Assembly: GCA_031416735.1 (NCBI GenBank) | Contig: JANOTZ010000167.1 | Coordinates: 1 to 45,723 of the forward strand | From: Frankiales bacterium | GTDB taxonomy: Bacteria > Actinomycetota > Actinomycetes > Mycobacteriales > SCTD01 | Reading direction: 5' to 3' | Length of the DNA stretch: 45,723 nt | Part shown: piece by piece, positions 1 to 45,723 of the stretch | Numbering within the stretch: position 1 is the first letter of the stretch | How the letters are laid out: the number at the start of each line of letters is the position of its first letter | Program-made: the position numbers and the translations under genes | Notes under the pieces: model-generated | Told to the model about the DNA's origin: nothing | Database searches by the model: none | The model's input: only the letters and a program-made list of their open reading frames with translations

Positions 1-981
1 GGTCGCGGTCAGCCCGAGACGCCGGCGGGACTGCAGGTCGGCCGTCATCCGGAACACCGGCGCAGGGAGCAGGTGCACTTCGTCGTACACGACCAAACCC
101 CAGTCGCGGGCACCGAACAGGTCGAGGTGGGCGTATTCGCCCTTCCGCTTCGTGGTCATGATCTGGTACGTCGCGATGGTGACCGGTTTGATCTCCTTCT
201 TCTCCCCGGAGTACTCCCCGATCTCATCCTCGGTCAGCGTCGTCCGCTTGAGCAGCTCGGCCTTCCACTGCCGTCCGGAGACGGTGTTGGTGACCAGGAT
301 CAGGGTTGTCGCGCCGGCCTGCGCCATCGCGGCCGCACCGACCAGGGTCTTGCCGGCGCCGCAGGGCAGCACGACGACGCCGGAGCCGCCGTGCCAGAAG
401 CCATCGACCGCCATCTGCTGGTAGTCGCGCAGCACCCAGCCGTCCTGGACCAGCTCGATCGGGTGGGCCTCGCCGTCGACGTAACCGGCGAGGTCCTCGG
501 CCGGCCACCCGACCTTCAGCAGCGCCTGCTTGAGCCGGCCGCGCTCCGACGGGAAGGCGAGGACGGTCTCCGGGTCGAGCCGCACGCCGAGCATCGGGCT
601 GACCTTCTTGTTGCGCACGACCTCCTCGAGGACGGCGCGGTCGGTGGTGCGGAGCACCAGACCGTGGACCGGATCCTGCTCGAGGCGGAGCCGGCCGAAG
701 CGGTCCATCGTGTCGGCGACGTCGACGAGCAGCGCATGTGGGACGGGGTAGCGGGAGAACTTGACCAGGGCGTGGACGACCTGCTCCGCGTCGTGCCCGG
801 CGGCCCGGGCGTTCCACAGCCCGAGCGGGGTGAGCCGGTAGGTGTGGACGTGCTCCGGGGACCGCTCGAGCTCGGCGAACGGGGCGATCGCCTGCCGACA
901 CTCACTCGACAGGGGATGGTCGATCTCGAGGAGCAGGGTCTTGTCGCTCTGGACGATCAGCGGTCCATCGGGAGGGTTCAC
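1..981 (-). CDS. xpb: XPB/Ercc3-type SF2 DNA helicase, N-terminal 327 codons (gene continues past the window start)
   Basis: Not in the ORF track because it runs off the edge. Manual minus-strand translation from GTG at 981 gives VNPPDGPLIVQSDKTLLLEIDHPL... It has Walker A LPCGAGKT and DEVH box VYDEVHLLPA, and starts 39 nt downstream of the partner gene stop. Confidence 0.85.
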   Translation of the reverse strand, partial: MNPPDGPLIVQSDKTLLLEIDHPLSSECRQAIAPFAELERSPEHVHTYRLTPLGLWNARAAGHDAEQVVHALVKFSRYPVPHALLVDVADTMDRFGRLRLEQDPVHGLVLRTTDRAVLEEVVRNKKVSPMLGVRLDPETVLAFPSERGRLKQALLKVGWPAEDLAGYVDGEAHPIELVQDGWVLRDYQQMAVDGFWHGGSGVVVLPCGAGKTLVGAAAMAQAGATTLILVTNTVSGRQWKAELLKRTTLTEDEIGEYSGEKKEIKPVTIATYQIMTTKRKGEYAHLDLFGARDWGLVVYDEVHLLPAPVFRMTADLQSRRRLGLTAT

Positions 982-1020
982 CACAACAGTGTCCAATCTG
1001 GGTGTGACATGGCGTGGGAA

Positions 1021-3327
1021 TCACTCAGGTTCGACATCGGCCACTCCCGTGATGCGGTGCACGCTGAAGCTGCGTTCCTGCTGCCGCAGGTGGTCGTAGG
1101 CGACGACGAAACCGCCCCCGACGGACCGCGGCTCGACGATCCGGGTCGTGCGGCTGCCCTGCGGGTCGACGTACTCGAGCCAGACCTGCCGTCCGTCGTG
1201 CGCGGCCTGCTGCAGCACTGCGAGGGTGTCGACCGCGTGGCTCACCGAAACCGGCTGCCGACACGAGGCGCGGGACGCCAGATCGCCTGCCCGCAAGGCG
1301 ATCACGGCGAGTTTCGCCTGCTCGTCCGGCATGGCTGCCGGCTCGCCGTGCCGGGTCGGTCGCTGTCGGGCGAGGGTACGACGGGCCTCGCCGCGCGCCA
1401 CGAGCACGGCCCCGTCCGGGGCCTCGGCGGCGGGGGCGTGTCCGAGGTCGCGGAGCACCTCGAGCACCTGCGTGATGGAGGCCGTGCTCGTCACGACGGT
1501 GGGCGCGAGCCGGCGCAACCGCAGGACCGAGGCCTTCTTGCTCGCCATCACCTCGGTGAGCAGGGCCTCGTCGTCGCAGCGCAGGTAGGACGCGCTGGCG
1601 CCGACCCGCAGTCGGCCGTGCCGCCGGGCGACGTCGTCGATGAGATAGCTCAGCGACTGCGGAACCGGGGTGCGGCTGCGGCTGCGGAACAGCTCCTGCA
1701 GATCGCTGCTCGAGCGTCCCGCATCGAGGGCGCGCCTGACCGTGCCCTCGCTCACCCGGTAGACGGTCGCCCCGCCCTTGGACTCGACGTCGGCGACGAG
1801 AGCCAGCTCGCGCGCCAGGTCGCGCTCCAGGGGGCCGGGGGCCACGACGGTCAGGTCCGGCTGCACGAGCACGTGGTCGAGGGGCTCGGGGAGCAGGTCC
1901 CTCAGGGCCCGGGACGCATCGCGGTCCTGGCCGTCGAGCAGCAGCCGCGCGAACGACGACAGCCCACCCCGGCCCGACAGGCCGAGGACGGCGATCTCGC
2001 CGAGCACCCAGCTCGGCAGCACGTCGCGCAAGCGCCCGCCTCGTCGGGGGGCGCGCCAGGCCAGGGCCGCGACGACGGTCTCCTCGGTCACGGCCTGCCC
2101 GGGCTTGGTCTGCAGGAGCAGGTCGAGCACCCGGCGCCGGTCGACCGGAGCACTCGCGCGCTCCACCTCCTGCGACAGCGGGGCGAGGGGCTTGTCGCGG
2201 TCGTCGCGCAAGCCGACGAGGGTGGGCAGCCGGGTCATGCCGAGCCAGGCCCGGGCGAGGGCCACCCAGCGGTCCTCGGGAGGGGAGGCGACCCAGCGGT
2301 CATAGGCCTGGGTCGGCACCCAGGAGGCGTCGACCCCCTGGGTCTGGTCGAAAAGCCCTGCTGTGTAAGCGATCTCAATCAGCAAGGAGGCTGCCTGTTC
2401 AGTGACGTCGAGGTCCTTGGCTGCGCGCTTGAGGTCCCGCACCCCCAGCCCGCCGGACCGGAGCATGCCGGGCGGCTCCTCAGCCCAGGACTCGAGCAGT
2501 GCCTCGACGAGGTCGACCACGAGGGCGGCTTCGTGGGCGGCAGCCCGGTCGACCGCGCCGACGCCGACCTTGGTGGTCAGCAGCGGTGGCTGGGTCGGGG
2601 AGGCGGTAGGGGCACCGCGCAACATCAGCCCGATCTCGCGGGGCAGCTCGACGGTGTCGTCGTCGATCGCGACGAGCAGGCCGCGCCGCAGCAGCCAGCG
2701 GACAGGTGAGTCCTCGTCGGCGCGGGGCGCTCTCCGGGCGTCCCGGACCGTGCCATTGGGTGGTCCGGCGGCGCGCTGTCGCGCGACAGCTCGCACCTCC
2801 TCGCCGCCCTCCTCGAGTAGGCGGGCCACCCGGTCCGGATCGGTGAGCGACTTCAGGACGCCCTCGAGACTGCTGACGTCGAGTGCTTCCTCGATCGGGG
2901 CGAGCCGCTGCGCGTTGTGCTGGGCCAACAGGGCGGCCAGCGGTCGGCCCAGGCCGGCGCCGGCCGACAGCACGTCGCGTACCGGGCCGACGACGTGGAG
3001 GGCCGACTCCTCGCCCCACACGAGCGCCAGGTCGGTCAGCACTTCTAGGGCCGCGGCGGACTGCGGACCGGCGAGGGCCACCAGGTCGCCGAGGGAGAAG
3101 GTCCGCTCGTCGAGGCAGAGCGTCTCGAGCAGACCGAGCTGGAAGGCGTTCAGGGTGTCCAGCGCCCGGAGCACACTGAGCCGCACCGCGGCCCGGGCGG
3201 CGAGCACCCCAAGGTCGGGTGGGACGGGTACGGCGAGGTCCGGGCGCCCTTGGACGAGCCGGGCCAGCCGGTCGTCCGGCCAGGCACGCAGCGCGTCAGC
3301 AAGGCTGCGCGGAGCTTCCCGGGTCAT
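1021..3327 (-). CDS. large helicase-associated protein, conserved partner of bacterial XPB (function unknown)
   Basis: ORF 1021..3453 (-). I prefer ATG at 3327 ([16 protein letters not shown]...) because the 42 upstream codons are Pro/His/Arg filler. It lies directly upstream of and co-oriented with xpb, as I recall for Rv0862c-Rv0861c. No catalytic motif recognised by eye. Confidence 0.65.
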
Positions 3328-3455
3328 CCGATCTACGGTAGTCGTGATCCTGGGCGGGTGGGTCCGTCCTGTGTGCGGCGTCCTGGGTGGGGGATGCGCG
3401 GCAGGTGGTGGATCGACCCGGTGGGAGCGGGGTGGTTCCACCACATGGGCCACGA

Positions 3456-3962
3456 TCAGCGCTTGGGGCGCCGGTCGCGCAGTTGCTGGGCGACGAGCTC
3501 CCGCAGGATCGGCAGTGCCCGCCGGTCCTTGTCGCGGCCCGCGGCCTCCTTGCTGCGGACGATGTCGGCCAGCGACGCGAGCAGCACCGGCGTCCCCCGC
3601 AGGGTCACCTCGATCGCATCGCGGCGCAGGTCGGCGTACCCCTGGGTGCCGGAGGGCTGGAAGCTGAGGTCCAGGTCGCCGAACGTGGTGGTGAGGTTCC
3701 AGAAGACCGAGCCCGCCAGGCTGGTCGCGTCGTGCACGAAGGGCAGCGGGTCCTCGTCCCCGTTGCGGACCTTCGCGTCGAGCTCCCGCAGTGCCCCCGA
3801 CAGCCGGGTCAGGTTGGCGCGCTCGTTCTCCGGTACGACGTCTACGTCTCTCGTGGGGATCGGTGAGCCCTGGGCGACGGCGGCCCAGCCGCCGATCACC
3901 ACGAAGTGCACCTGGTGCCGTGCCAGGACCTGCAAGATCGCGGTGCCGTCGAAGTCAGCCAC
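3456..3962 (-). CDS. minimal nucleotidyltransferase-fold (Pol-beta superfamily) protein, toxin-antitoxin-like module component
   Basis: 168-aa ORF. It has the NTase signature [23 protein letters not shown] (GG-x13-DVD), a later acidic GDLDL, and a C-terminal [24 protein letters not shown] motif typical of small NTase families. It overlaps the upstream HTH gene by 8 nt. Confidence 0.6.
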
Positions 3963-4284
3963 CCGTCGCCGCCAAGAAGGCTTCGCGCAGCTCGTCCGCC
4001 TGGCGCACGCTGCGCTCGTTGAGATCGAGCCGCTGTGTCGGGGTGCTCCACCTCAGGTCGCGAGCCTGAACCCGGTCGCTGTCGTCGAAAAGCGCCAACT
4101 CCACCAGCAGCTCGAAGCCGCACAGCCGGATCAGCCGCTGGACGGTCTCCAGCGGTGGGCTGGTGCGACCGGACTCGAGACGGGCGATGCCGGACTGCGT
4201 GGTGCCGGCCCGCTCGGCCAGCTCGCGTTGCGTGAGAGCACCCCGCTTACGGGCCTCCCGGACGAGCTCGCCACCTATCACCAC
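3955..4284 (-). CDS. XRE-family helix-turn-helix transcriptional regulator (putative antitoxin/regulator of the downstream NTase)
   Basis: 109-aa ORF. The N-terminal LVREARKRGALTQRELAERAGTTQSGIARLESGRTSP is a classic XRE/Cro HTH. GTG start at 4284 (or 4281). Confidence 0.75.
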   Translation of the reverse strand: MVIGGELVREARKRGALTQRELAERAGTTQSGIARLESGRTSPPLETVQRLIRLCGFELLVELALFDDSDRVQARDLRWSTPTQRLDLNERSVRQADELREAFLAATGG

Positions 4285-4289
4285 CTGAG

Positions 4290-4307
4290 CATAACAAATC
4301 TGTTATG
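4290..4307. promoter_or_regulatory. perfect palindrome CATAACA-aatc-TGTTATG, candidate XRE operator in a divergent promoter region
   Basis: Seen directly. It is an AT-rich 18-mer lying 6 nt upstream of the XRE start and 18 nt upstream of the divergent HAD-LarE start. Confidence 0.4.
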
Positions 4308-4324
4308 TCCTGCGTCAACCTAAG

Positions 4325-5752
4325 GTGACCGCTGTGGACCTCGTCGTTGGCTTCGATCTCGACATGACGCTGGTCGACTCCCGCCCGTGCGTGGTCGCCG
4401 TCGCGGAGGTGCTCGCCCGGGAAGAAGGCGTGCCGATCGACGGTCACCTCTGGGCCTCGCGGCTCGGCCCGCCGTTGGAGCAGGAGCTCGCCCACTGGGT
4501 GCCTGCCGCGGAGGTCGACCGGGTGGCCGACCGCTACCGGGTCCTCATGCGCGAGCTCGGGGTCAGCCGGTCGCTGCTCCTGCCCGGAGCAAGGGAAGCC
4601 GTGGCCGCGGTCCGTGCGGCTGGCGGCCGGGCGGTCATCGTGACCGCGAAGCAGCAGGTGCTGGCGGAGCAGACCCTCGCCCTGTTCGGCGTCGAGGTGG
4701 ACCAGGTCGTCGGCTGGGTATGGCGCGAAGCAAAGGGCAAGGCACTGCTGGAGCTCGGCGCCACCATCTATGTCGGGGACCACCCGCACGACGTGGACGG
4801 CGCGCGGATCGCCGGTGCGTTGGCCTACGGGGTCCGCACCGGGGGCTCGGAACCGGTCGGGGCCGACATCGTCGCTGATGATCTGACCGGCTTCCCCGCC
4901 TGGTTGGAGGAGCACCTGCTGCAGGAGCGACTTCGCCTGCTGGACAAGGGATTGCGCTCCCTCGACGGCCTGCTGGTCGCCTTCAGTGGAGGTGCCGACA
5001 GCGCGTTCCTGTTGGCCGCCGCGGTGCGCGCCTTGGGCACCGACCGGGTGATCGCCGCGACCGCCGTCAGTCCGTCGCTGGCCCAGGCCGAGCTGCCGGC
5101 CGCGGCGGCCTTCGCCCACTCCCTCGGGGTGCGGCATGTGACGCCTGGCACCGACGAGTTGGCCCGCGAGGGCTATGTCGCCAACGGCACCGACCGCTGC
5201 TTCCACTGCAAGGCGACCCTGCTCGACACCCTGCGACCGCTCGCCCACTCCCTTGGCCTGGCTCAGGTGGCGACCGGCACCAACGCCGACGACGTGGTGG
5301 CCGGCTTCCGGCCGGGCATCCGTGCGGCGGCCGAGCGCGGCGCAGCGACCCCGCTGCTCGACGCCGGCCTGACCAAGGCGCAGATCCGGGAGGCGTCGCG
5401 GCGTTGGGGACTGGAGACCGCCGACAAACCGGCGCTCGCCTGCCTCGCGTCCCGGATCGCCTACGGCATCGCGGTCACCCCCGCCGGGCTGGCCCGGGTG
5501 GACCGGGCCGAGACCGCGCTGCGGGCGCTGCTGTCGCCCACCGACGTACGGGTCCGCGACCTCGGTGCCGACCGGGCCCGGGTCGAGCTCGACGCCGCCG
5601 CGCTGGGTCGGTGGGATCCGCGGGCGGAGGAGCTGGTGCGGCAGGAGGGCTTCGTGACCCTCGAGACCCGGGAGTTCCGGTCCGGCTCGATGAACGACGC
5701 TCAGGTGGACGACCCTCAGGCGACCGACGCTCAGGTAGCGACGCTCAGATAG
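4325..5752 (+). CDS. fusion protein: N-terminal HAD-superfamily phosphatase + C-terminal LarE-like PP-loop ATP-dependent sulfur transferase
   Basis: 475-aa ORF. HAD motifs are DLDMTLVDS (DxDxT), VTAK, and K...GDHPHD. The PP-loop is FSGGADS, and a LarE-type cysteine motif ALACLASR is present. Confidence 0.75.
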   Translation: MTAVDLVVGFDLDMTLVDSRPCVVAVAEVLAREEGVPIDGHLWASRLGPPLEQELAHWVPAAEVDRVADRYRVLMRELGVSRSLLLPGAREAVAAVRAAGGRAVIVTAKQQVLAEQTLALFGVEVDQVVGWVWREAKGKALLELGATIYVGDHPHDVDGARIAGALAYGVRTGGSEPVGADIVADDLTGFPAWLEEHLLQERLRLLDKGLRSLDGLLVAFSGGADSAFLLAAAVRALGTDRVIAATAVSPSLAQAELPAAAAFAHSLGVRHVTPGTDELAREGYVANGTDRCFHCKATLLDTLRPLAHSLGLAQVATGTNADDVVAGFRPGIRAAAERGAATPLLDAGLTKAQIREASRRWGLETADKPALACLASRIAYGIAVTPAGLARVDRAETALRALLSPTDVRVRDLGADRARVELDAAALGRWDPRAEELVRQEGFVTLETREFRSGSMNDAQVDDPQATDAQVATLR

Positions 5753-5772
5753 CGGCGACTCCTGGCGGTCAG

Positions 5773-6327
5773 TCACGTGGCGCGGGTGCGACGAGACGGC
5801 GGAAGCCGCCCCAGCAACGCGCTATGACACAGGCCGGTACGTGTCAGGACGCGCTGTTCGAGGTCGAAGGCAAACGTGCGCTGCTCGACGGTCAGCGCCT
5901 TGCTCGCGACCACGGACGCGACGACCGCTGAGATCGCCGCTGGCACGGCCTGGACGAGCTCACCGACCCGGGTCAAGGTCGCCGCCGGTGGCAAGCCACA
6001 GTCGACGGCCAGCCGTTTCCAGGCCGCCGCATCGATGTCGAGCGGCTGGGAACGGCCGCCGATGCTCATCGCGAGCGCGGCAGTGTGCGCGCTGATCTGC
6101 CCGGGCTCCACCCCGCGCCGAGCTGCGGCCAGAGACGGCAGCACGCTGTTGATGTCGTACAGCGGAGCGAGCCGGACCTCACCGGCGCTCAGGAGGAGGC
6201 TGTAGTTCTTCGCGTGGGCGTCGGTCGCAGCCAGCACCCACGACAAGATGAACGCGTCCAGGAAGGTCCCGAAACATTGCGGCGGTGTCCAGTGGACCCG
6301 ACATCGGCCGGCGTGGGAGACCTCCAC
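5773..6327 (-). pseudogene. HipA-family kinase, C-terminal remnant only
   Basis: The ORF contains the HipA catalytic-loop motif TDAHAKNYSLL and LAPLYDI. Roughly 250 N-terminal residues (P-loop region) are absent, and the csp gene starts only 66 nt upstream. No adjacent hipB. Confidence 0.65.
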
Positions 6328-6392
6328 GTGCGGAGGGCGCCGGCCGACTAGCCTTGCGTCGTACAGCCAACAGCGAGGCGAGGACGGACGAC

Positions 6393-6776
6393 GTGCCCAC
6401 CGGCAAGGTGAAGTTCTACGACAAGGAGCGGGGCTTCGGCTTCGTGTCCCGCGATGACGGCGGCGACGTCTTCGTGCCCAAGGCCGCGCTGCCCGAGGGC
6501 GTCGAGGAGCTGGTGCCCGGCACGCGGCTCGAGTTCGGCGTCGCTGCAGGCAAGAAGGGGGAGCAGGCGCTGAGCGTCCGCATCCTCGAGGCGCCTCCGT
6601 CGCTGGCCAAGTCGCGCCGCCCCGCCGAGGAGCTGCAGGTGATGGTGGAGGACACCATCAAGCTCATCGAGCTCAAGATCCAGCCGTCGCTGCAGCGCGG
6701 CAAGTACCCCGACCGTGAGGCCGGCAAGATGGTCGCCCAGATCCTGCGAGCCATCGCGAGCGAGCTCGAAGCCTGA
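6393..6776 (+). CDS. cold-shock-domain protein with C-terminal extension
   Basis: Frame of ORF 6285..6776. GTG at 6393 gives VPTGKVKFYDKERGFGFVSRDDGGDVFV (RNP1 GFGF, RNP2-like VFV). Confidence 0.85.
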   Translation: MPTGKVKFYDKERGFGFVSRDDGGDVFVPKAALPEGVEELVPGTRLEFGVAAGKKGEQALSVRILEAPPSLAKSRRPAEELQVMVEDTIKLIELKIQPSLQRGKYPDREAGKMVAQILRAIASELEA

Positions 6777-6777
6777 C

Positions 6778-7572
6778 TCAGCGCAGGGGGCCGCGCAGCG
6801 GGGGCACCAGACCGGCCTCGACGGCCCGGTCGAGCAGGGCCTCCACCGCTCGATAGCCCACGTCGCCCAGATCGCGGGTGAAGTCGTTGACGTACAAGGA
6901 GATGTGCTGCCGGCAGACGGCCGGGTCCATCTCCTGCGCGTGCTCGAGCACGAACGCGGCACTCGCGGCGGGAGTTTTCCAGGCATGCTCGACCGAGGCC
7001 CTGATCGATTGGGTGAGCTCGGTGAGATCGAGTGACCGGCGGGCGACGATGGCCCCGAGCGGGATGGGCAGCCCGGTCTCGTCCTCCCACCACTCGCCGA
7101 GGTCCTGCAGGCACACCAGGCCGTACGACGGATAGGTGAACCGCGACTCGTGGATGACCAGTCCGGCGTCGACCAGGCCGTCCCGGACGGCCGGCATGAT
7201 CTGCTCGAAAGGCATCACCTCGACGCGGAAACCCTTGCGCCACAGGCGAAGTAGCAGGTAGGCGGTGGTCCGTTCACCCGGCACCGCGATGGTGGCGCCC
7301 TCCAGGTCCCGGTCCGAGCGGGCCAGGACCAGCGGGCCGACGCCGTGCCCGAGCGCTCCGCCCGTGGGGAGCAGGGCGTAGTCGTCGAGCAGCTCGGGCA
7401 GCGCCGCGTAGGACACCTTGACGACGTCGAGCCGGCGCTCGATCGCGAGCCGGTTGCACACGTCGATGTCGGCGAAGGTCACCTCGATGTCAGGCCCCGG
7501 CACCTGACGGTGCACCAGCGCGGAGAACACGAAGGTGTCGTTGGGGCAGGGCGAGATCCCTAGGCTGACCAT
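6778..7572 (-). CDS. mqnD: 1,4-dihydroxy-6-naphthoate synthase (futalosine pathway)
   Basis: 264-aa ORF. MVSLGISPCPNDTFVFSALVH...VVKVSYAALP...GLVIHESRFTY matches my memory of MqnD, and it is adjacent to mqnB. Confidence 0.85.
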   Translation of the reverse strand: MVSLGISPCPNDTFVFSALVHRQVPGPDIEVTFADIDVCNRLAIERRLDVVKVSYAALPELLDDYALLPTGGALGHGVGPLVLARSDRDLEGATIAVPGERTTAYLLLRLWRKGFRVEVMPFEQIMPAVRDGLVDAGLVIHESRFTYPSYGLVCLQDLGEWWEDETGLPIPLGAIVARRSLDLTELTQSIRASVEHAWKTPAASAAFVLEHAQEMDPAVCRQHISLYVNDFTRDLGDVGYRAVEALLDRAVEAGLVPPLRGPLR

Positions 7573-8228
7573 GGTTGTCCCAGCATGACCGATCCGATGT
7601 GCGACAGGGCGGCGAAGGCCGCGGGGAAGTCCCAGGCGTCGGTGTTGCGCACCCCGACGAGGTTGCTCACGGCCCTGATCTCCAGCACTGGCAGGCCATG
7701 TGGCCGCGCACCCTCGAGCACCCCCCAGCCCTCCATCGCCTCACCCACCGCTCCGTGCCGCTCGGCGAGCAGCCCCGCGCGGACGGCCGTGCCGGTCACG
7801 GTCGACACCGTCAGCACCGGCCCCGTCACGACCTCCCCGAGCCGCCCCGCGGCCGCGCGGACGAGGGAGGTGTCGACGGTGTGCACGTCGTCCGCCCAGC
7901 CGAGCTGCCCCATCGCGAGAAACCCGTCGGGGGAGTCGGCACCAAGGTCGGCGGCGACCAGATCGGTCGCGACCACGACCTGCCCGATCTCGGCGGCCCC
8001 GGCGAAACCCCCGCAGATCCCGAGCGACAGCACGACGTCGTACGGCGAAAGCGCGAGTGCCGTCGCGGTGGCCGCGGCCGCTGCGGCGGGTCCGATGCCA
8101 CAGACCAGGACGGTGGCCGTGCCGGTGCTCGCCGCCCGGTAGGGGCCGATCTGGAGCGGCTCAGCGGACAGGTCGCGCAGCAGGGCAGTGCGCTCCTGCG
8201 AGGTGGCGACGACCGCGAGCAGCGTCAC
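7560..8228 (-). CDS. mqnB: futalosine hydrolase (nucleosidase family)
   Basis: 222-aa ORF. It is a PNP/UDP-type nucleosidase-like sequence (GIGPAAAA...GICGGF...EAMEG...EIRAVSN). The GTG start overlaps the upstream stop (GTGA). Confidence 0.75.
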   Translation of the reverse strand: MTLLAVVATSQERTALLRDLSAEPLQIGPYRAASTGTATVLVCGIGPAAAAAATATALALSPYDVVLSLGICGGFAGAAEIGQVVVATDLVAADLGADSPDGFLAMGQLGWADDVHTVDTSLVRAAAGRLGEVVTGPVLTVSTVTGTAVRAGLLAERHGAVGEAMEGWGVLEGARPHGLPVLEIRAVSNLVGVRNTDAWDFPAAFAALSHIGSVMLGQPWSA

Positions 8229-8710
8229 TTCTGGACGAGCTGGAATCTCCAGACGCCGGTCACCCGGGCGTCGTTGGCGACCCGTTCGGTCGACCGGATC
8301 TCGAGGTTGATGATCCCCCGGGTCGGGCGGTTACCGAAGTCGGGCGTGTAGGAGAAGTAGTGGGTGTCCTGGATCTCCGAGCGCGCCTTGGCGTCGGCGT
8401 CGTAGAGGAACCAGCCGTGCTCGCTGAGGTCCTTGTCGACGTCGATCCCGACGAGGGCCCCCTGCTGGACGCGCAGGACCGGGTTGCGGTCGGTGTTCTC
8501 GACGCAGTTGCGCTGCTCGACGCTCTGGCCGTCCCGGCAGAAGGTGGTCGCTTCGGTGTGAACCGATGTGCCGCCGCTCACGACGGTCACGCCCGGTGTG
8601 GGCTTCTCGCAGCCGGCGAGGAGCAGCAGCGCGCCGACCGAGAGTGCGGTGGCGAAGGTGCGTCGGGGGGACGAGCGGGTGGACTCTCGGGGGGACTCTC
8701 GGGGGGACAA
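8225..8710 (-). CDS. lipoprotein (DUF2771-like)
   Basis: 161-aa ORF with lipobox LLLAGC and a TTG start. It is first in the operon with mqnB-mqnD. Confidence 0.55.
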   Translation of the reverse strand: MSPRESPRESTRSSPRRTFATALSVGALLLLAGCEKPTPGVTVVSGGTSVHTEATTFCRDGQSVEQRNCVENTDRNPVLRVQQGALVGIDVDKDLSEHGWFLYDADAKARSEIQDTHYFSYTPDFGNRPTRGIINLEIRSTERVANDARVTGVWRFQLVQK

Positions 8711-8757
8711 GGTGGGGCTCCCGGCAGAGGGGCGGGCAGGCGTGGTGGACTACACAC

Positions 8758-9747
8758 ATGGCAAGCATGCGCCGCAGACTGCGCGGCATGACGACGAGGG
8801 TATCGGGGACCAAGCCCGCCGCCACGCCCCCGCCTGCCGCCAGCGCGGTCGACGTCCCGGTTGACGCTTCGGTCGAGAGCCCCGGCGACGTCCCTGAGGC
8901 CCTGAGCCCCGCCGAGCCGCCGGTCGGCGAGAATGGTGCTGTGACTGTCACCACTGAACCCGCACCTGAGCCCACCGTCGTCGCTGACCCGGTGTGCGCG
9001 GCTGCGGTCGACCAGGCCCGTGCGGTCGCGGTCGAGGCCGGCGGCAGCAGTGTGGGCGACCACCTGGGCGTGGAGGCGGACGACGACCTCGTCGTCACCC
9101 ACTCCTTTGCCACCAAGGACCCGGCCTACGTCGGCTGGCGCTGGGCGGTCACCGTGGCCCGCGCCGACGGCAGTGACGAGGTCACCGTCGACGAGGTGGT
9201 CCTGCTGCCTGGCGGCGGGGCCCTGCTTGCGCCGGAGTGGCTGCCCTGGAGCGAGCGCGTCCAGCCCGGCGACCTCTCGCCCGGCGACCTGCTCCCACCC
9301 CCCACCGACGACCCCCGGCTGGTGGCGGCCTACGCCGACCCCGAGGCGGAGCTCGCTGCCGAGACCTTCTGGGAGCTCGGTCTGGGCCGGCCCCGCGTGC
9401 TCTCGATCGAGGGGCGTCAGGACGCTGCGGAGCGTTGGTACGAAGGCGATCGCGGTCCTGCGACGCCGATGGCCCGGCAGGCCCCCGGGCAGTGCCTGGA
9501 CTGTGCCTTCCGCGTCCCCCTCGCCGGAAGCCTCAAGGCGGTGTTCGGCCTGTGCGCCAACGCGTTCTCCCCCGACGACGGTCGCGTCGTCTCGCTCGAC
9601 CACGGCTGCGGGGCGCACAGCGAGACGGCGGTCGCGCTGACCCACGACGCCGGTGCGGCCAGCATGGTCGTGGAGGACGAGGAGCTCGAGCTCGTCGTGG
9701 TGGGCCCGTCGCCCGACGACGAGACGCCCGACGGCCACGCCAGCTGA
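8758..9747 (+). CDS. DUF3027-like protein with C-terminal Cys/His cluster
   Basis: Frame of ORF 8566..9747, with ATG at 8758 preferred. The C-terminal part reads QCLDCAF...GLCAN...DHGCGAHSE. The family call is from memory. Confidence 0.6.
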   Translation: MASMRRRLRGMTTRVSGTKPAATPPPAASAVDVPVDASVESPGDVPEALSPAEPPVGENGAVTVTTEPAPEPTVVADPVCAAAVDQARAVAVEAGGSSVGDHLGVEADDDLVVTHSFATKDPAYVGWRWAVTVARADGSDEVTVDEVVLLPGGGALLAPEWLPWSERVQPGDLSPGDLLPPPTDDPRLVAAYADPEAELAAETFWELGLGRPRVLSIEGRQDAAERWYEGDRGPATPMARQAPGQCLDCAFRVPLAGSLKAVFGLCANAFSPDDGRVVSLDHGCGAHSETAVALTHDAGAASMVVEDEELELVVVGPSPDDETPDGHAS

Positions 9748-9798
9748 GCGACGGCCCGGCGGCCCGCTTCTGACGGACCCGCAGCACTACTCCGAGAT

Positions 9799-9831
9799 CT
9801 GCCTCCAACACGCCCGGCGTGTCTGAGGCAG
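9799..9831. terminator. two-tier hairpin between convergent genes (bidirectional terminator candidate)
   Basis: The sequence CTGCCTC-ca-ACACGC-ccg-GCGTGT-ct-GAGGCAG is seen directly. It has no U-tract, which is common in actinobacteria. Confidence 0.4.
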
Positions 9832-9888
9832 AACTCGGATGAGGGGCGGGGCAAACTGGCGCGGCGGCCGTGACCAGGCCTAGGGCGC

Positions 9889-10530
9889 TCAGCCGGGCAG
9901 CTCGAAGACCGCGGTCAGGATCTGCGTCAGCGGGGGCAGGACGGTCGTCACCGCGGGCCGCGGTTCCTTCAGCAGCCAGTCGGTGAGCAACTCGTTGATC
10001 GCCCCGACCAGACCGATCGCCAGCGGACCAAACTCCCGCGCGGGCACCACCTCGGCGGCGACCAGCCGCAGGTGGGCCTCGGTGATGATGGCCGCGAGCC
10101 GCCGGATCTGCTCGCGTCGGATCGCGTCCAGAGCCGGGCTGACGCCGACCACCTCGACGAGCAGGACCCGGGCCCGACGCGGGTCCTCGGCCAGTGCGGC
10201 GACCACCGCCACCAGCCCACCGGTGATCTGACCCTCGACGGTGAGGGGGGCGGTCGCCTGCGCAGCGCGCACGCGTCGCCCGACGTCGCCGGCAATTCCG
10301 CCGTACAGCTCGGCGAGAAGTTCTTCGCGTCCGGGGTGGATCTCATAGAAGTGCCGCGGGGAGACGCCCCCGGTGCTGCACAGGGCGGTGAGGGAGGTGG
10401 CGGCGTAGCCGAGGGTGCCGAACAGCTCCAGGCCGGCGCCGAGCAGCCGCTGCCGGCGGGCTTCGCGGCGTTCGACGGGCGACAGGCCGCGCCAGGTTCG
10501 TCCCTGCTCGACGGCCACGTCGGTCCCCAT
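9889..10530 (-). CDS. TetR-family transcriptional regulator
   Basis: Frame of ORF 9889..10626, with ATG at 10530. The HTH is LFGTLGYAATSLTALCSTGGVSPRHFYEIH. It is divergent from the ABC importer. Confidence 0.8.
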   Translation of the reverse strand: MGTDVAVEQGRTWRGLSPVERREARRQRLLGAGLELFGTLGYAATSLTALCSTGGVSPRHFYEIHPGREELLAELYGGIAGDVGRRVRAAQATAPLTVEGQITGGLVAVVAALAEDPRRARVLLVEVVGVSPALDAIRREQIRRLAAIITEAHLRLVAAEVVPAREFGPLAIGLVGAINELLTDWLLKEPRPAVTTVLPPLTQILTAVFELPG

Positions 10531-10551
10531 GAGATCGGACCCTAAAGCTGT

Positions 10552-10578
10552 TTCCGCCTTTTTTGGGAAAAGACGGAA
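10552..10578. promoter_or_regulatory. 11-bp inverted repeat TTCCGCCTTTT-ttggg-AAAAGACGGAA (1 mismatch), candidate TetR operator
   Basis: Seen directly in the AT-richer TetR/ABC divergent intergenic region. Confidence 0.4.
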
Positions 10579-10667
10579 GCCAACCTGTCCGAATCGCGGT
10601 GATTTGCCTACAGTGACCACCGTCACACCCCCGGGTGGCGCCCAGCCCGCTCGACGAGAGGCGTCCC

Positions 10668-12170
10668 GTGCGCTCGAACTCTGCCCGCACCTCCCTCGCG
10701 GCGTCCACCGCCGTCCTGCTGCTGCTCACCAGCGGCTGCGCCGCCCGCTTCGCCCGGTCGGAGGTGGCCGCCGGCGACCAGAACTCGTCCAGCGGGCTCG
10801 GCGTCGACCAGGGCGGCACTGGTGGCGGTGGCCCGGTTTCCGCGGTGCCACGCGCAGGCGGTACGGCGGGCTCGCCGGCGTCCGGATCCACCGGGACGTC
10901 CACGGGTGGCAACCAGGGCGGCACGACGGGCAGCGTGAGCGGTCCGAACTCCGGGACCTCCGGGAGTTCCGGCACCTCCGGCACCTCCGGGACCTCCGGG
11001 ACCAGCGGTACGTCGGGCAGCGGGACCCCCGTCGAGGTGCCGCGGGGGAGCACGGTCGGGGTCACCGACACGACGGTGAAGATCGGCCTGTTCGTGCCCA
11101 AGACCGGGGCGGCGCCGGTGCCTCCCACCATCGACGCCCAAGCCCAGAACTACTGGGACTACGTCAAGTCCAAGGTCGGCGGCATCCACGGCCGCAACGT
11201 GACCATCAAGATCTACGACACCAAGTCCACCGAGGCCGATGCGCGGGCGGCAGTGCAGCAGGCGGTGGCCGACGGGATCTTCGCCGCGGTCTCACTGGAC
11301 CGGATCTCGGTGGAGGGCAAGCTCGTCACCGAGCTGCACAACGCGGGGGTGCCGCACCTGATCAACCAGATGCCGCACAAGCAGCAGATCCCCGACGACG
11401 GCTTCTACATCGGCACCGACCAGGTCAACAACGGCCGGCAGATCGCCAACTACATGCTCCACACGCTGAAGGTGAAGAACGTCGGCTTCGTCGGCGAGGC
11501 CGACCCGACGGCCTACCCCGCCCGGGAGGCCTTCGTCGCCGAGGCCAAGAAGATCGGGCTGAAGGTCGTCCACAACGAGGTCGTCGACGGTATGGCCAGC
11601 CAGTTCCTGGCGGAAGCACAGAAGCTCAAGGACGACAACGCGGAGGCCGTCTGGATGTACGTCGCCCCCAACAACGCGATCAACATCTCCAAGGAGACGC
11701 AGAACATCGGCTACCACCCGACCTGGGTGAGCAGCTCGATCGCGTGGGGCTTCAACCTCGCGCTGACCCCCGCCTCGGGCGGCCTCGACGGGGCGCGCTC
11801 CTTCAGCCCCTGGGGCGGCCTCGACGACCCGAGGTACGCCACCTTCAACCAGGTCAACACCGAGGGAAAAACCACGCAGGACAAGGACATCGGCCTGCCT
11901 GCCTGGGGCTACGGCCAGATCATCGCTGCGGCCATGAAGGGGGCCGGTCGCGACCTCGGGCGCAACAGCTTCCGGGCCGCCATGCAGAACCTCAAGACCG
12001 GCAGCACCGACCTGGTCACCGGCTCACCGATGTGCTGGCCGCCGATGGACTTCACCGGTGGCAAGAGATACGGCAGCGGTGACCGCACCATCGTGATGCG
12101 CGTGCAGGGCGCCGGAGCCACCGCCTCGTCGAAGTGGGTCACGGAATCCGACTACAAGTCGGTCTACTAG
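10668..12170 (+). CDS. ABC transporter substrate-binding lipoprotein, branched-chain amino acid (LivK/LivJ) type
   Basis: Frame of ORF 10635..12170. GTG at 10668 gives a signal peptide with lipobox LLLTSGC. A long Gly/Ser/Thr linker includes (GTS)n. The periplasmic-binding fold follows (GVTDTTVKIGLFVPKTG...). Confidence 0.8.
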   Translation: MRSNSARTSLAASTAVLLLLTSGCAARFARSEVAAGDQNSSSGLGVDQGGTGGGGPVSAVPRAGGTAGSPASGSTGTSTGGNQGGTTGSVSGPNSGTSGSSGTSGTSGTSGTSGTSGSGTPVEVPRGSTVGVTDTTVKIGLFVPKTGAAPVPPTIDAQAQNYWDYVKSKVGGIHGRNVTIKIYDTKSTEADARAAVQQAVADGIFAAVSLDRISVEGKLVTELHNAGVPHLINQMPHKQQIPDDGFYIGTDQVNNGRQIANYMLHTLKVKNVGFVGEADPTAYPAREAFVAEAKKIGLKVVHNEVVDGMASQFLAEAQKLKDDNAEAVWMYVAPNNAINISKETQNIGYHPTWVSSSIAWGFNLALTPASGGLDGARSFSPWGGLDDPRYATFNQVNTEGKTTQDKDIGLPAWGYGQIIAAAMKGAGRDLGRNSFRAAMQNLKTGSTDLVTGSPMCWPPMDFTGGKRYGSGDRTIVMRVQGAGATASSKWVTESDYKSVY

Positions 12171-13048
12171 TGCTCGGCGAGATCGTCGTCGGGCTCGCTA
12201 TCGGCTCGGCGTACTCGCTGCTCGCGGTGGCGGTGGTCCTGGTCTACAGCGGCACCGGAGTGCTGTCCCTGGCCATGGGCGAGATCGGCGCGTTCAGCCT
12301 CTACGCCGGTTTGTACGCCCACGACCACGGGATCTTCGGCTGGCAGCCGGGCGTCTTCGTCGCCGGGCTGCTGGCCGTGGCGGGAGGCGGCGTGCTGGGG
12401 CTGGTCGTCGAGCGGTTCGTCATGCGCCCCCTCGTCGGCCGGCCGGCGCTGGACGGTTTGGTCGCCACCTTGGCGGTCGCGCTGTTCCTCGCGTTGACCG
12501 AGCTCTACCTCTACGGTCTGGACCCGTTCGCGGCACCGTCCCCGGTCGGCGCCGGGACGATCGAGGTGGGTGGTGCGGTGCTCACGGCGACGGAGCTGGT
12601 GCTGTTCGGACTTGCCGCCGCGGTGGCCCTGGGTCTCTACCTGTTCCTCACCCGGACCAAATTCGGGTTGGCCACCCGGGCCACCACCAGCGACCCGGTG
12701 GTCGCCCGTCTGCTCGGAGTGAAGGTCAACCGGGTCTACGTCTTCGCCTGGGGCGTAGGCGGTCTGCTCTCCGGCGCGGCCGCCGCCCTGCTCGCCCCCA
12801 TCAACGGCTCCCTCACCCCGTTCTCGCTCACGACCGCGCTGCTCAGCGCCCTCGCAGGAGCGGTGATCGGGGGTCTCGACAGCCTTGGCGGCGCCATTCT
12901 CGGCAGCATGCTGGTCGGGGTCGTGACCGGTGTGGTCGGCTCGCGTTTCGATCCCGCCATGAGTGCGGGCGTGGTCTTCGTCGCGGTGCTGGCGACGCTG
13001 ATGATCCGTCCCCGCGGCCTGTTCGGGAGTCCCCGTGCAGCGACCTGA
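12170..13048 (+). CDS. branched-chain amino acid ABC permease (LivH type)
   Basis: Frame of ORF 12134..13048. The GTG at 12170 overlaps the TAG stop of the binding protein. Multiple TM segments are present. Confidence 0.8.
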   Translation: MLGEIVVGLAIGSAYSLLAVAVVLVYSGTGVLSLAMGEIGAFSLYAGLYAHDHGIFGWQPGVFVAGLLAVAGGGVLGLVVERFVMRPLVGRPALDGLVATLAVALFLALTELYLYGLDPFAAPSPVGAGTIEVGGAVLTATELVLFGLAAAVALGLYLFLTRTKFGLATRATTSDPVVARLLGVKVNRVYVFAWGVGGLLSGAAAALLAPINGSLTPFSLTTALLSALAGAVIGGLDSLGGAILGSMLVGVVTGVVGSRFDPAMSAGVVFVAVLATLMIRPRGLFGSPRAAT

Positions 13049-14891
13049 ATCCCGTCACGCCGGCGCCGGGGTGCTGCTCGTCGGCGCGCTGCTCGCACCC
13101 CTGGCCCTGAATCTCCCGCAGACGTCGATCATCGTCACCGCCCTCTGCTTCGGCCTGGTGGCCCTCGGGCTCGACGTCCTCATCGGCTCGACCGGGCAGT
13201 TGTCGATGGCCCACGGCGCCCTCTACGGCGTCGGCGTCTTCACCGCTCTGGGCCTCGGCAGCCGGGGCGCCCCGTGGCCCATGGCCTTCGCGGCGGCCAT
13301 CGTGCTGTCCGCCGTGGTCGCGGTGATCGTCGGTCTCCCGTCGCTGCGCATCCGCGGACTCCAGGTCGCCATCGCCTCCCTCGCCTTCCAGCTGTTCGCC
13401 CAGCAGCTCCCCAACACCTACAGCCAGGTGAAGTCCGCCGGACGCACCTTCGAGCGCCCCGGCTTCCTCGTGGACGAGACCCACCTCTACTACTTCGGCG
13501 TCGCCTGCACGGTCCTCGTGCTGGTGCTGCTCAACCGGCTGCGCAGCACCAGAGGTGGCCGGTCCCTGCTGGCAGTACGCGACGTCGAGGCGCGCGCAGC
13601 GGCCTTCGGCATCGACACCGGACGCACCAAGCTTTTCGCGTACGGCGTCTCGGGAGCCGTCGCCGGTCTGGGTGGCGCGTTGTTCGCCCTGCAGCAGGCC
13701 AGCGTCTCCGACCTGCAGCCGTTCATCCTGCGCGAATCGCTGTTGCTCGTCGCGGTCGTCGTCATCGGCGGAGCCCGCTCCGCGGTCGGGATCTTGTTCG
13801 CTGCCTTCCTGCTCAAGGGCCTCCCCGGGTTGCTGGGCACGGACGGCAACGTGGCCTTCCTCGGGGACGTGTCGCAGTGGCTGCCCCCGGCCCTGGCCCT
13901 GCTGCTCGTGGTGTCGGTGGTGTTGCAGCCCGCCGGGATCGGTGGCGTACTGCGCGATCTCAACATCCGACTCACGCCCAAGGGAGAGCGGCTGCCACCG
14001 CGCCCGCAGCCGACCGATGCGGCCCTCGCCACCGCTCGGGCCAGGATGTTGCGGGACGTGCCGCGCCCTCTGAAGGAGCGGCTCCCCGTCCCGGCGCTGC
14101 TGGTCGCCGACCAGGTCAGCGTCCGCTACGGCGGGGTGACTGCGCTCGACGCGCTGAACCTGGAGATCCGGCGCAGCGAAATCGTCGGGCTCATCGGCGC
14201 CAACGGGGCGGGCAAGTCGACGTTCTTCAACGCTGTCTCAGGTCTCGCGCCGACGACCGGGGTCATTCGCTACCGCGACCGCGACCTGCTGCTGTCACCT
14301 CCATCCTCCCGTAGCGCCCGGGGACTGGCCCGCACCTTTCAGGAGATGGGCCTGGTGCGCAGCGAGACGGTCCGCGAGAACATCCTGCTCGCCCAGACCT
14401 GGATGGCCGACTATCCCATGGCAGCAGGACTTCTCGCCCTCGGTGGGTCGGTCGGCACCGAGCGCGAGCTGCGCCGCCGCGCCGACCAGGCGCTCGAGCT
14501 GTTCGGCCTCCAGCACCTGGCGGGCGAGCGCCTCGGGGACCTGCCCTACGGCACGATGCGGATCGTGGAGATCGCCTCCGCGGTTGCCTCCGGGCCCGAC
14601 CTCCTGCTGCTCGACGAGGCCTCCGCCGGTCTCACGCCCGACGAGGCGCATGCCCTCGGCGACCGGTTCAAGGCCCTGCGCGACGAGCTCGGGCTCACCC
14701 TTGTCGTCATCGAGCACCACGTGCCGCTCATCGCCGCCACCTGCGACTACTGCTATTGCCTGGAGTCCGGAGCGCTCATCGCCGAAGGCACGCCCGCCGA
14801 GGTCACCGCCCAGCCGCGCGTCATCGAGAGCTTCCTGGGCCGGGGCACCCTCCAGCCCGAAACCCTCCGGCCCGAGGAGGTGCTCGCATGA
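13035..14891 (+). CDS. fused LivM-type permease + LivG-type ABC ATPase
   Basis: 618-aa ORF. The N-terminal ~330 aa is a polytopic permease. The C-terminal part has Walker A GANGAGKST, signature LPYGTMRIVEIA and Walker B LLLLDEASAGL. Confidence 0.8.
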   Translation: MQRPESRHAGAGVLLVGALLAPLALNLPQTSIIVTALCFGLVALGLDVLIGSTGQLSMAHGALYGVGVFTALGLGSRGAPWPMAFAAAIVLSAVVAVIVGLPSLRIRGLQVAIASLAFQLFAQQLPNTYSQVKSAGRTFERPGFLVDETHLYYFGVACTVLVLVLLNRLRSTRGGRSLLAVRDVEARAAAFGIDTGRTKLFAYGVSGAVAGLGGALFALQQASVSDLQPFILRESLLLVAVVVIGGARSAVGILFAAFLLKGLPGLLGTDGNVAFLGDVSQWLPPALALLLVVSVVLQPAGIGGVLRDLNIRLTPKGERLPPRPQPTDAALATARARMLRDVPRPLKERLPVPALLVADQVSVRYGGVTALDALNLEIRRSEIVGLIGANGAGKSTFFNAVSGLAPTTGVIRYRDRDLLLSPPSSRSARGLARTFQEMGLVRSETVRENILLAQTWMADYPMAAGLLALGGSVGTERELRRRADQALELFGLQHLAGERLGDLPYGTMRIVEIASAVASGPDLLLLDEASAGLTPDEAHALGDRFKALRDELGLTLVVIEHHVPLIAATCDYCYCLESGALIAEGTPAEVTAQPRVIESFLGRGTLQPETLRPEEVLA

Positions 14892-15610
14892 CGCTGCTCG
14901 AGGTGCGCGACCTGTGCTCCGGCTACGGCACCCTGCAGGTGCTGTTTGGGGTGTCGCTGACCGTCGGCGAGGGCGAGGTCGTCGCCCTGATGGGTTCCAA
15001 CGGGGCCGGCAAGACCACCACGCTGCGCACCGTCACCGGGCTGCTCAAAGCCATGTCGGGCACGGTCAGCCTCGACGGCGTCGAGGTCACCGGCAGCGCT
15101 CCCGAGAAGCTGGTGGCCAAAGGCGTCGTGATGGTGCCCGAGGGACGCGGGATGCTCCGCGACCTGACGGTCTCGGAGAACCTCGCCCTCGGCGCCTACG
15201 TCATCGACGACAAGCGCCAGGTCGCCGCCTCGCTCGACAAGGCCTTCACGACCTTCCCGATCCTCTACGAAAGGCGCGAGCAGAAGGCCGGCACCCTGTC
15301 CGGCGGCCAGCAGCAGATGCTCGCCCTCGGCCGCGCCCTGATGGCCTCCCCCCGGCTGATGCTCGTCGACGAGGCTTCGATGGGATTGTCACCGATCATG
15401 ACGGAGCGGGCCTTCACCCTCATCGCCGACATCAACCGCACCGCGGGGGTGGCGGTCCTCATCGTCGAGCAGAACGTCCTCGCCCTCGACCTCGCCAACC
15501 GGGCCTACGTCCTGGAGAAGGGCCAGGTCGTGGCCACCGCCGAGGGCGCCGACGTGCGCCAGATGCAGGCCCGCCTCCGCGAGGCCTACCTGGGGACGGT
15601 GGACGCGTGA
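14888..15610 (+). CDS. ABC ATPase (LivF type)
   Basis: The ATG at 14888 overlaps the upstream stop (ATGA). It has Walker A GSNGAGKTT, LSGGQQQ and LMLVDEASMGL. Confidence 0.85.
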   Translation: MTLLEVRDLCSGYGTLQVLFGVSLTVGEGEVVALMGSNGAGKTTTLRTVTGLLKAMSGTVSLDGVEVTGSAPEKLVAKGVVMVPEGRGMLRDLTVSENLALGAYVIDDKRQVAASLDKAFTTFPILYERREQKAGTLSGGQQQMLALGRALMASPRLMLVDEASMGLSPIMTERAFTLIADINRTAGVAVLIVEQNVLALDLANRAYVLEKGQVVATAEGADVRQMQARLREAYLGTVDA

Positions 15611-16509
15611 ACCTCCTGCGGCGACGTACCCGCTCGACCGCGAGTTGGCGCGGGCGACGAGTGCTTCCCGCGGCCGTGTGCCTCGGCGTCCTCCTCGCGC
15701 CCGGCGTCGCGCACGCCGAGTGCCCAGCGCCCGAGCTGCCCGTCGTGGGTTGCGTCGTCCCCAGTCCGACGCCGACCCCTACGCCGACCCCGACCCCGAC
15801 CCCGACCCCGGCGCCCAAGCCGAACGCGGACCCGGAGCCGGAGCCGGCGCCCAACTCGGCGGAGGCCCAGGCCCCAGCGCGCGCGGCCACTCCCGTGCTC
15901 ACCAGCGCGCCGTTGGTCTCACTCGCCGAGCCGCTGCTTTCCGCGGTGCTGGCTCCCCTGCCTCAGGCCGCGCCGGCGCCAAGCAATGCGGCTCCGGTCG
16001 TCGCGAAGGGGCCGGCCGGACTCGCCAGCAAAGCGTCTGCCCCACAGGCGATCTCGGCGCTGCCCGGCACCCTCGCCTCCAGCTTCGCGCTGGTCGTCTT
16101 CGGATTGCTCGCCCTTCCCTTCCTGCTCGGCTTCCTTGCCGGGCTCCGCCCTGCTGCCGAACCTGTCGCCCCGTCGTACGGAGGAACCATGAAGACCACC
16201 CGCACCCGCCTGTGGATCGGACTCGGCGTGCTCGGCGCTGCCGCGGTGGTCGGAGGGGTGGGGTGGTACCGCATCTCGGGGGAGCCGCTGCTCAACCGGC
16301 AGATCCCGTTCCTCGCCAGCGCCGGGATCCTGGTGGTCCTGCTGTCCGTCCTCGGCGGGGCGCTCATCGTTGCCGAGCAGCTCCGAGGGGACCAGCACCG
16401 CATCAACGAGCTCGAAGACGCCGTACGCGCTCTCACCGAGGCGCTGTCGCCGATCATCGAGCGGCCGGCCCGGCGGCCGGAGCTGGGGTCAGAGGTCCTG
16501 CAGACCTGA
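15607..16509 (+). CDS. signal-peptide / (Thr-Pro)n-linker / membrane protein with C-terminal coiled region, unknown function
   Basis: Frame of ORF 14443..16509. The GTG at 15607 overlaps the livF stop (GTGA). Features are signal peptide ...APGVAHA, a SPTPTPTPTPTPTPTPAP linker, several hydrophobic segments and a charged tail. Confidence 0.5.
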   Translation: MNLLRRRTRSTASWRGRRVLPAAVCLGVLLAPGVAHAECPAPELPVVGCVVPSPTPTPTPTPTPTPTPAPKPNADPEPEPAPNSAEAQAPARAATPVLTSAPLVSLAEPLLSAVLAPLPQAAPAPSNAAPVVAKGPAGLASKASAPQAISALPGTLASSFALVVFGLLALPFLLGFLAGLRPAAEPVAPSYGGTMKTTRTRLWIGLGVLGAAAVVGGVGWYRISGEPLLNRQIPFLASAGILVVLLSVLGGALIVAEQLRGDQHRINELEDAVRALTEALSPIIERPARRPELGSEVLQT

Positions 16510-16728
16510 CCGGGCGATCGCGTCACGGCGACGACGGCAATAACGCACCCCGACCAGCCCGAGCGCGAATCCGTAGCCGCACATGACCAGCCACCAGGTG
16601 TGGATCTCGGTGCCGAAGGCCTTGAGCACGAGCAGCACGACCAGCGCGACCAGCCACAGGAGCGAGCCACCCATGACGATCTTCACGTCATCGGTCTCGA
16701 GGGGCGACGGGTCGGGGCGCTGAGGCAC
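16489..16728 (-). CDS. small two-TM membrane protein (DUF2530-like)
   Basis: 79-aa ORF with two hydrophobic helices. It converges on and overlaps the previous gene by 21 nt. Confidence 0.5.
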   Translation of the reverse strand: MPQRPDPSPLETDDVKIVMGGSLLWLVALVVLLVLKAFGTEIHTWWLVMCGYGFALGLVGVRYCRRRRDAIARSGLQDL

Positions 16729-16763
16729 CCCCCGACGGTACCGCCCTCCTGAAGAAAGGACTT

Positions 16764-16795
16764 TCCTTAGCGAAGGTAATGACCTATGCTAAGGA
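16764..16795. promoter_or_regulatory. 8-bp inverted repeat TCCTTAGC-n16-GCTAAGGA spanning the marR start, candidate MarR box
   Basis: Seen directly in a locally AT-rich stretch. Confidence 0.35.
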
Positions 16796-17219
16796 TATGC
16801 CCACCGACACCGCCCTCGCGTCCGAGCTGCGCACGACGGTCATGCGGCTCGCCCGACGGTTGCGCAGCGAGCGGGCCGACACCTCGCTGTCGCTCGGACA
16901 GCTCGCCGCCCTCGGCACCCTGGACAGGCACGGACCGCTGACCCCCGGCGAGCTGGCGGCGCACGAGCGGGTGCAGCCGCCGTCGATGACCCGCATCGTG
17001 GCCGCCCTGGAGACCGAACGCCTGGTCACCCGCACCGACCACCCCACCGACCGCCGCCAGGTGCTGGTCGCGGTGAGTCCCGCCGGCAAGGCGATGCTCA
17101 AGGACGACCGCAGGCGGCGGGACGCCTGGCTCGCCCAACGGATGCGCGACCTCCCCCCGCAGGACGTCGAGGTCCTGCGCCGGGCTGCCTCCGTCCTCGG
17201 CAGGCTCGCCGACTCGTGA
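16779..17219 (+). CDS. MarR-family transcriptional regulator
   Basis: 146-aa ORF. It has the winged-helix pattern LSLGQLAALGTLDRHGPLTPGELAAHERVQPPSMTRIVAALE...DRRQVLV. Confidence 0.85.
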   Translation: MTYAKDMPTDTALASELRTTVMRLARRLRSERADTSLSLGQLAALGTLDRHGPLTPGELAAHERVQPPSMTRIVAALETERLVTRTDHPTDRRQVLVAVSPAGKAMLKDDRRRRDAWLAQRMRDLPPQDVEVLRRAASVLGRLADS

Positions 17220-18496
17220 GCCCCACCTTCCGGTCGTTGCAGGTGCGCAACTTTCGCCTGTTCGCGATCGGCCAGGTCATCAGCCTGTCCGGCACGTGGG
17301 CGCAGCGCGTGGCCCAGGACTGGCTCGTGCTCACCATCGCACCCAACCCCGGTATCGCCCTGGGCGTCGTCACCGCCCTGCAGTTCCTGCCCATGCTGCT
17401 CTTTGGCCTGTACGGCGGAGTCCTCGCTGACCGCTACGACAAGCGCCGGCTGCTCATCGGGGCACAGGTGTCGATGGGCGTGCTCGCCCTGGTGTTGGGC
17501 GTCCTGGATCTCGCCGGGGTAGTGCAGCTCTGGCACGTCTACGTCCTGGCCTTCGGACTCGGGCTGGCGGGAGTCGTCGACACCCCGGTGCGGCAGTCCT
17601 TCGTCAGCGAGCTGGTCGGACCGGAGGACCTGCCCAACGCGGTCAGCCTCAACAGCGCCACCTTCAACTCGGCCCGCATCGTGGGGCCGGCCCTCGCCGG
17701 ACTGGCGATCAGCGGGGTCGGCACCGGGTGGGTGTTCGTCGCCAACGGCCTCAGTTATGTCGCGGTCCTGGTCGGCCTGCTCCGGATGCGACCGTCCGAG
17801 CTGCTCGCCACGGCCCGGCAGGTGCGGGCGAAGGGCCAGCTCCGGGAGGGCGTCCGCTACGTCCGGCAGCGACCTGCGCTCTACGTCCCGATGATGCTGG
17901 TGTTCATGGTCGGGACCTTCGGGCTCAACTTCCAGATCACCCTGGCCCTCATCGCCAAGCAGACCTTCGCGGTGGGAGCCGGCAGCTTCGGGTTGCTGAC
18001 CTCGGCGCTCGCGGCCGGTTCGCTGGTCGGTGCCCTGCTGAGTGCGCGTCGCAAGGGCGCTCCCCGCACCCGCACGATGCTGGTCGCTGCCCTGGCCTTC
18101 GGGTTGCTCGAGGTCATGGTGGGGCTGGCGCCGAGCTTCGCGACGATGGCGGTGCTGCTCGTCCCGACCGGCATCGCCGTGCTGCTGTTCACGACCACGG
18201 CCAATGCCCTCGTGCAGCTCGGCTCCGACCCGTCGGTGCGCGGTCGGGTGATGGCGCTGTATGTCCTGGTGTTCCTCGGGGGCACGCCCGTCGGCGCCCC
18301 TCTGGTCGGGCTGGTGGCCGAGGCGTTCGGCCCGCGGGTGAGCCTGCTCATCGGCGGCGCGGTGTGCGCGATCAGCGCACTGGTGGCGGCTGTCTTCCTG
18401 ACGCGGACCCGTGGTCTCACCCTGGAGCCCCACCTGGTGCGGCGTCGCCCGCACGTGCACGTGCGGCCCGCAACGTCGCGCCCGCTGGCTCGTTGA
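17216..18496 (+). CDS. MFS transporter (EntS/DUF894-like)
   Basis: 426-aa ORF with ~12 TM segments. It has LADRYDKRR after TM2. The start overlaps the marR stop (GTGA). Confidence 0.8.
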   Translation: MSPTFRSLQVRNFRLFAIGQVISLSGTWAQRVAQDWLVLTIAPNPGIALGVVTALQFLPMLLFGLYGGVLADRYDKRRLLIGAQVSMGVLALVLGVLDLAGVVQLWHVYVLAFGLGLAGVVDTPVRQSFVSELVGPEDLPNAVSLNSATFNSARIVGPALAGLAISGVGTGWVFVANGLSYVAVLVGLLRMRPSELLATARQVRAKGQLREGVRYVRQRPALYVPMMLVFMVGTFGLNFQITLALIAKQTFAVGAGSFGLLTSALAAGSLVGALLSARRKGAPRTRTMLVAALAFGLLEVMVGLAPSFATMAVLLVPTGIAVLLFTTTANALVQLGSDPSVRGRVMALYVLVFLGGTPVGAPLVGLVAEAFGPRVSLLIGGAVCAISALVAAVFLTRTRGLTLEPHLVRRRPHVHVRPATSRPLAR

Positions 18497-18502
18497 GCAG
18501 GC

Positions 18503-19471
18503 ATGCGCCCGACGTCCTTGCTCACTGCTGCCCTGGTGGGCGCTGCCCTCGTCGCCCCCACCGCCACCGCCACTGTCACGGCCAGCATCGCTGCCCCGGG
18601 CACGGCCACGGTCACGGCCGCGCCTGACCCGTGCCGTCCCTGGACGGTCAACGTGTTGGCCACCGGACTCGGCAGTCTGGAGAACGTCGAGCCGGACCAC
18701 CGCGGCGGCCTGCTGTTCTCGGCCTCGACCACCGGTGCCGTCCAGCGACTCACCCGCGACGGCAAGGTCACCACGGTGGCGACCGCGAAGAGCCCAGGTG
18801 GCCTGCGGGTCCGGGGCGACGCGCTGTTCTTCACCACCGGAGACAGTGCGCAGTCCGGAGCCCTCGGCACCGCGGACGGCACCATCGAGCGGGTCGACCT
18901 GCGCACCGGCCGCGTCACGACCTGGGCCCGCGGCCTGACGATGCCCAACGGGCTGGCGTTCCTGCCGGACGGCAGCGCCGTCACGAGCCGCGACATCACG
19001 GGGCTGTCCCCGACCGGCATCAGCCGGGTACGCCGGGAAGGCGCCGTACCGCAGGTGCAGTGGTCGGACCAGGCGGACAGCAACGGGCTCGCCGTCGACC
19101 CCACCGGGAAGTGGCTCTATTCCGACGAGACCTTCACCGCCGCCGCGAACGTGTATCGGACGGAGATCGCCCGCCCTGCGCACCGCGAGCTCGTCGCGTC
19201 ACTCGCCCCGTCACCGGCGGGGGTCCCGAAGGGACTGGACGACCTGACCCTGAGCACCTCGAACCTGCTCTACCTGGCGGCCAACGGGTCCGGTGAGGTG
19301 CTGCGACTGGACCCGGTCAGCAAGCGCTCGTGCGTCATTGCCAGCGGGTTGCAGAGCACCAGCGCCGTGAAGCAGGGCCGCAACTCGGCGTTCCCGGCCA
19401 GCCGGCTCTACGTGAGCGGCTTCGATGGACGGCTGCTCGAGCTGGTGCCGCCGGCAGGGGTCCGGCCCTAG
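18503..19471 (+). CDS. secreted beta-propeller protein, SMP-30/gluconolactonase/strictosidine-synthase-like
   Basis: 322-aa ORF with a signal peptide and repeated NGLA(F/V) propeller-blade motifs. The family call is tentative. Confidence 0.55.
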   Translation: MRPTSLLTAALVGAALVAPTATATVTASIAAPGTATVTAAPDPCRPWTVNVLATGLGSLENVEPDHRGGLLFSASTTGAVQRLTRDGKVTTVATAKSPGGLRVRGDALFFTTGDSAQSGALGTADGTIERVDLRTGRVTTWARGLTMPNGLAFLPDGSAVTSRDITGLSPTGISRVRREGAVPQVQWSDQADSNGLAVDPTGKWLYSDETFTAAANVYRTEIARPAHRELVASLAPSPAGVPKGLDDLTLSTSNLLYLAANGSGEVLRLDPVSKRSCVIASGLQSTSAVKQGRNSAFPASRLYVSGFDGRLLELVPPAGVRP

Positions 19472-20274
19472 AACACCAGGTAGCGGGGGGCGGTCATCCG
19501 CATCACCGAGTAGGAGCGGCTGCCTCCGAGGTTGTACTGCTCGATGAGTGCCGAGCCATCGCCGTACACCGCAGCGACGTATCCGACGTGGCCGTAGCCA
19601 CCGGCGGTGAAACGGCCGTTCGCGGTCGACGACCCGTCGGCATAGACCGAGCTGGACTCACCGGCGTTCCAGTGCGCGATGGCGCCGACCCGCGGGGTCT
19701 TGGTCATCGCGACGCCGCGGCGGGCGGCGGTCTCGTCCCAGTTCAGGGCGCTGTCCCAGTGCTGGCTGGCGTTGTCGAGCGCCTTGCCGTGCTGCGCGAG
19801 CCGGAAGGCGGCGAAGCTGACGCACTGGCGCTTGGTGAAGCCCCAGGTGTCCGGGTCGTTGGTGGTGGCGCTGCGCCACGGGTAGTCGTTGGAGGTGGAG
19901 GCCGGGCGGGGCGCGGCAACAGATGCCGGCTTCGGCGCGGGTTTGGCGGCGGGCTTGGCAGCGACCCGAGTCACGGTCGTGCGGGTCGCGACGCGGGTGG
20001 GGGCGACGCGGGTGGGGGCGACGCGGGTGCGGCTGGCCACCGTGCGGGTCGTGGTCGCGGTGACCGGCTTCACGACGGGCTTGACGGCCAGCAGCACGGG
20101 CCGCGTGACCTCGGCGGCGACGGCCGCCTGCGGGGCGGAGAGCTGGGGAGCCATTGCCTGGGACGGGCTCGCGGACGCGGTGAGCACCAGGGTGGCCACG
20201 ACAGGTGCGGTCAGGGTCACGAGGGTCGCGAGGACAACCATCGGGCGGTGACTGGGGCGCAACGCGTTCTCCAA
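19468..20274 (-). CDS. secreted CHAP-domain peptidoglycan hydrolase
   Basis: 268-aa ORF. It has a signal peptide, a repeat-rich linker and a C-terminal CHAP domain (QCVSFAAFRL...GHVGYV). The start is TTG at 20274 or ATG at 20241. Confidence 0.7.
   Translation of the reverse strand: MENALRPSHRPMVVLATLVTLTAPVVATLVLTASASPSQAMAPQLSAPQAAVAAEVTRPVLLAVKPVVKPVTATTTRTVASRTRVAPTRVAPTRVATRTTVTRVAAKPAAKPAPKPASVAAPRPASTSNDYPWRSATTNDPDTWGFTKRQCVSFAAFRLAQHGKALDNASQHWDSALNWDETAARRGVAMTKTPRVGAIAHWNAGESSSVYADGSSTANGRFTAGGYGHVGYVAAVYGDGSALIEQYNLGGSRSYSVMRMTAPRYLVF
19988..20032. repeat. 3 x 15-bp tandem repeat (GCGACGCGGGTGGGG) encoding (PTRVA)3 in the CHAP protein linker
   Basis: Seen directly; the third unit has 1 mismatch. 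Confidence 0.85.
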
Positions 20275-20468
20275 GCAGTGGGGGGCTTGACTGGTAGTTC
20301 GTCCTGACCAGCCGACTGCTTGAGAAAACGACGGACGGTACTAGTTCGTAACGCACATAGACGGCCGTTGACTGTCCGTAACCGGCCTTTCGGACAGATG
20401 CCGCACGTCACCCGGCGTACGTCACGGGGGTGACATCACTTCGGGTCACCCCGGCCCCGCCTGTGGCG

Positions 20469-20681
20469 TCAGGCTTTGCGGCGCAGTCGGCGGGCCAGGC
20501 GGCCGACCGATCCTGGCCGCGCCGCCGACATCAGACACAGCACAGTGAGCAAGGCGAACGGCACCGCGATCGCGACGAGCAGCGCCTGAGCCATAGCGGT
20601 AAGCCCACCGAGGTGGGTGAACATCGGCACCAGGAACATCAGGAAGAACGCCGCCAGCGCCACGTTGACGACGCGCGGCAC
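20469..20681 (-). CDS. small hydrophobic (two-TM) protein downstream of serC
   Basis: C-terminal part of ORF 20469..21209. GTG at 20681 gives VPRVVNVALAAFFLMFLVPMF... (70 aa). The upstream part of that ORF overlaps serC out of frame. Confidence 0.35.
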   Translation of the reverse strand: MPRVVNVALAAFFLMFLVPMFTHLGGLTAMAQALLVAIAVPFALLTVLCLMSAARPGSVGRLARRLRRKA

Positions 20682-20704
20682 CCAGGCCTGGGGGAGCTCG
20701 TCGT

Positions 20705-22929
<2,225 letters not shown>

Positions 22930-23017
22930 GTTCGGTGCTGCTCCATCACTCGTTGGCGGTGTCCCGTTGGGGCCATTCTGCCGTGTCCGCTCCTGCGCCG
23001 TGCGAGAGGCTGGACAG

Positions 23018-23650
23018 ATGGCCCCAGATCTCGCCTCCCTGCGGAGGGACTACGTGCGCGCCGGACTGGCCGAAACCGACCTCGCCGCGACCTGGCACGC
23101 GCACTTCCGCCAGTGGCTCCGCGAGGCCGCCGGGCTGCGCGAGCCGAACGCGATGGTGCTCGCCACCAGCGCCGGGGACGTGCCCAGCACCCGCACCGTG
23201 CTGCTCAAAGCCGTTGATGAACGCGGTTTCGTGTTCTTCACCAACCACACCTCCCGCAAGGGCCGCGAGATGGCCGCCAACCCACGGGCTTCGCTCCTGT
23301 TTCCCTGGATCGACCTGGAGCGCCAGGTGGTGGTCGACGGGTCGGTGGAACCGGTCGCTCGGGAGGAGACGGAGGCCTATTTCCGCACCCGTCCGAGGGC
23401 GGCCCAGATCGGTGCCTGGGCGTCCCACCAGTCCTCGGCAGTCGCCGGCCGGGCCGTGCTCGAGGAGCGCTTCGCGGCACTGGAGCAACGGTGGGCCGAC
23501 CAGGAGGTCCCGGTTCCCGACTTCTGGGGCGGGCTACGCGTGCTGCCCGCGGCCGTGGAGTTCTGGCAGGGCAGGGAGTCGCGCCTGCACGACCGACTGG
23601 TCTACCGGCGTACCGACGCGGGCTGGGTCATCGAGAGACTGGCTCCGTGA
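23018..23650 (+). CDS. pdxH: pyridoxamine 5'-phosphate oxidase
   Basis: Frame of ORF 22853..23650, with ATG at 23018. It has RTVLLK...[10 protein letters not shown]...[13 protein letters not shown]. Confidence 0.9.
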
Positions 23651-24915
23651 CGGAACAGATCGAGGAGCAGCTCGACGCGCCCCGTCGCCGCATCACCCTC
23701 GACCTCACGCCGGTCCGCACGTCCCGGCCGTTCCGGAACCTGCTGATCGGTGATGCGGTCAGCGTGATCGGCACGATGGTCACCGCGGTCGCCGTACCCC
23801 TGCAGGTCTATGCGCAGACCCGCTCGGCCGCCGCGGTGGGTCTGGTCGGCATGGCCGGTCTCGTCCCCCTCATCGCCTTCGGCCTGTACGGCGGAGCGGT
23901 GGCCGATGCGGTGGACCGTCGCAAGCTCGTGCTGGGGACCACCGCCGCCCAGGCGGTGCTGTCGGCGATCTTGTTCACCCAGGCGGCGGCGGGCGTGGAG
24001 TGGACCTGGCTGCTCTCCGCGATCGTCGCCGTGCAGTCCGGGCTGTTCGCCCTGGACTCACCGGCCCGGCAGGCGTTCGTCCCCCGCCTGCTGCCCCCGC
24101 ACCTGCTCCCGGCCGCGAACGCCCTGCGGCAGGTGGAGTTCAACGTCGGGATGACCGCAGGGCCCCTGATCGCCGGGGTGATGGTCGCGACGTGGGGCTA
24201 CAGCTCGGCCTACGCACTGGATGCGCTGTCGTTCTTCGCCTCGCTCTGGGCCGTCGCCTCCCTCCCGTCGATGGCACCCGAGGGCGGTGGGCGCAAGGCC
24301 GGGCTGGCCAGCGTCGTGGAGGGTCTGCGGTTCCTCGTCACCCGCAAGGTGCTGATGCTGACCTTCGTCGTCGACCTCATCGCGATGGTCTTCGGGATGC
24401 CCCGTGCGCTGTTCCCGTCGCTGTCCGTCGAGGTGTTCGGCGGCGGCGAGGCGGCGGCCGGCGCGATGTATGCCGCCCTCGCCGGTGGCGCCCTGCTCGC
24501 TGCGCTGTTCGGCGGCTGGCTCGGGCACGTGCACAAGCAGGGCGCCGCGGTGCTCGTCGCCATCGTGGCCTGGGGGGCCTGCATCCTCGGCTTCGGCCTG
24601 ACCGGAAATCTCTGGCTCGCCTTGCTGTTTCTTGCCGGCGCCGGGGCCGCCGACATGATCTCGGCGGTGTTCCGGACCGCGATCCTGCAGACCGCCGCAC
24701 CGGACGGGATGCGCGGCCGGCTCGGTGGGGTCTTCATCGTGGTGGTCGCCGGTGGGCCACGGCTCGGGGACGGCCGGTCGGGCGCCTTCGCGTCCTGGTT
24801 CGGGCTGCAGGAAGCCGTCGTCCTCGGCGGCATCCTGGTCATCTGCCTGACCCTGGTCGTCGCCGTCGTCGTCCCCCGCTTCGCCGCCTACGACTCGAGG
24901 CACCCCGAGGTCTGA
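23647..24915 (+). CDS. MFS transporter (EntS/DUF894-like), paralogue-type of 17216..18496
   Basis: Frame of ORF 23491..24915. The GTG at 23647 overlaps the pdxH stop (GTGA). It has VADAVDRRK after TM2. Confidence 0.8.
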
Positions 24916-24919
24916 CCGG

Positions 24920-24933
24920 TCAGGTGATGGTGA
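24920..24933. repeat. direct repeat copy 1 of TCAGGTGATGGTGA
   Basis: Seen directly. It lies 4 nt after the MFS stop and is followed by GTACGGCT, the first 8 bp of the IR. Confidence 0.95.
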
Positions 24934-25125
24934 GTACGGCTACCCGCCCGACTCCCCGCGCACCCGCCCGACTCCCCGGCCGATCTTCCCCTCGTGGTGG
25001 CCGACACGCACGGCTGCGCAGCAACAAGAGGTAGATCACCGCGACCCTCCGGCCGATCTGTCGTGGGTCACCCACCCTCCGCTCATGTCGCGAGTTCGAG
25101 ACGCCTCCGGCTTGTTAAGCCGCAC
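24934..25125. mobile_element. 192-bp miniature (deletion-derivative) copy of the IR element
   Basis: It starts with GTACGGCT and ends with AAGCCGCACTC (10/11 match to the IR end). It is flanked by direct-repeat copies 1 and 2. Internally it has a 17-bp direct repeat ACCCGCCCGACTCCCCG x2. Confidence 0.35.
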
Positions 25126-25139
25126 TCAGGTGATGGTGA
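25126..25139. repeat. direct repeat copy 2 of TCAGGTGATGGTGA
   Basis: Seen directly. Confidence 0.95.
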
Positions 25140-25275
25140 GTACGGCTTCTAAGGTTCCTTTGTTGGGCCAACTCTCTGCCTCGCGTGCCATGCCGGTGCT
25201 CACACAGGCACGGGAGCGCCGGGCTACGCGTGCAGGCCGCTGAAGGCTGGGTGTCCGTGCGTCGACTCTTCTCAG

Positions 25276-25325
25276 GACGTGACGTGACGTGACGTGACGT
25301 GACGTGACGTGACGTGACGTGACGT
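25276..25325. repeat. perfect pentanucleotide microsatellite (GACGT)10
   Basis: Counted directly; it is followed by GA. Confidence 0.95.
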
Positions 25326-26379
25326 GAAGGGTCAAGGTCGCGGAGCTCCCCGCCCGGCGCACCGATCAGCGGGGCCGGCCTGTCCGTAGCGCCTTCAACA
25401 ACTACACCTGTGGCCCGTCGCGGTCCGATCTTGGCTGCCGGGCACGCAAGCTCATGAGCGGCGCTCGTCCAGCCGGCCGGACGGCCGCTGGCTTGGGGAC
25501 GTCGTGCACCACTGGCGCTACCGGCGGCTCTCATGGGATCGGCCTGAAACTGAATCACCCCAGCAGCCCAGGAACATCTGGTGGCTCTCGCTGCCGTCGG
25601 GGAAGCGCGGCCTGGTCCAGGTGGTGACGTCGTCGACGACGATGCGCGGCGCGACGTGGGACCTGACCCTGCCTGAGCTGGCCGCGCTGCGGGGAGGGGG
25701 GCTCGCGCGCATGCAGGACACTCCGGCCGTGCCGCGTAGTTCGGGGGCTACGCGGAGTACGACGTGTGCGACGTCCATTTCGGCATGGGGCGTCTCACTG
25801 GCGGGTGTCCGTGGATGCGAAGGTGACGTGCCTCGACGTGGACGTGATCGACCCTGAGGCAGCCGCCCGATGGACGTGGCTCGACGGGGCCGAGGTGTTC
25901 GAGGTGCTGCGGCAGTCGATGCTGACCCGCGGCGCGCGCGAGTCGCTGCGCCTGGGCGACGAGACCTTGGGCCCGCCATGGGTGCCGTATCGGCCATTGT
26001 TCACCCGCCTGCGTGATCGGTGGCCGATGCGCGAGCGCAGCCACGGAGCGCAGGCCGGGTAGGTCCGCAGGCGCTGGGACGGCATCCCGAAGGGCTGCTC
26101 GGCGCGATCGGCGCCGTCGGTGAGCTGGATGGCCCGCTGCGCAGCGAGCACGGGTCGGACCCAACCGGGCACCGGACGCTCGAGTGTGTTCGACGCGATC
26201 CACGACGACCGACGCCGGGTCGCGATACGAGCACAGTTGCCCGCCCACACCTGCACGTCGGGGACGAAGCGGATGTCACGGTCTGGCTGCGGGGCGGTCA
26301 AAATGCCGCATACCTTCGGGGCGTTCAGTGGATTGGCGACAGCGGGTCGAAAGTCACCGGACCCTGCTGTACCGTCGCC

Positions 26380-27189
26380 ATGGTGAGCGTCCTGACGCGC
26401 AACAACGTCGTCATCGCCGGTGTCCCCGACGGACAACCGATGGTGTTCTCGCATGGTTTCGGGTGCGATCAGCACGTGTGGCGGGGTATCGAACCCGCCT
26501 TTCGATCAAAATACCGCACGGTCCTGTTCGATCACGTTGGTGCCGGCGGATCGGACCTGACCGCCTACGACCGTGCCCGCTACGACTCGCTGGATGGGTA
26601 CGCCGACGACGTCGTCGACATCTGTCGGGCTCTGGACCTTCGGGACGCGGTGTTCGTCGGGCATTCGGTCAGCGCGATGATCGGAGTGCTGGCTGCGATC
26701 CGGGCCCCCGAACGCTTCGCTGCGCTCGTCTTGATCGGTCCGTCCCCGCGCTACCTCGACGACGACGTCAATGGCTACGTCGGCGGGTTCGCCAAAGCAG
26801 ACATCGTCGGCTTGTTGGAGGCGCTCGACAGCAACTACCTGGGCTGGTCGAGGGCGATGGCGCAGATGGTCGTTGGCCGCCCCGACCGTCCAGAACTGGT
26901 CGCGGAGCTGGAGCAGAGCTTCTGCCGCACCGACCCGGCCATCGCCGGACACTTCGCCGAGGTGACGTTCCTGTCGGACAATCGACAGGATCTCCTTCAC
27001 GTCTCGGTCCCGACGCTCGTGCTTCAAGCCTCGGAGGACGCCATCGCCGGACCGGCAGTGGGCCAGTACGTGCACGAACTCATCGACGGCAGCGACCTCG
27101 TGATACTGAAGACCACAGGCCATTGCCCGCATCTGAGCGCTCCTGACGAGACGATCGCGGCGATGGTCGACTTCCTCGATCGGACGTGA
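26380..27189 (+). CDS. RsbQ / KAI2 / D14-like alpha/beta hydrolase
   Basis: Frame of ORF 26020..27189, with ATG at 26380, giving 269 aa. Nucleophile elbow is VFVGHSVSAMIGVLAA. Asp candidate is in QASEDAIAG and His candidate in TGHCPHLS. Confidence 0.85.
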   Translation: MVSVLTRNNVVIAGVPDGQPMVFSHGFGCDQHVWRGIEPAFRSKYRTVLFDHVGAGGSDLTAYDRARYDSLDGYADDVVDICRALDLRDAVFVGHSVSAMIGVLAAIRAPERFAALVLIGPSPRYLDDDVNGYVGGFAKADIVGLLEALDSNYLGWSRAMAQMVVGRPDRPELVAELEQSFCRTDPAIAGHFAEVTFLSDNRQDLLHVSVPTLVLQASEDAIAGPAVGQYVHELIDGSDLVILKTTGHCPHLSAPDETIAAMVDFLDRT

Positions 27190-28547
27190 CCCCGACCCCT
27201 GCCCCGGCGCCGGACAGCGCCGAGACCTTCTACGAGCAGGCCCCTTGCGGCTTCTTGACCACGACCCCCGACGGCACCATCGCCAAGGTCAACACGACGT
27301 TTCTCGACTGGACGGGTTACCGGCGCGAGGACATTCTCGGTACGCGCCGGTTCGCCGAACTACTGACAGCCGGGGGGCGGGCGTACCACGAGACGCACTT
27401 CGCTCCGCTGCTGAGCATGCACGGCGCCGTGAAAGGCGTCGTCCTCGATCTCGCGTGCGCGGACGGGCACGTCCTGGCGGTCCTCGTCGACGCGGTCGTC
27501 AGAGTTGGGCCCGACGGCAGCCCTGTGCTGACCCACGTGGTTCTGCTCGACGCTACCCACCGTCGGGCGTACGAACGAGAGCTGCTGGCCGCCCGCAAAC
27601 TCGCCGAGCGATCCGACCGGCGGGTGCGAATTCTGCACCGCGTCGTCGCCGAGACATTGGTCGGGGGCGACCGCGCCGCAGTGGTCGACACCCTCGTCCA
27701 GGTGCTGAGCGAGGTCTTCGACGGAGCCGGCGCGGCGATCTGGCTTTTCGACTCCGACGGGTCCACCCTCTCACTGGCCGGCGCCAACGACCTACCCTCG
27801 ACGCTTACGCCCCAGCTGCTGCCCGCCGACGTGTTGCCTCCCGCCGCCGCTTGCCGGGAGCGCGAGCCAGTGACGGTCGAATCGCCCGAGCAGGCCACCC
27901 TGGAGTTCCCGCTCCTGGCGGGGCCGCTTGCCCATTCAGCGTTCGCGGCCGTTACTGCCGTGCCCATCGTCGTCGGGGAGGTCACGCTCGGTTCCTACGC
28001 CGTGTTTTTTCGTCGTCAGCGCTTCTCCGACGTCGAAGAGCTCGAAATGCACCGAACCCTCGGATGCCACGCCGGGCTAGCGATCGAGCGGGCTGTGCTC
28101 TATCAGGAGCTGCGGCACGTCGCGTCTCACGACGGCTTGACGGATCTTCCCAACCGGGCCCTGTTCGACGATCGGTTGGAACTGGCCCTGGCGCGCTCCG
28201 CCCGGTCCGCCCTGCCGCTGGCGGTCATGGTCGTCGATCTGGACGGCTTCAAGCTGGTCAACGACTCGTTGGGCCACCGCGCGGGGGACCAAGTCCTGAC
28301 GGAAACAGCACAACGGCTGCGCACTGCGGTTCGTCCACACGACTCCGTGGCCCGGATCGGGGGTGACGAGTTCGCCGTGCTGTGCGAAGGCGTCGATCAC
28401 ATCGCAACCGAGCGCATCGCCAATCGGATCCGCGCGGCGTTGGAGCCCGAGATTCCCATCGGCAGCGACCTCGTGACAGCGACCGGGAGTGTCGGAGTTG
28501 TCGTCCACCGCCCAGGCCTCGGCGGGGCCCCGACGACGCCCGCGTAG
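27186..28547 (+). CDS. PAS-GAF-GGDEF diguanylate cyclase, terminated by an in-frame TAG 21 codons before the expected end
   Basis: 453-aa ORF. The GTG overlaps the hydrolase stop (GTGA). The active site RIGGDEF is intact, with I-site RPHD five residues upstream. The conserved tail LLHDADAAMYRAKAAAKKGR is encoded in the same frame after the TAG (28548..28607, TAA at 28608). Confidence 0.8.
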   Translation: MTPTPAPAPDSAETFYEQAPCGFLTTTPDGTIAKVNTTFLDWTGYRREDILGTRRFAELLTAGGRAYHETHFAPLLSMHGAVKGVVLDLACADGHVLAVLVDAVVRVGPDGSPVLTHVVLLDATHRRAYERELLAARKLAERSDRRVRILHRVVAETLVGGDRAAVVDTLVQVLSEVFDGAGAAIWLFDSDGSTLSLAGANDLPSTLTPQLLPADVLPPAAACREREPVTVESPEQATLEFPLLAGPLAHSAFAAVTAVPIVVGEVTLGSYAVFFRRQRFSDVEELEMHRTLGCHAGLAIERAVLYQELRHVASHDGLTDLPNRALFDDRLELALARSARSALPLAVMVVDLDGFKLVNDSLGHRAGDQVLTETAQRLRTAVRPHDSVARIGGDEFAVLCEGVDHIATERIANRIRAALEPEIPIGSDLVTATGSVGVVVHRPGLGGAPTTPA

Positions 28548-28981
28548 TTGCTCCACGACGCCGACGCCGCCATGTACCGAGCCAAGGCGGCCGCGAAGAA
28601 GGGGCGGTAAACGACGATCGAGGGTGCTACCGCAGGCCAGCCCCGTAGCCAAACGAGGGGCTGTGTACGTGTCTCGGACAGGTCGGTCCGCCGGAGAGAT
28701 CCCGGCCGACCAATCACCGCTCCGGACTGCTCAGGGACCCCAACGGTCGCCGCCGTTCACGCGAGCGAGCGATACACCGATCGTGTGAAGCCGAACAACG
28801 ACACCAACCCCACGCTCGTGCACACACTGGCTGCCACCGCGCTTTGGACCGCGAGCAGCATGATCAACGTCCCCACCATCATGGTGCCCGTCAGGCACGG
28901 CCCAGCCGACTTCCACATTCGCGGGAACGGAGCAGCACGTGGCCGGATGCTGCGGACGAAGGACCGACCGCGACCGCCAAC

Positions 28982-29500
28982 CAGCTGGGTCGGGACCGCA
29001 AGACGATCCGGGCCTAGCTCAACGGCGGCCGGGTCGTCGGGCAACGGGTCTGTTCGGTGCCGGTTCTGTTCGAGCCGTTCGCGGCGTACTGCGCAGCGCG
29101 GCTCGCCGAGGACCCACACCTGTGGGCGACCGCGTTGTTCGACGCGGTCGTCGAGCTCGGAATGACGCTGTCCTACCCGTCGTTCACCCGAGGCCTGCGG
29201 ACCCGAGGACTTCGGCCGGCGTGCGAGCCCTGCCGCCCGGCGAAGGGCCGCCCGGTCGCGATCATCGACCACCCTGCGGGGGTCGAGACACAGTGGGACT
29301 GGCTTGAGCTCCCGAACCAGCCGGGCCACTGGGACGACTACCGGCGCAGCAAGGCGTTCCTGCTCGTCGGGGCGCTGTCGCACTTCGGGAAGTGGCGCGG
29401 GGCGTTGTGTGAGTCCGACGACCAGGCGCACCTGATCGGTGCCTTGCACAGGGTCGCGGTCAAGCTCGGTGGCCTCGCCAAGGAGTGCCGCTTCGACCGG
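28982..29500 (+). pseudogene. istA: IS21-family transposase IstA, N-terminal fragment
   Basis: Manual in-frame reading gives QLGRDRKTIRA*LNGGR..., then ORF 29057..29566 (LFEPFAAYCAARLAEDPHLWATALFD...GVETQWDWLELP...CRFDR). There is an in-frame TAG at 29015 where Tyr is expected. The catalytic core and istB are absent, and the 3' side is cut by IR-R. Confidence 0.65.
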
Positions 29501-29558
29501 ATCCCTGTGCTCAGGTTGGGTCGAGATGGCCCAAACTCGGGAACCTTAGAAGCCGTAC

Positions 29559-29572
29559 TCAGGTGATGGTGA
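29559..29572. repeat. direct repeat copy 3 of TCAGGTGATGGTGA (native 3' end of the thioesterase gene)
   Basis: Seen directly. On the minus strand it reads ...ITIT-stop. Confidence 0.95.
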
Positions 29573-30269
29573 TCCAGGTGGCCTGGGCCACGGCGAGGAC
29601 GCGCCCGCTTCCGTCGTACAAGGCACTGCCGGTGTGGACCTTGCGGCCCTCGCCTCCGGTGAGCCAACCCTGGACCACGTAAGGCGTGCCGACCTCGGGC
29701 AGAACGTCTATGCGGCAGGCCATCCGGCCCAACACCATCGGTCGCCCGACCAGGTCCGCCGACCAGCCACCGGGACAGTCGAGTGCCGCCCACACCATCA
29801 CCGGCGAGCTCTCCGCCGGCGTCCACACCGCCGCGACCACACCGTCGCCCACCTGACCCGGCGTGAGGCCGAGCCCGTCGGTGTGCGCGGGTCCGCAGAC
29901 AAAACAGGTCGGAAACGGATGGTCACTCAGACCCGGGTACGACGAAGTCGCCGCAGCGGCCTGCTCCACCGACACGGCCGGGGGAGGGGAGACCTCGACC
30001 GTGCCGGGGACGGCCTCGGCGACGAGGACGTCTCCGTCGTAGAGGCAGCCGTCGACGATGCGCATCGTGGTGTCGAGGGGCGGCGGTGTGCGCAGCGTCA
30101 CCTGGACCTCCGCGGCCGCCAGGTGCTGCGCGAGCAGGCCGCAGGTGATGCCGCCGTTGGCCGAGCCGGGCGGGCCGTTGAAGCGTGCGCCGACGATCAA
30201 GGTGCTGCTCTCAGGAGGGGTCACCTGCGGGACCGTACCCAACGTGGGGCCGTCTAGGTTGGGTCGCAT
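29559..30269 (-). CDS. hotdog-fold (PaaI-like) thioesterase
   Basis: Frame of ORF 29559..30356. It has GARFNGPPGSANGG and PFPTCFVCGP motifs. The ATG at 30269 is preferred but uncertain; a downstream GTG is possible. Confidence 0.6.
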   Translation of the reverse strand: MRPNLDGPTLGTVPQVTPPESSTLIVGARFNGPPGSANGGITCGLLAQHLAAAEVQVTLRTPPPLDTTMRIVDGCLYDGDVLVAEAVPGTVEVSPPPAVSVEQAAAATSSYPGLSDHPFPTCFVCGPAHTDGLGLTPGQVGDGVVAAVWTPAESSPVMVWAALDCPGGWSADLVGRPMVLGRMACRIDVLPEVGTPYVVQGWLTGGEGRKVHTGSALYDGSGRVLAVAQATWITIT

Positions 30270-32181
30270 GACACGTCGCGCCCTGGTCCTGCTGGTCGCG
30301 CTCGTCGCTGCGATGGCGGGCCTGTCGGCGCCGGCCGCGGCGGCGGTTGCGACCACCGCGGGGCAGTCGACCTACCTGCCGCAGGCACCGTCGCGGGTGC
30401 TCGACACACGTAACGGGACGGGTGCCCGCCCCGGTGTGGTCGGTGCGGGTGAGACGATCGACCTCGTCCTGCCCGGCACCCCCGCGGGGGCCACCGCCGC
30501 GGTGCTCAACGTCACCGCCACGGCCGCGACGGGCACGACGGTGATTCGCGTCTACCCGCAACCCGCCGCAGACGGTGCGCCGCCGCTGGTGAGCAACCTC
30601 AACGTGGTGAGCGGCGGGACCGTCGCCAACCTGGTGGTGACCCGGCTCGGCGTCGGCGGTGCGGTGCGGCTGCACAACGGCTCGGCGACGGTCCACCTGA
30701 TCGCGGACCTCGCCGGTTTCTATGTGGACGGCGGCAGTGGTGCCGGGTTCTCAGGGCGCAGCCCCTGCCGCCTGCTCGACACCCGCGGTGGCCAGCCGTT
30801 GCAAGCCGGTCAGCCGCGCACCCTCCCACTGACGGGCACCTGCCGTGATGGCGGCGTCTCCGGGGTGCCGGCCGATGCCTCTGCCGTTGTCCTGAACGTC
30901 ACGGCCGTGGCGCCGACGGCCAACACCTTCGTGACGGTCTACCCCGGCGGGACGCGACCGATCGTCAGCAACCTCAACCCCTCCCGGGGACAGGTGGTCG
31001 CCAACCAGGTCGTGGTCCGGGTCGAGGACCTCAGCGACAGGGTGCAGCTCTACAACAACGCGGGGACGACGAACATCGTCGTGGACCTCGCGGGGTGGTA
31101 TGTCCCCGGCAGCGGTGACGTCTTCCACCCGGTCGACCCGTTCCGGGTCCTGGACACGAGGCAGAGCTCACCCGTGGCCGCCGGTGCTCCGCGGGTGCTC
31201 GGCCTCTCCGGTGCGGGGGCGCTGCCCTGGATGGCGAAGGCGCTCGCCCTCAACCTGACGGCGACCCGGCCGACAGCGAACTCGCACGTCACCGCCTACC
31301 CGGCACAGAGCGAGGCGCCCAACCCGCCGGTGGCCAGCAACCTCAACTTCCTGCGGGGTCAGGACGTCCCCAACGCCGCGGTGGTGGCGGCCGGGGAGGA
31401 CGGTGCCATCCGCCTCGCGGTCGGTGCGCAGACCGTCGACCTGGTCGTCGACGTCGCCGGGTGGTTCGGCCCGGCGGGCGACGGCTGGGACATCAGCTGG
31501 CCACAGTGCACGACCGCCGGCTCCACCACCAGCAACCACCCGACCGGCGGCGCGTTCGCCGTCATCGGCGTCACCCGCGGCACCTTCAACCTCAACAACA
31601 GCGGCAACACCTGCCTGGCCGACGAGTGGGCCTGGGCGTCGACCCTGAGTGGCGCCCCGAGTGCCTACATCAACACCGACGCCAACGTCGACAACCCGCA
31701 CTGGGCCGACGCCGGTCCCAAGGCGGTCGACTGCAGCGCCAAGCAGAAGACCAGCGACTGCGGCTATAACTACGGCTGGAACCTCGCCTCCTTCGCGGCG
31801 CCGAAGATCCCGGCGGCGCCGGGTGGGGGCAAGCCCTTCGTGTGGCTCGACGTGGAAGGTCCCTATGCCGGCGGACCGTTCTGGACCGACAGCGTCGCCA
31901 CCAACCGGGCCGTCGTGAGCACCGCGATCGCCCGGCTCCGGGGGCTTGGCTACCGGGTGGGCATCTACTCCGACCGGGCCAGCAGCACCGCGCCGGACTG
32001 GAAGCTCATCATGGGCGACTACGTCCGCACCGACGTCCAGAACTGGGTCTTCCGCGCACCCGATAACAACCCCGCCGCCCTCTGCGTCCCGGCCTCGTCG
32101 TTCTCCGGGGGGCCGGTCGTCATGGTGCAGGTCCAGCCCGGTCAGAGCGGTCAGGCCTTCGACGTCAACCACGTCTGCTGA
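30268..32181 (+). CDS. secreted protein: three tandem ~115-aa repeats + C-terminal GH25/DUF1906-like glycoside-hydrolase-like domain
   Basis: Frame of ORF 30058..32181, with ATG at 30268 and a signal peptide ...APAAAAVA. Each repeat shows VLDTR ... LNVTA ... VYP ... SNLN ... DLAG(F/W)Y. The C-terminal part reads DISWPQC ... FVWLDVEG ... GIYS. Confidence 0.6.
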   Translation: MTRRALVLLVALVAAMAGLSAPAAAAVATTAGQSTYLPQAPSRVLDTRNGTGARPGVVGAGETIDLVLPGTPAGATAAVLNVTATAATGTTVIRVYPQPAADGAPPLVSNLNVVSGGTVANLVVTRLGVGGAVRLHNGSATVHLIADLAGFYVDGGSGAGFSGRSPCRLLDTRGGQPLQAGQPRTLPLTGTCRDGGVSGVPADASAVVLNVTAVAPTANTFVTVYPGGTRPIVSNLNPSRGQVVANQVVVRVEDLSDRVQLYNNAGTTNIVVDLAGWYVPGSGDVFHPVDPFRVLDTRQSSPVAAGAPRVLGLSGAGALPWMAKALALNLTATRPTANSHVTAYPAQSEAPNPPVASNLNFLRGQDVPNAAVVAAGEDGAIRLAVGAQTVDLVVDVAGWFGPAGDGWDISWPQCTTAGSTTSNHPTGGAFAVIGVTRGTFNLNNSGNTCLADEWAWASTLSGAPSAYINTDANVDNPHWADAGPKAVDCSAKQKTSDCGYNYGWNLASFAAPKIPAAPGGGKPFVWLDVEGPYAGGPFWTDSVATNRAVVSTAIARLRGLGYRVGIYSDRASSTAPDWKLIMGDYVRTDVQNWVFRAPDNNPAALCVPASSFSGGPVVMVQVQPGQSGQAFDVNHVC

Positions 32182-32231
32182 TCCCCGAGAGCGCAGCGCT
32201 GACCCGCGACACCGGCGGGTCGGCCGGTGAG

Positions 32232-32969
32232 TCAGGCGCCGAGGTCGAGGACGGCGGCCTGGGCGGGGGTCGGCGCGCCTCCGCCGCGGTGGGCGGGGAC
32301 CCACCAGGCGCCCGGCTCGCCCGGCGCCGGATAGGCGTCCTGCGCCTGTTCGAGCAGCTCGCCCATGACGCGCTGCAGGTTGTCGGTCACGACCTGCGGA
32401 TCGTCGTCCGGACCGACGTGGATCGCCTCCCCGAACAGGATCGTCACGGGCGCCCCCCACGCCTCGAGGAGGCGGGGTCTGCGGGTGCGGGTGAGGACGC
32501 GGTGGCTGCCCCAGATGACACAGGGGACGAGCGGAGCGCCGGACTGCGCCGCCATCCGTGCGGCTCCGTTCTTGAAGGGAAGCAGCGTGAAGCTGCGTGA
32601 CACACGGGTCTCGGGGAAGACCCCGACGACCTCGCCGCGGTCGAGCGCCTTGACGGCATGCTGGTAGGCACCGGCCCCCGCTGTCCGGTCAACGGGAATG
32701 TGACCCATCGCGTGCATCAGCGGCCCGGATAGCCTGTGTTCAAAGGACTTCAGGGTGGCCATGAACCGTGTGTAGCGCCGCTGGTCGCGCCAGAGGGCCC
32801 ACTCAGCCAGTGCGAAGTCGAGATAGCTGAAGTGGCTGAGCGCGAGCACCACACCGCCGGTGGCGGGCACGTGTGCGGACCCGAGGATCGTGCGACGCAG
32901 ACCGAGTACGGCGAAAGCGCCCCCGCCGAGAGCAACGATGATCCGGTAGACACGGTTCTTCCAACGCAC
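32232..32969 (-). CDS. 1-acyl-sn-glycerol-3-phosphate acyltransferase (PlsC family)
   Basis: 245-aa ORF with the HX4D motif SHFSYLD and a later FPETRVS block. Confidence 0.8.
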   Translation of the reverse strand: MRWKNRVYRIIVALGGGAFAVLGLRRTILGSAHVPATGGVVLALSHFSYLDFALAEWALWRDQRRYTRFMATLKSFEHRLSGPLMHAMGHIPVDRTAGAGAYQHAVKALDRGEVVGVFPETRVSRSFTLLPFKNGAARMAAQSGAPLVPCVIWGSHRVLTRTRRPRLLEAWGAPVTILFGEAIHVGPDDDPQVVTDNLQRVMGELLEQAQDAYPAPGEPGAWWVPAHRGGGAPTPAQAAVLDLGA

Positions 32970-32977
32970 GGTCAGCC

Positions 32978-34276
32978 TCAGCGGGTCTTCTCGAGGACGA
33001 ATTGGTGGACGTCAAGATATCCGGAGGAGAACCCCGCCTCGGAGTAGGCGAGATACAGCGACCACATGCGGCGGAAAGTCTCGTCGAAGCCGAGCGCCTC
33101 GACCTCCTCGGGCCGGCTCTCGATGCGGGCGCGCCACAGCCGCAGCGTCTCGGCGTAGTGCGGTCCGAAGGCGAAGCGGTCGAGGACCCTCATCGACGTG
33201 TGCTGAAAGACCGCCTGCTCGATCGCGTTGACCGAGGGGATGAGCCCGCCGGGGAAGATGTACTTGTGGATCCAGGTGAAGGTGTCGCGTGACGCGAGCA
33301 TCCGGTCATGCGGCATCGTGATCGCCTGCAGGCCAACCCTTCCGCCCGGTGAGAGGTGGCGGTCCAGGACGGCGAAGTACTCCGGCCAGTAGCGGTGGCC
33401 GACCGCCTCGACCATCTCGACGGACAGCACGGCGTCATACCTGCCCTCCACGTCGCGGTAGTCGCACAGCTCGACCGTCACCAGGTCGGCGAGCCCGGCG
33501 TCCCGCACGCGGGACAGGGCCAAGGTGCGTTGCTCCTCGGACAGCGTGATCGAGTGGACGTGGGCGCCGCGCGCCGCTGCCCGGAGCGCCAACTCGCCCC
33601 ACCCGGTGCCGATCTCCAGAATCCTGCTGCCGGCCGTGACTGCGGCGCCATCGAGTAGCCGGTCGATCTTGCGGTGCTGGGCGCCCTCGAGCTGCTCCCA
33701 GGTCGCCGCCGGTCGGCCATCGGGCTGTGCCGGCGATGCGGGGTCGAAGAGCGCGGAGGAGTAGGTCAAGGTGTCATCGAGGAACAGCGCGAACAGCTCG
33801 TTCGACAGGTCGTAGTGCCGCTCGATGTTGCGCTTCTGCTGCCGCTTGCTCTGGTTGTCGCTCGCCGGGTGGCGCAGCAACGCGAGGTCGCGCAACCGTT
33901 GCAGGGGCGGCGGAATCAGCTCCCCTACCCGGGCTGCAAAGACGGTGAGGACCCCCGCGAGGTCGTCGGTCTCCCAATCCCCTGCCATGTAGGCCTCGCC
34001 GAAGCCGACCAGACCGGAGCTGCCGAGGCGCAGGTAGAACGCTTCGGGACGCCGCATCCGCAGGACCGGACCGGCGAGACCGCCGGCACCGAGCACCCGG
34101 CCGTCGGGCAGCAGCACATGCAACGGGAGCGTGCGCACCACCCGCTCGAACAGCTGCTGAGCGATGCGCCCACGTGCCCTGTTGCCCGGGACGGTCGCGA
34201 TGGCCGGCCACCTCGTGGGATCGAGGTGGCCGAGGGTCTGGACAGCCTCGCGACGACCGGTCTCGAGGACACTCAT
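32978..34276 (-). CDS. cfa: cyclopropane-fatty-acyl-phospholipid synthase family SAM methyltransferase
   Basis: C-terminal 432 aa of ORF 32978..34864, from MSVLETGRRE... It has NIERHYDLSNELFALFLD, and the SAM motif ILEIGTGWG. Confidence 0.85.
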   Translation of the reverse strand: MSVLETGRREAVQTLGHLDPTRWPAIATVPGNRARGRIAQQLFERVVRTLPLHVLLPDGRVLGAGGLAGPVLRMRRPEAFYLRLGSSGLVGFGEAYMAGDWETDDLAGVLTVFAARVGELIPPPLQRLRDLALLRHPASDNQSKRQQKRNIERHYDLSNELFALFLDDTLTYSSALFDPASPAQPDGRPAATWEQLEGAQHRKIDRLLDGAAVTAGSRILEIGTGWGELALRAAARGAHVHSITLSEEQRTLALSRVRDAGLADLVTVELCDYRDVEGRYDAVLSVEMVEAVGHRYWPEYFAVLDRHLSPGGRVGLQAITMPHDRMLASRDTFTWIHKYIFPGGLIPSVNAIEQAVFQHTSMRVLDRFAFGPHYAETLRLWRARIESRPEEVEALGFDETFRRMWSLYLAYSEAGFSSGYLDVHQFVLEKTR

Positions 34277-34941
34277 GGGGTTTGCTCCTTCGGGGGGCGA
34301 GGGACGACGGGCAGTCGTCGCAGGAAGAGCCGGATGCCCTGGACGCGGATGCGCAGGGAGACCAGTCGGGTGGAGCAGGCGAGGGCCAGCCGCACCCGGG
34401 GGGTGAGCGGTGTCCGGGTGCCGCGGACGGTGGCGACGAACGGCCGTGCCCCGGGTCGGTGGTAGGTCACGTCGAGGCGTACCTCGGACCCCGGCACCGG
34501 CAGGTGCATCTCGTAGTGGCCGTCGACCGGGTGGAACGGTGAGACGTAGAAGACCTTCTCGGTGCCGGCCCACCCGTCCGCGTCGGGGCGAAGCACGTAG
34601 GCGTGCCTTCCGCCGTACGTGTTGTGCACCTCGACGACGATGGCGACCAGTCCGCCGGTCGAGGACAGGCACCAGTGCACCGAGATCGGGTTGAAGACGT
34701 GACCGAGGGTGCGGGCACTGGTCAGCATGAGGATGCGGGAAGCGGAGATCCCCTGTGCAGCAAGCAGAGTGTCGAGGTTGGCGCGGATCGACAACGCCGG
34801 ATCCCCGACGTGGTCCTGCGCGCGGAAACGGGTCGGCAGGGCGTCGAGGTCGACCAGCCACCAATAGCTGCGGTAGGTGAAGGTGTGGCGGATCGGCGTC
34901 TGCCGGGCGTGGTGGATGGTCGTGGCGTAGAGCGCTGTCAC
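34273..34941 (-). CDS. DUF1365 protein
   Basis: 222-aa ORF (MTALYATTIHHARQTPIRHTFTYRSYWWLVDLD...). The stop overlaps the cfa start (ATGA). Confidence 0.8.
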   Translation of the reverse strand: MTALYATTIHHARQTPIRHTFTYRSYWWLVDLDALPTRFRAQDHVGDPALSIRANLDTLLAAQGISASRILMLTSARTLGHVFNPISVHWCLSSTGGLVAIVVEVHNTYGGRHAYVLRPDADGWAGTEKVFYVSPFHPVDGHYEMHLPVPGSEVRLDVTYHRPGARPFVATVRGTRTPLTPRVRLALACSTRLVSLRIRVQGIRLFLRRLPVVPRPPKEQTP

Positions 34942-36194
34942 CAGGTCGCTCCCAGGGCGCGGGCGGCTTCCACGCCGGAGCGCGCGCCGTCCTCGTGGAA
35001 TCCCCAGCCGTGGTAGGCCCCGGCGAAGGCGACCACCCCGTCGCTCAGCGCGGGTAGCCGGTCCCGGGCCGCTACCGAGGTCGGCGTGTAGCTCGGGTGC
35101 TCGTAGTCCATCCGGTCCACCACGGTGGCGGGGTCGATGCGGTCGAGGCCGTTGAGGGTCACGACGAACCGCTCCGGTGCGTCCAGCGACTGCAGCCGGC
35201 TCAGGTCATAGCTCACGAGCACCGACGCCGCGTCGCTGTCGCAACGATCCATCAGGTAGTTCCAGGACGCCTGCGCGCGGTTGCTGCGGGGCAGCAGGGA
35301 GGTGTCGGTGTGCAGCACCGTCGGGTTGGCCGTGTAGGTGATCGCGCCGAGCACCTCGCGTTGTTCCGCGGTGGGCTGGGCCAGTAGCGACAGGGCCTGG
35401 TGCGGATGGGTGGCGATGACGACCGCGTTGAAGGTCTGCACCTCCCCGTCGTCGACCTCGACGCCGGCCGGGGTCCGACGCACCGAGACGACCGGAGAGG
35501 ACGTGCGCACCGCGCTGAGTTCCTTGGCCACCTTCTCGACGTAGGTGCGGGAACCGCCGACGACGGTCCGCCATTGGGGCGAGCCGGTCACGCGCAGCAT
35601 CCCGTGGTGGGACAGGAAGGAGAACAGATAGCGGGCCGGGTACTGCCCGGCGGTGGCCGGTGGGCAGGACCACACGGCGGACACGACCGGCGTCATGAAG
35701 TGCGACCGGAAGTATGGCGTGAACCGGCCCCGCACCAGGAAGGCGTCGAGGGTCTCCTCGCTGGGGGGACCGGCGAGCGCGGCCCGGGCCCGGCGGTGGA
35801 AGCGCACGACCTCGGCGAGCATCTTCAGATACCGAGGGTCGGCAGCCCGGCGTACGGCGAACAGCCCGCCCAGGCCTTGGGCCCCTGCGTATTCCAGGCC
35901 GCACTCGTCGCAGCGGACGGACAGGCTCATGTCGGAGTCCTGGGTCTCCACCTCGAGCTCGGCGAACAGCCGCAGCAACACCGGGTAGGTGCGGGCGTTG
36001 TGGACGATGAAGCCGGTGTCGACCCGCTGGACATGACCGCGCCCGTCGAGGACGTCATGGGTGTCGGCGTGGCCGCCCAGGCGGGCGTCTTTCTCGAAGA
36101 GCGTGACCCGGGAGCCCGATCGCTCGAGCACATAGGCCGCGGTGAGCCCGGAAACTCCGGACCCGATGACCGCTGTACGACGGGGGGAACGCAC
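34938..36194 (-). CDS. FAD-dependent amine-oxidase-family oxidoreductase
   Basis: Frame of ORF 34938..36281. The GTG at 36194 has GGAGG 9 nt upstream. The dinucleotide-binding motif is AVIGSGVSGLTAAY. Confidence 0.8.
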   Translation of the reverse strand: MRSPRRTAVIGSGVSGLTAAYVLERSGSRVTLFEKDARLGGHADTHDVLDGRGHVQRVDTGFIVHNARTYPVLLRLFAELEVETQDSDMSLSVRCDECGLEYAGAQGLGGLFAVRRAADPRYLKMLAEVVRFHRRARAALAGPPSEETLDAFLVRGRFTPYFRSHFMTPVVSAVWSCPPATAGQYPARYLFSFLSHHGMLRVTGSPQWRTVVGGSRTYVEKVAKELSAVRTSSPVVSVRRTPAGVEVDDGEVQTFNAVVIATHPHQALSLLAQPTAEQREVLGAITYTANPTVLHTDTSLLPRSNRAQASWNYLMDRCDSDAASVLVSYDLSRLQSLDAPERFVVTLNGLDRIDPATVVDRMDYEHPSYTPTSVAARDRLPALSDGVVAFAGAYHGWGFHEDGARSGVEAARALGATW

Positions 36195-36225
36195 CGCGCT
36201 TCGCCTCCGATCCGGGTAGTGGGGG

Positions 36226-36921
36226 CTACACGGTGAGCAGGGGAGCTCCGGTAGCGGCTTGTGCCAGGACGTTCGTCGCACGCCGTCCGACGGATGGGTC
36301 GAGATCCAGCCAGGACAACGGGAACCCGACGGCGAGGTCGGTCCACAGTCGCGATCGGCGGAGCATGAAGTGGCCGGTCCGCTGCACCCGCACGTAGGTC
36401 AGCGAGGTGGCCAGCGGTCGTGCCGCAGCGGCCCACGCGACCGACTCGGCGGGGCTGGTCCAGTTGTCGCCGACGGCGTGCGCGATGACGACCTTCCTGC
36501 CCGACACGCCGTGGATCGGCTCGTCGGGGAGCCAGGGGCACAGGGCGACCATCGCGATGACGGACGGGTCGTCGAGGACGTGCGCCGCGGCCCGCCCGCC
36601 CATCGAATGCCCGAGCAGCACGACGGGCACGTCGCCGTGCACGCGGCGCACTTCCTCGAGGGCCCACCGCGCGTCCGCGACCGGTGACCGCTCAGGGGCG
36701 TTCCAGCCGCGGACCCGGTAGCGGACCTTCCACACCGCCACGCCGTGCGCAGCCCCCCGCCGGTGCAGGGCCCGGGCGAAGGGGTTGACGCGGCGCGAGC
36801 TCAGGTGCCCTGGCTCCGACGACTCATAGCTGTGCTCCTTGCCGCCGTGGAGCACCAGCACGACGGCCCGGGTGTCGTGCTCCGCAGGGCGGATGGACAG
36901 ACGCGGGTGAAGCGGACGCAC
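36226..36921 (-). CDS. alpha/beta hydrolase
   Basis: 231-aa ORF with nucleophile elbow LLGHSMGG. Confidence 0.7.
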   Translation of the reverse strand: MRPLHPRLSIRPAEHDTRAVVLVLHGGKEHSYESSEPGHLSSRRVNPFARALHRRGAAHGVAVWKVRYRVRGWNAPERSPVADARWALEEVRRVHGDVPVVLLGHSMGGRAAAHVLDDPSVIAMVALCPWLPDEPIHGVSGRKVVIAHAVGDNWTSPAESVAWAAAARPLATSLTYVRVQRTGHFMLRRSRLWTDLAVGFPLSWLDLDPSVGRRATNVLAQAATGAPLLTV

Positions 36922-37027
36922 GGGTGCTCCCTCGCGGGCTGGTGCCGGCCCGGCGCTCGGCGGCCGGTCGAGGTGGCCGACCGGTAGGCGTTCGCAGGTC
37001 GGGGTCTGACGGATGTTTCGGCAGCTG

Positions 37028-37103
37028 TGGTGCCCCCGGAGAGAATCGAACTCCCGACGCCCTCCTTAGGACGGAGGCGCTCTATCCACTGAGCTACGGA
37101 GGC
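37028..37103 (-). tRNA. tRNA-Arg (anticodon CCT), CCA encoded
   Basis: Folded by hand. The acceptor is GCCUCCG/CGGGGGC (one G-U). The D arm is GCUC-AGUGGAUA-GAGC. The anticodon arm is CCUCC-GUCCUAA-GGAGG. The T arm is GGGAG-UUCGAUU-CUCUC. It is 76 nt long. Confidence 0.9.
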
Positions 37104-37223
37104 GGGGGCAGAGGTCACCGCCCGCCCGGGGATCCTACTGGGCGCCCCGCCGGTCGCGAGAAACAGCCAGATGTGCCCAAGGGCGCCACGGGTCGCGGAT
37201 GCGCGGGGGGTGACACTGGTGGG

Positions 37224-37388
37224 GTGACGAAGGAACAGCCCCGTAAGAGACGCCGTGCTGTGGGCCCGCCCGGGGCGGTGCCGCCAGGCGACGAACCTCG
37301 CCCCGACGTCGACGAGCCGAGGGCTGAGGACGAACGGCGTGAGGTCGAGCGGTTCCTCGCCGACCGCCCGCCCCACCACCGCGAATAA
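37224..37388 (+). CDS. small (54-aa) highly charged hypothetical protein
   Basis: 3' part of ORF 36924..37388, with GTG at 37224. Codon position 3 is mostly G/C. No motif is recognised. Confidence 0.3.
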   Translation: MTKEQPRKRRRAVGPPGAVPPGDEPRPDVDEPRAEDERREVERFLADRPPHHRE

Positions 37389-37414
37389 CGAGGTGCCCTC
37401 CTCAGGCCACTACG

Positions 37415-37461
37415 CCGACATCTGCATCAGACACGGCTGGCGTGTTTGATGCAGATGTCGG
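37415..37461. terminator. 20-bp-stem hairpin between convergent genes (bidirectional terminator candidate)
   Basis: CCGACATCTGCATCAGACAC-ggctggc-GTGTTTGATGCAGATGTCGG has one G-T pair. It sits between the small ORF and mscL. Confidence 0.55.
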
Positions 37462-37488
37462 AGAAGGCGGAGGCAGACGCCGGGGAGG

Positions 37489-37914
37489 TCAGGCGACGTC
37501 GAGCTGGTCGACGGTGCAGAAGGCGCAGCGGAGCGCGGCCTGCGGGATCTTCGACAGGCACTCTGGGCAGTCCTTGACCGGGGCGCCCGGCTCGGGCTCG
37601 GTCTTGAAGCGGTCCATCAGGTGCTGCACCGGCCGGACGACGAAGAAGTAGACGACTGCAGCGATGACGACGAACGAGATCGCGGCCTGTACGAACTCGC
37701 CGTAGGGGAAGACGACGTCCTTGTCGCCGCCGACGCCGACGGTGAACTCCCGCTTGCTGAAGTCACCGGCCGCTCCGGTCGCCAGCCCGACCAGGGGTGT
37801 GACGAAGGCCTTGACGAACGCGGTGACGACCGAGCCGAACGCCGCGCCGATGACGACCGCGACGGCCAGGTCCACGACGTTGCCGCGGAGCAGGAACTTC
37901 TTGAATCCGTTCAC
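37489..37914 (-). CDS. mscL: large-conductance mechanosensitive channel with C-terminal CxxC-x10-CxxC tail
   Basis: Frame of ORF 37489..38205. The GTG at 37914 has GGAGG 4 nt upstream. The N-terminus VNGFKKFLLRGNVVDLAVAVVIGAAF is a canonical MscL N-terminus. Confidence 0.85.
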   Translation of the reverse strand: MNGFKKFLLRGNVVDLAVAVVIGAAFGSVVTAFVKAFVTPLVGLATGAAGDFSKREFTVGVGGDKDVVFPYGEFVQAAISFVVIAAVVYFFVVRPVQHLMDRFKTEPEPGAPVKDCPECLSKIPQAALRCAFCTVDQLDVA

Positions 37915-37993
37915 GAGACCTCCAGGCTGCAGGGATGTGATGCCCGATCCTTCCGTACCCAGGCCGGCGCTCGGTCGAGCAGGACCCCGGCGT

Positions 37994-39547
37994 TCAGTCG
38001 AGGAGGACCCCCGGGTTGAGGATGCCGGCCGGATCGAGGGCTGCCTTCGCCCCCCGGAGCGCGAGCCCGAACGGGTCGGGCCGCTGAGCGTCGTACCAGG
38101 GCCGGTGGTCGCGACCGACCGCGTGGTGGTGGGTGATCGTGCCGCCGGCGGCCGCGAGGGCGTCACTGGCCGCGGCCTTGATCTCGTCCCACTGGGCGAT
38201 CTCACTGCCTCGCCGGGCCGGCGCGACCACGGTGAAATAGGGCGCCGCGCCGTCGGGGTAGACGTGGGTCAGCCGGACCCCGACCGCCCCACCGCCGCAC
38301 ACCCGCCGCAGCGCGTCGGTGACCGCGGCGGTGACGCCGGAGACCAGCGCGTCGAAGCGGTCCCACGTCACTGCGGTCTCAAACGTTTCGACCAGAATCC
38401 CCAGCAATACAAGGGATTCCCGCAGGTACGGCGCTCGGACGAACGTCGACCGCCAGGCCTCGCCGACTTCCCCGCGAGCGCCCTGCTCGAGGACCCGGAG
38501 GCCGTGGTCCTGCAGCAGCTGCAGGGCGTGCGCGATCTCGGCGTCGAGCGGCACGGCGAGCGACTCCAGGCCCAGGACGAGGGCCGCCTCGCCGGTGGTC
38601 AGGGTGCCGGACAGGCCGGCCTCGACCGGGTCGAGCAGACGACAGGTGGCGGGCGAGAGCCCGGACTGGACGAGGGCGCGGACCGCCTGTGCGCCCGACG
38701 CGAAGTCGGGCGCGGCCAGGGTGGCGGACCAGCGGTGGACGGGTCGGGGCTGGGCGCGGAGCCAGGCCTCGGTGACCACCCCCAGGGTGCCCTCGCTGCC
38801 GAGCAGCATCCGGTCGGGGGACGGACCGGCGCCCGACCCGGGGAGCCGGCGGGACTCCCACAGCCCGGCAGGAGTGACGGCTCGGACCGACTCGACGAGG
38901 TCGTCGATGTGGGTCAGCCGGGTGGAGAAGTGCCCGGCCGCGCGGGTCGCGACCCAGCCGCCGACCGTGGACTGCTCGAAGGACTGCGGATAGAAGCGCA
39001 GCGTCAGTCCGTGCGGTTTCAGCGCCGCCTCGGCAGCGGGCCCGAAGGTCCCGGCGCGCAGGCGGACCGCCCGTGAGGTGGCGTCGACCTCCACCAGCCC
39101 GGACAGCCGGCTCAGGTCGAGGCTGACCGCACCGGCCAGTCCGCGCGGCTCGACCCCGCCGACCACCGAGGTGCCGCCGCCGAAGGGCACGACCGGCACG
39201 CTCTGCGTCGTCGCCCAGTCGAGGACGTCCACGACGTCCTGCTCGGACTGCGGCCGCACTACCAGGTCGGGGACGTCGGGCAGCTCGCCGCGCAGCCCGC
39301 GGATCAGGTCGCGGTAGGCCCTTCCGATTCCGTGTCGCGCCCGGTCTGTCGGGTCGCCCGAGCCCAGGTGCTGCAGCGAGCCCGGCAGGTCCCGCCGGGG
39401 TGCCGCCAGGTCCGGCATTGCCTTGGAGCTCTCGGGGGCTTGTACGGCGATGCCGGTGGTGGCCGTGACGAACGGCGCCAGCTGCTCGAGGGACGCCGCC
39501 GTCGGCTCGTCGCCGGGCCCGCCCCACCCCCACACCGCGTAGGTCAC
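37994..39547 (-). CDS. FAD-linked oxidase (alkyl-DHAP synthase / GlcD-like)
   Basis: C-terminal 517 aa of ORF 37994..39874, from GTG 39547 (VTYAVWGWGG...). The FAD-binding PCMH domain is VVPFGGGTSVVGG, and the C-terminal motif is HHHAVGRDH. Confidence 0.8.
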   Translation of the reverse strand: MTYAVWGWGGPGDEPTAASLEQLAPFVTATTGIAVQAPESSKAMPDLAAPRRDLPGSLQHLGSGDPTDRARHGIGRAYRDLIRGLRGELPDVPDLVVRPQSEQDVVDVLDWATTQSVPVVPFGGGTSVVGGVEPRGLAGAVSLDLSRLSGLVEVDATSRAVRLRAGTFGPAAEAALKPHGLTLRFYPQSFEQSTVGGWVATRAAGHFSTRLTHIDDLVESVRAVTPAGLWESRRLPGSGAGPSPDRMLLGSEGTLGVVTEAWLRAQPRPVHRWSATLAAPDFASGAQAVRALVQSGLSPATCRLLDPVEAGLSGTLTTGEAALVLGLESLAVPLDAEIAHALQLLQDHGLRVLEQGARGEVGEAWRSTFVRAPYLRESLVLLGILVETFETAVTWDRFDALVSGVTAAVTDALRRVCGGGAVGVRLTHVYPDGAAPYFTVVAPARRGSEIAQWDEIKAAASDALAAAGGTITHHHAVGRDHRPWYDAQRPDPFGLALRGAKAALDPAGILNPGVLLD

Positions 39548-39607
39548 AGCGCCACCACCGGACAGGCCGCGAAAGCCAGCACCGCGTAGGTCACGGCGCC
39601 AGCACCG
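39533..39607. repeat. 28-bp direct repeat (2 mismatches) at 47-bp spacing: CACCGCGTAGGTCAC[A/G]GCGCCA[C/G]CACCG
   Basis: The copies are at 39533..39560 and 39580..39607, seen directly. Each contains a TCAC (GTGA on the coding strand) stop/start overlap. Confidence 0.9.
39544..39594 (-). other. 16-codon mini-ORF (VTYAVLAFAACPVVAL) created by the 47-bp duplication
   Basis: Its GTG overlaps the SAF-gene stop (GTGA). Its TGA overlaps the FAD-oxidase GTG (GTGA). Translation is untested. Confidence 0.3.
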
Positions 39608-40217
39608 TGATCGACAGCCGGCTGCCGACGGCCGCCGCGGCGAGCCGGGCCGCGGTGTGCGGGGTAGCGGCCAGCACCACGAGCGCTCCGTCCGGGTCGC
39701 CGGAACCTCCTGCGGGGACGGCGAGCACCTCCAGGCCGGCCGCCACCGTGAGGGCGGTGTCCTGGCGGCCGTCGGTGGGGGTGGCCAGCACGTCGACGCG
39801 GTCCCCGGCGTGCAGCAGGGCCGCCGTTGCGGGGTCGGCGAGCCGGACCGGCGCGGCCACCAGACCGCGACCACGTACCAGCCCGGATCCGAGCAGCCGG
39901 ACGTCGGTCAGGGCCTCGCCGCGCCGGACCGCACCGGCCAGGGATCGCCCGACCGTCTGGTCCAGGTCGGTGAGGGCGCCCTCCGGTGCGAGCGCCCGCG
40001 GCAGGGCGACCGCGGTGAGGTCGGCGGAGGTGAGAGGCGCGCCGGGCAGCAGGTCGCGGCTGGCGGCCAGCACGGTGAGGGTGGGCGCCGGTTCGGGCGC
40101 GAGCAGCGGGAGGGCGGTCGCGACAGCGGCGGCGGTAAGGCCCGCGGCGAGCAGCGCGCGGTGCCGGCGGGTGGCCCGCGACACCTCGCGAAGCACGCGA
40201 CCCCGGTCGGCGCTCAC
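39591..40217 (-). CDS. SAF-domain (CpaB/RcpC-like) protein with N-terminal TM anchor
   Basis: Frame of ORF 39591..40319, with GTG at 40217 preferred (VSADRGRVLREVSRATRRHRALLAAGLTAAAV...). It has a SAF-like pattern LLPGAPLTSADL...GEALTDVRL. Confidence 0.6.
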   Translation of the reverse strand: MSADRGRVLREVSRATRRHRALLAAGLTAAAVATALPLLAPEPAPTLTVLAASRDLLPGAPLTSADLTAVALPRALAPEGALTDLDQTVGRSLAGAVRRGEALTDVRLLGSGLVRGRGLVAAPVRLADPATAALLHAGDRVDVLATPTDGRQDTALTVAAGLEVLAVPAGGSGDPDGALVVLAATPHTAARLAAAAVGSRLSITVLAP

Positions 40218-40243
40218 GCGAAAGCCCGGTGGAGGTTGAGCCG

Positions 40244-40338
40244 GAGTGCCTGGCGCAGGCCCGCACTCACGGCAGCACCAGGTCGAGGCCGACGGTGAGT
40301 GCTTGGCGCAGGCCCGCACTCACGGCAGCACCAGGTCG
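40244..40338. repeat. 42-bp direct repeat (1 mismatch) at 53-bp spacing, duplicating the MTA phosphorylase stop region
   Basis: The copies are at 40244..40285 and 40297..40338: GAGTGC[C/T]TGGCGCAGGCCCGCACTCACGGCAGCACCAGGTCG. Confidence 0.9.
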
Positions 40339-41120
40339 TGGTCGATGCCGTCGAGGGCGGCGCCGCACGGACAGGTGCGCTCGTCGGGGAGGCCGGCGAG
40401 CACGTCGTACAACAGGGTGCGCAGTCGCGCGGTGTTCTCAGCGAACACCCGGAACACCTCCTCCTGGGTGACTTCCTGGCCGCCCTCGACCCCGGCGTCG
40501 AGGTCGGTGACCAGGGCGAGCGAGGTGTAACAGAGGGCCAGCTCGCGGGCGAGGACAGCCTCCGGATGCCCGGTCATGTTGATCACGGAAAAACCCTGGG
40601 CGGAGTACCACTGCGACTCGGCTCGGGTGGAGAACCGTGGACCTTCGATGACGACCATGGTGCCGCCGTCGGTGACCGGCCAGCCCGCGGCGCCGGCCCG
40701 GGCGACGGCGACGGCCCGCCCGGTCGGGCAGTACGGATCGGCGAACGAGACGTGCACGGCGCCGGTGTCGTGGAAGGTCTGCACCCGGCCGCTGGTGCGG
40801 TCGACGAGCTGGTCGGGCACCACCAGCGCACCCGGGCCGAGCGAGGCCTTCAGGCCACCGACCGCGCACGGGGCGAGGACCTGGCGGACCCCGAGCGCGC
40901 GCAGCGCCCACAGGTTGGCCCGGTAGGGGATCCGGTGCGGCGGGAAGCGGTGGTCCTTGCCGTGCCGCGGGAGGAACGCCACTCGGCGGCCCTCGACCTC
41001 GCCCACGACGACCGGCCCGGAGGGTGCGCCGTACGGCGTGAGGACGTCAATCTCCTGGGCGCCTTCGACAAAGGCGTAGAAGCCCGAGCCGCCGATGACC
41101 CCGATGGGTGCTGCTGTCAT
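40320..41120 (-). CDS. mtnP: S-methyl-5'-thioadenosine phosphorylase
   Basis: 266-aa ORF containing IGVIGGSGFY, FLPRHG, INMTG and the rest of the PNP-family MTAP signature. Confidence 0.9.
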   Translation of the reverse strand: MTAAPIGVIGGSGFYAFVEGAQEIDVLTPYGAPSGPVVVGEVEGRRVAFLPRHGKDHRFPPHRIPYRANLWALRALGVRQVLAPCAVGGLKASLGPGALVVPDQLVDRTSGRVQTFHDTGAVHVSFADPYCPTGRAVAVARAGAAGWPVTDGGTMVVIEGPRFSTRAESQWYSAQGFSVINMTGHPEAVLARELALCYTSLALVTDLDAGVEGGQEVTQEEVFRVFAENTARLRTLLYDVLAGLPDERTCPCGAALDGIDHDLVLP

Positions 41121-41179
41121 GGGGGAAACCTAGGTGGCGCGTGCCCGGCGGGTGCCAGGCCGTCCACAGGACCGCCGGG

Positions 41180-41524
41180 TCAGGCGGCGGGAGTGGTGCT
41201 GCTGGCCTTGGAGCCCGAGCTGTCCGAGGACGAACTGCCCGAAGACGAGCCGGACGACGACGAGCTGCTCGAGCTGGTGGACTCGGACTTGGCAGCCGGG
41301 GTCTTGTCGGACTTCTTCTCGGCAGGCTTGTCCGAGGCGCTCGAGGCCTTCCGGCTGTCGGTCTTGTAGAACCCGGAGCCCTTGAAGACGACCCCTACGG
41401 CCGAGAAGACCTTGCGCAGCGCGCCCTGGCAGGCGGGGCACTCGGTGAGGGACGGGTCGGTGAACGACTGGACCGCCTCGAGCTGTTCCCCGCACGCGGT
41501 GCACGCGTACTGGTAGGTCGGCAC
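41180..41524 (-). CDS. FmdB-family zinc-ribbon protein with Ser-rich tail
   Basis: Frame of ORF 41180..41596. The GTG at 41524 has GGAGGA 6 nt upstream. The N-terminus is VPTYQYACTACG...CPACQG. Confidence 0.8.
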   Translation of the reverse strand: MPTYQYACTACGEQLEAVQSFTDPSLTECPACQGALRKVFSAVGVVFKGSGFYKTDSRKASSASDKPAEKKSDKTPAAKSESTSSSSSSSSGSSSGSSSSDSSGSKASSTTPAA

Positions 41525-41541
41525 GTCGGTTCCTCCTGGCT

Positions 41542-41564
41542 GGCACTCACAACTTCTGAGTGCC
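41542..41564. promoter_or_regulatory. 8-bp inverted repeat GGCACTCA-n7-TGAGTGCC just upstream of the FmdB RBS
   Basis: Seen directly. It could be an operator or a 5'-UTR hairpin. Confidence 0.3.
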
Positions 41565-41692
41565 AATTCTGCCGTACGACGGCGCCGGCCGTCCAACCTG
41601 CCGCTCGGGCTCGCTGAGGTGGCCGCCTCCCTCGTCCGGGGCGGGTCACCGCAGTACCGTGAAGAGGGCAGTCCGGGGGGAGGCGCGACGCC

Positions 41693-42061
41693 GTGTCAGA
41701 AGCCGCGCTCGTGCCGATCGAGATCCTGCTGGTCGAGGACGACCCTGGTGATGCCGACCTCACCGTGCTGACGCTGCAGCAGAGCAAGTTGCACAACACC
41801 ATCAGCCTCGTCAACGACGGTGAGCAGGCGATGGCTCGCCTGCGGCTCGAGGTGCTCGCCGAGGTCAAGCAGGACCCGTTGCTGCAGACCATTCCCGTGG
41901 TCGTGCTCACGACCTCGAACCGGGCAGAGGACATCCAGGGCGCCTACGACCTGCATGCCAACGCCTATGTCTCGAAGCCGGTCGAGCTCGATCATTTCCT
42001 GCAGGCGATCAGGGCCCTGGACGAGTTCTTCCTCGCCGTGGTCCGGCGCCCCGAAACCTGA
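41693..42061 (+). CDS. stand-alone response-regulator receiver domain lacking the phospho-acceptor segment
   Basis: 122-aa ORF. It has ILLVEDDPGD (acidic pair), VVVLTTS (Thr) and YVSKP (Lys). The stretch that normally holds the acceptor Asp is missing between MARLR and LEVLAEVK. Confidence 0.75.
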   Translation: MSEAALVPIEILLVEDDPGDADLTVLTLQQSKLHNTISLVNDGEQAMARLRLEVLAEVKQDPLLQTIPVVVLTTSNRAEDIQGAYDLHANAYVSKPVELDHFLQAIRALDEFFLAVVRRPET

Positions 42062-42065
42062 CCGG

Positions 42066-44189
42066 TCAGGCGCGCGGACTCGGGCGCAGAGTGGCGCGCC
42101 GGCGGGCGACGACCCCGAGGAGCAGGACGAGGCCGAGCAGGCCGGGCAGGGTCGAGAGGCCGGTCGCCGCGAGGCCCGTGGGTCCGCCGGCATCCGGGGT
42201 GGTGGGCCGCGTGTTCGGCGGGGTGACAGCGGACCGGCTCGCGGCGCGGTAGGCGAGCACGTTGTGCAGCACCTGCCCGCCGGCGATGGTGACGGCGTAG
42301 TCCGCGAGGCCCTCCGGGTGCGGCGTCTCGATCGACTCGAGGCTCTCGATCGGCTGCGGCAGGATCGCGCCGAAGATGGTGATCTTGCCCTTGCCGCGGG
42401 GAAGCTCGCCGAGCACGGTGCTGGTCCCGACGGTGCCGACCGTCGTGCCACCGGCCTCGGCCCAGGCGGCCGTGGTGATGCCGTGGTGCGGCGACTGGCT
42501 GGTGGCGGGGAAGCCGAGCGGGACCTCGTAGTAGGTCTGGCTCGGGACGCCGAACAGCCCTGCCTTGAAGGGATGCTCGCCGGTGATGAAGTCGACGTGG
42601 CCGGCGTTGGACCGCTGCAGGGTCTGCGCTGCCTCGTCGCCGACCCCGAGGTCGTCGAGCAGGGTCACCGCGCTGTCGGTGAGCACGAGCTGACCGCCGC
42701 CGTCGACGAAGGCCCGCAACGCCCGGACGTAGGCGGCCCGGTCGACGGGGCGACCCCGGGTGTCCTTGGGCACCTCGACGTCGGACAGCACCAGGCTGTC
42801 GAAGCCGCCCAGGTCCGCCGAGCCCACGTCCGCTGCGGCCAACCCGGGGATGGTGGCGCCGGTGTCGGTCGCGAGGTCCTGGAAGTAGGTGAGCCGGGAG
42901 ACGTCGTAGGGCACCTGCCGCTCGCCGGCAACGAGGTCGAAGCCGGTCCCGTCGGCACTGGTGACCCGGGCCGGGTCGTCGACGTAGGCGACCTTGCCGA
43001 GGTCGAGGTCAGCGGTGACGTCCCGCTCCTTGAGGGCGGTGACGAGCAGCGCCTCCATGTTGCCGCGGACCGCCGCGATGTGGGCCTGCTCCACGGGGGA
43101 GGCCCAGAGCACGTTGGGGGCCAGGTGGGACAGGAAGTTCTCGACGTCGATCTCGACGACGCGACCGTTGTTGAGCCGCTGCATGGCGTCGCCCATGAAC
43201 CCCGAGTCGTCATAGCCGACGACGTCGTAGCCGGTGGCGACGTTGGCCGGCCGTTGACCGATGGTCGGGCCGAACAGGTCGCCGAGCACGACCCCGTCCT
43301 CGTCGAACTTGCGCTCGACGGTGGCGATCATGTCCTCCGCGAGCTGCAGCTCCTTGGCCTGGTGGGCGGGTGACCACTGCCCGGCCGGCCACATGATGTC
43401 GCTGAAGGCGTTGTTGACGCTGGTGAGCTCGCCGTGGATGTCACCTGCCGACCGCAGGTCCGGGAGTGAGGCCAGTAGGCCGTACCAGAGCCGGGTCTCC
43501 GGCTGGTCCGCCATGGGTCCGCGCTTGCTGCCCGAGCCGCCCGAGGAGGTGCGGTCCACCCACCCCAGGGTGGGGAAGTCGCGGTTCAGGTCGGCGCCGG
43601 CGGAGTTGTAGCGAGGGGTCGTGGCCCCGCTCGACTGGTTGTCGTCGTCGAGGTCCTGCGCCGCCCAGCCGTCCGGGTTGGTGAAAGCGACGTAGAACTC
43701 GACCTGCTTGAACAGCGCCGACACGCTGATCGACGTCTTGCCGGCGTACAGCAGGTGGCCGGGGTCGGTGGCGAGCCAGGTGGCGAGGTCCTCGAGATAG
43801 CGCAGCGCGCCCTCACGACCCGCCGGCTCGAGGCCGTGCACGGACAGCGAGATCGCTGACTGGACCTTCCCCGCAGACGGCACCGTGGGGTCGGTGATCT
43901 TCACGACCCACAGGTCGCGCCCGCCGGCGCTCTTGCCGATGCTGGTGGGGGTGAAGAAGCCGTCCGGTGCGACGTCCGCGAGGGCACCCAGCGTGTCCGC
44001 GAGGTTGTCCACCGGCCCGTCGAACTGGTGCTGGCTGACCGACAGGGCTGCCTCCGGCACCACGCGACCACCGCAGGCGGTCCGGGTCAGCGGGTCGACG
44101 CAGGTCGGGGCGGCGAAGGCCGGAGCGGCTGGCAGCACCAGTGCGAGGGCGGTGGCGAGCCCGACGGTGGCAAGGGGGAGGGGGCGCAT
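42066..44189 (-). CDS. secreted M14-family zinc carboxypeptidase with LAxTG sortase anchor
   Basis: 707-aa ORF with a signal peptide ...APAFAAP. It has the HxxE motif SVHGLE, DLNRDF and GDIHGE. The C-terminal end has LAATG + hydrophobic stretch + RRR. Confidence 0.75.
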   Translation of the reverse strand: MRPLPLATVGLATALALVLPAAPAFAAPTCVDPLTRTACGGRVVPEAALSVSQHQFDGPVDNLADTLGALADVAPDGFFTPTSIGKSAGGRDLWVVKITDPTVPSAGKVQSAISLSVHGLEPAGREGALRYLEDLATWLATDPGHLLYAGKTSISVSALFKQVEFYVAFTNPDGWAAQDLDDDNQSSGATTPRYNSAGADLNRDFPTLGWVDRTSSGGSGSKRGPMADQPETRLWYGLLASLPDLRSAGDIHGELTSVNNAFSDIMWPAGQWSPAHQAKELQLAEDMIATVERKFDEDGVVLGDLFGPTIGQRPANVATGYDVVGYDDSGFMGDAMQRLNNGRVVEIDVENFLSHLAPNVLWASPVEQAHIAAVRGNMEALLVTALKERDVTADLDLGKVAYVDDPARVTSADGTGFDLVAGERQVPYDVSRLTYFQDLATDTGATIPGLAAADVGSADLGGFDSLVLSDVEVPKDTRGRPVDRAAYVRALRAFVDGGGQLVLTDSAVTLLDDLGVGDEAAQTLQRSNAGHVDFITGEHPFKAGLFGVPSQTYYEVPLGFPATSQSPHHGITTAAWAEAGGTTVGTVGTSTVLGELPRGKGKITIFGAILPQPIESLESIETPHPEGLADYAVTIAGGQVLHNVLAYRAASRSAVTPPNTRPTTPDAGGPTGLAATGLSTLPGLLGLVLLLGVVARRRATLRPSPRA

Positions 44190-44302
44190 GCGGACATCCT
44201 TCGCCGGACCGGCCTCCGTTCCTGCCGTGGGGATCGCCGAAACGCCCGTGCAACGCCGACGTCGGGCTTGACCACACGGTCGGGCCGGGTTTCCCTCGAC
44301 AG

Positions 44303-44926
44303 GTGACGCACACCGCGCCTGACCTCGACGACGCCACCCGGCTCCGGCTCAACCGGCTGGCCCGGCGGCTGTCGACCTTCGGCGTCAGCTACAACGTGTT
44401 GGAGGCGGTCGTCGCCCTGTCGGCGGGCGCGGTGGCAGGATCACGGGCCCTGTTCGGGTTCGGCCTCGACGCCACCATCGAGGTGTTCAGCGGGCTGGTC
44501 ATCGTCTGGCAGTTCCGGCACCACCTGCCCGCCAGCCGCGAGGTGCTGGCGACGCGGCTGATCGGGCTGTCGTTCTTCGCCCTCGCCGGTTTCGTCGCCT
44601 ACGACAGCACCTCCGCCCTGGTGCGCGGCGTCCACCCGGACCCGTCCACCGTCGGACTCCTGCTCGCCGCCACCTCCCTCACCGTGATGCCGGTCTTGTC
44701 GCGCGCCCAGCGCCGTACCGGCCGGGCTCTGCACTCCGCCAGCGTGGTGGCCGGCAGCAACCAGACCCTGCTGTGCACCTACATGAGCGCGGTCCTGCTG
44801 GGAGGGCTCGGCGTCAATGCCGCGTTCGGCTGGTGGTGGGCCGACCCGGTCGCCGGGCTGGTCATCGCGGCACTGGCGGCGAGGGAGGGCCGAGCCGCCT
44901 GGCGCGGCGACGGCTGCTGTCACTGA
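44303..44926 (+). CDS. cation-efflux (CDF-like) membrane protein, TM domain only
   Basis: Frame of ORF 44141..44926, with GTG at 44303. It has ~5-6 TM segments and motifs like FGLDATIEVFSG. The C-terminal end is DGCCH. Confidence 0.55.
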   Translation: MTHTAPDLDDATRLRLNRLARRLSTFGVSYNVLEAVVALSAGAVAGSRALFGFGLDATIEVFSGLVIVWQFRHHLPASREVLATRLIGLSFFALAGFVAYDSTSALVRGVHPDPSTVGLLLAATSLTVMPVLSRAQRRTGRALHSASVVAGSNQTLLCTYMSAVLLGGLGVNAAFGWWWADPVAGLVIAALAAREGRAAWRGDGCCH

Positions 44927-45390
44927 TCAGCCAGCGGCACCCGGGCCAGCACCTCGTGCCGGGAGAAGTGGCTGCGCACCAGCTCGACCTCCGTCACCGG
45001 CCACGGCTCCCCGACATGAGCGGAAAGACCAGCCGGTACGGCGAGACGTCGGCCACGCGCCAGAGTCAGGTGTCCGTGGAAGGGCCGTTCCTCGACCGCG
45101 TCGAGGACCCGTTGCACGTCGGTGGCCAACGCCGACAGTGCCGGAAGATCGCCCGCCAGCCCGGCCCACAGCACCGGACCGCCGAACGTCCCGCCGCCCT
45201 GCAGCGCGAGGGAGAACGCTGCGTGCTGTCGCGCGACGCCGGCCAGCAGGGAGAGCAGGGAGTCTGCGTCGGGGCGTTCGCCGAGAAACGCCAGGGTGAC
45301 GTGCCAGCGGGGATCGGGAGCCTGTCCCAGTGCGGCGGCGAGCGCCGTACACGCGTCCGGGGGTGGTCGGACCGCCACGAAAAGCCTCAC
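44920..45390 (-). CDS. 2H phosphoesterase (LigT/ThpR-like RNA 2',3'-cyclic phosphodiesterase)
   Basis: Frame of ORF 44920..45429, with GTG at 45390 (VRLFVAVRPP...). It has two HxT motifs, WHVTLAF and FHGHLTLAR. Confidence 0.75.
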   Translation of the reverse strand: MRLFVAVRPPPDACTALAAALGQAPDPRWHVTLAFLGERPDADSLLSLLAGVARQHAAFSLALQGGGTFGGPVLWAGLAGDLPALSALATDVQRVLDAVEERPFHGHLTLARGRRLAVPAGLSAHVGEPWPVTEVELVRSHFSRHEVLARVPLADQ

Positions 45391-45393
45391 CGG

Positions 45394-45469
45394 TCGAGGT
45401 TCCCACGAAAGGAATGATTGAACACTCAATGAAGTTATGCCAGACTGACACCCCCACCAACAGGGAGCC
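45394..45469. repeat. left arm of a perfect 76-bp inverted repeat
   Basis: I compared it base by base with the reverse complement of 45648..45723 and found them identical. Confidence 0.95.
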
Positions 45470-45643
45470 CTCGCGCTGGAACAGCCCGAGGTCGTGGTCG
45501 TTGGTCGAGCCGGGCGCCTGCAGGAAAGCGGCGCCGGGCATCGCGAGCTTGGTGCGGAAGCCGAGAACGCCGCCGTAGAAGGCGACGCTGGCGTCGACGT
45601 CGCGGACGTAGAGCACGGCGTGGTTGAGGCGGTGGATGGCCAT
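45470..45643 (-). pseudogene. VOC/glyoxalase-family (extradiol-dioxygenase-like) gene, first ~58 codons only
   Basis: ATG at 45643 gives MAIHRLNHAVLYVRDVDASVAFYGGVLGFRTKLAMPGAAFLQAPGSTNDHDLGLFQ. The reading frame then runs into the left repeat arm and loses similarity. Confidence 0.6.
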
Positions 45644-45647
45644 CTGA

Positions 45648-45723
45648 GGCTCCCTGTTGGTGGGGGTGTCAGTCTGGCATAACTTCATTGAGTGTTCAAT
45701 CATTCCTTTCGTGGGAACCTCGA
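45648..45723. repeat. right arm of the perfect 76-bp inverted repeat (touches the window end)
   Basis: See the left arm. The arm contains TTGAAC, the palindrome ATTGA-acac-TCAAT, and AGGGAG 6 nt before the VOC ATG. Confidence 0.95.

Follow-up and report, generated by a model that had tools for sequence, protein, structure and literature searches.

Introduction

RsbQ-PAS modules are two-part sensors in which a small alpha/beta hydrolase is paired with a partner protein carrying an N-terminal PAS domain. In Bacillus subtilis, the hydrolase gene is placed immediately upstream of the gene for RsbP, which combines an N-terminal PAS domain and a long helix with a PPM phosphatase acting on RsbV, and direct binding between RsbQ and the PAS domain has been demonstrated in this organism (PMC3183031). 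Nadezhdin, Brody and Price (2011) recognized 45 RsbQ-PAS modules, the outputs of which were phosphatases, kinases, or GGDEF domains, spread over Gram-positive as well as Gram-negative lineages (PMC3183031). Those with a c-di-GMP-related output, such as Psychromonas ingrahamii A1SVT3 and A1SX34, feature RsbQ upstream, followed by an N-terminal PAS, a helical linker, and GGDEF with or without EAL. The finding of RsbQ-PAS pairs with a diguanylate cyclase was restated in eLife in 2025, and an AlphaFold 2:2 model placed RsbQ between the PAS and the linker (PMC12143880).

RsbQ of B. subtilis hydrolyses GR24 and dGR24 and becomes covalently modified at its catalytic His, butenolides being inhibitors and not activators in this organism (bioRxiv 10.1101/2023.12.05.570042). 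A proteobacterial RsbQ from S. rhizophila likewise hydrolyses butenolides with covalent modification of that His (10.1101/2025.03.14.642314). Butenolide perception by bacterial RsbQ is already on record from the years 2023-25. The plant receptors KAI2, D14, and DAD2 signal via the F-box protein MAX2 and the breakdown of SMXL, without a PAS partner.

The window analysed here is a stretch of 45,723 nucleotides from a Frankiales bacterium, in which an RsbQ-type hydrolase gene is followed by a gene for a PAS-GAF-GGDEF protein. The pair very likely represents an RsbQ-PAS module with a diguanylate-cyclase output, the local cyclase of which has most probably been inactivated recently, and which is carried as cargo by a transposon-like element. 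An initial annotation of the window had read the pair as a small-molecule sensor wired to c-di-GMP. This reading is right in kind but is not a discovery, as an RsbQ-PAS sensor wired to a diguanylate cyclase has been published since 2011 (PMC3183031). Similarly, the butenolide idea that it proposed had already been put to the test: RsbQ proteins elsewhere hydrolyse butenolides, which act as inhibitors in B. subtilis. Its statement that the ligand is not yet known is correct as to the endogenous ligand. With RsbQ-PAS feeding c-di-GMP enzymes described since 2011 and butenolide perception since 2023, the sensor as such brings little novelty, and the sequence alone settles no long-standing question. 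What the locus offers is an actinobacterial clade of hydrolase/PAS-GAF-GGDEF(-EAL, -HisKA) pairs. It also provides a natural allele in which a nonsense codon occurs together with the replacement of Pro by Ala at a PAS site whose function has been tested, and a clean case of a small element with terminal repeats that has brought in a signalling cassette, the empty site being available for comparison.

RsbQ-type hydrolase

The hydrolase gene extends over 26380-27189 of the forward strand (ATG at 26380, TGA at 27187-27189) and encodes 269 amino acids with an Abhydrolase_1/6 domain (Pfam). Among solved structures, its top match was RsbQ of B. subtilis (1wom; E 9.1e-93, 313.8 bits, with 264 residues aligned and 52% of them identical), followed by Oleispira Olei00960 with 223 bits, plant KAI2/HTL with at most 187, D14 with at most 178, and DAD2 with at most 169. 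The next 55 matches after 1wom all belong to the RsbQ/KAI2/D14 family and score at least 145 bits, whereas the best alpha/beta hydrolase outside the family reached 58.7 bits. Moreover, Ser96 (GHSVSA), Asp220 (SEDAIA), and His248 (GHCPH) fall in the alignment on the Ser/Asp/His columns of RsbQ (GHS, DD, GHC). The family assignment and the candidate Asp and His that had been proposed from the sequence are thereby borne out.

Phylogenetic placement, suggested as a check in the initial annotation, was carried out with a neighbour-joining tree of 19 sequences and 100 bootstraps, in which the plant receptors were represented by KAI2. The window hydrolase lies within the bacterial RsbQ branch, and the hydrolases group according to the output type of their partner. 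The plant receptors KAI2, D14, and DAD2 share the family and the triad with the window hydrolase at 38-40% identity (E about 1e-50), but KAI2 forms a separate clade (100/100 bootstraps). An exact look-up of the hydrolase sequence in public assemblies returned no record. Since both the hydrolase and the cyclase have orthologues at 63-89% identity, the pair is not a chance pattern.

PAS, linker, and GAF domain of the partner

The downstream gene, as it now ends, occupies 27186-28547 of the forward strand and encodes 453 amino acids up to a TAG stop. Pfam places PAS_9/PAS_4 at residues 14-127, GAF at 162-301, and GGDEF at 313-443, which is the domain order initially annotated. A structure model with a mean pLDDT of 89 contains the PAS (22-122), a helix (124-158), the GAF, a second helix (283-314), and the GGDEF domain. 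According to both Pfam and the model, nothing precedes the PAS, which is thus the most N-terminal domain.

The PAS (27219-27551, forward strand; residues about 12-122) is of the RsbP class. With the PAS at the N-terminus of RsbP-type, RsbQ-linked PP2C phosphatases from actinobacteria it shares 50-61% identity, and it carries the conserved signature APCG...LL...YHETHFAPLL...DAT.RR.YE.ELL together with the conserved GGRxYHETHFAPLL helix, a conserved F-alpha helix being the mark of PAS domains with RsbQ partners. The residues typical of an RsbQ-partnered PAS are C10, L13, L48, a basic residue at 53, an aromatic one at 55, position 56, H/Y at 59, E72, and P86 of RsbP (PMC3183031). Because no solved RsbP-PAS structure was found, the top PAS matches being plant ZTL/Adagio LOV domains (E 3e-5), these published numbers were mapped by motif position, the alignment consisting of homologues other than B. 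subtilis RsbP itself. Mapped in this way, C21, L24, L59, R65, Y67, and H71 fit the class residues, P74 fits the conserved P62, and H68 stands at position 56. The position of E72 is taken by G84, relatives having either E or G there (Gly in about half). The position of P86 is occupied by A98, and every RsbP-class PAS homologue aligned has Pro at this site. In B. subtilis, the substitution P86A weakens RsbP (PMC3183031).

The published description of the module further includes a PAS end without the DIT motif and, following the PAS, a linker with a minimum length of 21 residues that is helical or forms a coiled coil (PMC3183031). In the present family, D122-A123-T124 at the PAS end is invariant, a near-DIT sequence. 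The PAS-to-GAF linker (27555-27659, forward strand; residues 124-158) is modelled as a helix of 35 residues with a pLDDT of about 88-90, thus exceeding the minimum of 21, and contains a conserved YERELLxAR motif. It is a candidate coiled-coil signalling linker, as judged from the model. The GAF domain (residues 163-275) and the helix leading into GGDEF (283-314) were located by Pfam and the model at 27672-28127 of the forward strand.

The GAF between PAS and GGDEF is the sole architectural difference between the window protein and the modules of 2011, the description of which mentions extra PAS domains only and no GAF (PMC3183031). RsbQ together with GAF and GGDEF was not described in any paper found in the literature search. 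The GAF form is common in actinobacterial relatives, where about 40 protein clusters represent it. This extra domain might be the main sensor, with the RsbQ-PAS part merely modulating. Compared to RsbQ-RsbP of B. subtilis, the window pair differs in having GAF and GGDEF in place of the phosphatase, in its actinobacterial host, and in being a truncated copy.

Coupling and conservation of the pair

The two genes overlap by four nucleotides on the forward strand (GTGA, 27186-27189), the GTG start of the cyclase at 27186-27188 lying over the TGA stop of the hydrolase at 27187-27189, just as the initial annotation had stated. Such an overlap would keep the hydrolase and the PAS protein co-expressed. 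The same 4-nt overlap is present in seven related loci with gene calls, one of them a PAS-GAF-HisKA contig, and the outputs of the pairs that keep it are GGDEF, GGDEF-EAL, or HisKA. A survey of gene neighbourhoods, likewise proposed at the outset, indicates that the pair has been kept together in other genomes. A hydrolase on the same strand, no more than 300 nt upstream, accompanies each of the 15 loci with a strong match to the window PAS. None of the 66 loci matched through GGDEF only has a hydrolase within 300 nt upstream, and a generic PAS locus (27% identity) is without one.

DNA homology with four orthologous contigs covers 26309-28600 of the forward strand at 71-88% identity, and the flanks are different in all four. 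The nearest relatives of the window are uncultured Frankiales/Mycobacteriales MAGs. In a genome collection with one genome per species, the cyclase had no near relative; the top matches over its full length were 38% identical (Agromyces, Nocardioides), and information on host and gene context was therefore drawn from metagenome contigs. A search of a plasmid collection with the 4.5-kb segment returned only partial rsbQ-phosphatase matches at about 67% identity. Among cultured isolates, Leifsonia sp. Leaf264 (L096; P0027) has the same hydrolase/PAS-GAF-GGDEF pair with the 4-nt overlap, annotated as 'diguanylate cyclase'. Its cyclase is 39-41% and its hydrolase 63% identical to those of the window. 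Unlike the window copy, the Leifsonia cyclase is full-length with 502 amino acids, and a separate EAL gene adjoins the pair. Intact members of this kind would lend themselves to study, since their output, c-di-GMP, is easy to measure, and could reveal the signal perceived by RsbQ and whether the effect of the hydrolase on its partner is activation or inhibition.

Proposed mechanism in intact members

In intact members, the RsbQ-type hydrolase would bind, and probably hydrolyse, a small butenolide-like molecule. It would then touch the N-terminal RsbP-class PAS and the adjoining linker of a dimeric partner. The resulting change is expected to travel along the PAS-to-GAF and GAF-to-GGDEF helices, and may set whether the two GGDEF domains meet productively for c-di-GMP synthesis, while the RxxD I-site would provide product feedback. 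Activation by the hydrolase and the direction of signalling in GGDEF-coupled members are extrapolated here from RsbQP of B. subtilis and are to be read as an analogy.

GGDEF domain and the amber codon

The GGDEF domain (28122-28544, forward strand) contains D351, N359, D368, the GGDEF motif at 392-396, and the I-site R383-D386, but lacks its C-terminal end. D351, N359, and D368 are invariant across the family alignments. The I-site had been reported initially as an RxxD, and is indeed found as R383-P-H-D386, separated from the motif by the five residues SVARI. In PleD, metal and guanine are bound by D327, N335, and D344, and phosphate by K442 and R446 (PMC7288161). An offset of about 24 to PleD fits D351/N359/D368, GGDEF, and RxxD, and puts K467 and K471 at K442 and R446; this correspondence was made by motif position and alignment offset, not by a residue-level alignment to PleD.

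An in-frame amber TAG at 28545-28547 of the forward strand ends the cyclase at residue 453. Four of nine aligned relatives have Gln at this position and none has a stop, which is consistent with a change from CAG to TAG. The stranded 3' end of the gene follows at 28548-28610 (LLHDADAAMYRAKAAAKKGR, forward strand, with TAA at 28608-28610) and holds K467 and K471, so that the last 20 residues of GGDEF are removed together with both lysines. In accordance with this, only positions 1-134 of the 161 in the Pfam GGDEF model are matched, and the modelled domain has no terminal helix, its last strand being the final element. Elsewhere in the contig TAG serves as an ordinary stop, ending 6 of 26 other genes checked. 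The CAG-to-TAG change would therefore cut the cyclase 20 residues early, with loss of the last GGDEF helix and of two probable GTP-phosphate-binding basic residues. As these residues are removed, this copy of the cyclase is probably catalytically dead, unless TAG is an assembly error. The 'intact GGDEF active site' of the initial annotation is thus correct for the motif, but the domain is cut, and c-di-GMP synthesis driven by this particular copy, also envisaged there, is probably not to be expected.

Relaxed selection was sought by dN/dS. The window lineage has values of 0.25-0.41, the same as relatives, giving no support for long-standing pseudogene decay. Hence, any inactivation is recent or not real. 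TAG could also stem from an error in assembly or reads, or represent a minority variant, the window being a metagenome-type contig.

Alternative explanations

If the amber codon were such an error or a minority allele, the module would be fully functional and the real gene would encode an active 473-aa cyclase under hydrolase control. The metagenome-type origin of the 45.7-kb contig is in favour of this reading, and so are the single-base nature of the difference, the Gln of relatives that is consistent with CAG, the unelevated dN/dS, and the 20 codons past TAG that still encode a good GGDEF C-terminus (LLHDADAAMYRAK). However, TAG is what the sequence gives and functions as a normal stop in the contig, the tail AAAKKGR departs from the AGGKN/AGGKD consensus of relatives, and the same copy has P98A where aligned RsbP-class homologues keep Pro, a site at which P86A weakens RsbP of B. 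subtilis. A functional cyclase is therefore considered unlikely, though a real minority prospect, and recent inactivation is preferred. The truncated protein could alternatively have taken a non-catalytic role, for example as an RxxD c-di-GMP receptor or as a PAS/GAF scaffold still binding the hydrolase. Degenerate GGDEF proteins are established as receptors, the PAS, GAF, GGDEF motif, and I-site all lie undamaged ahead of the stop, and the hydrolase gene is intact as well. Without its terminal helix, however, the fold is likely destabilised; a truncation at this point occurs in none of about 40 relatives, and no sign of selection favouring the truncated form was seen. Such a role is thus decidedly improbable.

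Least probable is a hydrolase with an ordinary metabolic function, as esterase or lactonase, beside an unrelated sensor cyclase, with no two-part sensor at all. NCBIfam gives sub-threshold matches to 3-oxoadipate enol-lactonase, BioH, and similar families, but these are far below the cut-offs, as against 314 bits for RsbQ. Furthermore, adjacency is strict in 15/15 loci and specific to the PAS class, the overlap is conserved over three output types, the hydrolase and its partner co-cluster in the tree, and direct RsbQ-PAS binding is documented in B. subtilis (PMC3183031). An RsbQ-PAS module with a recently inactivated cyclase is retained as the preferred explanation.

The inserted element

The pair resides within a 4,425-bp segment (25137-29561), the ends of which are perfect 22-nt inverted repeats flanked by 8-bp duplications. 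The left terminal inverted repeat spans 25137-25167 on the forward strand, its first 22 nt being identical to the right end; the right one lies at 29531-29561 on the reverse strand, and its first three bases, TGA, form the stop of the flanking gene (29559-30356, reverse strand). The target-site duplication GGTGATGG is found as direct repeats at 25129-25136 and 29562-29569. Additionally, an empty site is present in a related Frankiales genome (L098). The 'mobile island' of the initial annotation is supported by the repeats, the duplications, and this empty site. A 198-bp mini-element with related termini (24931-25128) stands in tandem with the large element, and is preceded by a third copy of GGTGATGG at 24923-24930. 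The two genes came as cargo of this 4.4-kb transposon-like element, which has no transposase of its own and inserted between two convergent chromosomal genes. Terminal inverted repeats, an 8-bp target duplication, and the lack of an internal transposase are features shared with MITE-like and cargo-carrying non-autonomous elements.

An IS21-family istA fragment (28967-29563, forward strand) is also present in the element. It corresponds to residues 21-217 of a 451-aa relative, and no istB was found inside the element, so that an IS21-family insertion sequence was rejected as the identity of the element. A derivation of the terminal repeats from IS21 is unsupported, as an IS21 relative from Kocuria with 52% identity has ends unlike the repeats of the window. 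Upstream of the hydrolase, the element contains an orphan ORF with coding-like GC3 (25766-26062, forward strand); searched as 25667-26059, it had no homologue besides itself among 5.8 billion proteins and no Pfam/NCBIfam match. When 24.5-30.5 kb was scanned for promoters, terminators, and Rfam families, nothing was found.

An 18-mer of the element end gave ten metagenome matches, four of which were set aside as chance hits with no similarity beyond the 18-mer. The element end was absent from 90 other loci totalling 1.3 Mb, its 72 nt had no match in a plasmid collection, and it was not mentioned in the literature searched. It is tentatively suggested, with less than even confidence, that the ends TGAGTACGGCTTCTAAGG..., the 8-bp duplication, and the constant TGA of the right flank define an undescribed family of non-autonomous elements in Frankiales-like actinobacteria, and that RsbQ-PAS-GAF-output modules are an unreported sub-class. 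The size variants observed range from 222 bp to 4.4 kb, and the proposed family may span MITEs of about 220 bp to cargo carriers. The latter may move ready-made signalling cassettes to the 3' ends of genes without disruption, as with the RsbQ-cyclase pair of the window and a related element (L095), which carries an ECF sigma factor and what is probably its anti-sigma partner.

Setting of the hydrolase-cyclase pair

The window has a G+C content of 70%, and the closest relatives of its genes are found in metagenome assemblies (MAGs) of uncultured Frankiales and Mycobacteriales. Its genes beyond the region of interest are of ordinary chromosomal kinds, namely those for XPB-type helicases, menaquinone synthesis (futalosine pathway), a cold-shock protein, a branched-chain amino-acid ABC transporter, citrate synthase, PNP oxidase, MFS transporters and MscL.

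The hydrolase ORF (269 aa) runs from an ATG at 26380 to a TGA ending at 27189 on the forward strand. Ranked by score against all solved structures, its top match is Bacillus subtilis RsbQ (1wom; 313.8 bits, E 9.1e-93), followed by the Oleispira RsbQ-like protein Olei00960 (223 bits), plant KAI2/HTL (up to 187 bits), D14 (up to 178 bits) and DAD2 (up to 169 bits), with the first unrelated esterase at 58.7 bits. The hydrolase and RsbQ are identical at 52% of 264 aligned positions, and Ser96, Asp220 and His248 occupy the triad columns of this alignment. A neighbour-joining tree of 19 sequences places the hydrolase among bacterial RsbQ homologues, apart from plant KAI2 (n=3), which forms its own clade in 100/100 bootstraps. 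Every match to enol-lactonase, BioH and similar NCBIfam families was far under cut-off.

The partner gene (27186-28547, +) starts with a GTG at 27186 that overlaps the hydrolase TGA as GTGA. Family searches place PAS at residues 14-127, GAF at 162-301 and GGDEF at 313-443 of its product. The AlphaFold model (28 homologues as input, mean pLDDT 89) comprises PAS (residues 22-122), a 35-residue helix (124-158), GAF (163-275), a second helix (283-314) and GGDEF (324-441). The metal- and guanine-binding residues D351, N359 and D368 are kept, and both the GGDEF motif (residues 392-396) and the I-site (R383-D386) are present. Over its first third, the protein shows 50-61% identity to the N-terminal PAS found in many RsbP-type PP2C/SpoIIE phosphatases of actinobacteria, and it has a conserved signature in common with them, including the F-alpha helix GGRxYHETHFAPLL. 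Residue 98 (27477-27479) is Pro in every RsbP-class PAS homologue aligned and Ala in the window only. By position, Ala98 would be the counterpart of RsbP P86, whose alanine mutant responds only weakly in B. subtilis (PMC3183031).

Pairing of RsbQ-type hydrolases with PAS proteins

Among 81 fetched loci, an RsbQ-like gene on the same strand, ending no more than 300 nt upstream, was present at each of the 15 that matched the cyclase PAS strongly and at none of the 66 matched through GGDEF only. A generic PAS-GGDEF protein with 27% PAS identity (L064) is likewise encoded without a hydrolase gene. Seven related gene pairs, with GGDEF, GGDEF-EAL or histidine kinase outputs, have the same 4-nt overlap of stop and start. 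The output type of the partner sorts the hydrolases into clusters in the 19-sequence tree, which fits co-evolution of the pair. The initial annotation had proposed an RsbQ-type hydrolase coupled to a PAS-GAF-GGDEF protein; its aligned triad, its position in the tree, the GTGA overlap and the conserved neighbourhood all bear this out. What that annotation named as refuting it, a hydrolase in some unrelated clade or a misaligned triad, did not arise. The window pair truly belongs to the RsbQ-PAS modules, with c-di-GMP as its type of output.

Two relatives deserve mention. In Leifsonia sp. Leaf264, a divergent gene for a stand-alone EAL phosphodiesterase (L096, 2098-2880) adjoins the pair, which suggests that the isolate has a local unit for both making and breaking c-di-GMP. 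Gene call P0008, on a 1,969-nt metagenome contig, joins the hydrolase C-terminus (GHCPHLSAPDETIAAMFDFLGSD) directly to the PAS protein with no stop codon between them; either a natural fusion of RsbQ-PAS-GAF-GGDEF in one chain or an artefact of the reading frame could account for this.

Relation to known modules

The RsbQ-PAS module was defined in 2011 by Nadezhdin, Brody and Price from 45 pairs of RsbQ and RsbP-PAS, with phosphatase, histidine kinase and diguanylate cyclase outputs; the PAS was N-terminal in all, usually followed by a coiled coil, and was bound directly by RsbQ, binding being lost in F55A (PMC3183031). A 2025 eLife paper restates this description and presents an AlphaFold 2:2 model of RsbP/RsbQ in which RsbQ lies between the PAS and the linker (PMC12143880). 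In B. subtilis, RsbQ cleaves GR24/dGR24 by hydrolysis, and its catalytic His becomes covalently modified (Melville et al. 2023, 10.1101/2023.12.05.570042). In vivo these compounds inhibit its signalling rather than activate it (10.1101/2023.12.05.570042). The same chemistry was described for a proteobacterial RsbQ in a 2025 preprint (10.1101/2025.03.14.642314). Thus, the earlier idea of a two-part sensor driving c-di-GMP synthesis was right in kind but not new, as modules with diguanylate cyclases were published in 2011 and the butenolide chemistry in 2023 and 2025.

The only architectural difference from the 2011 modules is the GAF between PAS and GGDEF. GAF is not mentioned in the 2011 paper (PMC3183031), and the searchable literature holds at most general discussion of RsbQ with a GAF-containing architecture. 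The PAS-GAF-GGDEF form is widespread, with about 40 protein clusters that include the cultured Leifsonia sp. Leaf264. The module is of a kind already known, this architecture is a minor variant, and the sensor is of modest interest; the less expected by-product is the family of elements to which its carrier belongs.

Truncation of the cyclase

Codon 454 of the cyclase is TAG (28545-28547), and the same frame runs on as LLHDADAAMYRAKAAAKKGR to a TAA ending at 28610. In an alignment of nine relatives (39-85% identity, 470-510 aa), this column holds Gln in four and a stop in none, consistent with a single CAG-to-TAG change. The TAG could also be an assembly error; elsewhere in the contig it serves as a normal stop codon. 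PleD binds the GTP phosphates through K442 and R446 (PMC7288161). Their counterparts by motif position would be K467 and K471, past the TAG, mapped from YRAK...GK/RN with an offset of about 24, which also holds for all the other catalytic residues. The Pfam GGDEF match ends at model position 134 of 161, and the AlphaFold model ends in a beta-strand, the terminal helix being absent. Owing to these losses, the encoded protein is very probably inactive as a diguanylate cyclase. Its lineage has a dN/dS of 0.25-0.41, the same as its relatives, so the inactivating change is probably recent.

The element carrying the pair

DNA homology with four orthologous contigs (71-88% identity) is limited to 26309-28600, and the flanks differ in each. 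The pair lies inside a 4,425-bp segment (25137-29561) with inverted repeats at both ends, 22 nt of which are identical where none is expected by chance, and the 8-bp repeat GGTGATGG flanks it on both sides. In tandem lies a 198-bp mini-element with related termini (24931-25128), with a third GGTGATGG copy ahead of it (24923-25136 overall). The arrangement resembles the outcome of a second insertion, into a target regenerated by the first, since the element repeat itself starts with TGA.

A Frankiales MAG (L098) has the gene order of the window, namely citrate synthase, PNP oxidase, MFS transporter and a convergent 213-aa gene, with only 6 nt between the two convergent genes. It reads TCAGGCGACGGTGATCCAGGTGG where the window has TCAGGTGATGG[insert]TGATCCAGGTGG; by gene order and junction, it is the empty site of the insertion. 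The insertion separated the last sense codon of a 265-aa gene (29559-30356, -) from its original stop. The stop of this gene is now supplied by the first bases of the repeat, TGA (29559-29561, -), and hence the C-terminus ...WITIT matches that of relatives. The postulated mobile island is therefore upheld by the inverted repeats, the 8-bp duplications and the empty site, and can be described with more precision than in the initial annotation.

No transposase was found inside the element. An IS21-family istA fragment (28967-29563, +; residues 21-217 of 451) has an uninterrupted frame and ends exactly at the right repeat, and istB is absent throughout the window. The pair was thus brought in by a small non-autonomous element. 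Between its left end and the hydrolase gene, the element also holds the pentanucleotide GACGT repeated about 11 times in a row (25266-25330) and an ORF (25766-26062, +) with coding-like third-position G+C, for which the protein search returned only itself and Pfam and NCBIfam gave no family match. The sole tRNA gene of the window, tRNA-Arg (CCT) at 37028-37103 (-), lies 7.5 kb off the island without association to it.

A family of related elements

The ends TGAGTACGGCTTCTAAGG... are shared by a family of repeat-bounded elements of 222 bp to 4.4 kb, in which two types of end can be told apart and 8 bp of the target are duplicated. Besides the window element with its RsbQ-cyclase cargo, members occur on the metagenome contigs L087 (1563-1819, 257 bp) and L088 (97-318, 222 bp), and, directly after relA/spoT, on the metagenome contig L095 (8404-10004, 1.6 kb), where the cargo is an ECF sigma factor with a probable anti-sigma partner. 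No transposase was found inside any of these four. At L092 only one element end was found, and its cargo is possibly a GNAT acetyltransferase. The L087, L088 and L095 elements each show the 8-bp duplication followed by TGA; the four elements have TGA in the right-hand flank in every case and TCA in the left-hand flank in two. At L095, the TGA of the element end (8404-8406) is the stop codon of relA/spoT, so that here, as in the window, the element provides its neighbour's stop and the C-termini of the relA/spoT product and the 265-aa protein are unaltered.
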